Numbered from the whole stretch's first letter, positions 1 to 63,966 are shown. The stretch is 63,966 bases of DNA, filler included, from Reticulomyxa filosa (GCA_000512085.1; 17 parts of 17 records of this genome joined end to end with filler, not necessarily neighbours in it), one strand, 5' to 3'. Translations and numbers: made by a program. Notes: generated from the sequence alone by a model not told the origin.

Positions 1-314
1 GATGTTCTTTTGAACGATCAGCGATTTTTTTTTGACAGCTCATACAATGACGAAATTTGGACTCTTTAAATTGCTTTCTTCGTTAATAGCAAAAACAGAA
101 AATATAAAGTTGTGTTTGCTCAAAATGACAATTCAACGTCAAGTTGTGCACTCGGATTGAATATTGCGCACAACTTTTTTATATTATCAACTATGCATTG
201 AGAGTTTTACTTCAATACTTTTTCTAAATTCAAATTTTAATTGTAATGGCACGTACTGATATAATACTTGTAAAAAAAGCATAAATGAAATAATCAAAGA
301 GCTATAAAGAGTGA

Positions 315-853
315 TCAGTCGCTATTTAGTGACTTTTCAGGAATGGCAATGCCAACATTGTTCTCGTTCATTGCATTTTCTGAGAAGATTGTCGTCTCAT
401 TTAAAGTTGCAGGTTCTTTGAAAGGATTATCTTCTTTGGTTTTTTGGTATCCATTTACCTCCTCTTCGGGTGACGTGGACTCCTTTTTTTCCCCAATCAA
501 ACAAACGAAATAATTTTGGTCTGTGTGTTTTTGTTTTCTTAAACTGATTTGATTTCTTCATTGGCAGGCGTTTCAATCTTTTGCTCGGTTTTCTCCCTTT
601 GGGTATTTGTTTAATGAAAATAAAGTGTATAATGTAAAGATAAACAAACTTACTTGTTGACATTTTCTGACACGGAATATCTCTTTTGCTGTGATGCATT
701 CCATTCATCAAAAGTTCGCGTAAATTGACTGACGTTATGGGAAACCAGCATTCCAGGTATTAGTGTTGAACCGCTTTGGACGTCCATAAGTCCATTCAGA
801 CCCAGAGCGTCATTTGTATTAAAATGAGCAACAATATCTCTGTTATTGATCAT
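315..853 (-). CDS. Hypothetical spliced protein (fragments)
   Basis: Short minus-strand ORFs (650-853, 315-500) with protein-like composition, separated by AT-rich intron-like stretches. No family recognised. Confidence 0.3.
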
Positions 854-911
854 GCAAACTTATGGCATCTTTCCTGTGTATCTTCTTTTCTGATTCAAAA
901 AATTGGAGAAG

Positions 912-1507
912 TTATAAAACTTTTCGGAAATTAGAGTTAAAAAACCTGACAAAGTGTTGACAATTGTTGGCCAATCCAGTGTACTCTGGATGGCGCTGTT
1001 GCCAAGACAGTAGCCAATTTCCAATCTGTGAAGCGGATAGCCTCTTGTTCTTTCGAATCGCTTGAAAAGTTGATAATATCAGCCATCTTTCTGTGAAATT
1101 GGCGTTTGTGTCAAACCAAAATGCTCTCCTCGTCTGCGTGTTATTTGGTAACTGTACGTATACACACAATAGTCAAAAAAATTGTGCAACGACGCAAAGG
1201 GGAGGCAATATGAAGTCGATCAACAAGCACATACCAAAAGCCATTCAATTTCACTAGTATCAAAAAATTCAATGCGAAGTAAGTGATTGGGGCCTTCGAA
1301 GGCTAAAGCCCAATGATAAAACATTCGACTTCCTTCCAAAAGTCTTCGAATAGCATAGACAGTATGAAAAGCTTGTTTTTCTGTCATCTTTTGTTTGCAC
1401 AAATTCTCCAATTTCATATGATTTCTCGTCGCAAATTTTTTCCATTTCGACAATTGGGCTTCCGCTCTTGATCTCAGCAACTTTTCCAAAGGTGCGTAAA
1501 ATGTCAT
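912..1507 (-). CDS. Permuted papain-like (PPPDE/DeSI/LRAT-type) domain protein; upstream ORFs to 2455 may be further exons
   Basis: A GT-AG intron (1234-1152) joins ...FYHWALAFEG...EWLL to LPNNT...EYTGLANNCQHFV. His (1313-1315) precedes an NNCQHF Cys (~960-962), as in circularly permuted NlpC/P60 peptidases. Confidence 0.6.
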
Positions 1508-1657
1508 ATCACTTTCGACTAAGTTGCAAAAGAACCAATTTTTCAATAGCAATGAAGGGCTAGAAAATAAATGCTGGATGTATCTAATATATGTGCATAC
1601 ATATACATTATAGCCTATGCGCTCTAACGCACGCACATGCTACCAATCATATATCAC

Positions 1658-2455
1658 TCAAAAGACAACCAAATTACGTATACACTTTTTTTTGGGACAA
1701 AACTTGCGTATAATGTCCACTTGTTTGGCACCAGCTCTTAACGCCTTCAACTCTAAAAACCCTGGCAAGGATCTTCGACATAAAACTTTGACATCTTCTT
1801 TCATTTCCTCATAGAGAGAAGAATCAATACACTTCTTGTTATAGGGCTCAGGATAGGATTTGCACGGAAATAGTTTTTGCTTCGACTCTTTATGCTTTTT
1901 TTTTGTGTAAAAAAAAATTATCACACAATGCACAAAGCTTCTTATCAAAACTTCGGCATCAATAAGTTTTTCTAAATTTTTCAATGCATCATATGACGTC
2001 CGGAAAGGAAATGCATAATATTTCGAACGAAATTCAAATACCAGTTCAAATTTGAATTTCTGTTCCATATTTTATTGATATAACATCGTTAACCTTCTTA
2101 GCTGAGCGTTACAAAATGCAGGAGAGAAAAGAGTCAGTTTTTTTTTAGTCACCCATTCTTTGGCGGAAACAATCGAGTTTTCTGATACACCTAGGACGGA
2201 AATGAATGCAAAATAATTATGTTCCCAACGAGGATATTGTTTTTGAATGTAGTTTTTGCAGCATTTGCCATTTGTGATGTGTTTGTCCAGACACTTCCAT
2301 GAATAAACTTCGGACAACTCAATGTTTTGTATTACTTTGTCCATCGTCAACAAGTCTGGACAACTTTCTGGACAAGCTTCAGCTTCAACTTCTGCGTCAC
2401 AATCTTCACATTTTTCATCAGCAGACGTTAAATTAAATATTCGCAACATCACCAC
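1658..2455 (-). CDS. Hypothetical exons, possibly the N-terminal part of the PPPDE-like gene
   Basis: ORFs 2072-2455 and 1658-2068 lie on the same strand with intron-like interruptions. No motif recognised. Confidence 0.3.
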
Positions 2456-2804
2456 AAATGGTGTTACACAAGTATTATTTTATTTTCTGTTTTTTGTGAA
2501 CGTTCAAAAAACAACAAGTATTAAAATTTCTCAAGCTTGTTATATATTAACATGTTCTATTCAACGTGAACTTCCAAATATACAGCAATCTTAGATTTTA
2601 TCTAACAAATAATAAGCAGACAAATTAATTACAAATCGATGCTTGCAATAATCTATCTGTGGCCTACGATTGTGTTAGTTCAGAGTGTTGTTAGTTCTTG
2701 GAAAGTACCTTGAATTAAGAAAAAAAGGAAGCAATTGAGCCAATTTTGTAAAATTATTAGTTTGTTCGAATTATTTGAAGTGTAAAAAAAGAAAAAATTC
2801 GAAA

Positions 2805-3688
2805 ATGATTGAAGTAGATGTTTTTTGGTCTTTTGCGATTGGAGCGTCAATTGCTTGCGCAGCAGGTCCCTCGCTGCAATACAACTCAAATCCGTTGGCT
2901 TCTTCGTATTTCGCGTACTTGTGTTTCGTATTGGCGTGTGTGTTTGCACCTTCCGGTTGTTACCTGTTAATTGCCTATCCTGGATGGGAATCGATGTTTT
3001 TGTTAAACAGAGAATATGTGAACAGCTATCCAATTCTCATCACCATCTTCAGTAGTACAAACACATTATTAGGTATTTTTCTAAAATTTCTTCTTTTGTT
3101 TTGCAATAAGTAAAAAATTAATTTTAAAATCATTGATAGGTATGATCGGATATTATGAGGCATGGTGGGTCATGCGATATACTCCAAACGGACTTATCCG
3201 CGCACAAAAGTATTGGGTGATCCCTTACGTAATAATGTTTGCAATTTTAGGATTGGGCTACAATAGATTTTTATACTCATCTTCGTATGAGAATTTTCAC
3301 GAAAATAAAAAGGTTGACTGGATGGAGTTCTTTACACAACCAAGCGACGTGTTCGTAACTTTGTTAAAAATGGGTCTGATATTGATACCATTGTTGTATT
3401 ATCCGGTGTTTGCATGGGGAAGTAGCCATATTAATGGAAAAGTCTTGAAAGAGGCTCTCAGATGGTATGGAATTGGTATCATCATTGTGTCTTGTGGTTA
3501 CATCGGCTTCATTCATTATTTCACTGAATTTCAAATTACGTTTGCGGACGATAGATACCCTTTTTGATAAATGTGGAATGTACGCGCCATTGTGTGGTTT
3601 CCTTGGTTTTATGGTGACATTATTTTGGTTTGTCCTTTTGCCTGTCATTGTGACGGTCTTGGCTTGTGAGAAGACTCACCAAGCATAG
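2805..3688 (+). CDS. Multi-pass membrane protein of unknown function (MIEVDVFWSFAIGA... family)
   Basis: ATG at 2805 and a GT-AG intron at 3073-3139. Several hydrophobic segments, with motifs VDVFWS, FAPSG and YPGWESM. An apparent 1-nt frameshift in the T run near 3561-3565 joins ...DRYPF to DKCGMYAPLCG...; stop at 3686-3688. Confidence 0.6.
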
Positions 3689-4472
3689 AAATTGCCCACT
3701 AATTTTTAAATGGTGTCGATAAATCATTTGAAAATTTAAAGTTCGATTTCTCAATTTTTGCACTTTGAGGTAGGGATTTTTTTTTTAGCCATGGTGGATG
3801 ACCGTCCAAAGAAGCATTCCTTTTTTGGAGTGTTATGCATCAAGTGAATTAATGTAGATCGAAAATGCATAATGAATAACAAAACAGACTACTGCTTGTA
3901 ATGCTTGACTTCACTGTTTAAATGTTTGGATTTTAGTTCTCTGGAGTCTCAGTTTCTTTTTTGAATCAAGTGATTGTTTTTCAAGCGATGCATTTTTCGA
4001 TCCTGATCTACGCTCATTCAAAACATTTGCCAGAACTTGTCACCTCGCAAAATATTGTTCACTTCTTTTGTTTGCGTGCGCAATAAAGCCGACGTATTGA
4101 GCTTTACAGAAAATCAAAAATTCATGTGAAAATCAGAAATAGTTGTCCAAGAGTTTTTAACGTGCGTTTTTACGATTTTTGCTCTCTGGTCCTTGAAAGT
4201 GTTGACGAACTGAAAAATTACATTAAATGAGTAACAACGCAAGACAACTCGAGTGTAATTGCTGACAATTTGTAACAAGTTATTTTGAATATTAACCACC
4301 AAAACTGTTCTTTTACATGTAACCAACATCACAAGCGATTTGATTCGTGGTGAGCTTCAGAATACAAAGATGTATTGCATTCTGGAGAATAAGAGTAGTC
4401 AATTATCTGTATCGTGTGAGATATTTACATTTGCAAAGCATCTGGACACAGAAGCTGTGGTTTCTAGTTGAT

Positions 4473-7400
4473 CTAGTTTTGCAACTCTTCAAAAACGGGC
4501 TTACTTTTAACGTTTGACTTTTTAATTTTTTTCTTTTCAATTGTCGTAGTATGTTGCTCATTGCTTACGGTAACTCCTTTCAGCAATAAAAAAATGTGCA
4601 ATACGTCAAAGTAGTCAGTTAAAAAGAGTAGTACATTTTTTTTTATTTTTCCTGGAATATATTGCAAAGAGCCACACAATACCTAACTTTTGTTTTGAGA
4701 GGCCTCCCAATAATTGCCGGCTTTTTTCAAATCAAAAGTGAACTCATCAAAAATGCGAATAAGTTGGTCAAAACCGTCATTTTGGAGAAACTCGTAATCG
4801 TATTCCTGAGCGACACGATTTGCAATAGTTATACATTCGTTCCAAAGATTAAGGAGAATTCCCCAGTTGTCACGAGCTTTACGTTTGAAGTTACTCATGA
4901 ACGCTTCAAATTTGTTATTGTTACTGCCTTCGTTCGTGTTTAGATTATCTTTTTCTTCCTTGCTCTGGTCATCGTGTTTTTTGATTTTTAGTTCTCTATA
5001 TTTTCGGAGCTCTCTTTGAAATACTATTAGTTCTTCGTCAGCGGACATTATGTTGTTATATAATTCCCTTCCTTTTACTTTGTATGTTTTTTTTTTCATG
5101 TTACTTTATATGTATATTTTTGTCAATAGAAAAAATAAGCAAACATTTGGTAGCTTCGTGGCACGCCTTGAGATCCTCAATGACTTGTAATGCCTCTGGA
5201 AAATGAATTTTGCAATACGAATATATATAAGTAAGCAACGTGAATGACTCGTCATGACGACTTTTCACCGATTTGAGTGTTCGAAGCGATCCCAAATGGA
5301 ATCCGTACATGCCATACATTTCTTTGGATTTGCTTCCAGATGTATTTGCGTGTAAGAAATTACCAAAGGCTAATACAATTTTCAACATTTTACGTAAGCT
5401 TTCTGATTTGTCAATGGCAGCTAATGCGTTTTTAAATGTACACAGCTCTTTATATTTTTCTTCTAAACTGCTTTCCAGCTGTTATTTTTCGGTCATTAAA
5501 AAAAAACATTTTCTTTATTGCTTTTGAAATAAAATAGAAAAAAAAAAAGAACCTTAAATTTGGATAACCAAATTTTTAATTTGACATCCAAAAGGTCCAA
5601 ATCGGCGAGATGATAAAAAAAATTTTCAACATCTGTCAATTCGGATGGTTTGACTTGCAATACATGAATTTTATGCAAAACAAATTTTTGTTCCTCTTTT
5701 TGTGGAATAAGTGCCAGTAACTCCCCAATCAAATGTTTTCCCAACTTGGCATCGTTGACATTTACAATGTAGGCGCGAATCTGTGATGGAGTCAACGGGA
5801 TGCGATGCAACGCTTCTTTGATAAGTTTTTCTCGCTGAGGATTGATCCGCACAATTAATTCTTCATATTTTATATGTTCACTTTCAGTATTGTCTTTTTT
5901 TTCTTCTGATCCATTTTTGTCTTGTGTTTGTGTCCATTTAAGCAAAACCAAAAAAAGTCACAAAATCAATTCAAATTTGTTCAAACAATTTTATTTTATT
6001 TTATTTTTTTTGCGTGGTAACAATATAACTCAACATTCATCCGAGGCCGATTTGCGGAATAAATCTTCAAAATCTTTTGGAATATGGACAGTATCTTCGT
6101 TCCGTATTGGCGGAGAGCCAATCGGTTCCCACAATGTTCCAGTGACATATTCGTTCTCAATTGGAACCCAATTCCATGATTGTATTGCCGAAGAAGGCAC
6201 TTGTTTCAATCTCCTTGGGGAAATTGTGATGTTTGTTGATTGTTGCTGTTTTTCTTTTTGTGGCGAAAATAGGCCTGTTTGATAACAGCAAAATACGTAT
6301 CCATTACAAATACACACATATGCAATATGTTTGTATTTGTTATAGTGATAAGTACTGTGACGACATATGCCTTTGTTTGGTTATTTAAAAGAAACAAACT
6401 GTGTTCAATATTCGGTTCAGATAACAATGGATTAACATGCATTACAGCGCCATTTTGTTCCATTTGTTTTTTGAGTGTGTGAATGGTGTTTTTCAGTGAA
6501 TTATTTTCATTGTCTAAAGCGATAAATCTCTTTTTCCATTCCTCCAGCTCTTTGTAGGTGTGTTCATTATCTACAGCAGTTCTGCTTGAATCCACAACTC
6601 TCTCGTCATTGGTAACAGGATGGTCTTGAAGAGGAAAGACATCCGTGGAACGTTTTTGTGTGGTAAATAGTCCCTGTTTGCTGTGATTGCCTCGTGGAGT
6701 CGAGCTTCGGTAAATGTATTTGGGCTTATTCTTGCCAATTGAAGACTGCGTGACGATTGGAGTAATTCCACTTTCTTGTTGCGCCCTCATCAAATGCGTC
6801 TTCAAATTATCTAAATTGGACTTTTTTTTGGCGTTGTTGCCTGTATTGGGGATTGGTGACATGCCAAAGTTCTCTGGAATCGAGTTCAACAAAGTCCCCG
6901 GCGACACCGGGGTTGTGTTGTTTGTGTCAATGGCAACCATTGGCGTGTTATCCGCACTTCTGGCGTACAAAGGGACAGATAACAGCGTCCCTGATATTTT
7001 TTGAGTCTGTATTTCCGGAACAAGAGGATGATGAGATGAACGTAGATTGGAGATTGGCTGCGTAGATGTTTCAACAGAGTGTTTGCCCTTGTTATGAACA
7101 CGATCTCGCAATTGTGGTGATGGAGTCAGTCCTTGATTTTGATTGGACTCTCGCTTGGTCCATAGTTGATCAAATCCTTTATGTTTTCCCAGTTTCTTTT
7201 TAAAGGAAGTCGATTGACCGATATGCTCTTTGGGCTGTGGATCGATCATTTGTGGAGGCTCTTCGTTCCTCAAAGAAGGTTGTGGAGACAGATTCGATGA
7301 ATTTGATGCTTCCATCGCTTCTCTTTGTCTTTCCATGGCCAGCCTTTCCGTCATTTGTTTCAAATAATCAAAAGACGTGGTCCCTGTCGGAGTTGATCGA

Positions 7401-8111
7401 AACCTTGCCAAAGTCGGCGCACGCGAATGCATCGGAGTGGTAATCGATTCACGAAATAACGCGGGTGCAGCATTACTTCGTCGCTCGCCTGAAGAAGGAA
7501 AAGGTTGGGGATTTCGTCTCTCTAAACTGTCCATGTGATTGATGTTTGCTTCATTCGTCGCATTTCGAGTGGATTCCAACAAATCCAGATCCTTCTTTTC
7601 TTCCACGGTCGCCGCGTCTGTATTCTCGTCTTGTTGACTGTTGGCGTCGTTGCTGTCCACTGGCATCAATGGTGCCTTCACTTCCTCGTTCCAAGATAAG
7701 TCCACCACGGTGTTGTGAGGGACGTGAGAGGATCTTTTCTTTGCTCCTTTGTTTGAGCTTTTATGTTTGCATTTGCATGTGAGCATATATACATATATAT
7801 GTATATATTGTCTTTTCAAAAAAAGATACAAATGTACAAAACACAAAGCAAATAACAAAACAGAGAAACGCCGGGGTCATTTTTTTTGGTGGAAAATGAC
7901 AGCTCGCGTTTTACGTTGCGCTGATCTCGCGAGTCTCTCATCCTCGTGGAGGTAGGACGTTTCCTTTGGGATGCATTTGCTTTCTCTAATTTTTGTTGAG
8001 ACACGTCACGTTTTTTTAGACTTACATGAGTTGTCTCGCCGACCACTATTTCATACACACACACACACACATATATACATATACATATATATGTATTATG
8101 TGTATATGACA
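4473..8111 (-). CDS. Formin (FH2 domain) protein, multi-exon, 5' end cut by contig break
   Basis: FH2 hallmarks: lasso-like 'IQSWNWVPI...TGTLWE', and 'LKIVLAFGNFLH...YGFHLGSLRTLKSVKS...TLLTYI' matching the GNxMN / GFxLxSL / TLLxY motifs. Long low-complexity N-terminal exon (6206-7858). Confidence 0.85.
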
Positions 8112-8211
8112 NNNNNNNNNNNNNNNNNNNNNNNNNNNNNNNNNNNNNNNNNNNNTTAATTAATTAANNNNNNNNNNNNNNNNNNNNNNNNNNNNNNNNN
8201 NNNNNNNNNNN
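8112..8211. other. Artificial contig linker (44 N + TTAATTAATTAA + 44 N). Identical linkers at 11722-11821, 21180-21279, 22715-22814, 25014-25113, 26621-26720, 29073-29172, 30567-30666, 31978-32077, 33727-33826, 34982-35081, 36555-36654, 46479-46578, 52548-52647, 55540-55639, 58829-58928
   Basis: Identical 100-nt blocks whose 12-mer core puts stops in all six frames. Genes are truncated at them, and GC content jumps across 29073-29172 and 30567-30666. Confidence 0.98.
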
Positions 8212-8213
8212 TA

Positions 8214-8244
<31 letters not shown>

Positions 8245-8276
8245 ATATGTATATATGTATATATATATATATATAG

Positions 8277-9588
8277 ATTGCAGATGGACAAACAGAAATT
8301 GAAGTATGGGATATTGATGACGACGATGACGATGATGACGATGACGACTTGCCCGAGTATTTGAAAGAGCAACACGCAAAGCATTCGACGGACAAACCAC
8401 TATCAATGTTGACACGCATGTCGCATCAAGCCAGTGCCATTCGTTTGACGAATTTGGGCGTGCCGAGAGAAAAGCGTGTATCGCAAAACCCAATGTCCCC
8501 CACCGGACTGAACAACATGTTAGCCTCTCCATTCCACGTGCCCACCAGTCCCTTTGGTCTGGCCCCCGTCTCGCCACAGTTGTTCAAGTTTCCCAACAGC
8601 AGGTCTTCCATTGGAAGTGCGACTGGCTTTATGCTATCGCCGTCTGCATTTTCGGGGAGTGAGCGAAAGAGCTCGTTGGTTATGTCGGTGATCCAAAAGA
8701 AAGGCAACACAAGCACAAATGCATTGCTTTCGAAGACGTCCCTTGGTCCGGACAATCGTCCACGTAAGACCTTCAATGTCAAGTCGACCCCGGTCACGCC
8801 AAAGAGCGGTCGAACATCACGAAGGCCGTCCAATGACAAAGACATCTCCGGCAGAGAGCTGCAGACCTTTCGTTCCTCTTTGGTCGTACCTATGTTACCT
8901 GTGGCCAACCCACTCGCGTCCAAGACCAAATCTCAGGAAGATGTGTTGCGAAGGAATGCAATCACAGCAACAGCAGCAGTAGTTGCTGCTTCTTCCACTA
9001 CCAATGTCAATACTTCGAATATGATAACAGAAGATAAAAGTCGGAGATCGATTGTTCGATTTACAAACTCGTCGGATGTGGAAGACTCGACCTTGAGTCC
9101 GAAACGTCCCAGCAAGACGCTGTCTCGCGTGCGGTTTGACAATGGCATGGGCGACGACAACAGCACCAGCAAGCGCGAGAGCACGGTGAGAGTCAAACGC
9201 ACGACAGTCGCCCCGCAAAGCGCACGAGCGTCGCTAAGCAAGTCGCAACAAAGGAAGTCGGCAGCTCGAAAGACGCAATACGTAAAGCGAAGCATACTGA
9301 AAGGCATTGGATTGAATCGTGAGTCCACCAATTCCAAACAGCGAAGATCCATCTTTTTCGATAGCGAAAACGTTCCCGCAAACACCTCTGCCGCTGCTGC
9401 GATTGCTGCAGTCAATGCAAACAATGTTAACCCTGCGAGCTCGGTTGGAAGCAGCGGAAGCGCACTTCTCCACAAAGGCGGGTCCATCATTGGACAAACA
9501 CCTAGTTTCACTGGAGCATCTCCGTCGGGAGGTGGAGAACATGTTACTTAGACTTTGTTTTGCTTTATTTAAAAAAAAAAAAAAGTTC

Positions 9589-9636
<48 letters not shown>

Positions 9637-10774
9637 GAAGTTACGAGGAGGAAGTGGATTTAGCGATATGTCATTTGCTCGATGGATGCGAGGTAAGACG
9701 ATCGACAACATGGACGAGGCCGAAGACCCCCCGTTTTGGGAAAACGATCGAGGCTTGTATGGAGCCCTGATGAGTGTGCAAATTGTGGCCGAGTTTATGA
9801 ACGAGTACAAAGCGTCCAGCGAATGTCGAGCCAAGTTTATGAAGATGGTGAAATATTTCACAAGGTTTGTGAAGAATCACACGTACCATAAAAATTGGTC
9901 GAATAAAAAGTTTTATGACAAAGCCAAAGCCAAGCTTCACGACAGCAATTACAACCTGTTTTTGTATGAACACTATCTGGCCTCCCAAAAATATTTCGCA
10001 CGCTATCAAGCTAATCTAAAAAAAAAGAAAATTGCCATCCCCAAAATCCTACCCCCTCCGCCTACATTGCAAGCGCAGCCATGGAATTGGGTATCGCTGA
10101 CGTCGAGGTCGGCCAATATTGGCTTATCCACTCTCCGCGAAAACGAAGATGATGTGTCCATGACGGAAGGAGGGAGAGAGTTGTCCTTGTCCTCCATCGT
10201 GAATACCATCCCCACTACTATCACTACCACTACTTCTGCTCCTTCCACTACTGCTACTACTACTACTACCACGATCAAATTGAATGAAAAAGGGAAACCC
10301 AATTTATTAAAGAAGATGTCCATTGCGTTTGGACGACGAGGACCTGGAACAGGAACAAAGGATAAAGACGCGGAACAAGAACCCTCACATTCGAGACAGG
10401 AAAGCTTCATTCCGTTCTCGGCCTCTCCTTTGCCAATGGAAAGGGAACACTCTGCGAGCCATTCCATCGGAGGCGGGTTCGCGGAAGAACTCGTCGAAAT
10501 GTTCGAAGCGAAGATCGACGACATCACCAAAGAGTTGCATTATCAAATGAACGAAGAGTTCACATTGGAAATCGACCCCGTCCACAAGGTAGGATTCTGC
10601 TACACTAAAAACTACTCTCTCAAAAGCAAGTCCAAGCAATGGAAAAACCGCTACTTTATGGTCCGAGGACGTCTCCTCTTCCGATACACTTTGAAAGACG
10701 ATGAAAACCCTCTCGACTTAATCAATTGTCATGCAAAGGCATTTGATTTGGAACATGTCAAAGTTAATTAAACA

Positions 10775-10806
<32 letters not shown>

Positions 10807-11690
10807 TATATATATATTTATATTGCTTATTTGTTTTGTTTGTTAGGTTGAAGTGCACGAAAAAGTAATAAATTACAACGGAGTGAACTTGTATCCATTT
10901 ACGCTGCATTTTGTATCGCCTTTTGATAACGTGAATAACAAGCCCGCACAACAAGAGCACAAGCAGTTTATGAACGAACATCCGCCATTGCATTTGGCCT
11001 GTTCAAGTGCGTCGGACCGCGATGGCTGGGTGGAAAAGCTCAAAGTGTGTAGTCAGCTGTACCGAAACAAGAACCAAGATGGGGACAACGAAGAAGTTTC
11101 AAAAAACGCAAAGAATGCAAAAGAAAACAAAAACAAAGCAGAGACAGCAGCTGCGGACGCAAAAAGAGATGCGTTTTCGTCGACCTATCAACTGGTCAAT
11201 TCATATCGACAGCTGTTGTTCGAAGGGCCCGCGCAATTGGAAAACTCACAAATGTATGGCAACATCGCCATCCCTGTTCAGCTGTTTTTAGGAAACGATA
11301 TTATAATTATCTGCGATCGATCCGAACTATTTGAAGACGGCAATATCGGAGGAGCTGGAGCTGGAGTCGAAGAGAAGAAAAAAGAAGAGCCTAAAGGACA
11401 CAAGCGTCAGCCCACAAAGGAGCCCCAAAACGCAAAGAAGAACAGTGCGAGGCCGACATTTTTGGGTGGACTGTTTGCAAAAGGCCAGGACGGAGATGAC
11501 GGGAGCGCGTCCAACGATGCACTTTTCGAAGAGGAGGACGACGCCGACGATGGCGAAGACGACGACGAAATGTTGCAAAGAGACTTTAGCGAGTTTTACA
11601 AATTAAAGTTTGTCGGCGCTATTCATTTGATGGAAATCGTCACTGTGCAATTATTGGATTGGCCCAATTCCAATACAATCACCACTGGCA

Positions 11691-11721
<31 letters not shown>
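8277..11721 (+). CDS. Large Ser/Arg-rich protein with a PH domain and the start of a second PH-like domain; truncated at both ends
   Basis: Exons join in frame via GT-AG introns 9543-9640 and 10763-10846. PH motifs 'VGFCYTK...KQWKNRYFMVRGRLLFRY' and 'LHLACSSASDRDGWVEKLK'. The second block 'RQLLFEG...VQLFLGNDIIIIC' resembles the start of a PH domain. Confidence 0.75.
9591..9636. repeat. Intronic (TA)n/(TATG)n microsatellite. Similar tracts at ~8050-8275, ~10775-10820, ~11822-11880, ~34115-34280, ~45200-45285, ~46128-46155, ~47218-47270
   Basis: Directly visible. The tracts lie in introns and often coincide with contig ends. Confidence 0.9.
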
Positions 11722-11821
11722 NNNNNNNNNNNNNNNNNNNNNNNNNNNNNNNNNNNNNNNNNNNNTTAATTAATTAANNNNNNNNNNNNNNNNNNNNNNN
11801 NNNNNNNNNNNNNNNNNNNNN

Positions 11822-11853
<32 letters not shown>

Positions 11854-12709
11854 TTATATGTATATGTATATGCATGTATACATTTTTATTACATCTTTAG
11901 ACAACAAAATAATAATAATAATAATAAAAGTTTGAAACTGAGTCCGAAAAGTGCATGATGGTCAATCCACATGAAGCACAAAGTGCGCATAATATTGTAT
12001 AAAACAATAACAGATTTTTTTTTGATAATGGGACTATCAATGTCACGTACTTTTGTTGTCGCCATTTGGATTCTGTTTTTGTTTTTTTTTTTTTTTAATT
12101 GGGGAGCAGAAAAACACAGAAAAACGTTATTTTCAATCCACAGATGTTTCAAAGTCTGATTTCGTGTGGCCATATACGCTCTTGCTTGGCGGTAGGCGGA
12201 AACATACCACAAACTCAACAAAAATAAAAAAAGAGGGGGAAACGGGAAACACAGTCCAATTGCTTACCCTTGATTTTTCGTGCAGCTTCGCTGAACTGTT
12301 TTTTTTTTTGCTTCATCCTTGGGCTAGCTTCTGCGCAGACTTTTGGCGATTATGATGAAAATCAACAACCTTGATTGGTCTGAGATTACAAAAAGAGTTA
12401 GAGTTTAAGTTGAATGAACAGACAAAAGTCATGAAGCAAAAGATGGATATATCTTGACTTTTTTTTTGAGGAACGTTGCCACAAACTTGAAAAAAGTTTA
12501 AAAAAATTTGCTGATCGGATCCAGCTTTGTACGCTATCTTAAGATGACATTTTATAGCTCATTCGGTTGTTTCAATACTTTTTTGGATCTTAAGCACTAT
12601 GATCAAAAATAGTGATTATTGCTTAGTTTGTAGTTCTATTAATAAAGCAAAGTAAATATTTTTCTTAATTTTCATTCAGCATCTAATGATAACCTGTTCA
12701 AAACATATA

Positions 12710-13647
12710 CAGTTGCAACTACGAAAAGTGCACAACAACTAGATTTTTTGGTAAATTCCAATCGCCGTACAAAAGTAAGCAGTTTTAATCACTAAATATT
12801 AGCACTTTTAGTGATACATATTTTTGATATAAGTAATTCAAAAAGAATTTATCAAATATATCTTTAACATAAGTTGTTTTTCACAAAAAGTTCGGTCAAA
12901 TTTCAGCACTTTAATACAAATTGAAGACTCAACCGACGATTACGCCTTGTAAGCAGTAGTTTCTTAACTTTAAGACATCTATTTAAACACTGCAATTTTA
13001 AAATTCGTCTTATTGTAGTTAAACTTAGTTTTGGAATGTTTAATTTCTGTCTTTGTCTGGCAATATCTATAACAGTCTTGCATTTATATGTACAAATCAA
13101 TAGTTTCATTTGCATATCATCATATGCAGACCACTTTTTTTGTCTTTGGGAGTAATTTTTCCTGTGTGCACACTCAGTTGCTGCAATTTTTTTATGTAGC
13201 ATACTAATAACATTCTTATCAACGCCAAATTCTACGCCAACATATCGGTAAGACTAAATGTTTTCCAATTGTCACGTTGACAGACCGGTTTCGTACTCAC
13301 TTAGTTTGTTTGACATTTTCCAGTACAACATATGCTGATAAGTTTTTAAACTGTGAAATTTGTAGAATAACTCAAACTACAAGTGAAATAAAAAACAATT
13401 ACTGGCCTGTATGAATTAGATTTTTTTTTGAAGGGATAAGGTTTTGTTGAACTTTTTGGGAAAAACAGTTTGTGTTGAGATATATTTGATAAACTCTTTT
13501 TGAATTACTTATATCAAAAATCTATATCACTAAAAGTGCTAATGTTTATTGATTAAAACTTCTTACTTTCGTACGACTATTGAAAGTTACCAAAAAATCT
13601 TTGTGTATTGCGCTTTTTTAGTATTGTACTTTTCGTAGTTTCAATTG
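12710..13647 (-). mobile_element. Non-autonomous, internally deleted Tc1/mariner-superfamily DNA transposon with long TIRs
   Basis: 12710-~12900 and ~13441-13647 are reverse complements (e.g. TTAGCACTTTTAGTGATA...TTTTTGATATAAGTAATTCAAAAAGA versus its inverse). The left end reads TA|CAGTTG; the right end reads CAATTG|TG. The interior encodes a transposase N-terminus. Confidence 0.9.
12903..13316 (-). pseudogene. Tc1-like transposase remnant (N-terminal HTH/DNA-binding region only)
   Basis: Reads MSNKLSEYETGLST*QLENI*SYRYVG...RQKKWSAYDD...LSLTTIRRILK...KVKKLLLTRRNRRLSLQF. The 'S..TIRR.L' and 'KK.LLT..N...R/S L.F' patterns are Tc1-like. Two in-frame stops; no DDE domain before the left TIR. Confidence 0.82.
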
Positions 13648-15237
13648 TGTATTACATTGTTTTATCTATTTTAATATAGAATCTTATGTCCATTTGAGGT
13701 TTGTGTAAATAAAATTAGATATTATAAAATAACTAGCTTTGAACAATTAATATCTATTTACAAACTTAAACTTTTCTATTGACTAATATGGATATATTGT
13801 TATGAGTTATTAATTTTAATGTTTTTGATTTATCATGTGTTAGATTTGTTATTGTTCAAGTATTAATATCTTTTTTAAAACTAGATACTTCAGTTCTTAT
13901 AGATAAGACAGTGATAAATCAATGAGCTTGTTATGATGTAGATTATACTCAAAATCTTTGTAGTAAGAGCTGGAGGACTTTCGATATAATCAATGCTTTT
14001 TTACCATAACTTTGTTTCTAGTTTCGCTTTCAACAACTGGATCAAGTAGTTATATGACTGTAGAAACAGGACTTAATTTTACAACATGTTCATTTTGTGA
14101 GACTAGTCTCAAGTTCAAGTAGTTGTAGAACAACTTTATAATCATGAATGTCTTTTCAAATTTTATTGTAATATTCGGAGGATTTCATTATTTACTTTAA
14201 CACTTTTACTACACTTACAGTCATTGTAATTTTTTAATTAGATATCATTATCCATATATTGCAAAATTTTATTCAAGTTTATGCAATTATTGCGTTTGCT
14301 TATCATTGCTAGATACGTTTATGTTAGTGTATTTACATTTCATAAGCTTACTACTACGCTCGGTCAATTGTTTTATGCTTTTAACACAGTATATAAATAA
14401 AACAATATTACCAGGTGTAGATAATAATATTAGTTGAACTACATCATGAGTGCAGAATATTATGTTGCAATGTTCATTGAAGTTTTCGAATTGACAGAAG
14501 CAGCAGACAAACTATAAGTAACAATGTTTTTCATTTTTTTTTTCCAAACTCGTTGGCTAAGTATATGTGATGTAAATTTGTCATAGAAATAAGAATAGTT
14601 CTCACATAAAATAAAATTTATATTATATGAAACTTTTTTATGTTTGACAATATTTTCTTATTTAAAAACTTTAAAGCTAAATAGTAACATGTAATAAATC
14701 GAAACTGCTTCAACTTCACGTGTAGTTTTGCCACAATATGAATGGATTACCACATCAATTTGCAAAGAAATTTGCACATTATTGCAATTCGAAAATGTAC
14801 AGTTTTTAGCTTATGTAATTGGCGTTGTTTCGATTACAGCCCAATGTAAATTTGCTGTGTTACCAAAAATAATTTAATTAGTTGCGTTTTTTCGTTCAAC
14901 GTAGTCAGTTTACGTCATCCAACAAGTCTTTATCATTAATCAATGTGCGAAAGTTTCCATTTGCATTTGCCGTATTTACAGGTTTCTTTCTTTCACAATT
15001 CTTAATATTTGCACAAAAGAATTACTTTAATTTTTAACGAACGAATGAAAGTCCCTTGAAACCAAAAAAACTTTGCTAAGGTTCGAAAATGATTATAACG
15101 TGAAAAGTAAAATGAAAGCTTTCGTACAACCAAAAAAAAAACTCAACTAGTAGGTTTTAACATTAGCAACAGCGTTTGAAAAACAAAACAAAAAAATTGC
15201 GCAAGGTCACAAGTGAGAATATACTAAGTGTAAATTA

Positions 15238-16924
15238 TCAAGGTTGAGCTGGATGTACACGTTCTACATAATTGTGATAAGCAATGGTTGTCCTGAAGCG
15301 TGAATATGCTTGTCGCATTAACTGGAAAAGTTCTTTCAAAACAGGATCGAATAAAAAAACAAAATTGGAAGGAGCCATTTGCTCAAAGGGATTATTTTGT
15401 GTATTTTGCTTTTCGTTCCGCTGCTGCTGGAAAAGATGACGAGGATAGCGAGGATGATTAAGATGCAAAAGCTTCATAAAGTCCATACGCATGTCATACG
15501 GGAGATTGACTTCGTATTGCGCCCCTGTGGCAATGTATTTATCAATCAACGCGATCGCCTTCTGTTCGTCGCTGAGTTGGTTATGATTTACAATCGATGA
15601 TTGGGGCAGTTCCGCACTCAGTACAAAGTTATCTCCGAGAGGATCCATCACGTCCATATCACTTTTTTCTTTCCACTTTTGTTTTGCTATCGCACGATAT
15701 TGACACAATTCCAAATAACACAGCAAATTTTCTGACGCAAACTCTATTTTTATTTATTTATTTTTATTATGCAATCTCTAATTTTCAACATAATTGTGTA
15801 TACGTACTTATATTGACGTACAACAAAGAACCTGAAAACAAATGTTCCATAAACAAATCAAATCCTTTGGCGTCTTTCAAGAGATTGAAAAGATCAGGCA
15901 AAGGGGTATCGGTAAGATGAAAAGAAAGTGTGGGATTATGGGCTTGGCGAACAAAGAGGCCTAGAATGTGGGCGTTTACTTTGCGCAAATGTGATTCGAT
16001 GGACGGGTACTGCTTGCGAAGGACCCACCATGTCGGTATCATGATCACCGAAAATACTACGCCAAGAGAGCTCATCACGAATACCAGCGCTTTCGTAAAC
16101 GCGTCCATCTGGTGACCGATCACGACGTATACTAAAAAGTATATCGCATTCCCGGTCAGTCCAAACTTTAGTGCTGCTATTGCTTCTTCGCGGACCCCAA
16201 AATAGTCTTTGTACTTTGGTATCATATACGCAAATATCGTTAGTGCGAACACATGGAAAACCATCAGAAGCGATTGAAGCGCCGTCAGTTGTTCGCCTTC
16301 TAGGAAAAATGACATTCCACTTTTTTTTTTTAATGTTATACATACATGTATTACGTATACGTATATGTAATTTATATATGTACATGTTCACAGATACGTA
16401 TAGATTAACATATGAAGGAGATTGACAACAAGGTAAGTCGGCAGGAAAATGTGCAACGACATCCAAGTGAAGGATCGAAGTTTTGGATAGTAGTGGATAT
16501 AACAGTTGGAAATGTCGTGGTTAGAATCGTTTGTTGCTACATATGATTTCCATTTTTCTCGGAAGGAATACATCGTATACTTCATTTCGAATACGATCAT
16601 AGCGAGTCGTAGCAATAACAGCTCATTGAAAAGATATAGAGCCAGTGGCCCTGGCCCTCGCACATATATTATGTCGATTATGTGCGGGTGTGTCTTCTCC
16701 CAACCCAATGCATGCAGCAGCAAATACAACTCGAGAGTCAGGCCGTATATTATCCCCGCCACACTTCCACAAACAAGCAGCACTGGCTGGCGCTTTCGGA
16801 ATGCTTGTAAATCACGCACGTTGTAATAGTGATACGTGTAGTACAACATCAACGGCTGGCACACCAGAGATGTCAACATACAACACGCCACTCCAATGGC
16901 CAAATTGGCCACGTTTAAGGCCAT
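15238..16924 (-). CDS. Multi-TM (7TM-type) receptor fused to a C-terminal RGS domain
   Basis: Hydrophobic helices in exons 1-2. Splicing intron 15831-15744 gives 'FDLFMEHLFSEFASENLLCYLEL', followed by 'IDKYIATGAQYEVNLP' and 'LFDPVLKELFQLMRQAYSRF', which are canonical RGS-box motifs. Confidence 0.88.
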
Positions 16925-17456
16925 TATTGTGCTTGCTCTCCCTGAGCTAAAGTGAAAATTAAACAAAAAATTTCAAAAAAGGTTTCAACAAAAAAAGGGA
17001 AAAAGACTAAATTTGTGTGCAAAACAAAAAGCAGGATATTTGCTTTAACAAAACTCAAATTCTATTCTCAATTTCTATGTACAATATAATCGTTTGTTCA
17101 AATACAAACTTAATGTGTATGAGGCATTCCAAAATAAAATCTTTTTTTAAAAAATTCAAGTGCATATTCTGGGTGGCAGTATTCGCTTTTATTAACCTAG
17201 TTTATACTTTGTTGTTCATGAGCATACTAATTTCAATTGCTCTCTTTTACGACTATAAAAAAAATATTAGATAAAAGAGAACAGTATTTGATAATTCAAA
17301 AAAAAGCCCGAGTAAATCAAATTAAAAGAGGCAAATACAATTCACATTTGTTTGCATGTGAATGAAATCCGTTGTAAAAAAAACCCCACAAAAAAACTTT
17401 ACATAAATCAATAATCTTATCCACTCACAGCAACAAGATAGGCCCCTAGGAGGACA

Positions 17457-19627
17457 ATGAGCAACGCAGAGGACGAAAAAAAAGCAGAAGAGCTAAAAAC
17501 TGGATCTTCGCTGGACAATTCGTGTTTTAGTAAAGGTTGGATATTGCAATTGAACCAACAAGAGCAAATCAGCCACTTTATCTGTTTGATTTGCAAACAA
17601 GTTGCCAGAAACCCAATTGAAATGGACTGTGCGTAACATCAAGACTTGAATGAATCGCGTATTGTCGGCGAGGATTGCCTAAAGCAATTCCTAAGTGCAA
17701 ATCCAAACTCTTGTCCTGTTCAACCTCACAATGGTTGTGAATATTTTCAAAGTAGATTAGCTCAACTACATATCAGTGATTTACGAGTTGCATGTCCAAG
17801 ACAATTTCAACAAGATTCACAAACACACACCCAATGGCGGCAATCCGAAGGAGAAGGCAATGAAAAGATAATATGTGATTTTAAAGGAAAGATCAAAGAA
17901 TTGCATGATCATTTGGAAAATTCATGTTGTTTGAAATTATTGGATTGTTGGTATAAACCATTTGGATGTGATCACGCCTGTCCCAAACAGAAATTACAAC
18001 AACATTTGATTTCAAATTTAAAATTTCATTTTGATTTAGTTGTCAAATTTGTAGATTCATTACAACAAAATATCCAAATTTATCAAGTTTATTTATTTAA
18101 TTTTTTTGAAATTTTATTATAAAGACAAAGCAAGAATAAAAAATAATAAAATAGAATGAGATGACACAATTAAAATTGCAAGTACAAGCCAATGAAAAAG
18201 GGAATAGAGAAAATAAAACACTAATCAATGAAAATGCATCATTGAAGAAAGAAACAAAACAATTAATGGATAAAATAAATGAAACAATGGAATTAAAACA
18301 AAAAGAATTGCTGGAGAAAGACAATGAAATGAAAAAATTGCAAAGGGAATCACAACAAGAAATACTCAAATTACGTGCCGATATTGAAATCATTAAAAAA
18401 GATTTCAATGAAAAGGAGAACAAGCAATTATCACATTATGACAAATTGATTAAATTAATGGAAGAAAAAAATGATAAGCTCATTCAAGACATTCAAAAAC
18501 TTTCCAACAAAGATGAACAAAAAGAAAATGACAATATTTTATCTTTCAAATCCAAATATTCTTCCAATTTTGATTTGTTTCATTCTCCTAAATTACTCCA
18601 CATTTTCAGTGGACATTCCAGTTCTATATGTAGTCTTCAATATTCATCGCTTGATGGTGGTAGATTTCTTTGCTCTGGAGCAGATAGCACAGTTCGTGTA
18701 TGGGATTTGGATATTAACAAACAAATTCAGATATTTAGTGGACATTCAGGTAGTGTTCGTGGTGCCAAATTCTCTCCATATCATCGTAATCATCGTCGTC
18801 CCACTATTTGTTCGGCATCACATGATAAAACTATCCATTTTTGGGACATCAAAACAGCAAAAGAATACCAAATTTATAAAGAACACAGTGAGTTGGTTTA
18901 TTATATTCAATTTTCGTCATTCACAAATGGAAGATATTTCTGTTCTGGATCACAAGATAAGACTATTCGTTTATGGGATGTTGAGACATCAAAATCATTA
19001 CATGTTTTCAATGGACATTCAAATGGTGTTTATTGTGTGGAATTTTCACCATTGCAAAGTAGCAGTAAAGATAGTAATAGTATTGGTGTGATTGGTGGTG
19101 CTGGATATACTCTTTGTTCTGGATCATGGGACAAAACTATTCGTTTATGGGATATCGAGAATACCAAACAGTTGATTATTTTCAATGGACATGAGGGTTG
19201 TCCATATAGTGTAAAATATTCTCAAAATGAAACAAGTATTGTTGGTGGAAATGTGATATGTTCTGGATCAGACGACAAAACAGTTCGGCTGTGGGATGTT
19301 CGAACAGGAAAACAGATCCATGTCTTTGAAGGACATACGAGTGGTGTGCATTGTGTGGAATATTTACCACTCGAAAGTAGAGACAATGATTTCAATATAA
19401 TATGTTCCGGATCATATGACAGTACGATCCGATTTTGGGATATCAGAATCAATAAACAATTACATGAGATCAAGGGATTTGATAATAGTAAAATATATTC
19501 ATTTGAATTTGTGCCATTTGATGAAAATAAAAACAACAATGAGAATGACAAAAACAATTTAAGGAACAGTTGTGATTATACGTTATGTTATGGTTCTGGA
19601 GGTGGTCTCATTCGTTTGTTGGGATAA
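17457..19627 (+). pseudogene. RING-like/TRAF-type Zn finger + coiled coil + WD40 repeat protein with an in-frame premature stop
   Basis: ATG at 17457; [18 protein letters not shown] has an in-frame TAA at 17634-17636. TRAF-finger-like 'CDFKGKIKELHDHLENSC...CWYKPFGCDHAC'. Intron 18087-18154, a coiled coil, then about 6-7 GH...WD repeats. The stop could instead be a sequencing error. Confidence 0.75.
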
Positions 19628-19810
19628 AGGTGTACATCTGTGTATACAAAAGTTGATATATCCTTGCCAATAATTGATGATATCCATTCTTCAAATATGA
19701 TTATTTTCCTTAACAAGAACAAAGAAATTGAAATAAAATTAAACACATTTGAAAGTTGACAATCACCACAAATTAGAAGTTTTTTGGAAAAAATTAAAAA
19801 AACAATGTAT

Positions 19811-20659
19811 TCATGTAGCAAAGGTTGCAGTCCAAGGAACACAATTGGAAATATTTTGAACAAGTTTGATTTCTCCCGCAACAAAAGTAACAATAGAATA
19901 AATACAATCTTGATTCAATGATTGCGTAAGTAAAGAATTTAATAAATTATGAATTAAAGTAAAATAATTAGCAATCGCATAATAGCATTCAAAACATAAT
20001 CCATGTCTTTTTAAACTGCATGAAAATACTAATTCATTATCACATATAAATCTAAAACATAGTGCGCAAGCCATTTTACCATGCCATGATTTGTCATATA
20101 ATAAATCACAACGATAAAAATGAATCCTTTCTAATACCCATTGATGAGTAAATCTTATTAATAATATACTTTGCTTTTTTTGTTGTGAAATTTTTATTGT
20201 TTTTTCACAAGATAAACACGGTAATTTCCATATATTTTTTGGTAAATTTATAAAAGATAATATTTGTAATGTTATCATATTTGCAGTATTTTTACATAAA
20301 TTATATTCAAAATATTCTTCTCCATCAAAATTTTTTAATACGTCCAAATAATTTTCAAGTAATGTTTTATTTATAGATTTAAATATCTTTTCCAAATTAA
20401 TGTCATCATTTCCATTGAATAATATATGTAATAATGGATTTGTTATATCATCGTCATTTTTTTTTAATGAAGGAAATTTCATCATTTCCTCTACTGAAAG
20501 ATCCACTGTTTCGTGTCCCAAAGACGAGCCGGGAGTTATACTGTACATATTATCATCTAACACCTTTGTTATTTGTCCATAACTGCAGATATTTCTGTCT
20601 CTAGGTAAAAATGCTACTCTTTCATGCAAAGAATATGTTACAGCTTCAAAGGGATGCAT
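19811..20659 (-). CDS. Hypothetical 282-aa protein with a C-terminal Cys/His cluster (possible Zn finger)
   Basis: Single ORF containing CALC...C...HGLCFECY. No family recognised. Confidence 0.5.
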   Translation of the reverse strand: MHPFEAVTYSLHERVAFLPRDRNICSYGQITKVLDDNMYSITPGSSLGHETVDLSVEEMMKFPSLKKNDDDITNPLLHILFNGNDDINLEKIFKSINKTLLENYLDVLKNFDGEEYFEYNLCKNTANMITLQILSFINLPKNIWKLPCLSCEKTIKISQQKKQSILLIRFTHQWVLERIHFYRCDLLYDKSWHGKMACALCFRFICDNELVFSCSLKRHGLCFECYYAIANYFTLIHNLLNSLLTQSLNQDCIYSIVTFVAGEIKLVQNISNCVPWTATFAT

Positions 20660-21279
20660 AATTCCAAATTCTTTTTAAAAAAAGGGGGTTCAAATAATTT
20701 TTTGAAGACGAGTTCTTTTTTGGTAAGTTTGATTTAATGCTAGAATATTAATGGAAGTTTAAAATTGAAATACTCATAAGGATGCAATTACACTCTGTAA
20801 TGTTAATTAAAAAAGCAACATGACAAAAACATTGTCTCTCCTTTGCAAGTACAATGAGAAACCAAACATCAAGTGGCTCTTTTTTTGGAAAAGGGACCAT
20901 CCTATAGCTGTTTTGTTACATTAATTTATGATGAAAACAATGCACATTGTCGATGAGGATTAATCTGGCGTTTATCTCTCTCGGACAAATGGTGAAAATG
21001 CACGACGAAGGCAATATTGGAAGGGGAAAAAAGAAAAAAAAAGTCAATCGAAAACAAAATAAACAAGCAGAAACAGAACGAACAAAACAAAACAAAGCCA
21101 AGTCAAATCAAATCAAAAAACAAAACAAAACAAACAAAAAAGCGCCACTATATTGTTCATTTTTTCTTTTTTCCTTTTANNNNNNNNNNNNNNNNNNNNN
21201 NNNNNNNNNNNNNNNNNNNNNNNTTAATTAATTAANNNNNNNNNNNNNNNNNNNNNNNNNNNNNNNNNNNNNNNNNNNN

Positions 21280-21743
21280 CCTGTAAACGGATGAACTGCG
21301 ACAGAAATTTTTTGTCCCAAAAAATTCCCATAAAAAGGGTCATTGCTGTCAACAAGGATTTCGGAAATGATGAGTGTGTCCAAATACAAACGGATAATTC
21401 TTGCAATAATACTCATTTCACTACGTCCGTACTGCGCGAATTGCGGATTCACAACCAACTGCGCCAACAGACCTCCGAAATCCTCGTTTTCTTCATACGC
21501 TTCATAGACACGATTCATGTCATCTTCGTTATGTTTTGTAAAGTAATTTTTTTGCCCCTTTTTCAATTGCGCCTTCCAGTTCAATTTTCTTATTTCTTCT
21601 CGTGTTTCGCATAGCGGGGGCTTTGGCGTCGTGCCTGCTTCGTCGCGGATATACACAAAATCTGGCAAATCGCTAGGCTTGACTGTATTCTGTTGGAATG
21701 ATAATCCGCCATATGTCGATACCTTTGAAGACTTGTGGCCCAT
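21280..21743 (-). CDS. Hypothetical protein, 3' truncated, with a possible N-myristoylation motif
   Basis: ORF begins MGHKSS (Gly2, Ser6) and runs into the linker. Confidence 0.5.
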
Positions 21744-22137
21744 GTGCGGTCATGCCAGTTGGCAGAACTTTCTTTTCAATATCCCTTAACTTTACCAACT
21801 TTTAAGTCAAACAATTGTGACAATAATAGCCAATTATTTTTTAAAATAAGAAAATCATTGTAATAAAAGATTAGTTGCAATGCTGTGTAAGTAACTGTAC
21901 TTTAATTTACTTTGTTTAAGCTGATTTAAAAATATATAATATTGTACTTTTAGGAAGTGCTAGTCTGCCACAAATCATTTTCACTTGCCACAGCTAAATT
22001 GAATAGTATTTTGAATACTAGAAAGGAGAAAAAGATTTGTCATTGCAATACACTACAAAAGAAAACAACTGCTTGACACGTCACAACCCCTTTGTTTTTG
22101 TGTATTCAAGACAATCCAGTGAAGACCAAGACTGAGA

Positions 22138-23239
22138 ATGATGGATTTTGTGCTTGCTTTTGGTGGTTCAAGTCAAGATGCAATTGTTGACGTGAAAAAG
22201 TCAAAAGGACGGGAAATGCAGTTTACGTACCATTTGGGGGGCACCAGTTATCAATATAAAACGGTGTCATTTCAAGAAAATGACATTGTGATCGCTGACA
22301 ATTATGTGGGAATACTCAGGTGTGCAAGAAGTTACAAAATATGATCATTGTGATATCACCATCTCATTTGGGTTTTGTGTTTTAAATGGACCAATTCACA
22401 CAACAGATATGTCGGGCCATTACTGCCAAAGCATAATCCAAACGAGCAATATTACTTGGGTTTAGAGTGCCTTGCAAAGCCAGAGAGTGAGGTTCAAAAC
22501 TTTGTCGACCATTCGGATTACTTTGACAGCAAGCATAGCTACAATATGGGAGTGTTGATACCTTGCACTAAGTTTAAGTGCAAGATTGAATGCTACGACG
22601 CCCTTCAGTGGCTCATTCATCAAAAATCGAAACTCGAGGCACAATTACGACGGTTTCTATATATACCATATATGCACTTTTTTTTTGTTGTTTTTTTTTT
22701 TTTTTTTTTTTTTTNNNNNNNNNNNNNNNNNNNNNNNNNNNNNNNNNNNNNNNNNNNNTTAATTAATTAANNNNNNNNNNNNNNNNNNNNNNNNNNNNNN
22801 NNNNNNNNNNNNNNCTTGTAAATATGCTTATTGCCTTCCCGCACATTTTAACAGAGCTGCCATGTGAGGTTGTTATCTTGTGAAGACGGGCAGATCCAAT
22901 CGAGTGGTAAGTGCAGCTGGGCCACGATGAACGGACCGAACATGTTGAAACGCAGGTTCATAGCAAGTAAGGAAGCTATTTGCCAAATAAGTTGGCGTCT
23001 CAATCCGCCCTGTATGTCAAAAAAAACATTTGTGCATACCTCAAGTTGTTGTATGCATTAAAGAGAAGATGTCCCAAGATGGCATTGATACAAACCTTCA
23101 CAGATGGCACATATGTATGTATACCATGGAGTTACTGGTATTTGTCCCAGTGACGATAACTTGTTCCATCTTCGGAAGCGCTTGCTTTGGTGTCTGCACG
23201 CTTGCTGATAGTTTCAAAGCTTTGAAAGAAAGACAGTAA
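22138..23239 (+). CDS. Hypothetical spliced protein fragments on either side of a linker
   Basis: ORFs 22138-22344 and 22375-~22660, and 22815-23239 after the linker. Whether they belong to one gene cannot be established. Confidence 0.3.
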
Positions 23240-24219
23240 ATGTATATCATTTTGTACAAGATCTTTGCTCATGATTTGACAATGTTCTCAAAACAATATG
23301 ATAACATCAATTTGTTCTTGAAATGAACACAAGGTATCATGATCTTAGTTTTTTTTAATTTTAGAAGTACTGAAGTTTCGCATTGTTCAAATGTGCAAAA
23401 AATTTTAATAAAATTTTTATTATAAAATAATATCTTCAAAAAAGGTCATAAGATTTACTTCAGAAATGATTGATTTGCTTTATTCTGAAAATGTCAATTG
23501 AAGTGTTCTAAAAAGGGAGTTCATTTTTTATTTCTTGCTTTCATATTATTACGTAAGTTAAAACTTAGAAGAGATGCTGTAGCTTTCGATATAAAAGTGA
23601 ACGAATAATCGAATTACATGGTATACTGTCCGAGACATGTTTTCTAAAGAAATAAGCAGCCTTTCCCTTCTGTTGCGTTCCTCTTTGAGCTCTCCATATC
23701 CAATTCAGATCAATGAAACTAGATCATGACATTCAAAAGCAAGAACTGGTGTGCATATGCCACAAACCTTTGCAAAGCTCTGAATCTCTTTGGTTGGTTA
23801 TTATAGCCATCTCATGTTGCCAGCACAGCTTTGTAAGTATCTTTTACGGATTCATCAACTTTCTGCTATTGCCCCAACAAAATCTACTCCCTTCTGATTC
23901 TTGTCATCACGTGTGTATTACTTATTTTACACTGACTCCAAAAAATCAATCAAAAAGTATTTTTTTGTTGTGTTTATTCACAATCTTACTTTCCATCATT
24001 GTAGAAGATTGTTGACAGTGTTATTAATTTGGTTTACACCTTGACATTTTTGCTTTTTAATTTTTCCATCTTAATTTTTTTGACAATGCAAACGAGGGGA
24101 TTTCGCATCTCTAAAAAATAAAGAGACACAAGAAAACGAAAGGCTAGAGAAATTACATTTTATGAAACAGCATTGCTTCAAAAGATATTTACACACTTAA
24201 TGGCAGACAATAAAGTAAT

Positions 24220-25013
24220 TCAAAGATAACAAAAATAGATTTCTTTTTCATCAAAAAAAAGGAACAAAGAAGGGATCAATTGACAGTCAAACACACGAGT
24301 ATCAAAATAAAATTGAACACATTTCTGATCAATTTCTTTGATGCTTTGAATAAGATTATTATGAATTTGTGTTGTTGCATTTGATACATGTAATGTATTT
24401 CCACTTTTTACTTTGTTTACACTTCCACTCGTTCCATATTCATTGATATCACATTTCGACCAGCAGCCCAATACAATAAATTATTTTTAATTAGCATATC
24501 TTTTAATTGTTTCTGACTCATTCCTAATAAGAATGTTGCACCTTCTTCCAATAATGTTTCATAACTCTCTCTTCATCAATGATCTTGATTACGCCATTTT
24601 GATCAATCAATTTATCAAATAAAAAAGTATGAAGAACATCTATGAATGAGATATTGAAATGCATCGTCCAATTGTAATGAAATCGTTGCAAGCGTATGTA
24701 CACAATAATTAAGAATTGTAATTCTTTCACCCCCAATGATATTTATCAAACCATCGATAATATCATTCAATTGCTGTTCATTTAATTCCACTGATATCTT
24801 ACAAAGTAATTCTGCACATATCTTAGCGTGTTTTTTAAAATATTTTTGTAACATTGGATAACAACATCTGAAGTTTCTGTTGAAATACACTTTTATCATA
24901 TGTAATATCCTTTGTTGGATTTCACAAGAAATGATTGCCTGTCCACATTTCAATCCTTCCCATGCAATTTGAGATAAATAATCCATTTCCATTTCAAATA
25001 TATTCAATATTTT
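24220..25013 (-). pseudogene. Decayed helical-repeat-like coding remnant
   Basis: Overlapping short minus-strand ORFs with frameshifts (…CAELLCKISVELNEQQLNDII…, …LATISLQLDDAFQYLI…). Confidence 0.3.
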
Positions 25014-25113
25014 NNNNNNNNNNNNNNNNNNNNNNNNNNNNNNNNNNNNNNNNNNNNTTAATTAATTAANNNNNNNNNNNNNNNNNNNNNNNNNNNNNNN
25101 NNNNNNNNNNNNN

Positions 25114-26128
25114 GTCCTGATCAAAAAATAAAAACAAAAATAAATCCGATACAAACAAAAACAAACTTTTTTTTTTTAAAATTCAATTATTCAAATCTTA
25201 CTTTTAAACATTCAACATAAAAAAATTTTCATCATCAGCAAACTTTAAATAAACAAAAAAAAACACCGAAAAACATTTTTATTGTAAAAATTAAATAATC
25301 TCTATAAAAACAATCTCTTTAGAATACATCATTTAAATAAATTAACTAACTTTGATAGGATATGCCGAACCGGTTGGAAGTCCTGTCATTGCGGTTGCAT
25401 CACGATATGATTGAACATGATATTGCTTCGTTGCTTCACAGTAATGGACCGTCTGGACCACTTTTGGACGAACTAACGAAATTTTTGTCACTATCCCTTC
25501 TAGACACACCATTTGCGTCAAGTTATGTGCCATTAATTGTTGGGGTGTCACCAAAACCCCCTTCTAAACCAATCTTGTACACTTGATTAGCCATTTCCTA
25601 TTGTTTTTTTTTTCATAAGTAATTTTTTTTTTTTTAAACAGAATATCTTATATAAATAAATAAATAACTTTTTAGGCATGGTATGCATCTAAATAATCTT
25701 TTAGTGCTTCTTCCCATGCTGGTAAACATTCCAATGGTCTTTCCAATATGCTATAATATTTTTTTAAAATTATATATTATGTTCGATTTGATTTGATATG
25801 TGTCGAGTTATAAATTGATAGATTTGTGTCGAGTTATAACTTGATAGATTTCTATGTGATCTAGTTTTAATAATAAACTTTGTTCTGAGATTTGAGCTGT
25901 GATAGTGGAGGGTATTTAAGTTAATAATCAGTCGAGTTTTTGATTGTTCGACCATTCTTCGTAGTTCATCCAAATACACGCTTTCACATTGTTGTTATAT
26001 TATTATTATTGTTATTGTAGTTGTTGTTGTGTTAGGCAGTTGGAACAAAAATACAGCCTAACGTCAGGCTCAAGCAAGAATGCAAATTCTTGCTTGCTCG
26101 TAATGAAGCTGCTCACTTCTTCCACCAT
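25114..26128 (-). CDS. MCM3: DNA replication licensing factor MCM3, N-terminal exons (truncated by contig break)
   Basis: 'MVCLEGIVTKISLVRPKVVQTVHYC...YRDAT...PTGSAYPIK|D' matches the MCM3 N-terminal OB-fold signature. An upstream exon reads 'RLIINLNTL'. Multiple GT-AG introns. Confidence 0.88.
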
Positions 26129-26907
26129 CTTGGGGAGTGCTCTTTGTGGTTATATATATAAATATAAATATCAAAGAAAGGTGTTTTTTTTTTAAAAAGA
26201 AAAACTTTTCTACATACCCCCTACCTCCACCTTTTTTCATATGTTCACTCTATCAATCTCTTCACTGCTTCTTTCCCATTTCTTTCGCATTTCTTTACAC
26301 CCTCTTTTCTCAAATATTTTTCACATATTTCTAGCATCTTTCTCTTTCATTTTCTTCAAGAAAAACGCAATGAACTCCGGCAACACTACGTACACACGTA
26401 CATACAATCAAACAAAAAAAAACCAACGATTTTCGCAATACAACTGTCATTATCATCTGCAACTTTCTGCTATGTTCCAGAGGGACATTGAGAGGAGGTG
26501 TTCATATGTACTAATTTCAAATATTTTGCATTCAATTTCCAAACCAAATGGGAAAGTATAAGGAGTGGGTCATTAATTTTTTTTTGACTGAAAAGACAGA
26601 GCTGGTATTTCAATGAGCTCNNNNNNNNNNNNNNNNNNNNNNNNNNNNNNNNNNNNNNNNNNNNTTAATTAATTAANNNNNNNNNNNNNNNNNNNNNNNN
26701 NNNNNNNNNNNNNNNNNNNNTTGATGTTTAGCGCCTAATCAGGAATAGAAGGAAGGGTACAACAAACATATTACTTTCGGCATTTTAAGTCCGCGTAATG
26801 TAATTTGCACACCGTTTTTTTTTTGTACTAATTGATACCACATCAATTTCTGCCAAATTTGAATTGCCCTTCAACTTTACAATAGAAGCTCTTTTTAAGG
26901 AAAAAAA

Positions 26908-28293
26908 ATGCTACCGCATAAAAAAAAACTTGATAGAAATAAACAGTCAAAAAAAAAAAAAATGAATGAAGCAATGAAAAGAGAACTTAACATTAAACTT
27001 TTTGAAAACGAAGAATTGAAAGGAGATTTGGAATTACCTGGGGAAATGGACAAGCGACTCAAAGACATTTCTACATTGGAACGACGAGGCAAATCAAAAA
27101 ACATCAATATGCCAATACACCATAAGGAAAAAAAAAACCTAAGTGTTGAAGATAAAAGCAATGAAGATGAACAAAAACACGGCAACAATGACAATAAAAA
27201 CACTTTGTTGTCATCTTCATTTCTTTCTGACAATTCACTAGTGACCCTCAAAGGACACAAGAATTATGTATGGAGCGTTGACTATTTGCCATTTGATGAT
27301 CGGCATTATCTTTGTTCTGGATCAGAGGATAACAAAATTTGTGTATGGGATATTGACAACGCTGAAAAATTGAACATTTTGAATATGCATTCGAGTTATG
27401 TGTTTTGTGTGAAATTTTCACCGTATCATACCAGTCCTACGATTTGTTCAGCATCGTGGGACAAAACCATTCGTTTCTGGGATTTGAAAGCGTCTGAAGA
27501 AATTCAAATATTGAATGAACACACAAATGGTGTTTGTAGTATTCAATTTTCGCCATTTAATGGTGGTCGATATTTATGTTCTGGATCGGGTGATAATACC
27601 ATTCGGTTATGGGATATGGAGATGAGTAAATCGTTACATGTTTTCAATGGACATGAAGATTATGTTTGGTGTGTTGAATTTTCGCCATTACAAAATATTG
27701 ATAGTGATAATGACAATGTTGGTACAATTGGTGGTGCTGGTTATACTATTTGTTCTGGATCATTTGATGATACTGTCCGTTTATGGGATGTTGAAACAAC
27801 AAAAGAATTACTTGTTTTTAAAGGACATAATGATAGGATAAGGTGTGTGAAATATTCGCCATACCAAACAAATGTCGGCGATGGTAATATGATCTGTTCA
27901 GGGTCAGATGACAAAACAATTCGTTTGTGGGATATTCGATCCAAAAAAGAGGTCCAAATATTAAATGGACATACACACTGTGTATATTGTGTTGAATATT
28001 TGCCATTTGTAAGTAGTGCTTATGATGGAATTGAAAGCAACTGTAGGAATATAATATGTTCTGGATCACAAGACAATACCATTCGTTTTTGGGATATTCG
28101 AATTAATAAACAAATTCACGAAATCAAAGGAAATGATGAAGAAGATGATGGAATATTATCACTACAATTTGTGTCATTACCAAGTAAAACCAAAAGAAAT
28201 GACTTGAGCAACGGTAATACCAATGATGGATCTAATTGCGTACTGTGTTATGGCTTAAAAAAAGGTTCTATTCGTATCAGAAGCGAAACTTAA
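26908..28293 (+). CDS. WD40 repeat protein, paralogue of 18161-19627
   Basis: About 6-7 GH...CSGSxDxTIRxWD repeats, with the same 'FSPLQ...GTIGGAGYTICSGS' insert. The start codon is uncertain (26908 or 26961). Confidence 0.88.
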   Translation: MLPHKKKLDRNKQSKKKKMNEAMKRELNIKLFENEELKGDLELPGEMDKRLKDISTLERRGKSKNINMPIHHKEKKNLSVEDKSNEDEQKHGNNDNKNTLLSSSFLSDNSLVTLKGHKNYVWSVDYLPFDDRHYLCSGSEDNKICVWDIDNAEKLNILNMHSSYVFCVKFSPYHTSPTICSASWDKTIRFWDLKASEEIQILNEHTNGVCSIQFSPFNGGRYLCSGSGDNTIRLWDMEMSKSLHVFNGHEDYVWCVEFSPLQNIDSDNDNVGTIGGAGYTICSGSFDDTVRLWDVETTKELLVFKGHNDRIRCVKYSPYQTNVGDGNMICSGSDDKTIRLWDIRSKKEVQILNGHTHCVYCVEYLPFVSSAYDGIESNCRNIICSGSQDNTIRFWDIRINKQIHEIKGNDEEDDGILSLQFVSLPSKTKRNDLSNGNTNDGSNCVLCYGLKKGSIRIRSET

Positions 28294-28877
28294 TTTTAGA
28301 AGTAATATCATTTTTTCATTTTTTTTTTTATAAACGTTTTGAGTTTGTATCAACAAGCAACAATTGTAACATTTTAGATTTCTTTGTTACAACAAGTGTT
28401 TCAGTACTTCAACATATCTGAAATTTTGACACTGTGACACAGCATTATGTGCAATCATTTGTTACTAAAAATTACGCAAGTATATTCGAAACAGTAAAAC
28501 TAAAGACAAACCAGTTGTTTTAATAGTACTAATTTGCAAAATAACGTTAAATCAATCAAATAACGATATGGAAGTTGACATGAACGATAGAAGAAGAAAT
28601 GCCAAGAAGAGGATGCTACAAGATAGATTGTAAACGAATGCAAAAAAGGCAAGCAAATATTTTGTTATAACCTTTTTTTTTGTAAAGATTTGCTGTTGTT
28701 TACATAAAATGAATTGGCCTGGTTTTATGGGTTCTTATATGTGAATAAAATTCCTCAACTTTTGTATTTGAAAAACAATGACATATATCAACACATTTCT
28801 AAACTCTGTTTAGTCGCTTTAAAACTGAATTGGAGGCCTTTCAAAAAAAAAAACTACAATTGCATTAAGAAAAGCTA

Positions 28878-29072
28878 ATGTTGCATTTAAATGTCGAAAG
28901 CGAAGAAAAAAAGTTGGAAAATCAAATAGAAACGTTTTCCCTTTTTGGTTGCTTCAAGAAAGAGTGGCTTTCATTGACCAACAAACCACAAAAATTAAAC
29001 ACGTTAACTTGCTGCATTTGCAATCAAATTGCAAACAATGCAATGGAATTACATTGTGCCGAACATGAAACT
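28878..29072 (+). CDS. N-terminal RING-like fragment of the same RING/TRAF-WD40 family (truncated)
   Basis: 'CFKKEWL...LTCCICNQIANNAMELHCAEHE' aligns with 'CFSKGWI...[21 protein letters not shown]' at 17457+. Confidence 0.75.
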
Positions 29073-29172
29073 NNNNNNNNNNNNNNNNNNNNNNNNNNNN
29101 NNNNNNNNNNNNNNNNTTAATTAATTAANNNNNNNNNNNNNNNNNNNNNNNNNNNNNNNNNNNNNNNNNNNN

Positions 29173-29382
29173 CCAGGTCGTAATGGCGCCCAGCCGCCAG
29201 CCGGCAGGCGTCTCTGAAATGCCGCGGAGAGCGGAGATTCCGGCAATATCGAGCACGTCCTCCGTGACCGATCGTCCAACCCGCGCAGGGTAGAAATCGG
29301 TGCCGCCGGCGAGCACCGTGAAAGGCCGGGTCAGTGCCTGGAGAGCCTCTTCAAGGCCTCGGGGTCGGAGGTAATCGCCCAT
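29173..29382 (-). CDS. Bacterial xanthine dehydrogenase/CO dehydrogenase-family FAD-binding (medium) subunit, N-terminal fragment
   Basis: 'YLRPRGLEEALQAL...VLAGGTDF...LRGI...WRLGAITTW' carries the FAD_binding_5 AGGTD motif. GC-rich and intronless. Confidence 0.88.
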
Positions 29383-29402
29383 ATCGTTCGTGTACGTACG
29401 AT
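29383..29402. promoter_or_regulatory. Imperfect 20-bp palindrome (ATCGTTCGT-GT-ACGTACGAT), candidate MarR operator
   Basis: 9-bp arms with one mismatch, directly abutting the ATG of the FAD-subunit gene. A TTGACT (-35-like) hexamer lies at 29425-29420 on the minus strand. Confidence 0.5.
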
Positions 29403-29440
29403 GACACAGGCCGCGTGCGAGTCAAACGAATGAGTCGGAT

Positions 29441-29914
29441 TCAGATGATCCGCGACAGAAGATCGAGGAGTTGCTTCTGCTCCTGGGCATTGAGCGGCTT
29501 CAGCGTCTCGCGCGAGACGGCAGGACCGTTCAGCAGCAGCTTGTTGACGAGCCGCTGCCCCTCGGTGGTGAGGCTGAGCAGCGTACGGCGGGCATCACCG
29601 GGATCGGGGCGCGAATCGACGAGACCACGTTCCTTCAGCCGGCGCACCACGCCCTGCATCGTGGCCTTGTCCATGCCGACCAGACGGCCCAGCAGGTTCT
29701 GCGACAGCTCGGTATATTCGTCGAGTTTGGCCAGACTCGAATACTGGGTCGGCGTGATGTTGGGATCGCCGATGCCGCTCTGGAAGATGGAACTCGCGCG
29801 CTGATGAGCGCGTCGCAGCAGGTAGCCGATCTGGTCTTCGATGCGATAGGGCCTGGATGCCGCACTCGACGCAGTCTTCGGCTCGAGCGGCTTCTTTGCA
29901 ACGTTGCTTCGCAT
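29441..29914 (-). CDS. Bacterial MarR-family transcriptional regulator (NicR-like)
   Basis: Likely ATG at 29914 after a G-rich RBS. 'QIGYLLRRAHQRASSIF...TPTQY...SQNLLGRLVGMDKATMQGVVRRLKERGLV...DARRTLLSLTTEG' is a winged-helix MarR signature. Confidence 0.92.
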   Translation of the reverse strand: MRSNVAKKPLEPKTASSAASRPYRIEDQIGYLLRRAHQRASSIFQSGIGDPNITPTQYSSLAKLDEYTELSQNLLGRLVGMDKATMQGVVRRLKERGLVDSRPDPGDARRTLLSLTTEGQRLVNKLLLNGPAVSRETLKPLNAQEQKQLLDLLSRII

Positions 29915-30204
29915 CGCCCCCCCGGCTTGCTGCTCCTTCGCTACACCGACAAAGCGTATCGCACAACGGTCACATAACACTCTTTGTCGAAGGTGAATGC
30001 GCGCAGCTCCTGACTCCCCGACTCGGGAATCGAAAAGCGCGAACTTCTCCTGTCGTTGCAACCTCCTGTGCAGATGATCGAGGAGCCCATCGCAACGACC
30101 GGGCATTATCTCGCGCCTTCAAGGATTTCCGGCGGCGTTTTGCGACGCAATGGCAAGGACGATGACGCCTGGGCAAGGCAATGGCAGTGTGACCGGACAC
30201 AGCC

Positions 30205-30566
30205 ATGACACAGGACAAGACAATGCCCGGCGCGCTCGAAGGCATCAGGATCGTCGACCTCACCAATATCATCCTCGGCCCCTACGGCACGATGCTGCTG
30301 GCCGACCAGGGCGCCGACGTCATCAAGGTCGAGGCACCGGAAGGCGACGCGGTGCGTCACATCGGCAAGCCCGGCAAGACGCCGGGCATGGGCCCGACCT
30401 ATCTGTATGTGAACCGAAACAAGCGCTCGCTCTGCCTCGATCTCAAGAACGAGGCCGCACGCGCGGCCCTGCTCAAGGTCGTGGCCACGGCCGACGCCTT
30501 CGTCCACGCGTTGCGGCCTCAGGCCATCGAGGCGCTGGGACTGGGTTACGAAGAGATCCGCAAGGT
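30205..30566 (+). CDS. Bacterial CaiB/BaiF family (class III) CoA-transferase, N-terminal fragment
   Basis: 'GALEGIRIVDLT...GPYGTMLLADQGADVIKVEAPEGD...NRNKRSLCLDLK' is the family signature. Confidence 0.93.
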
Positions 30567-30751
30567 NNNNNNNNNNNNNNNNNNNNNNNNNNNNNNNNNN
30601 NNNNNNNNNNTTAATTAATTAANNNNNNNNNNNNNNNNNNNNNNNNNNNNNNNNNNNNNNNNNNNNCTACTGGTTATTTCGTGTTCAATTTATAATGCTT
30701 TTTTTTTTTTGTTGTTTTTCTTTTAAGTAGATTTGTGGAGAAGTAAAAGAG

Positions 30752-31024
30752 TTGTGCGTCTCGCCAAAACAACACAGATTTGGCGAGTTGCGTACGAAAG
30801 AAGAGAAGGGATACGACTCTCAAGAAAATACCATTAGTGCAAAGCATGCCCAATGGAAAAAACAGGTATCGGCTGAAGCGATAAATAAATGGCAATCCCG
30901 ATTAAATAGCAATAAGACTGAGGACGAAAATGAAAAGAAAAACGAACCAGAAAAAGAGAATAATGAGAAAAAACAAAAACCAACCAAGTTGTATCCAATT
31001 TTTTATCAAGCAGCTCAAAAATGA
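30752..31024 (+). CDS. 3' exon of a hypothetical charged protein
   Basis: Open frame after an intron-like T-rich stretch ending in AG; Glu/Lys/Asn-rich. Confidence 0.3.
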   Translation: MCVSPKQHRFGELRTKEEKGYDSQENTISAKHAQWKKQVSAEAINKWQSRLNSNKTEDENEKKNEPEKENNEKKQKPTKLYPIFYQAAQK

Positions 31025-31887
31025 TCTTTTTTTGTTTGCTTGTTTGTGGTGGACGGTCAGGTGTCACAGTTTGCAAACACTGGTCTATTTATTTTTTAAT
31101 TTACTCAACTTATATAATGTTTGAAAGTAATTCCTTTCAACAACGGTCGGTTGTACACACCAAGATGCAAATTCTGATAAAACATCTTTTCTTTTCTGCA
31201 AACAAAATTAATAGTCAGTAAAATTGTATAAAAGTTATACGTAAAAGTAAAGCTTCTAAAAAAAATTTTTCGCAAGTGTCATGCAAGTGCAATAAATATG
31301 TACCTGATAAAAGATATATTTACATAATAAAAAATTAAAAAACAAAATAGTTTAACGTGTTTTTGTTTTCACCAAGATTTAGCATATGATAAAATTATAT
31401 ATATTATGTAATAACGATTTTATTTTTTTAGATTATTAGTTACATATTCAATTGAACATAAAAACATGTTATCTAAAAAACAACAATATCAAAGTGACAT
31501 TTTTACAAACATTCTTTGGTTTTTTTATTGAAAAATGAAAAAAAAAAATTATTACATAATACTTATACCTATGAAATTTATTGCATGACACTTTTTTTAA
31601 CTAATTAAAACTTTTTTCTTTATTAGTTTCAATCTCTTGTGGAATTTTTACTTATTTTGAACAGAAGTCACTTTAACAAATCTTTTCTAATTTCCGTTTT
31701 AGCTGTTTATTTTACATGCAGTCTCCTAACAGACAGCAGACATGATCGCAATCATACGCATTTTCAATCTTAAAGATAACAGTTTGCAACGTGATATTGC
31801 ATTATTTTGCTGAATTCAGCAAAGTACAAGAGAAATAAAAGTCAGCTAATATGTTGTCCTAAAATTCAAACTTTTGGAAGGACAAAA

Positions 31888-31977
31888 ATGACCAATGTTG
31901 GTATTGTCCGTGAAGGCTACGTTGACTTTCAGGAAAAATCTTTTGGACTAAAATCATGGAAGAGAAGGCAATGTTTT
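31888..31977 (+). CDS. Start of a PH-domain protein (truncated)
   Basis: MTNVGIVREGYVDFQEKSFGLKSWKRR matches the PH beta1-beta2 pattern 'EGYL.K.....WKRR'. Confidence 0.55.
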
Positions 31978-32077
31978 NNNNNNNNNNNNNNNNNNNNNNN
32001 NNNNNNNNNNNNNNNNNNNNNTTAATTAATTAANNNNNNNNNNNNNNNNNNNNNNNNNNNNNNNNNNNNNNNNNNNN

Positions 32078-33726
32078 GCATACGAAGACGAAGAAGAGTC
32101 TCAACATGCTGATGGAGGTTTTGGAAACAAAGGAGGAAATGATTCTTGGGCATTTACTAATGTATTTAAATGTATTTAAATGTATTTTTTTGTCAATATT
32201 CTTTTTTAAAATCATGTGATTATCTTGTGTACAGACTGACAAGAATGAACAAAGTGGTTGGGGATGGGATGAAAATCCAGGCAAGATTGATTTTGAAAGT
32301 CTGTTTAGTGAATGGAATCTCAACGATAAAAACAAAGACAAAGACAAAGAACGAGATCAAGATAAGAACAAGGATAAAGAACAAGATGAAGCTTCCGAGG
32401 AAGACACAAATCAGAATAATCAGGGACAAGAACAAGGAGAGGACAATTGTGTTGAATTCACATTAAAACCTATCGTTGAACTACAAGAAGTTGCTGTCGA
32501 TACTGGACATGAACAAGAATCATTAACTGCATCCATGTTATGCTTTTTTTTTGTTCTGTCCAATAAAATAAAATGACAAAAAAAATAAAATAAAAAAAAA
32601 TTGTTTTGTTCAGATCTTTTAAAAAATTGTACCGTTGGGGCAAAGATGTCACCGGAGAATTCACATGGAAATCCAGAGCTACTTCATCGAAAGTGGAATT
32701 TTGGCAAAATTCGAAAACCAAAAAAACACGAATCACGTGCTTGGAACAACAAACACAAAAATTAAGATTGAATCACTGGATTCCCACAAAGAAGCAGAGC
32801 GAATTGAAGAAGAAGGGAGAAAACGCCTGGACTTGGAGTGCAATGGATGAAACGATTGCCGCAGAAGAAAAAGAGCCTCAAAAGTTGACATTGTTTTCGA
32901 TCAAGTTTGACAATAACAATGACTCTGCATCATTTGAAAAGTTTTTCACTGAGGCTCAACTGAACAATGAGCGAGATAGCCAAAGTGTTGTCCGAGAGTA
33001 CAATACACCGAGACAAAAACAAGAGGCTAGCCAGAATTTGAATCAAAACCAAGATCAAGAAAAAAAGAAAATTAGCCAAGACACAACGAATGTGAAGGCC
33101 ATTGCACAAGTGCAAAAAAATGACTCGTCATCAAAGCTGAACAATTTCTATAACCAAAGTGAGGGTCCTGAAGAAATGCAACGCCATGAAAGAAACAAAG
33201 CAGGCGAAAAAGCAGCGCAGTTATTTGGAAATTCAGGCGGAGATCAGATGGCCAGTGGCATATCCTTTCAATTTGATATGGCTTCAGGAGAAAACGTTTC
33301 CGCCTTTCAATTTGATGTTAATAATTTTTTTTTTTTTGATCTCCAAACATGTGAAGAGAACCTTTGAAGGATTTTGTTTAATTTTAGGTGAAGGACGGAG
33401 TCGATTTGGAATTTTCGCAACATATTCCAAAAGCCGATGTATCTTTTGGAGCTTTGTCAGAGAGCGAATATAATAGCCAACGTGACAACAAAGAATCGCA
33501 ACTTATTGACAATGCAAATGCACAAAGTAATAGTCAAGATAATAGTAGTTTGGGCATTTCCAATTTCAAAATTGTTTCAGAAGATAATTCTAATCAACCG
33601 TCACAAAACAATAGTGCAATGGAAACTAGCCAAAATGATCAAGAAGCTGGAGGGTGTGTTAATCTTTACTTTTTTAAAAAAAAAAAAATGTTTTGTTTGT
33701 TAATCTGGTGTTTTTTTTTTAAAAAA
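32078..33726 (+). CDS. Ran-binding domain (RanBP1/RanBD) protein, possibly nucleoporin-like; truncated at both ends
   Basis: 'HIKPIVELQEVAVDTGHEQE...KLYRW...WKSRA...KVEFWQN...RITCLEQQTQKLRLNH...NAWTWSAMD...LFSIKF...FEKFF' follows the RanBD consensus. Flanked by low-complexity sequence with FQF/GFG/SFG motifs. Confidence 0.8.
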
Positions 33727-33826
33727 NNNNNNNNNNNNNNNNNNNNNNNNNNNNNNNNNNNNNNNNNNNNTTAATTAATTAANNNNNNNNNNNNNNNNNN
33801 NNNNNNNNNNNNNNNNNNNNNNNNNN

Positions 33827-34981
33827 AAAAAAAAAAAAAAAAAAATAAACCTGGCTTATGTAGAAATCCTCGGATCATCAAATAAGAGCTTGCAAAGCAA
33901 CCGACAACTTGCGACCAAAAAGTAAAGTTTGCTGGTTGATTATCAGCCACTCGCAAGATAGCAGATTCTACGTTTTTGAGAGCAATCGCCCCTTGCACAA
34001 TCCAATAATATCGCAACAACATTGAAGGCGAAATCCCTCTTCCAAACAGATTCACATACTTTCTCTCCATGTAATGCACAAAAGACATTACCACCTAGAA
34101 TATTTGTAAAATACACATATAAATATATGAATATATATATTTATATATGTATATGCATACATATATGTATACATATGTATATATTTATGATTTTGTTTGT
34201 ATCAACGTTGAGGTGTTGATCAAATATTTGGAGACCCAAAAAAAAAAAAATTATATATATATATATATATGTATATATGTGTACCCAAGCAGCAGTTTCC
34301 CATGCCAAAGACCAAATGACCCAATTATTTTTTGACTGACTGTAATAAGGCAACACGGATGCCACCACCAAGGCATGTGATAACGCCAATGCAATCGCCC
34401 AACTCACACACAAATCGAAAGTAACAATGTTCGACACTGAACTGATGTCTTGCACTGTGTGATGATCTTTCTTGATTATTTGAGCAATATTTGAAAATCG
34501 CTGAGATAATACTTCAGTAGCTGTGTCAGCTGCTTGCTTTTTCATTTTATAGATACGATGCAATCCCAACACCAATGATGCAAAACACGCTGGTGCTATT
34601 ATTGCTATTCCTTGAAAACATCTTGTTACGTCATTTGTATCTGCACTTGGCTGCCAACCTTACCAATAAAAAAAAAACTTTGTCTTTTTTTTTTTTTTTA
34701 ATTCCGTTTCATTTTTAAAAACAAAAAAAAAAGTTGGCTAGTTTTGTCTATTTTCCACCTCTCCAATTCCAATAAAACGTGTTACCAGTTGACTTTTTTT
34801 CCCCTTTATTTTTTACTTGTTAGTCTTGAAGGATTTGCCCTTCTTGGTTATTTCTGAAGACATACCTTCCGGGTTGTTGCAAAATGATTCTCCAAATCCC
34901 ATCGATTGAGATTATTCTTATTCACTCTATTATAATCTTTTGTTGACTATCAAGAGACACCTTGGTGGTGCTGGGGGGGGG
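33827..34981 (-). CDS. Hypothetical multi-pass membrane protein, spliced, truncated
   Basis: Hydrophobic ORF segments (34141-34575, 33771-34094) separated by (TA)n/poly-A introns. Confidence 0.45.
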
Positions 34982-35081
34982 NNNNNNNNNNNNNNNNNNN
35001 NNNNNNNNNNNNNNNNNNNNNNNNNTTAATTAATTAANNNNNNNNNNNNNNNNNNNNNNNNNNNNNNNNNNNNNNNNNNNN

Positions 35082-35510
35082 CAAACACTATGATTATGTT
35101 CATTTAATATTTGTAGCTGTTTATTATTTAAAATCATAAAGACAAACAGCCTTATCATTTGATCCAGAACAAATAAATTCAATATCATTGAATACTGAAT
35201 AATCAATAATATAGACATAACTTGTATGTCCTTCAAATGTTTTAAGTAATTTTGATGATGAGCGAATGTATCAAACATAAAAACAGTATTTACCTGTATC
35301 AAGTTGTTATTATTGATAATATTATTGATTATATTATTATTTACTTAAAAAAAACACACAAAAATAAAATCATAACATAATTGATAACAAGTTTGTCGAA
35401 TTCATAATCCATACTAATTTAATGTTTGATATTCGAATCCAATGTTGTATAATTACTTCAATCATTTCTTCTTCGGACTATTTTAATCACAAGTTACGTG
35501 TTAATTTTAA
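35082..35510 (-). pseudogene. Decayed WD40-family gene fragment
   Basis: Remnants such as 'LLKTFEGHTS' and 'ICSGSNDK', broken by stops and frameshifts. Confidence 0.55.
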
Positions 35511-36790
35511 AAAAGACAACAAACTATCTGAAAGTTCACCAATGCTGGTTGTGCTGAAAGTGTTTTTCATTATTAAGTGTTGTCTTTTTGAACTTCTTTT
35601 GTTTTTTTTTGTTAAGAGAGTAAAATGTAAAATGGTTCAGTTTTTTTTATCAAAAACAAGAACAAGGATTTAATATGAAAACGTAATTCAACAACACATG
35701 TGATTTTTTTTCAACAAATAAGAAATTTTTCAAAACTTAGTATTGCATATGTATGTATATACAAAAAACCAATCGACGTTGAAAATAAAAAATGTAATCT
35801 AACAAAACTTTTACAAACTCTGAATGTATTTGTCTTCAAAGTCACGTTGTAATTTTGTGAAATTGTGTGGCATCTTTTAGTTTCTTTTCAATGATTCTCG
35901 GTTATTTCTGTTTACAGGAAGAGGATGAATTGACAAAAACAAATAGCCCCAAAACTTTGCTTGGTATATGAATGAGGCAAAGTTTAGATCCAATTTTTTT
36001 TTGTACAGTTCAGACTCTCAAATTAATGCGACAAGAGGAAACAAAGCACTATTTTCCAATTGTACAACTTACCAAGAAAAAATAAAATTTCGTTTTTTTT
36101 TATGAAAAACATGCCAATTCTCCTTGGCCACTTTACTCCCATTCTCTTGTTTTCACACCCATGGAAAAAGGTAAAAAAACCCCAATAAAAAGGGTTCCTT
36201 CCCACTTCTTGTATTTGCACGTTGGCTCAAAACACCCAACTAAAACTATGTCACAAAAAAAAAGGAACAAGTAGATTTTTTTCCCCCGTCCTACCCCCCA
36301 ACGTTCATGTATGATTTAACTTTATAAAGATTAAAGAAAAACTCAAGCAAAATATTATTCTTTGGCAGTTTCCTCATAAGAGCTAATGCCACTGTTGATT
36401 TTGAGTTCACTGACTTTTGGCATTTGAGTTAATTCAAGGTCTGGAACGACAAAGGACTCTATATTTTTGATTTTAAAAATAACAATAATAAAAATAAAAA
36501 AGTTGAGAATTGTGTCTCCTCCTCCCCTCCCCCTTTTTTCTTTTATCAAAACAANNNNNNNNNNNNNNNNNNNNNNNNNNNNNNNNNNNNNNNNNNNNTT
36601 AATTAATTAANNNNNNNNNNNNNNNNNNNNNNNNNNNNNNNNNNNNNNNNNNNNAGAGAGAGGGAGGATTTCGTCTTTTTTCATTCCCTCCCCTTTTTTA
36701 TTTTTCCTTCTCTTCGTCAAAAAAATCGGAATATTACACCTGCACAATACAATTACCTTCCCCAAAACTAAAATAATATATATATATATA

Positions 36791-39700
36791 ATGATAAAAG
36801 TCGAGATGGTTTCAACTGTCTATCTGTACGATTCCATTGAATTGGATGCGAATTTCACCACCAACAATCTTCAATACAATGTGACCACGGATAATTTGCA
36901 GGAGGCATACGAACTCGTTACGATTTATCCCGACAGTTCCGTCGTCATTATTAGCGACATGCTTATCAGTGATAGCTATTTTTTAACCCCAAAAGTAAAC
37001 GAGTCGATTATTCACATCATTGGGAACAAAATGACCTCGAAAGGTAATTGTCATATTAATCTCACAGCTGGAGTATTTTTATACTTGCAATCAGTCTTTT
37101 TAATCGAGAGCAGTGCGATTGTTGTATCACGTTAAGACTTGGAAAGAGAGGAGAAAAAAAAAAATCATACATATACATATGTATATGTATATGAACAAAA
37201 AATGTTCATGTCCACGCTTGATAATATGTGTGATTGTGTGTTCGTATACAGATCTGAACTTTATTGTGAATGATTTCGCCGCGGTGTACTATTTGTATTC
37301 GACAACTACGACTCTGTCGACGATAAATGTGCTGTTGAATGATTTGGAAATGGAGATATTGACCCAGAGTGATTTTCCCGTGGTATACCACAACGTTCCA
37401 ACATATTCATTTTTAACGCTGGAGTTATACAACATAAGTGTAAATGGGTCCACTAAAGACTCTGCACAATTCAATCCATTTGCATATATTCACGGCGACG
37501 TTGAAATTTCAAATCTGGCCATGTCTGGACTTAGTGCTGGCAGTAATTCATTATCACCACTGTTTATCTCAACGGGGAATGCTATTTTAAGCAATGTGTT
37601 CTGCCAATACATTAATGCCGCTTCACCAATATGGTTGCGAACCGTAACGAATGCCTTTCTCACAGAGATTTATTGTACTGATAATAATGCGGTAGGCATA
37701 ATATAAATAATGACAAGAGAGAGAGAGAGAACAGGGCAAACATATAACCAATGAAAAAACAAAACAAATAAAAAAGTGCACCTTTTCTTTGGTTTATTAA
37801 ACACAGAGTATCTCAGGCTGTCTCCTTTTTTACGTACCCGGTGGAGACGTTACAATAAAGAATAGCAGAGCCTATAACTCTCGAAATCAAGGAAGTCCGG
37901 TATATATCTATTCTCCCCAAGGACAGGTAAACATAACCGGTATGGCCATAACCGGCTCTAGAGGTGGGGATGCTGGTGGCATTTATATTGTTTCATCCTT
38001 CGCACCTGTTTACATATCAAACATTGCCATTTCTGGAATAAATGCCGCGAGTGTGGGAGGAATATACTTAAATTACATGTATTATCCAGTGTTAATATCC
38101 AATATCATGATCGACAACGTCCTCAATTGTATCACGGGTGGACTTTATCTTGACACTTTTTTTGACACTGTCGTTATATCGGAATTCACTGCTGGAACTG
38201 TGTATGGCTCGGAATATGGTGGTATCCAAGCGCTATCAGGTGTAGGTGCAGGGAGTTTATTGATCGATGGATTCACTCTTTTCGACGTTTTTGATGCGCC
38301 GTATGGGGGCTTGCGTTTGACGGGCATTGCGATCCCAGTGATTGTAGACCATGTCACCATTTCCAATTTGTGGAGTACTATTGGAATCGTTGCATTTCAA
38401 TTGCTTGACGTTTCATTTGAAAATGTACACATTTACGAGATCGATAGTGCAGTAGCTGGCATATTGACTTTTTGGATAAATAATACTCTCAGTTTCACAA
38501 ATATCGCAATCAGGGACGTAACTAATTCAATATATGGAGGCATGTATTGCACTGCTGCCAATGGTTCGCTGAGTTTAACTAACTTCAGTGTTCTACACAG
38601 TTATGGTACTACGACTGGAGGTGTCTATTTTGGAGCCACCATTTCGGACTTTGTTATTAATGAATTCAATGCGATAGACGTCAATACTTCTTCCTTTGGT
38701 GCCATTTTCTGTAAAAGCTGCTTCACTCCTATCAACATTATCAATTCTACGTTTGTCGGCTGCAACAATCCCAGTGGGTTTGGAGGTGCAATCACGTATA
38801 TGGGACAGACGCAAGATATAGGAATAAATACCAAAGGAACCACCTTTTCGAATTGCAAATCATTAATTGGAGGCGCAATATACTTGGGACATCCAATAGG
38901 CCACTCATATTTTTCTGACTGTAAGTTCATTGGCAATGTGGGAAGCAAAGAGGGAGGTGGCGTGTTGGTTGATGGTGGCTATATCGATGTGACAGATTCG
39001 CTTTTTGACGGCAATGCCGCAGATTCTGGAGGAGGCATTGGTGAGTGTAAAAAAAAAAAAGACACCATTACACATAGGACAGGAAGGAAAATACACATAT
39101 ATGTATGTGTATACATGCATATATATTCATGAAATATTCATGTTTTTTTTTTTCCCCCTCTCTTTCTCTCTCTTAGGAATTGAACCGTTAGTTGAACAAA
39201 CATTAACAATCAAAAACACTCGATTTATAAATAACTTGGTCGCAAGCAATGGAGGTGGTGTTGCAGTTTTACTTGCCGGAAACTATTCAGTCATCAATTG
39301 CTCGTTCATTGGTAACATGGCCAGAATGTCCGGTGGTGGCTTTTTTGATGGTAATGGATATGAAAATTGCAGAGCGAATCTTTCAATTCTTGAAAACGGC
39401 ACATTTGTAAACAACACGGCTCAGCAAGTATGACTTTTTTTTTTCAACATTTTCAACAAATTAACAGTAAAGAGAACAAAAGAGGGAAAGGGGTCTCTTA
39501 CATCTCAGAAATTACCATTGCATTTGTGCTTGTAATCACAATTACAAAGGGCGGAGGCATGTTTATCCGTGGATGCAATACCACAGTGAAAAATACAGTA
39601 TTTAGCTATAATCAAGTGATTGGCCTTGGAGGAAGTTTAATGGTTGATGCGGCAAGTGGTGAAACAATATTGGACTCGCTGAACATTAACAACAGCCAGT

Positions 39701-42149
39701 CAGATCGACACGGCGGAGGTATTTCCATTACCGGAGGAAATGTGATAATTACAAATTCAATCGTTCAAGACAACATTGCGTCTAACAACGGTGGAGGAGT
39801 ATATGTCCGAGGAACAAAAGGATGGATACTTAAAGTCGATATGATAAATACTACTGTGGCCAACAATCAAGTCTTTTTAAAAAACAAACATCTCCGTAAA
39901 ATTTATTTATTTTTTTTTTTTTATGAATTACGCATTGTTTGCTCTTTGGTTTTTGCAAAAAGGCTGCACAAGGTGGTGGCATGAGTGTTGAATCCAACTT
40001 GAATATTTATAATTGGTCGGCAGAACCAGAAGTGACATTAACCGGTGTCACCGTTTTGCAAAACATAGGAGATACGTATGGAGGAGGAATCTTCATTGAA
40101 AAGGGATCTCTGAAAACATTTGGCTGTATTTTTGACAAAAATCAAGCAAAAAATGGCTCCGGATTGTATTATGACAGTGGATGGTATCAAGATTATCAGG
40201 TTTCATTTCATTGTCTCTTTTTCATCTTTCTCCTCTCTCCGTTTGCACACACGCTTACAAAAAATAAAAAGAATCTCATCTAATTGAAACATTTTTTTGT
40301 TTGTTTAATACTGCACAATATTTTTTAAAGAGTCTTTTCAAACAAAATGTTGCCAGTGCTGTGGGAGGAGGAATGTATGCAAAAGACGTTGACATGGGAT
40401 TAACAAACACAAAATTGCTCCGCAATAACGCAAAGTACGGTGGAGGATTGTTTATGGAGCGATGCTTGTTACGCAACAGCACCAACTTGAACTTTTCTCA
40501 AAACGTTGCCAAGTATTCCGGTGGGGCTGTTCAAGTCCCCTCAAATTGTCAGTGGTGTGTTAATTGCAATTTCCAGTCCAACACGGCAGCATTTGGTCAA
40601 GACCAGTCAACAGGCCCTAAACGAATGGAGGTATGTGTGTAATCAAACGAAACGTAAACATACGCTTTTAATTTTTCACATTTGTTTGTTTTGATTGTAT
40701 GTGTGTGTATGGGGGAAAAGTGCAATTGGTCACTTCCAAAAAAGATTGTATCAGTCACAAAATTGTCGCCTTACTGTGCAATTTACGATGGATTCGGTTC
40801 ACGATTGACATCATTTGAACAATCAGCTGTGGCTTACGTGAAATTCACGACTGCAGATAATATTACTTTGAACATCAGTGGTGCCACGAGTCCAACTTTC
40901 GAAAATGGATATGCGAAATTTGGAATATATTTGACACCACTAGGCAAATGGGAGTATACACACTTTGAAACGAAAGTATCACTCACTCTTTCAACCAATA
41001 TCAATAAAACCTTTTTGTCACAGCAGACGATCACCTACAAAAACATTGTGTGGAAAGTGCCTGAAAGCATTACTGCCCTAGTTGGTATTTTGGGTGCCAC
41101 AATTTTCTTATCTGTCATTTGTTGTGCGTTGTTGATGTGGTATTATTCCCGTCAACCCATTATCCGAGCTGCAACCATCACCTTCTTGGTTGTCATATTG
41201 TTGGGTAGTCTCATTATGGGTGCGTTTGTCGTTATTGCCCCACTGACACCACAATATCTTAATTGTGTAACCCAAATGTGGGTATTACATTTCGGATTTG
41301 TATTGATGGTGTTCCCAATTGCCGGCAAAACATACAGAATATATGCCATCTTTTTCGTTTGAGTCAATTTTGTGTTGTTTTTCTGTGCCACTTTCGATTC
41401 ACACAAACTCTGTACTGTTGTCATGCTTTAACAGGCTGCAAAACAAAAGTTACAAAAAATCAACTGGACAACAACAAGACTATCCATCTATTTCTTGGGA
41501 ATTCCTGTGATTTGTTTGTTTGTGTACTTGATTCTTTGGACATTATTGGGCCAATGGAAAACAGAGTTTTTAGTGGCAAACGACGGACTGGTGTATAAAG
41601 AATGTCGATATAATTCAACATTTACCATTATTTCGTTGATTTCTGCAATCATATTCTTGTTGTGGATTGTTCAATTAGCAGTGAGTGTGCGAGGAGTTCC
41701 AAAGAACTTTAATGAATCTCGTTGGTTGGGAGCCAGTGTGTATACAATCTCCATCGTATTTTTGTTTGTGATCCCTCTAGGACTCATTCACAGCGTCTCG
41801 TTTATTGCTCGAAGGATTTTTGTCTCTGTTGGCTGTTGGATTGCTACTCAATCAGTGTTATTTTTCTTGTTTGGCATTAAATTTATCCAGATCTGGACAG
41901 GAAAAGCTACTAAACCTGCCAAAGATCCACACCACGACTCTTCAATCAAAGTATGTTGTGTGTTTTATCTCTTTCAGAAGAAAAAACAACAATTTGTATG
42001 TGTTGGATTAGTCTTCGAGTGATATTAGCACTACCTCAGGAAAGTCAACTGAAATGCAGCCTTATGGAAGCTCTACTTCTCCTAAAGGAGAAAGTGGAAC
42101 AAGTGAGAAAGATGGTTCTGTGACAGGAAAATCATCAAAAGGTCTATGA
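36791..42149 (+). CDS. Class C (7tm_3)-like GPCR with a very large extracellular Pmp/pectin-lyase-like beta-helix repeat region; 5' end probably cut by contig break
   Basis: Many 'FxxNxA..GGG/GGAI' repeats in ~37950-40600. Seven hydrophobic segments follow (~41060-41890), with 'SRQPIIRAA' after TM1, 'KTYRIYAIF' after TM3 and 'VPKNFNESRWLG' before TM6, then a Ser/Thr-rich tail ending at TGA 42147-42149. Checked introns (e.g. 41357-41434) keep the frame. Confidence 0.85.
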
Positions 42150-42485
42150 TCAAACTTTATTTGGAGACATTGTTCATTTTTTTTTTTTGTCGTTGCCCCC
42201 TCCTTTTTGCCACTCTGCAAACAACATACAAGGATAAAAATTGAAGAAACACGCTGGCGAGGATTCATGTTGTTTGTGACAAAAAGGAGGAATTTGTACA
42301 GATACATCGGGAAAATTTCCTTTGTTTCATGAATTCACAACTTTGTTTTTACCTCTTTGATACCTCTGTAACATCTCTATGAGTTCTACATTATTTCAGT
42401 TTTTGTTGTCAGATGATTTGCATCTTCAGCCACTGTTATCTAAGAAAAAATTCTAATGAAAAATTTTGGTAATTGGACATACTAA

Positions 42486-45400
42486 TTAAACAAAATTTTC
42501 AAAAAACTCGGAAAATTCATATTTTTCCAAGTCGTCCCAGCCCAAGTGGTTTTGTATGAAGCGAAGACAATTTTTTATTGACCAAAATGGAGCAGATTTG
42601 TGTTTATTGTTAAGGACCGCGCTCATGTTCTCATCTAAAAATATTGCACCAATAACTGCTTCGAATACATCCGCCACGTTTTTCATGTTTTGTGTCCTTT
42701 GATTACTCTTCCATAGAATACATTGCGATAAACTCACGTTGTAAATTTTATCACGCAACTTAACCTCAAAAGTTTTAGAGGCAATTTTTTGGAGTCGCTC
42801 GTTATTTGCCCACTTGACTCGTTTTCCGCTTATGACACTCTCGCCACTTGCCATTTTGTTCATGAGCTTTTTGGACTCATTTATTGCAGATGTATTTTTC
42901 GAATTTACGCCTTCTGTTGGATAAAAAAACATAATACAACACTCATTTGTTGCTTTACGTGTGAAAGTAGAGAACATCACATACCATCATTTATTGTTTT
43001 GAAGGCAAACCATGTTGTTATTAAATCTAAAATAGCATCACCAAGAAACTCTAATCTCTCAAATGTGATAGAATTGCAACCAGGCCGCCCCAAGTAATCA
43101 TATCTATCAATAACCGTAATTAATAAAATGGGATATTGAAAATGGTACTTGGTCAACTCTTCCAGCAAGTACATTGGCTCATGCCATTCTTCTAGCCATT
43201 TTTCGTCTGGAGAGCTGATAAGAGTTTTATGTGAGGAAGAAAATATCTTGTGAAATGCATCGGGAATAATTAGTTCGTCTAACAATCGCCACTTTCGGAG
43301 CAGACTTTTTTTCGTTAATTTTTTCATTTACATACATCAAGCAGTAAAGAATAAAAATTTTTGTGAAAAAGGAAACTTTTTTGAATTTTTAAACTTAAAA
43401 CAATTGTTGGTTGCTGCGGAAAATCCTGTTTTTACATCGATGTCAGATGTATTCACAATATTGGAATAAAAACTGGCTCCTAGAACAGCTTCGATTAGAT
43501 CAGCAGCCTGTTTTGTCGAAGCTCTGATATTCTCGAATACAGAATTGGTTCTCTTTTCAAATAAAGGAGGATGCCATCTTTGCCATGAAAAAACATCAAA
43601 TACACAGTAAGAAACCAAATTGACATCCTCTTGCGCGCAAATGGAGGCTAGTCGATTGTTCGAAACTTGCGAACTTTTCCAGCTGGTCAGGGCGTCTTAG
43701 GTTTGGTTCAAAGCAAAAATAATACAAAAAGCACAACAGGTAATCTTTCATATTTTTTTAATTTGCTTCCCTCCCCTTTTCCTCGTATACTCTTTATTGC
43801 AATACCCTGAGCAAGATCAGGAAACGCGAAAAAACCATGCAACACAGTCAAAAATTTCAATACAGTATCTCCTAAGCACTCCAACAGTTGATAATTTTCT
43901 TTATCGCTTTGTGGAGTGCACAGCGCAGTGAATATGTTCTTTGGTTCAACATGCACTGCATTTATGGTGGAATTCTCAAGTTCTTCAGCCAAATCATAAG
44001 CGTTTAGCAAATTCTCAATCCGCCACAGCATACTAGGGGTATTGATAAAATTTAAAAACATGTCAACGGAAAGTCCGGTCGGGAACAGTATTTGCGAAGG
44101 ATACAAATTCAAATTACGGAAGATGTTGTCTGGATTGTACTGTTTCTTATGATCTGTTCTTAATGAATCCTTTTTTTTTTTTTAAAAAAAAAAACAACAA
44201 CAACACAACAAAGTTGGTAGTAAAGAAGACTTAAAAAAAAAAAAAATAAAATGAATAAATAAAGAAGCATACCTCAACAACAGGATTCATAGTTCGACTA
44301 ACGTATAAAAGTTGGTTTTTTGGTGACAAAGACATGCCCAATTGCTGATAATGAGTTTCAAATGAACTGCCTTTTTTCTCGCGTATCTGAGGCATATGTT
44401 TGGAAATCTTTGTATTTTCATGTTGTGAATTGTCATTCACAACACGAGGTTGTTTGGGATGAAGTGATTCAATACCATCTTGTGGACGGATGGAGGCGTT
44501 TATATTTACCAAGTCTGAACTACTTTCCGAAAGCGAGATTTCAATTTTGGTATAATCAATAGGCGGTACTTTTTTTACATTTTGCCGATTTTTATGCAGC
44601 AATTCTGGCATTAGATCTTCACTAGTCAACGGCGAATAGATTCCATAGCTCATACACAAATGAGTACTTATTTTATATTTTTCCGGACTTTGTGCAGCTT
44701 TTTTCGATGGGAAGCACACTTTCATTAGTTGGTCTTGCTTCTGGAACGTGTTTTGCCATCCTTTTGGCCAATCACAAATAGTCTTTGTGCCAAACAAACT
44801 TTTAAACACATGCTCGACAGTCAACCAATCAATTATAAGCACACTCGTGTTGTTGCTATCGCTTTGTTCGATCAAAGGACATATGATGAAATGCCGTTGT
44901 TCGGAAGATTCTTCCAATGGCTTCAGCTGCATTCTGTTCCAGTCGGCCATTCGAAAGCATTCGCGATGAAAATCTTTCAACTTTGCATATTCCTGCTCCG
45001 TTAGATCACAAATGCTGTCATTGGCCGTTGGTGCGAGGCGAACTTTGCAAGTGATCCATTTGGATTTGTGTTGTGATGCCCGTTCACGAAGCAAATCCGA
45101 ATTCTCTGCATCCAACGCTTCTAAAAACAGCTCCACTATGCGTTTATCAATTCGTTCTTCAACGTTTATCTATATAGTAATGTCATTTAAATTATGTATA
45201 CGTATATATATTTTTTTAATGCCCCCTTTTTTTTTTTATATACATATACATATGTATATGTATATGTATATATGTGTATATATAAACAACTTGAAATTCA
45301 ATCTCTTTCAAAAAACGGGAGGAAATAGGGTTTTGAGTGACCAAACCCAAATACGAGTCGTAGTAATTGGGTTCCATGATAAGTGCATAGCAATAACATC

Positions 45401-46124
45401 GGCACAAGGGCGGCGAGGGATCGTGTTTGCGTTCGTCATACGCTTCCTGAAAAGCTTTTGGAATGCGGCGTTGACGAGCAGTTTGTGGTGGTTGTGAATA
45501 CACTGTTTCAAGTTTGTGATTATTGTTTCGCATGATCTGAATAGGGACAAAGTGGCTATCCAATTCATTTTTCTATTTGAGGAGAGAAAAAAAAAAGGGG
45601 GGGGGGAGCCAAAAATTAATAAAAAAAAAAAAATTGAATATGGAGTATCACTTAATGTCTTCTCTTTCAATGCAAAAACAAAAAACAACTGCAAAACTAG
45701 ATACAATTCCCACACGATTTCAACGTACAATTTTGTGATTCCGTACTTCACTTTTTGATCGACAGTCGTCGACCAGATCTTTTTTTCTAATGGAAAGCGA
45801 TCGCATAAGCTCACGGTGCATTGAAAGGCGTTACCCTCCTCAATGGGAATACTGTTTTCTTTTGGAAAATCTAACTTTTTAAGCTGACAAAAGGAGCGCA
45901 ATAGATGCTTGACGGTCAGTGCATCAACAAAGGCTCCTGTTTCTGGCACTTCTTTTCGAAGGGGCACTTCGTAGATTTTGGTTGGATCCATGCTGTTTCG
46001 TTCGTGCATTGGATCACTACATCGGTCCATGATTTTTTCGTGTTCCATAAATTTGATTATCAACCTCTCGTGTTGAATATCTCCAACGTCCATAAGCAGA
46101 ACATAACTTTGAGATACACACAAA

Positions 46125-46158
<34 letters not shown>

Positions 46159-46418
46159 CTTGCTATTGATGAACACGAGTGTGTATGATTTTTTAAAAAG
46201 AGAGAGATGAAATAAACGTAACTGGCTGTCCTGTGCACGTGCCCTGCCCCTGGCTTGAAGGTATTCTTTGGCAGTGTTCGGCAAATCGAAACGAATAACC
46301 ATATTACACGTAGGTATATCCATTCCCTCTTCTGCAACCGAAGTTGCCACGAGATAATTAATTTCTCCTTTATGAAATTGTTGAATCACTTGTCGTTGTT
46401 TTCGATCTGATAAGCCCT
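42486..46418 (-). CDS. Dicer-like protein (helicase C, DUF283-like, two RNase III domains); 5' truncated
   Basis: Helicase C: 'LVATSVAEEGMDIPTCNMVIRFD...YLQARGRAR'. DUF283-like: 'VPETGA...LLRSFCQL...FQCTVSL'. RNase IIIa: 'NYQLLECLGDTVLK...ADLIEAVLGA'. RNase IIIb: 'FERLEFLGDAILD...ADVFEAVIGA'. Confidence 0.93.
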
Positions 46419-46578
46419 ATTTAATTTTTGGATGGCGTATTTATTGGAGTGTGGTGTACATTATAACATATACATATANNNNNNNNNNNNNNNNNNNNNN
46501 NNNNNNNNNNNNNNNNNNNNNNTTAATTAATTAANNNNNNNNNNNNNNNNNNNNNNNNNNNNNNNNNNNNNNNNNNNN

Positions 46579-46617
<39 letters not shown>

Positions 46618-46669
46618 ATTGTGATTGACAGAAACAAGCAATACCAATGACAAATAACAATAAAAAAAG

Positions 46670-47213
46670 GTCTTACAAGTGGATTGAATGTAAGTTTACT
46701 TGCAATTGACCCAATAAAAATAAAGTTGATGAAAAATTCGAGACAAGAAATAGATAAAAAAATAGTAAAGAGGATTGGTCCATTAATAGAAAACCATCAT
46801 TTATTGCTTGTGACATTGTTAGTAGCAAACGCCTTGGCAATGGAAGCATTGCCAATCTTTTTGAATCAAATGGTCGCCCCGTGGTTGGCCGTATTGGTAA
46901 GTGTAACATTTGTGTTAATATTCGGTGAAATACTGCCGCAAGCAGTGTTCAGCAGCGATCCTTTGAAGCACGGCTATCGTTTTGCATGCATTGTGCGCAT
47001 GTTTCAAGTCATTCTTTATCCCGTCTGTATGCCAATTGCCTGGCTGTTGGATCGCTTTTTGAAACATCCCGACAAAAGGCCAATCCTATTTCGCCACGAC
47101 GAATTGAAGCAAATGATCGCATTTATACGATCCGATGACGATTTCAAAGATACAAAAGAGCAATTTACCGAACATGAATTGAGCTATTTAGGTTTGCGTT
47201 TTTCCATCATTTC

Positions 47214-47244
<31 letters not shown>

Positions 47245-48999
47245 CATATATATACATGTACACATATGTATTCTATAACCTTTACGTATATACTTCTATC
47301 ATATCCATATGTGCATCCATGTTAAGGTCTTTTTTTTTTCCCTCCCCCCCCCTTCTCCCCCAAATTAAATGAAAACACAAGATGGAGTATTAAAACTTCG
47401 GAATACCACGGTGAAAAATCAACGAACAAAATGGCAAAATGTCAAAACATTACCCAGTGATTTTGTGTTGGATGAAAATGGATTAAAACAGATTGCTGAA
47501 ACTGGTTACAGCCGCATTCCTGTGTATCACCAGAGGGAAAATAATTTGATTGGCATTTGTCTAGTCAAAGACTTGGTAGCTGTCAATCCTTCGCAGAAAT
47601 TGACGCTTGACAACTTTGTGCGAAAGAAAATTGCCGCTTTTTATCCCCATACCACTTGCATTGAGGCACTGAGAGATTTTGAACGTTTTAAAGTCCATTT
47701 TGCGGTTATCTCCAGTTTTTAATGACCACCTTTTTTTTTCTTTTTTTTTCCCCATTGCCTCCATATAATTTTTTTTTTGAGGATGGAGGGAGTGGAAGAG
47801 GAGGGGGAGAGGGGGAAAAAAAAAGAGAGTGAGTTTTTATAATATGTTTTTGATGAAATAGAACAAGCGTCATTGGTGATAAACTGCATTCGATCGGAAA
47901 GAAATGTTCCAGAGTCAGTTCAATTTATTGGTGCCATTACTTTGGAAGTTAAGCACGAAAGATAAAGACAGAAGAGAAAGAGAGGACACTCCAATAAAAT
48001 ATTTATAAAATTGTAGGCTCATTTTAGTGTTCAAAAAATATAATCTAATGTTAATGCACTCCTTTACATTGTTACTCCCTGGTTTGTTGTTGGGTTGTGT
48101 TGTGTTGTTGAATTGGAATTGGACACACGGGGAATATAACGCGACTTGGCAAGGATGTAATGAACGTGTTAATGGGGATAGAAATTGAAGACGAGTACGA
48201 CGAACAAACGTATTTGGCGCCAATGCGTATCGAGGTGGGCAAGAAGCATCAACGGTCTCACAAAGCAAAGCCGCAAAAGGTAGAGCCGAACATTGGAAAT
48301 GGGAAGTCTTGGGAGAAACGCCATCATAGCGTCCAATTGGCATCTCGTCCCAATCTGAAAACAAAAATGCAATCACATCTTTATTTTGCATCTCTTCGCA
48401 AACCAACGAACAATGACAATGACAATGACAATGATAATGACAATGACATGCCCACTGAGAAAGTAGAACCAAGTCCTTCAGAAGAAGAAATCGTGACATT
48501 AATTCCACTACCTGAAGATGAATCTCCTAGCGGTCATGACCGGGTGCAATATCAGCAGCGCTATTATTTTTCTCACCAAAGTCATCGTCGCATTTCGCAG
48601 CAACGCTACCAGCAACAGTCCCCAAAACAACCCGATTACTTGAAAGACGCGACTTCAAAGCATAGGCTGGACAAATTATGGTACGAATCGGACAAATTGG
48701 AAATGGCTTACAAAGCGAATCGACCAGCACAACATAAAAAAGTGCACTCGAAAAAACGAATTACTCTTCATCCTCCGGCTATGAATGACACTTCCCATAG
48801 TAAAATATCTTCGTCTGAACAATTCTCCGATCGTTCTGCGCCTATTAATGCGCAAACCACAAGTGCCTCTCATGACTACTTGTTGTCATCCAAACCCCCT
48901 CTTGAGCGTCTCCGTTTGTATGGCTCAATTTCACTGCCAAATGTATTGGCCAATGTGGAGGCCGATGAAAGTAGCACTGAAAATCAACCTGATTCCTAA
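46670..48999 (+). CDS. CNNM/DUF21 + CBS-pair metal (Mg2+) transporter-like protein; 5' truncated
   Basis: 'GLTSGLNVSLLAID', 'HHLLLVTLLVANALAMEALPIFL', 'FGEILPQA', CBS 'GYSRIPVY' and 'EDVMNVLMGIEIEDEYD'. Long low-complexity tail. Confidence 0.92.
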
Positions 49000-49315
49000 C
49001 TTTCATCAGCGCAAACTTACTTTGTTTAATTCAACAATTGTGATCTGTTTTTTTGTTTTTTTTTTTGCTCGCAATATTGTTGTCTCTTCTTATTTTATTA
49101 AAAATCTTTTTTTTTTACCTTTGTTAATCTTATAATTGAATTTGTCGTACTTTTGCAAAGAAGAAAAGCATTAATTATTCGCTTTTGTTTAATTTCAAAC
49201 TTTTCGAAAATGAACACTCAATTTTATGTTTAAACGTGGAAGTTCATAATTTTATCTTTCTCTACCTTCGTCCCCCCCTCCTTTCAATAGAAACATATGT
49301 ATGCTTTCGAGAAAG

Positions 49316-50214
49316 CTACAGTTTGGATGGTGTTGATTGTTTACTTACAGTATCTTTTATCAAAACATCTGTTATAAACATGTGACCGGGACTATGAGTG
49401 ATAACTTTGTCAACCACTCCTGCTTTCAAGGCTCCAATGATGGCCACTTGTGTAGTCACACCACATGCCCAAAAAACGGTACCTCATTATCAAGTATGGG
49501 GACACTGTCCCCCCACTGAGGTTTTTCAATATCGTCAATACCGATTTGCCATGGACTACCATAATACACTGGCGCTCCATGGGCTTGCAAGTACTCACTG
49601 GTGATGTGATAACATTCCCCCTATCTTTTCCTTGGGGATTGGGCGCATTGACACAACCAAGTCTTTGCCAAACCCATTGTTATTGATCGTTGGAATGTTC
49701 GTCTCGTACATTGGGACATTTCGATTCAAATCAATATGTCGCATTGGAATTCCTTTGTTTTTTTTGTGGGTATTATATCCAGTCGAATTACCAATATCAA
49801 CAGCGTAAAAGAAATGATACCTGCCTCTTGAAGTGCGCTTTCAAAAGAAAATGAACATCCCAAAAAAAAGGTCACTAAGTCTTCTTTCCATTCATTTTTT
49901 ATGTCCAATACTTCTCGCCACTTTGCGTCCTTGCCTTCATAAATGCGATATTTGGGAAGATCTGTTCGAATGTCTGCGTTATTTGCTATTGTCCGAGTGT
50001 AAGGCTGGCCTGGTGGTAAAATCTCCAAAAGTGGTGCGGGTTTCGGGTTGTCTTCACAAAATTTCTTGAAATGAGGCGCTGCTGATTTTGGTAAAATTAC
50101 CACATTTGCTTGCACAAAACCGTCGCAAAAACCACATGTTTGTTGCGTATATTTTTGCTCTCGGAACAATGTTCGAGCATCTTTTGGAGATATTTTTGAT
50201 TTATTATCTGCCAT
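49316..50214 (-). CDS. DUF1445 / D-glutamate cyclase-like (YcsI-like) protein with one intron and a homopolymer frameshift
   Basis: '[11 protein letters not shown]...NPKPAPLL...[12 protein letters not shown]...[13 protein letters not shown]|...NVPMYETN...LVVSMRP...HGAP...FWACGVT...[11 protein letters not shown]'. Intron ~49751-49820. An extra base in the C5 run at 49617-49621 shifts the frame. Stop TAG at 49316-49318. Confidence 0.88.
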
Positions 50215-52689
50215 TTCGAAGATATTTAGCTTTGATGATATAAAAAAGATAAAAATTAGAAAAATTCTAAAAAAGTTCTGTTAGTTTGAGAAGGTATATA
50301 TCTTACTACAAATTAAAATATAACTGTTTAAATTGTTCAAAGGATTTGAATCAAACGTTTTGGAGAAAATGCATCGATTCCAACAAAACTTTTCACAAGC
50401 GATGACAAAAGCAAAAAGTTTAACAAAGTGTTTTTTTGAAGTTATAAATCGTGACAAACACGAAATTAAACAATTAAACTAGTTCAATCCAACAACAAAT
50501 AATAAATTTCATTTAATAAAAAAAGTAATATTGAACGATGGAAAGTACAAAGAATGATACGAAAATACGAACGTTAATGATGAAGTCTAACAGTGTGTTC
50601 GGTCAAGCGAAAAAACGAAGCCAAAATTATGTATATTGTGAATAACATATTGATTAAATATTACGACGAACATAACATGATGTCCGACGAGACAGTGGAT
50701 GCAGGCGACAAAACAATCAAATGTGCTAGATATTGGATCGAACGGAATTGATCAACGACTAAAAGAAGCAGACAGAGTTTCATATTAGTTTTGAAAGAAG
50801 ATATTTCGGAAAAGGAATTCATGTGGTTTGACGCTTTTATGGGAACAAATTTGTTGCTTAATATCACTTTGAAGAGCAAAAAGTGATTATATAAATTTTG
50901 GACAAACGCCAGCTTGACAACAATCATAATAAATGTCAACTTTTCTGATTATCATATGATAGCGTTACTTCTTCAGAAGAAAGAAATTGAACAAAATATC
51001 GAATATAAAAACGAATTGATAATGCAATAAAAAAAAGAAACAAGACAAAAAGTCTAGTCTAAAATGACAATAGTCAAAGTGTATCAAAAAAGATAAAGAT
51101 GAAGTTTATATAAATAATGAATATAAAAGTAAAAATAATACATGATGACTACGAAGTACTAATTAAATATGAATGAGCAAAAGAAATTGTAGAAGATGAG
51201 AATGATAATTTTGAGATAAATGTGTTACCAATGATCAACAGAATGAAAACGAAGAAAACATAATTACAATAAGTAATTATGTGCATGCTTTGCCTGTGCT
51301 GGGCAATTTTAAATAAATTCTAAAAGCACAACAACTCAACTGTTGATTTAGCACCGAAATATTTAATCAAATATAATAAAAAAGCTTATAACTAAGATGA
51401 ATTGTTGAAGTAAATTGATATGTTATACAAAAAACTTTATAATGATAGTACGGCGGAACATTTGCTATATGGTTAGTCTAGTGAATCAATCAATTGAGAT
51501 AACTACTTCGGGAAATATTTTCTTTATCATCATATACTGCAAACAATTTGCTTATTGTGGCAATTAAGAATAACAAAATATTGTGTTGACATCTGTAATG
51601 AAAAGTATAAATTAAAATGATATAATGATTGTTCGAAATACGATATAACTACTTGCGAAACGAAGTACTGGTCTATGAAATAAATATTTGATCAACTACA
51701 AGATTGGAAGCTTGAATATATTATGTATTAAACGCAAGTGTATAATCGACAAAGTCAAAAAATGTACATTTAGCAAAAACAAGATTTTAAAGTAATATTT
51801 ATCACAATAATAAATTTTTAAAATGACAATGCTTAATCGAATAGATTTAAGTTCATTAAAACAAGTTAATTCTATGTATGAGAAAATTTGAATATAATTT
51901 TGACTGATAGAATTTACTGGATAATGAAATTTATTGTAGAAATGATATAGAGCAAAGTATGTTCACAAAGATTATTGCAAACTTGAAAGTATATAACAAT
52001 AATTCAATGATACAACGATTTGGAAGACATATAAAAGAATATAATCAAATACATTTGCAGGATAGCACAAGAAATTTTAATCACGTAATTAGATAGTAAC
52101 GCATTAAGATAAACGAATCATTGTTGAAATTGTTTACTGAATATTGAAAATTATATCAACAGAAGTGAAAGTAAATACATATTATAATGCATTTATGACA
52201 TTATATGCACTTTGATAAGCAAATAGTAAATAAATGATTACAAATAGATTCAGTAAATAACATGTTCATACTGAATAAGAAAAAGGAAATTAAAAAAGAC
52301 GAAAATAAAATAATAAATTGCTTTGGCATAATACAATGAATAAAAAAAAATAAATAAATACAGTATAATGAAAAGTAAAGTTGACAACTAAAACGTCACC
52401 TTATAGAGATAATTGATTTTCTTCATGAAAAAACAACATTCATACTTAATTTTTTTTAAAAATATCTACAAATAGTGTAGTTTTTAAATATTATTTTGAT
52501 TTTTTATTAAATCTTTCATGATTATTTCAATATTTTATACTTTATTTNNNNNNNNNNNNNNNNNNNNNNNNNNNNNNNNNNNNNNNNNNNNTTAATTAAT
52601 TAANNNNNNNNNNNNNNNNNNNNNNNNNNNNNNNNNNNNNNNNNNNNAACAAATACGTAACATTTTCAATTAAACAAAAAAATAATTAG

Positions 52690-55512
52690 ATATTGCAAAA
52701 ACAGCAGCTTTGAAGGAGACATTATTTATATTATTCATATGTATTGTCACGACGATACCCAGTTTTGTCTTTTTTTTCAAATAATACATACGCATATAAT
52801 TGTGTATCGATGGATTTACAGTTGTGTTAGTTGGAGATCCTGGAACATCAAAAACATTATCTCTTCAAATTCTCAGAAATAATATGTCTCAATCTGAAAT
52901 TGAAAATTTTCGACAAAGACTAAAAAATAAAGGTATTGATTTGAAGGCTCTCCATATCGTTTCTTTTCAATGTACACAAAACAGCAAAGCCTTTCGAATC
53001 AAGGAAAGATGGAATCAAGCGATGAGCCACTCGGAGAGCAAATTTGTCAAACCCTTGCTGTTATTGGATGAAATTGGTTTGGCAGAGCATTCTAAACATT
53101 CCCCTTTGAAGGTGTTGCATCACTTGTTAGAAAATCCAAAAATTTTATTTATTGGATTGTCTAATTGGCCTTTGGATGCTGCGAAAATGAATCGTGTCAT
53201 TGTGCATCAAATTCCAAATAATCTCGATGCTGATCTTAAAGCCATTGGAGAAGCGATTTACAAGACCAAATATACAAGCTTAAAGCAGGGTGATATAGAC
53301 ATGCTGGTCGATGTGTTCAAAGAACTGAATAAACAGATATCAAAACAAAAGTTGCCTTTATGCAAAGAAAACTGGTTGGGGAGACGGGATTTTTATGCTC
53401 TGATTCGCCATTACATGCACAAACCGGTACCCAGAGAATCTTTTCAAGGTATAATGAGAAATTTAGGAGGTTACAGAGACCCACAATTTCAAAAGTGCTT
53501 GGCAGAGGCATTGGAAAAAGTGTTTCGAAAAAGTGCAAAAGAGATATCAGCATTAATGAGTGATTGGGGATCTTTGAAATGTGTGGAAATGAATCTTCAA
53601 GATAAAGATTGCAGACATTGTATGTTGGTGTGTGAGAAGCCCTATTCCTGGCAATTGTTGTTGGATCACAATCTATTGTCATGTGAAGACGCAGTATTTT
53701 TATTTGAGAGTAAATTTGCATCGGACACAGCCACCATGACAAGCTATGATCATTTGCACAAGGTCATCAATTGCATGCAAGTTGGAAAAAAAGTTGTCTT
53801 ATACAAGTTGAAATCGATTCACGAATGTCTTTATGACATGCTCAATCAAAGATATTCTACTGATTCTTCAAGTATGTTTTTTACTCTTTTTTTTTAAGTG
53901 TTATTCCTCACTTTTTTTCTCTTTATTCTTCTAGAGGACCGCTTTTGCCGTGTGGCTATGGAGGACCAGACCAGAGATTGCATTGTCGCAAAAGAATTTA
54001 AATGTATCGTTATTGTCTCCAAAGAAGATATGGAGAATTCAGTTACATCATACATTGAACAATTTAGCCAATTTGTTCTTAATTTGTTTGTCCTTTGTTG
54101 TTTTTACAAAGAGGGAAAAAGCATTTTTTGGACGCTTTGAAAGGCAACATATTTCGTACATTGGGTCATTGTCTCCATCCGATTTTGAAAAAGTAGATAT
54201 CTTTAAAAAGTATTTGTGTAACCGCTACGGTCTCTTTAGAAAAAAGGAGCTACCCGAATTGTTTTGCGGATTCAATGATGACACAATTCCTTCAGCTATT
54301 CTACATATTCTATTGCAACAAGGTAATCGTGATAACGAAGACATAAAACAAGATGAAACGGAGCAATTATTGGAATTGTTTTATCCACTTTGCCATCCAG
54401 CCAAAATTGTGGGGTTGACAATGTGTTCGCCTCCTCGAAATGTCAACTATACGGATCGATCTTTTGGCACATTTGTTAAGTGTCTTCTTTTTAATGGGAA
54501 AAAGTCCTCATTAAACTATTTACAAAATAAAACGAAATAAACAAATAGGAGCAAGTCCTGGATACTGCAAAGAAAAATTCCAAAAAAGAAATGTTGTTAA
54601 TTTTGACCTGTGATTTGGAATACAACTCCTTTCAACGCAAATGGAATAGTAAGCGTATTCGTGATTATATGAAAGTAAGTCATCTCGAAAAAGATGTGAC
54701 AAATTTCTTTGAGAGTTCCATGATGGACATGCTCGTTTTACAATATCAGCATAAGACCGATGACCTAACGCAGTTTTTTCAAATCAAGTGTATTCTCGAA
54801 AGTGCACATTCTTTGTATTGGAACAAATCTAACAACAAAAAACCTGCAAAAAAAAAATTGGTTGTTCTTATTGTTCATAATGTTATGGGACAAAAGGATC
54901 CATTTCCTATTATTTTTTCTCAGTTTAGACAAACACTTTTTTTTTTTGCAAAACAATAGAAATATTCACCAACATTCTGTTATGGAAATATTTTTAATAG
55001 GAAGTGGAAACTTGCTTTTGTTGATTCCCTGACCAGCCAATCGCCAATAGACTTGAAAAAATTAATCACAAGAGATCCAGCAATTATGATTGATCAGTAT
55101 CCCTCGTTTGAGCGAGTTTGCTTTTATCTTTTCATTGAATATACATGTACATATACCAAAGTCATTCTTTTTTTTATGTTTATGTTTGAATCAGATGCAA
55201 AGACTGATACGACGTGCCTTTTTTTATTTGGAATTCCCGTCTTCTCTCATCCCTTCACTTGAATTGAAAGTTGATCTGGTGCCCACAGAGATTCAAGATC
55301 TAATGGTCGAGAGATTGAAATTAGTGTTGAAGAAAAACATCCCTATTAATTATTTTATCAACAAGATTAAACAAGAAGCTGAACAGACCATGAAAAGACA
55401 AAACGAATCTCAGCCTAGCTTTTTTCAGACCTATCAAATCACTGTAGATAATCTAATCACCTTGGGATGGATTAGAGTCCTGCTATCCCTTTATGAAAAC
55501 TGCTACCTTCAA
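52690..55512 (+). CDS. RNF213/mysterin-like dynein-related AAA+ ATPase, internal fragment
   Basis: Walker A 'VLVGDPGTSKT', 'SFQCT', Walker B 'LLLLDEIGLAE...SPLKVLH.LLE', 'IGLSNWPLDAAKMNR', 'GRRDFYALI' and 'LYDMLNQRY' occur in the same order as in the RNF213 AAA core. Multi-exon. Confidence 0.88.
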
Positions 55513-55639
55513 GTTATTTATTTTTTTTTTTTTTTTTTGNNNNNNNNNNNNNNNNNNNNNNNNNNNNNNNNNNNNNNNNNNNNTTAATTAATTAANNNNN
55601 NNNNNNNNNNNNNNNNNNNNNNNNNNNNNNNNNNNNNNN

Positions 55640-56160
55640 TATTGTTATAATATACCTCAAAAACGCAGTACCCACTGTCCATCATAAGGATTTAGCTTAT
55701 TGCTTTGGTGTAAGAGGACAGAATTTGTATTTGAATTTAAAAACTGATTATACAAATAGTCTTGAGTTTGCAATATTGTGCAAAAAAAAAAAAGTTTTTT
55801 TTTCCTTTCTATGGTGGTGTATCAATGGAAAGAGAGAAACAATGGAAATGTTATTGTCCTTAATGGAGGTATGTCAAAAGTAGTCAGTGAATTCGACATA
55901 CATAAATGCAAATGGCTCCAACTTCCTCCTACCAATCATTTTCATTATCAAAACAGATTCAATGGTCGCTGTGCAAATTTCTTTGTAAATAAAAAAAACT
56001 CACTTCTCACTGTCATGAGCTATGTCATTGATCATAAAAAAATGGTGCTGGTGTTGTTGAAATCTTTGATGAAAGAGAGAAGGTTGATTGGCACATTCTC
56101 AGACCTGAAAGTGACATTTTGACCTCATTGTTGTCTTTCAATGGTCCAGTGGCCAACAAT
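55640..56160 (+). pseudogene. Possible decayed Kelch-like fragment
   Basis: 'VIVLNGG...SEFDIHKCKWLQLPPTN' has a Kelch-like GG...W..LP pattern; frame broken. Confidence 0.3.
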
Positions 56161-58970
56161 AATATACAGTGTCAAAATTAAAAAAAATGATTCACAATCC
56201 AATACTTTTTTGCACTTACCATATTTGTGTTAGTATTCTCACTGTGAAATAAAATTTTGACTAGATCTGATAAGCGTTGGTATACTTGACTTCCAAAGAA
56301 AGCGAAATTGAAAGACAAACACAATAACCTAGAGACCGGAGTACTGCAACACCAAATACAAATAAACATGAACAAAAAACAAGATCTTTTGATCAGGAAC
56401 AAAAATCTGTGAGCGTCTCGATCACTTTTCATTACTTTTGTGGGATCTGATGGTATTATATTTATTTTCAATTAATATTACCACCTTGTCGTTGACCAAA
56501 GAAAACAAAAACTACCCTTTTGCAATTTTTTATGTTTCATTTTCAATAGTTTGAAGGAAAAGATGTTTTCGGGAGGGTTTGTTTGATATATGTTTCCACA
56601 ATGACTGATGGAAACAAAAATGTTGGAACAAAGCTTTCTGGTACACTTACTATTTACTTTGCTTCTTATGAAATTTTGCTTATAAACAAACTGTTTTGTG
56701 CTTCACTTCAAACGTTTCTCTTTTGTTTTATGAACATAACCACGATTTTTTGGAAAATTCTGAACAGAAAGCAAAACTGGCAAAAAGAAAAGTAAACTGC
56801 TAATGTTAGCAGCCAACAAATGTCAAATACTAAAAAACAAATTGACAACAAAATTTCAATGAAAATGAAACTGCTTCTTGCAAATACAATATTATGGTGT
56901 CTGCACAGACTAATGAAATCAAATTATATAGGCTTAGAGGAAACATAACATACAATTTTATCTTAGAATATCTATTGTAAAATTGAAAAACTGACATCAA
57001 CTTTCCATCATCTACAAGCCGACGATAAAACTACAAAATAACTATTATTGAAACAAATTTCTTAATAATCAGCAAATGCAAATTTTAAGAAGCAATAAGT
57101 AGTACCTTTTACTTTTAGCATCTAAATTGTTCAATAAAAAAACAAACAAATTTTAGTAAAATTTTGACGTTTTGGAATATTCATGCATTAGCACAAAGGT
57201 TAAAATTTTAACTGTAATTATCAAAATTCATAAAAAAGGCATTAAAACAAGCACATTAAAGCCAAATTTATACATAATATCATTCATTAAACTCGTTAAA
57301 ATAAATTTTATGTAAATAAAAACACAAAATATTCAATTAAACATTATTATCTTATCAATTTTTAAACACATTAAAATTTTTAAATGTAATAAACGTAAAA
57401 TCAATGGAAGCAAAATTGTTAAAAAACATTTATGACTAAATTGAGGAATAATAAAAAAGTCTATATAGTTTGCAGACATAACAATATTAATCTTTTTTTA
57501 AGGTTCTTTTGCTATTCAGCATTTAATCATAAATTACAATATGCTTAATTTAGCAACAACAATTTTAGAAACAATGGAAAAAAAGATTTTTCCGCAAAAA
57601 ATATTAATCCAAATAAAAATCAGTTGTCTTTTTTTTTATTCATTCACTTATTTGCGTTCATTTATCGATACAAGCCTTTCCCTCATTGCGGTAATATAAT
57701 TTTTCAATTAAATTAGCAGAATCTTTTCATATTTCATACATGTACTATCATATATAGCGTAGAATAAACCATCAGTGAGTCATAATTGATTCTAAAGTTG
57801 CATCAACGTTTTTCTGGCAACATTACAATTAATTTTCTATTTTAGCTTCGATTTTCCAGCATAGACCACTTTCTATAATAGTACCTGTAAATCTTTTTAA
57901 ACTATCAGCTTCGCAAGTTTATTAAAATTTTTTTAAAGCGTAGTTTTTAAATAGTTTTGTATTTGCAAAATTTATTTTTTTTTTGCTGCCTTTTCTTAAT
58001 TTAACAATAACTTCTTTTGACTAATAGTTTTTGAATGTTTTTTTACCGCATTTATCGCTTTAAATACCTTTATTTAAGAAAATTATTAGGTTTTAGTAAA
58101 AAATGTATTGATGTAACAATTAAATCCTGTAATTCTATTTAAACAACAGCATTTTATAATTTTGTTTATTTTCATCATTATTGTCTATTTTCTGACTTTG
58201 ATACAAAGTGATAATAATTATTAGTCAGTAGAGTATCATGTTAACAAATTTAATCTCTTCCAATGTGAATTGGATTATTTTGATCAGATAATTATAATGA
58301 GTATCTGTGAAAAAAATCTGATCTATTTACTTCCTCAAATTCTACAGCTTTCTTCTAATATAACATTACTTGGATAAACATTCATTTATTTTTGAGGTAT
58401 GATAATAACAGTTTCTTTCATCTTCACTCCACAAATGAAAGTTCATGTTTGCATAGAACGCATTTAGAGCCAAAAACAAATTAAACACTTTCTCTTTGAA
58501 AGATAGTTTGCAAAAATATGCCATTGTATTTTACAATTGAATTAAAAAATCGTAAAAATCATGAAAAGAAATTAAAGCAAGCAGCACACAAAAAAAAATA
58601 AATACAAATTCTAAAGTTTTGCAAAAAATAATCTATCACTATAAAAAAAATAAACTAGCCTTAAAAAAATCAAATACAATGTTGCAAAAACTTCGCCCAA
58701 ACCAAAGTTGAGTACTAAAAATAAGCAAACAAAATATTTTGACCTAAAAACAAAAAATTTTTAATTATCACATTAATACTAAATTTTTGCTTCAAAAAAC
58801 TAAAAAAAAATTGGGCACAAAAAAAAAANNNNNNNNNNNNNNNNNNNNNNNNNNNNNNNNNNNNNNNNNNNNTTAATTAATTAANNNNNNNNNNNNNNNN
58901 NNNNNNNNNNNNNNNNNNNNNNNNNNNNTTTTTGTTCCTTGTCAAAAAAAAACTCATTAAATTTACCGAC

Positions 58971-60553
58971 ATGGCCGCAATGCAACAGCCAGATCCATTG
59001 TCTGATGATGAATTCCTCCTAACGAGTGAAAATGAAGGGGATAATATTGATCAAACAAAGAAAAGATTGAAGGATGAAGATGACAAAATTGATAACGTTC
59101 AAGAAGACAAATCAAAAACACTACCTGATATTGAAAGAATTTTGTAAATGGCCCTTGCTAGGCTTCCAACACACAAAGCAAAAATATTAGCTAAAAACTG
59201 TACTAGGATATCAAATTCTTTATATTTTGGCGACTCAGTTGTAAAATCGAAAATAGATTGAAAAACCACTCAAGCAATTTATTTGCAGTAACCGAAGAAG
59301 AAACGATACAATTGAATATGAATGCTACCCCTTCACTTGCAGAGCATCAAAAGATGTAGATTGCCCAAGGGGTGTATGCACAAGCTGTAATACGCACTTT
59401 TATTCGTATCACAAATACGAATGTATTTGGCAGTTACAATGTGGACATCATATATGCAGAGACTACGTCCATAAATATTTTGAAATGTGTTATGAAAAAC
59501 ATTTAAGTTGGCCCAAAAATTTGAATCAATTTCATTCTATGTATATACGTAAATACAACATTCCTGACGATGTAGCGTTTGCTATTCGACAACTTGTCGA
59601 AGCAAAATGTGCACATTTGACGGAGGATGGAAAAACTTGTGATCAGTTTGTTTTTTGTTCATGCAATAATTCGCGCTGTACAAAGTTCGCGAATTTGCTG
59701 TTGGCATCATAACAGCAAAATGCAAACGGGAAAATTCCCAAGTTTATTAGTTACTTCAACGATGAAGCAATACGAACACTTTTACGTTATTCAAAATATT
59801 TGCAGCATTGGAAATTAAAGAAAAAAGAAATGGGAACTTCATGAATAAATTCTTCCGAAGATATCAAAATCAAAAAGCAAAAAACAATCAACACGTTCCA
59901 ACAATCAAAAAATTACTAAAAATGAATTAATTGATATTGCAGACCAAGAAAATGGTGCTGATGAAATGGGTGGTTACGACGAACTATCAACGAACAAAGT
60001 ACTTAAAGAAAGGAGTTTGAATGAAATGAAAAAAGATGAAACTCCCACTATTGAAAAAATTCCTGATCCTGAACGAGTAATAAAGCAACAAAAAACGAAT
60101 GCTAGTGAAGTGTTACTATATGCAACTTTTGCAGCATATATTGAAAGTCTATTGACGAAAATCAAAGAAACTCAATGTGCACAACAATTACAGTACTTTC
60201 ATCAAGTACAACAAATCCAAAAACTCTAAAGAGATATTGACTATCTGTAATCAAGGAACAGAAGATAGTACATAATGAAGAGAGCGCTGAAAAAAATCCA
60301 ATATTATTTCCGCATCATGGCAGTGGTAACGGATATTATGGACATTTTCAAGGCAATCATTCTCAAAGCGGTCATTTTCAAGGCAGCCACTTTTTTGCAG
60401 CAATAATTTAAAATGCAACTTAATGAAAATGAAAAAATTAAACGAAATATTAGCAATTTTTTGAACGAATACTCCAAAATATGGACAGAAAAATTGATAA
60501 TTTAATTGACCGAATTACCAAAGTTGAAAACAAACTCAAACAAATAAAATAAC
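58971..60553 (+). pseudogene. Decayed gene with a Cys/His-rich (RING/IBR-like) region
   Basis: Fragmented frames containing 'CPRGVCTSC...LQCGHHICRDY...CAH...CDQFVFCSCNNSRC', interrupted by several stops. Confidence 0.4.
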
Positions 60554-61439
60554 ATAAAACAGAAAACTTAATATGTTGTTGCCATTGATAATATCTTTTT
60601 TTAAATTATTTTTGTACAATTATTAACTAAATAATTTTATTAATAATTGTACAAATTCACAATTAAAGCCTTTAACTGGTTGCTGAAAGAAAAGCAAAAT
60701 AACCACATGAATTTCGGTTGTATTTTAGTAAATTTTCTTATTTTCATTCAGTTTTGCCAAAATAATCTTTTTGATTTGTTATCGTACAATGAAGAGCTAT
60801 TTTTTTCATTTCATAATTGGGTAATAAATTAATAAAGTTCATTATTGTAATAATATATTCTTTTGTTGATTTTGATGCATGCATTAATATATCATTTTTT
60901 CATATATTTCTTTGGATAATTTTTTTTGAACTATACGAACACAATGTAGAACATTCAATTTCATATAATTTTTGTAAATTTTACTTTACAAATAAAAATA
61001 ATTAAAACAAAAATAAAAAAAAATCAATGAAGAATTATTTTTCAATTACCAAAACAATATCAATAAAAAGGTAGTGAAGCAAAACAAATATTAAAAAATT
61101 GAAAATTGGTATACGTATCCTTAAAAATACTTTTCTGTCAATATATTACATTGCAGAAAAAAAACGCATTATTCAGATAATACATATAGTTTTTCTTAGA
61201 AAAATAATTGATGTTGTAGATTTGTAGAATCCTTAAAACCATTTTCTACAATTTAGATAATTAGATAAAAGTGAAATTAGTGATCCATAAAGCCTAAGAA
61301 AAAAATAGGTTTAATACCTAAACAAGCAATGCAAAATATTTTTAAAATAATTATATTTTAATTTCTTTTTAAAGTATTTTCAGGATAAATTAAAACGATT
61401 TCTATTACAACAACTCATTTTTGCAACAATTGAAATAAA

Positions 61440-61915
61440 AATGGATCATACCGGTATAATTGAAGGTAATTGATATATTATTTGTTCATGATCAAATGAT
61501 GGTACCATTAGAATTTGGTATATTGAAAAGGGCAAAAATCTTACTTTGTTCAAAGGACATAAACATTTTGTAACAACGGATCAAAGTATTAGAAAGTACT
61601 ATATTATTTGGATCAAGTGATTTCATTGTATGTTTGTGGTATATTCGAACTAGTAAAATTATTAACATATTCACTGGACATAAAGCTACTTCTTATGATA
61701 TTGAGTATTCGCCCTTTGTGAATATTGTATGTTCTGCTTCATATGATCATACAATTCGTTTTTGGAGTACTAAAATGAATAATCAAGATCATTGTATCAA
61801 TACAAGTAAAAATAAAGATAATGGCATTAAATGTATTAAATTTATAAAATCAAAAAATAATGATTGTATTTCTTTATGTCATGTGTCATATAATGGTAGA
61901 ATTTGTGTTTGGTAA
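61440..61915 (+). pseudogene. Decayed WD40-family gene (C-terminal repeats)
   Basis: 'IFTGH...IEYSPF...IVCSASYDHTIRFW...GIKCIKF...LCHVSYNGRICVW' parallels the C-termini of 18161-19627 and 26908-28293. The upstream part is broken. Confidence 0.65.
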
Positions 61916-62003
61916 TGATTTTATTTACTTTTGATTTGAGTTTTTTATGTCGGAGACACAAATACAAAAATTAACAAGGCCTCTGTATTGAAAAGCATAT
62001 AAA

Positions 62004-62154
62004 TTAACAAGACAACATGCATTGACAAGACAATAGTCATTGATAAGACAACATGCATTGGCAAGATAACAAATATTGTCAAGATAACATGCATTGACAA
62101 TACAACAGTCATTGACAAGAAAACTGTCATTTACAAGAAAACAGTCATTGACAT
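62004..62154. repeat. 18-bp tandem repeat, about 8.3 degenerate copies (consensus TTGACAAGACAACAKKCA)
   Basis: Units start at 62004, 62022, 62040, 62058, 62076, 62094, 62112, 62130 and 62148. Confidence 0.9.
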
Positions 62155-63966
62155 ACGAAGAAAGAAACACAAATTAGGAGAAGTTTGTATTACTCCATTT
62201 TTTTTTTATATTGGTTTTTGATTATAAGATGAAATCTTGTTGTTCATCTGATTAAAATTTCTTTTTAACGAACAATCTATTTGATGTTGAAGATTTTGAA
62301 GTAAATTTCCAAATAATAATATAGTACGATTTATAGCATTGTTTTCGTTTTGGAATTGATATTATTGTTTTTATTTTGTAAATTATACAATGCTACTTTA
62401 AGAGTATTATTCTCATTTTCCAAACTGTACAGTTTTTTAAGTTCATTTTCTTAAATTTTATTTAAAAAAATTTCTAGTATTCGTCTTCAATCGGAATATT
62501 ATTTACATAATTTCTTAACTGCTATATTAGCCTTTTTATTACTTCAATATTGTCATTTGTAAAATCTTTCATTATTGAAATACCTGTACTCTAGTTACAT
62601 CGAATATCCAAAGATAAATTAAATGCTTCACGAAAATCTTTGCACCAAGAACTTACTCATGCCCATTGGTAGGATAACTTCCACAAAACAAGTTAATTGC
62701 TTGAATGAAATCACAGTAATTAAACTTAGTATAAATTAAACTCCAAAAATTATTATTTGAATTAAAATACAAATTGTCAATTATATTATGCAAATAATTT
62801 CTTTGACACATACGACAAATGACATGATCACTTAGCAACAGTATGATTACAATTGTCATGACTGTTATCAATGGAAAAAAACACAAACTAAAAAAAAAAC
62901 TAAACAAAAAAAGACAAAATATAAAAAATTATTCAAAATTAAACTTCAAATAAATAAAAACATAAAATATATTTATAATTAATTCAAATAAAAAATTTTA
63001 AAAAACAATTTTAATTTTGTCAAAAAGATTAACATGCAAATATAAACAAAATTAATCGAACAAAAAAAAGATGAAAAAAGAAAAATTTAACCAATGTGAC
63101 GCCTAGACAAACATTTTCTTTTTCACTTTTTTATTCATATTTTCATTTTTTTTAAATTTAACATTATGTATCCTCAATTTTGCTTTTCTTTAGATGAAAT
63201 TGATTTTAAGGATTCGACAAAATTAGTTTTACTTGGATCCTGAGTTTTATTTTATCAATAAATCTATTTAAAAGAAAAAAAAGTTTGGTAAACAAAAGTA
63301 TATTTGTTGAATTTTATTTTCATTTAATTCAGTACAATTCACTGAACTAGATTGAAATAAATTCACAATGGTCATTGAACCAAATATAATATTATTACAA
63401 GTAATGAAATACAGCAATAGTTTACTTTTTGTTTTATTCTCTTTGGTTAATTTTGTTTGAGAGTTTTTGTTTATTAATAATACATAATCATTTGATAATT
63501 TGTTTATGTTATATTTTTAATTTCCATTTGATAACATTACACTTTTTTGGAATAACATATATTTTATTGTTTTTAAACAACCTTTTGATGTATTTTGGAG
63601 AATGTTTTTCACAAAAACTAATCAATAAACTTGATGCAGGTCGGATGCATGATTTAACATTAGGTAAACACATCATTGTATCTTTACTTTTTTATTCAAG
63701 CAAATAACTTAATTTTACATTCAAAAAAGATTACAGTTAATAATTGACACTCTATCCAAAGTTAAAGTAATAGAAAATGCTTTATCAAAACATGAAAAAA
63801 TCCAGTTATCTCTATAAGAGGATATTTTAAATGTCAGCAAAAAATCTGGTAAAATATAGACTTAAAAAATTGCTACTCTGCAAAAAATTGTGTAATTCTT
63901 GCTTTGTAAAAGTTGCATATTATTACACCAAAAACACACTTTTGTAGAACTCGGAAAGTACCACCA

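Follow-up and report, generated by a model that had tools for sequence, protein, structure and literature searches.

What kind of receptor is encoded by a locus of the foraminifer Reticulomyxa filosa in which the motifs of a class C G-protein-coupled receptor (GPCR) follow a long array of Pmp-type repeats? The locus lies in a window – the whole stretch of DNA that was analysed, 63,966 nucleotides including filler – assembled from 17 parts of the genome GCA_000512085.1. On balance we favour the view that it is one gene, specifying a surface receptor of ~1470 residues in which a beta-helix rod, a stalk, a class C seven-helix (7TM) bundle and a Ser/Thr-rich tail combine to signal contact with a polymer or a surface via a G protein.

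The gene model contains nine introns, all GT-AG and 61-136 nt in length, and the frame is kept at every join (4413 nt equates to 1470 codons plus the stop); the start ATG is at 36791 and the stop codon at 42147-42149. Its parts, together with the sequence immediately upstream, are as follows.

36655-36790, plus strand: low-complexity stretch, a pyrimidine tract followed by (TA)n, running from the edge of the piece to the ATG
36791-42149, plus strand: ten-exon gene, GT-AG model, 4413 coding nt, 1470 aa
36791-37130, plus strand: exon 1 (aa 1-113), putative start codon, 4 N-glycosylation sequons
37252-37691, plus strand: exon 2 (aa ~114-260), N-terminal ectodomain; AG acceptor, donor GTAGGC, frames join
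37807-39040, plus strand: exon 3 (aa ~261-671), ~13 beta-helix coils, GG[ILVMA] motifs every ~27 residues
39177-39427, 39550-39870, 39963-40199 and 40331-40630, plus strand: exons 4-7, canonical Pmp-type repeats with Chlam_PMP/TIGR01376 hits
40721-41068, plus strand: first part of exon 8 (aa ~1042-1157), juxtamembrane stalk of ~116 aa
41069-41356, plus strand: second part of exon 8, TM1-TM3, three hydrophobic segments, 7tm_3 E 3.7e-12
41435-41890, plus strand: main part of exon 9, TM4-TM7, four hydrophobic segments, 7tm_3 E 6e-13
41891-42149, plus strand: cytoplasmic tail, made up of exon 9 from 41891 to 41950 and exon 10 (42012-42149), with intron 9 (41951-42011) between them

A first-pass annotation, made from the DNA alone, had proposed an ectodomain of roughly 1000 or more residues made of recurring Pmp-type beta-helix repeats in place of a Venus flytrap, a class C 7TM region marked by PKNFNESR and KTYRI, and a Ser/Thr-rich tail. 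Every one of these elements was recovered, and the profile searches and structure prediction that it recommended agree: 7tm_3, Chlam_PMP and generic beta-helix repeat models all score, and the predicted structure of exon 3 matches known beta-helices at Z 28. In the tail, 20 of the 45 residues of exon 10 are Ser or Thr; the tail of one relative (P0004) is likewise Ser/Thr-rich.

Profile, motif and fold all indicate a class C (7tm_3) bundle of seven helices in the membrane part. Exons 8 and 9 score 46.9 bits (profile positions 5-101) and 49.5 bits (108-249) against the Pfam 7tm_3 cut-off of 33.5, jointly spanning positions 5-249 of 251, and contribute three and four hydrophobic helices, respectively. 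The TM3 cysteine falls within 41261-41275 (NCVTQ) and that of ECL2 within 41597-41611 (KECRY); conservation of both columns is 90% or more across 82 aligned class C sequences. The ionic lock of class C is also kept, with its TM3 lysine in KTYRI (41327-41341) and its TM6 glutamate in the NFNE of PKNFNESR (41699-41722), just before TM6. In a residue-level alignment exon 9 matches TM4-7 of mGlu3, the ECL2 cysteine and PxNFNE included. The window 7TM is itself split over two exons, and its fold was therefore viewed by proxy, through an AF2 model (pLDDT 87.6) of P0002, the closest relative with both parts: the model runs from beta-helix through a beta stalk to seven helices, and these last superpose on GABA-B, mGlu and GPR158 with probability 1.00 and an rmsd of 2.5-3.2 A over ~270 residues.

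The window protein thus resembles metazoan mGluR, CaSR, T1R and GABA-B receptors in its 7tm_3 core and 7TM fold, in the TM3-ECL2 disulfide cysteines and in the motifs KTxRI and PxNFNE, but it differs from them in having neither a Venus flytrap (ANF) nor an NCD3G domain, and clam-shell activation cannot apply. It differs also at TM7, where the xPKxY motif reads FGIKF (41870-41884): the lysine is kept, whereas the proline is missing from the window and from all foraminiferal relatives. Absence of a Venus flytrap is nonetheless compatible with membership of the 7tm_3 family, since the presence of Venus flytrap/NCD3G ectodomains varies among non-metazoan class C members (PMC3971589, PMC12716839). 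GPR158 and GPR179 (mGlyR), with ectodomains composed of Cache and EGF-like domains (PMC12716839), provide a precedent for a class C 7TM that works with something other than a Venus flytrap, and GPR158 is among both the sequence and the fold matches. The homology is limited to the 7TM: Cache binds a small ligand, whereas the window ectodomain is a long repeat rod.

That rod accounts for most of the ~1157 residues ahead of TM1 (1041 aa from exons 1-7 plus ~116 aa of exon 8). A GGx-hydrophobic motif recurs ~25 times across exons 3-7 at a spacing of ~27 residues, and in 16 cases the unit is complete (hydrophobic-x-x-N...GG), introns 4 and 5 interrupting two of these; in exons 4-7 the unit reads hydrophobic-x-x-N-x-A...GGG-hydrophobic, and a cysteine-rich cap, C-x-W-C-x-N-C-N-F (40547-40573), closes the series. 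Pfam Chlam_PMP is matched above its cut-off of 20.6 by exon 7 (24.7 bits, E 2.2e-5) and more weakly by exons 4-6, while NCBIfam TIGR01376 (POMP_repeat, cut-off 15) scores 33.6, 16.8 and 16.4 bits in exons 7, 5 and 6 (best E 2.2e-8). Not one of the ten exons gives a hit to ANF_receptor, Peripla_BP or NCD3G at E up to 1. The AF2 model of exon 3 is of middling confidence (pLDDT 74.1, with residues 213-250 below 50), and its closest folds are right-handed parallel beta-helices – adhesins, tailspikes and polysaccharide enzymes among them – headed in VIA-align by AlgE4 (2pyg, Z 28.1), the Vag8 autotransporter (7akv, 27.5) and the PfbA adhesin (~24). The N-terminal 381-446 residues of the P0002 model superpose on Chlam_PMP adhesin-like clusters (rmsd 2.7-4.2 A). 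Ahead of TM1 there are 28 N-x-S/T sequons, which we count in favour of extracellular exposure. Together these data describe the N-terminal ~1040 residues as a heavily N-glycosylatable, right-handed parallel beta-helix of Pmp-type coils, of which exon 2 – free of GG motifs and of Pfam hits – is probably the N-terminal part or cap.

Given that the top fold matches include, besides the AlgE4 epimerase, alginate and pectate lyases, polygalacturonases and phage depolymerases, the ectodomain could in principle be an active polysaccharide lyase, hydrolase or epimerase, and the protein mainly a surface enzyme tethered by its 7TM. We consider this very unlikely. Sequence identity to those enzymes is 9-15%, and in searches of Pfam and NCBIfam none of the enzyme families (pectate lyase, GH28, PL6 and so on) scored, whereas Chlam_PMP/POMP and generic beta-helix repeat models did. 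Regular GGx repeats are, moreover, typical of the non-catalytic passengers of Pmps and autotransporters.

The likeness to chlamydial Pmps and autotransporter passengers extends to GGA[ILV]- and FxxN-type motifs and to the right-handed beta-helix itself. The window protein nevertheless differs in being eukaryotic, intron-bearing and 7TM-anchored, with no C-terminal autotransporter beta-barrel: Pfam finds no autotransporter domain in it, and its C-terminal part is 7tm_3. It is for these reasons that we regard it as sharing a repeat type with the Pmps without being one. The shared beta-helix fold says nothing about what is bound.

Between helix and membrane stand the cysteine-rich cap and the stalk. 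The latter carries 4 sequons together with conserved Cys and LYDxFG motifs, and corresponds to residues 346-473 of the P0002 model, which form an all-beta domain. It aligns solely to foraminiferal and metagenome relatives, and comparison with Pfam, PDB sequences and the Atlas gave no match; the connection is thus made by a domain that is family-specific and, on the model, all-beta.

A central issue is whether these parts belong to one gene. The locus model was predicted from genomic sequence alone and its 5′ end is without a signal peptide, circumstances that would also suit an artefact in which two neighbouring genes – one for a secreted beta-helix protein, the other for a short 7TM receptor – have been fused in the model, or an unexpressed pseudogene. 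Either seems to us scarcely credible. Uninterrupted open reading frames of R. filosa ETO25434.1 and of a metagenome contig encode these parts in this order, as do Bolivina transcripts, and the exon 7/8 junction agrees with the order found there; the order of exons 4-7 is in turn shared with relatives P0002, P0005, P0006 and P0019. Intron 7 (90 nt, phase-0, GT-AG) sits within the stretch – cap, C-x-W motif, stalk – through which the reading frames of the relatives run on. In addition all ten exons are open across 4.4 kb of 37% GC DNA, where base composition leads one to expect a chance stop about every 15 codons.

The 5′ end calls for more caution. Exon 1 offers 113 open codons in DNA of 37% GC and a donor (GTTAAG, phase 1) in frame with exon 2, and it is by open reading frame and splice sites only that it is assigned to the gene. 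The model contains no signal peptide in exon 1, and a search for relatives of exons 1-2 detected none; the 5′ end is probably incomplete. A Bolivina relative of similar length (P0019, 1512 aa against 1470 aa) opens with a hydrophobic, signal-like segment that is absent from the window model. The low-complexity stretch ahead of the ATG may be either 5′ UTR or promoter, or else the last part of an intron preceded by a signal-peptide exon beyond the edge of the contig.

The single-gene reading also places the window protein in a family. R. filosa ETO31328.1, ETO11886.1 and ETO25434.1, along with Bolivina argentea (EP01084) P179816, P275698 and P049573, are true members, in which, as in the window, the last Pmp repeats are followed by cap, stalk, 7TM and tail. 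Their annotations go no further than hypothetical, 'mGluR-like' or 'GPCR family 3 profile domain', and many are fragments. Identity to ETO31328.1 across exons 8-9 is 46-59%, and with no match above 60% the window copy stands apart as a longer paralogue or orthologue. So far, members of the receptor family have come only from Foraminifera and from metagenome contigs of unassigned origin.

How might such a receptor work? The architecture is shown by the sequence and the models; the class of ligand, dimerisation and coupling to a G protein we infer. A rigid rod, ~14 nm or longer, would project from the cell surface and bind along its side an extended or particulate ligand: a polysaccharide, or the surface of prey, substrate or self. 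Such a helix is rigid and lacks a clam-shell that could close, so that occupancy would be relayed by a pull on the stalk, or by the re-orientation or clustering of receptor protomers. The 7TM bundle, switched in this way, would activate a heterotrimeric G protein, with the Ser/Thr-rich tail serving in desensitisation.

The same rod would also suit an adhesin for which the 7TM is mainly a membrane anchor, or which signals independently of G proteins through a phosphorylated tail or clustering, the class C core being kept for folding and trafficking. The nearest ectodomain matches by structure or family include the non-enzymatic adhesins Vag8, UpaB and PfbA and the archaeal 'adhesin-like' Chlam_PMP clusters; the proline of PKxY has gone across the whole foraminiferal family; literature searches yielded no report on heterotrimeric G proteins in foraminifera, and coupling of beta-helix class C receptors to G proteins is something that we infer. 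Yet the class C switch residues – the TM3 lysine of KTxRI, the glutamate of NFNE and the TM3-ECL2 cysteines – are kept in relatives at only 20-40% identity. An anchor would have no need of them, and we consider this alternative, in either form, unlikely.

The first-pass annotation had likened the protein to an adhesion GPCR built on a class C core. The core stands, while the likeness holds by analogy only: no exon gives a Pfam hit to GPS, GAIN or 7tm_2. Membership of the class B2 adhesion GPCRs was considered and rejected, GAIN/GPS and 7tm_2 not having been found and the stalk matching no known family. Dictyostelium fAR1 is a class C GPCR with an ectodomain of the Venus flytrap type. One report describes this amoebal receptor as recognising lipopolysaccharide, a polymer of the bacterial surface, for phagocytosis (PMC5969738). 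With fAR1, as with the class B2 receptors, what is shared is functional: a large ectodomain that meets a surface or polymer and is coupled to a 7TM.

As to precedent, the first-pass annotation knew of no characterised protein with this architecture and allowed that one might be well described already. The architecture is not new, and a claim of novelty fails. Proteins that combine Chlam_PMP with 7tm_3 are present in the public proteomes of Reticulomyxa filosa, Bolivina argentea, Trichosphaerium sp. and the chytrids Powellomyces hirtus and Thoreauomyces humboldtii, and Seppala et al. (2016; Microb Cell Fact 15:212, PMC5168858) reported ~100 class C GPCRs in anaerobic gut fungi, ~30% of which have pectin-lyase fold/parallel beta-helix repeats in place of the ANF domain; those authors proposed carbohydrate sensing. 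The design has therefore been described, although its members are functionally uncharacterised. The gut-fungal receptors resemble the window protein in their long right-handed beta-helix, their class C 7TM and their want of a Venus flytrap and of the nine-cysteine NCD3G domain; they differ in belonging to Fungi rather than Rhizaria, while the Pmp-type (Chlam_PMP/TIGR01376) repeats and foraminifer-specific stalk set the window protein apart. What the window adds is a genomic gene model that is almost full-length and includes the intron structure, and no new principle.

Whether all such receptors descend from one fusion was addressed with a tree of 80 7TM sequences, a quick tree with long branches from which Neocallimastigomycota (gut-fungal) sequences were left out. 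The Trichosphaerium receptor groups (97*) with receptors that bear ANF_receptor, and the chytrid pair lies elsewhere. An AU test rejects a single clade of beta-helix receptors (p 6.25e-7), although the group was chosen post hoc, with the tree in view, a point on which the test sets conditions. Tree and test indicate that the ectodomain has been joined or swapped more than once, contrary to one common fusion. Since chytrid and amoebozoan receptors group apart from those of foraminifera, the same design was probably arrived at separately in foraminifera and in gut fungi. Beta-helix class C receptors are present in at least three eukaryotic supergroups, probably as the outcome of separate fusions. 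More tentatively, one may picture a convergent GPCR for polymer or surface contact that dispenses with Venus flytrap closure, its beta-helix joined to a class C core independently at least three times (Foraminifera, Amoebozoa and chytrids, with gut fungi a possible fourth); in foraminifera a family with its own stalk might then be the contact receptor through which touching prey or substrate alters how pseudopods behave, its trigger being either a force exerted on the rod or a re-arrangement of protomers driven by ligand. We hold this to be possible and somewhat doubtful.

Activation of class C GPCRs is understood almost wholly in terms of dimers whose Venus flytraps close. Where a class C core carries a rigid repeat rod, the signal must cross the membrane in some other way, and receptors of this kind are candidates for the sensing of polysaccharides or surfaces, such as those of prey, substrate or cell wall, by phagotrophic and osmotrophic microbes. 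To our knowledge almost nothing is known of the surface receptors of foraminifera, and the family described here provides concrete genes with which to study them.

The piece that carries the receptor gene (36655-46478) is AT-rich eukaryotic DNA (37.5% GC) with short introns, and its plus strand presents successive open frames, the frame shifting from one to the next. Reading the junctions resolved these frames into ten exons, with a GT-AG intron of 61-136 nt at each of the nine boundaries:

36791-37130, plus strand, exon 1
37252-37691, plus strand, exon 2
37807-39040, plus strand, exon 3
39177-39427, plus strand, exon 4
39550-39870, plus strand, exon 5
39963-40199, plus strand, exon 6
40331-40630, plus strand, exon 7
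40721-41356, plus strand, exon 8
41435-41950, plus strand, exon 9
42012-42149, plus strand, exon 10

The frame is kept at every junction, and the exons sum to 4413 nt, or 1470 codons followed by a stop whose last base is 42149; the span 36791-42149 proposed in the first-pass annotation is therefore exact. All searches and folds of the receptor used single exons, or natural relatives (P0002, the closest relative carrying both helix and membrane part, and others) as proxies. At the 5′ end only 136 nt, of low complexity, separate the ATG from the contig edge. A full-length protein from Bolivina (1512 aa) has a hydrophobic signal-like start and the receptor model (1470 aa) has none: the model probably lacks a short 5′ exon. 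Exons 1 and 2 are putative members of the gene, placed there by open frames and splice sites: Pfam and NCBIfam returned no significant match (CBM27 and DUF7431 appeared at chance level), and a maximum-sensitivity phmmer comparison with eight relatives gave nothing (E > 0.05).

Two further features of the locus deserve mention. Introns and spacers (for example 39041-39176, 37131-37251, 45244-45284 and 46128-46155) hold (TA)n and (TATG/TGTA)n microsatellites that adjoin long poly-T/poly-A and CT-rich tracts and translate as YIYIYI or HIHMYMYM runs; no Rfam family was found in the piece. Convergent with the receptor gene lies a Dicer-like multi-exon gene (42486-46389, minus strand), the 5′ helicase part of which extends past the end of the piece:

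46060-46389, minus strand, Helicase_C match (E 2.2e-15)
42977-43327, minus strand, Ribonuclease III domain match (weak)
42486-42980, minus strand, Ribonuclease III domain match (E 5e-7)

In the membrane part, exon 8 (E 3.7e-12, profile positions 5-101) and exon 9 (E 6e-13, positions 108-249) both match Pfam 7tm_3 above the curated cut-off, and by hydropathy contribute three and four helices, respectively. A residue-by-residue alignment pairs exon 9 with TM4-TM7 of mGlu3, the ECL2 cysteine and the PxNFNE preceding TM6 included. An alignment of class C sequences (82 rows) shows at least 90% conservation at the TM3 and ECL2 cysteines and has KTxRI, FNES and PK in its consensus; the receptor has both cysteines together with KTYRI and PKNFNESR. 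The class C motifs and 7tm_3 affinity first attributed to this region are thus borne out. In TM7 the receptor and all its foraminiferal relatives retain the lysine alone (IKF in the receptor). In the structural model of P0002 (36-43% identity across exons 8-9; pLDDT 87.6) a beta-helix leads through an all-beta stalk into seven helices, which superimpose on structures of GABA-B, mGlu and GPR158 (probability 1.00; rmsd 2.5-3.2 A over ~270 residues).

Some 1157 residues precede TM1. Across exons 3-7 a GGx-hydrophobic motif recurs ~25 times with a period of ~27 residues, and 16 units are complete Pmp repeats (hydrophobic-x-x-N ... GG); introns 4 and 5 split two of these near GGG. Chlam_PMP scores above the Pfam cut-off in exon 7, and TIGR01376 above the NCBIfam cut-off in exons 5, 6 and 7. 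The AF2 model of exon 3 is all-beta (pLDDT 74). Its VIA-align matches – the AlgE4 A-module (Z 28.1), a tailspike (27.6), the Vag8 autotransporter passenger (27.5) and the adhesin PfbA (~24) – are all right-handed parallel beta-helices, and settle the predicted fold as a beta-helix; Foldseek gave weak E-values (best 8e-3) with a beta-helix in every match. A Pmp-type beta-helix ectodomain, as originally proposed, accords with each of these lines of evidence. No tandem DNA repeats were detected in the ectodomain exons; the repeats are therefore old. Introns 4 (39427/39550, directly before GGG) and 5 (39870/39963, three residues before GGG) both separate the N-x-A half of a Pmp unit from its GGG, an arrangement that may go back to exon duplication or to an ancestral intron position held in common. 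The region before TM1 holds 28 N-glycosylation sequons, and searches of enzyme families found no scoring match for the receptor protein. Helix and membrane are separated by a Cys-rich cap (C-x-W-C-x-N-C-N-F) and a ~116-residue stalk. The stalk can be aligned within the foraminiferal and metagenome receptor family only; it matched no known family and no PDB sequence, and against the Atlas gave Ig-like leads solely below threshold (scores up to 0.82).

A further issue is whether helix and membrane bundle belong to one gene or to two. Relatives show no break across the stretch that holds the exon 7/8 junction, and the order cap, C-x-W motif, stalk is common to P0002, P0003, P0005, P0006 and P0019. 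Single ORFs without interruption encode P0006 (R. filosa ETO25434.1; 2514 nt) and P0005 (3264 nt, on a contig from a metagenome). Two Bolivina argentea proteins (P0019 and P0024), from a EukProt set that we presume to be transcript-derived, carry Chlam_PMP and 7tm_3 together. Given that the parts occur jointly in single-ORF relatives and in the Bolivina proteins, the fusion is real in the family, and the identical order of parts in the former argues strongly against two separate genes. The 3264-nt span 277-3540 of a metagenome contig of 26% GC (ENA ERZ893790 k147_6769338) encodes an intron-free 1087-aa relative with Chlam_PMP and 7tm_3, close to a gene for a WD40 beta-propeller.

Exhaustive HMMER searching with exon 8 returned 128 class C proteins. 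Matches that also align through the stalk are nearly all foraminiferal (three R. filosa, three Bolivina) or metagenomic, a few ANF_receptor-type matches also having longer alignments. The highest identities to the receptor are 46-59% (ETO31328.1) and 60% (a metagenome fragment), and the DNA accordingly comes from a foraminiferan or from close kin of one. The family comprises at least 11 lineages that share less than 50% identity, and this copy is a member in its own right. Residues 1212-1332 of P0019, which overlap its 7TM helices, give a weak Pfam FKS1_dom2 match (27.5 bits, cut-off 27), probably a spurious pairing of membrane helices.

The first-pass annotation knew of no characterised protein of this architecture. 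The architecture is not new. Trichosphaerium sp., an amoebozoan, and two chytrids, Powellomyces hirtus and Thoreauomyces humboldtii, also join Chlam_PMP or Beta_helix to 7tm_3. Among roughly 100 class C GPCRs from anaerobic gut fungi, Seppala et al. (2016, PMC5168858) reported ~30% with a pectin-lyase fold or parallel beta-helix repeats where the ANF domain would be, and suggested a role in sugar sensing. The great variety of ectodomains on non-metazoan glutamate-family receptors is emphasised in surveys of GPCR evolution (PMC3971589, PMC3251606, PMC12716839). Our literature search brought up no paper pairing 7tm_3 with Chlam_PMP, no account of the foraminiferal family and no work on the function of a beta-helix class C receptor from any organism; a shape search of the Atlas with P0002, covering clusters of at least 50 members, found both parts in none. 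The receptor belongs to a known, functionally unexplored kind. It is neither an adhesion GPCR nor a true Pmp autotransporter: the former are marked by GPS and 7tm_2 and the latter by a barrel, whereas the receptor protein lacks all three.

The distribution of beta-helix receptors raises the question of their origin. In a quick tree of 80 7TM domains, with long branches, the foraminiferal receptors form one cluster together with two unlabelled sequences, one of which belongs to a cluster with a chlorarachniophyte member. The Trichosphaerium receptor groups (97*) with ANF_receptor-bearing receptors, and the chytrid pair falls elsewhere, in a starred group that includes an ANF_receptor-bearing receptor of Paraphysoderma. 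When all beta-helix receptors, a grouping chosen with the tree already in view, are constrained to a single clade, the log-likelihood drops by 120 units (AU p 6.25e-7). Within the limits of such a tree and a post hoc grouping, this indicates that the beta-helix ectodomain was recruited or swapped more than once. Among the exon 8 matches, P0021, P0090, P0119 and P0033 combine close class C 7TMs with Bmp, PBP_like_2 or OpuAC ectodomains, which shows free exchange of ectodomains on the class C core.

The architecture itself we regard as highly probable. As shown or predicted from sequence, it runs from a rigid rod that can be N-glycosylated, through the cap and the stalk, to a class C bundle whose switch residues are intact, and ends in a tail rich in Ser and Thr. 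A beta-helix rises ~4.8 A per coil, and 29 or more coils give a rod of at least ~14 nm, which would bind an extended ligand. Since such a rod cannot shut like a clam-shell, it would transmit the signal by pulling on the stalk or through a re-arrangement of the protomers. The output would be heterotrimeric G proteins, on which our literature search found no report from foraminifera. Taken as one statement, the architecture together with ligand binding by the rod, signal transfer of this kind and G-protein output is, in our judgement, somewhat favoured. Force activation of mGlu2 is reported in a 2025 preprint, which makes mechanical activation of class C receptors conceivable. That KTxRI and NFNE are kept in relatives with 20-40% identity favours a working switch over a mere anchor.
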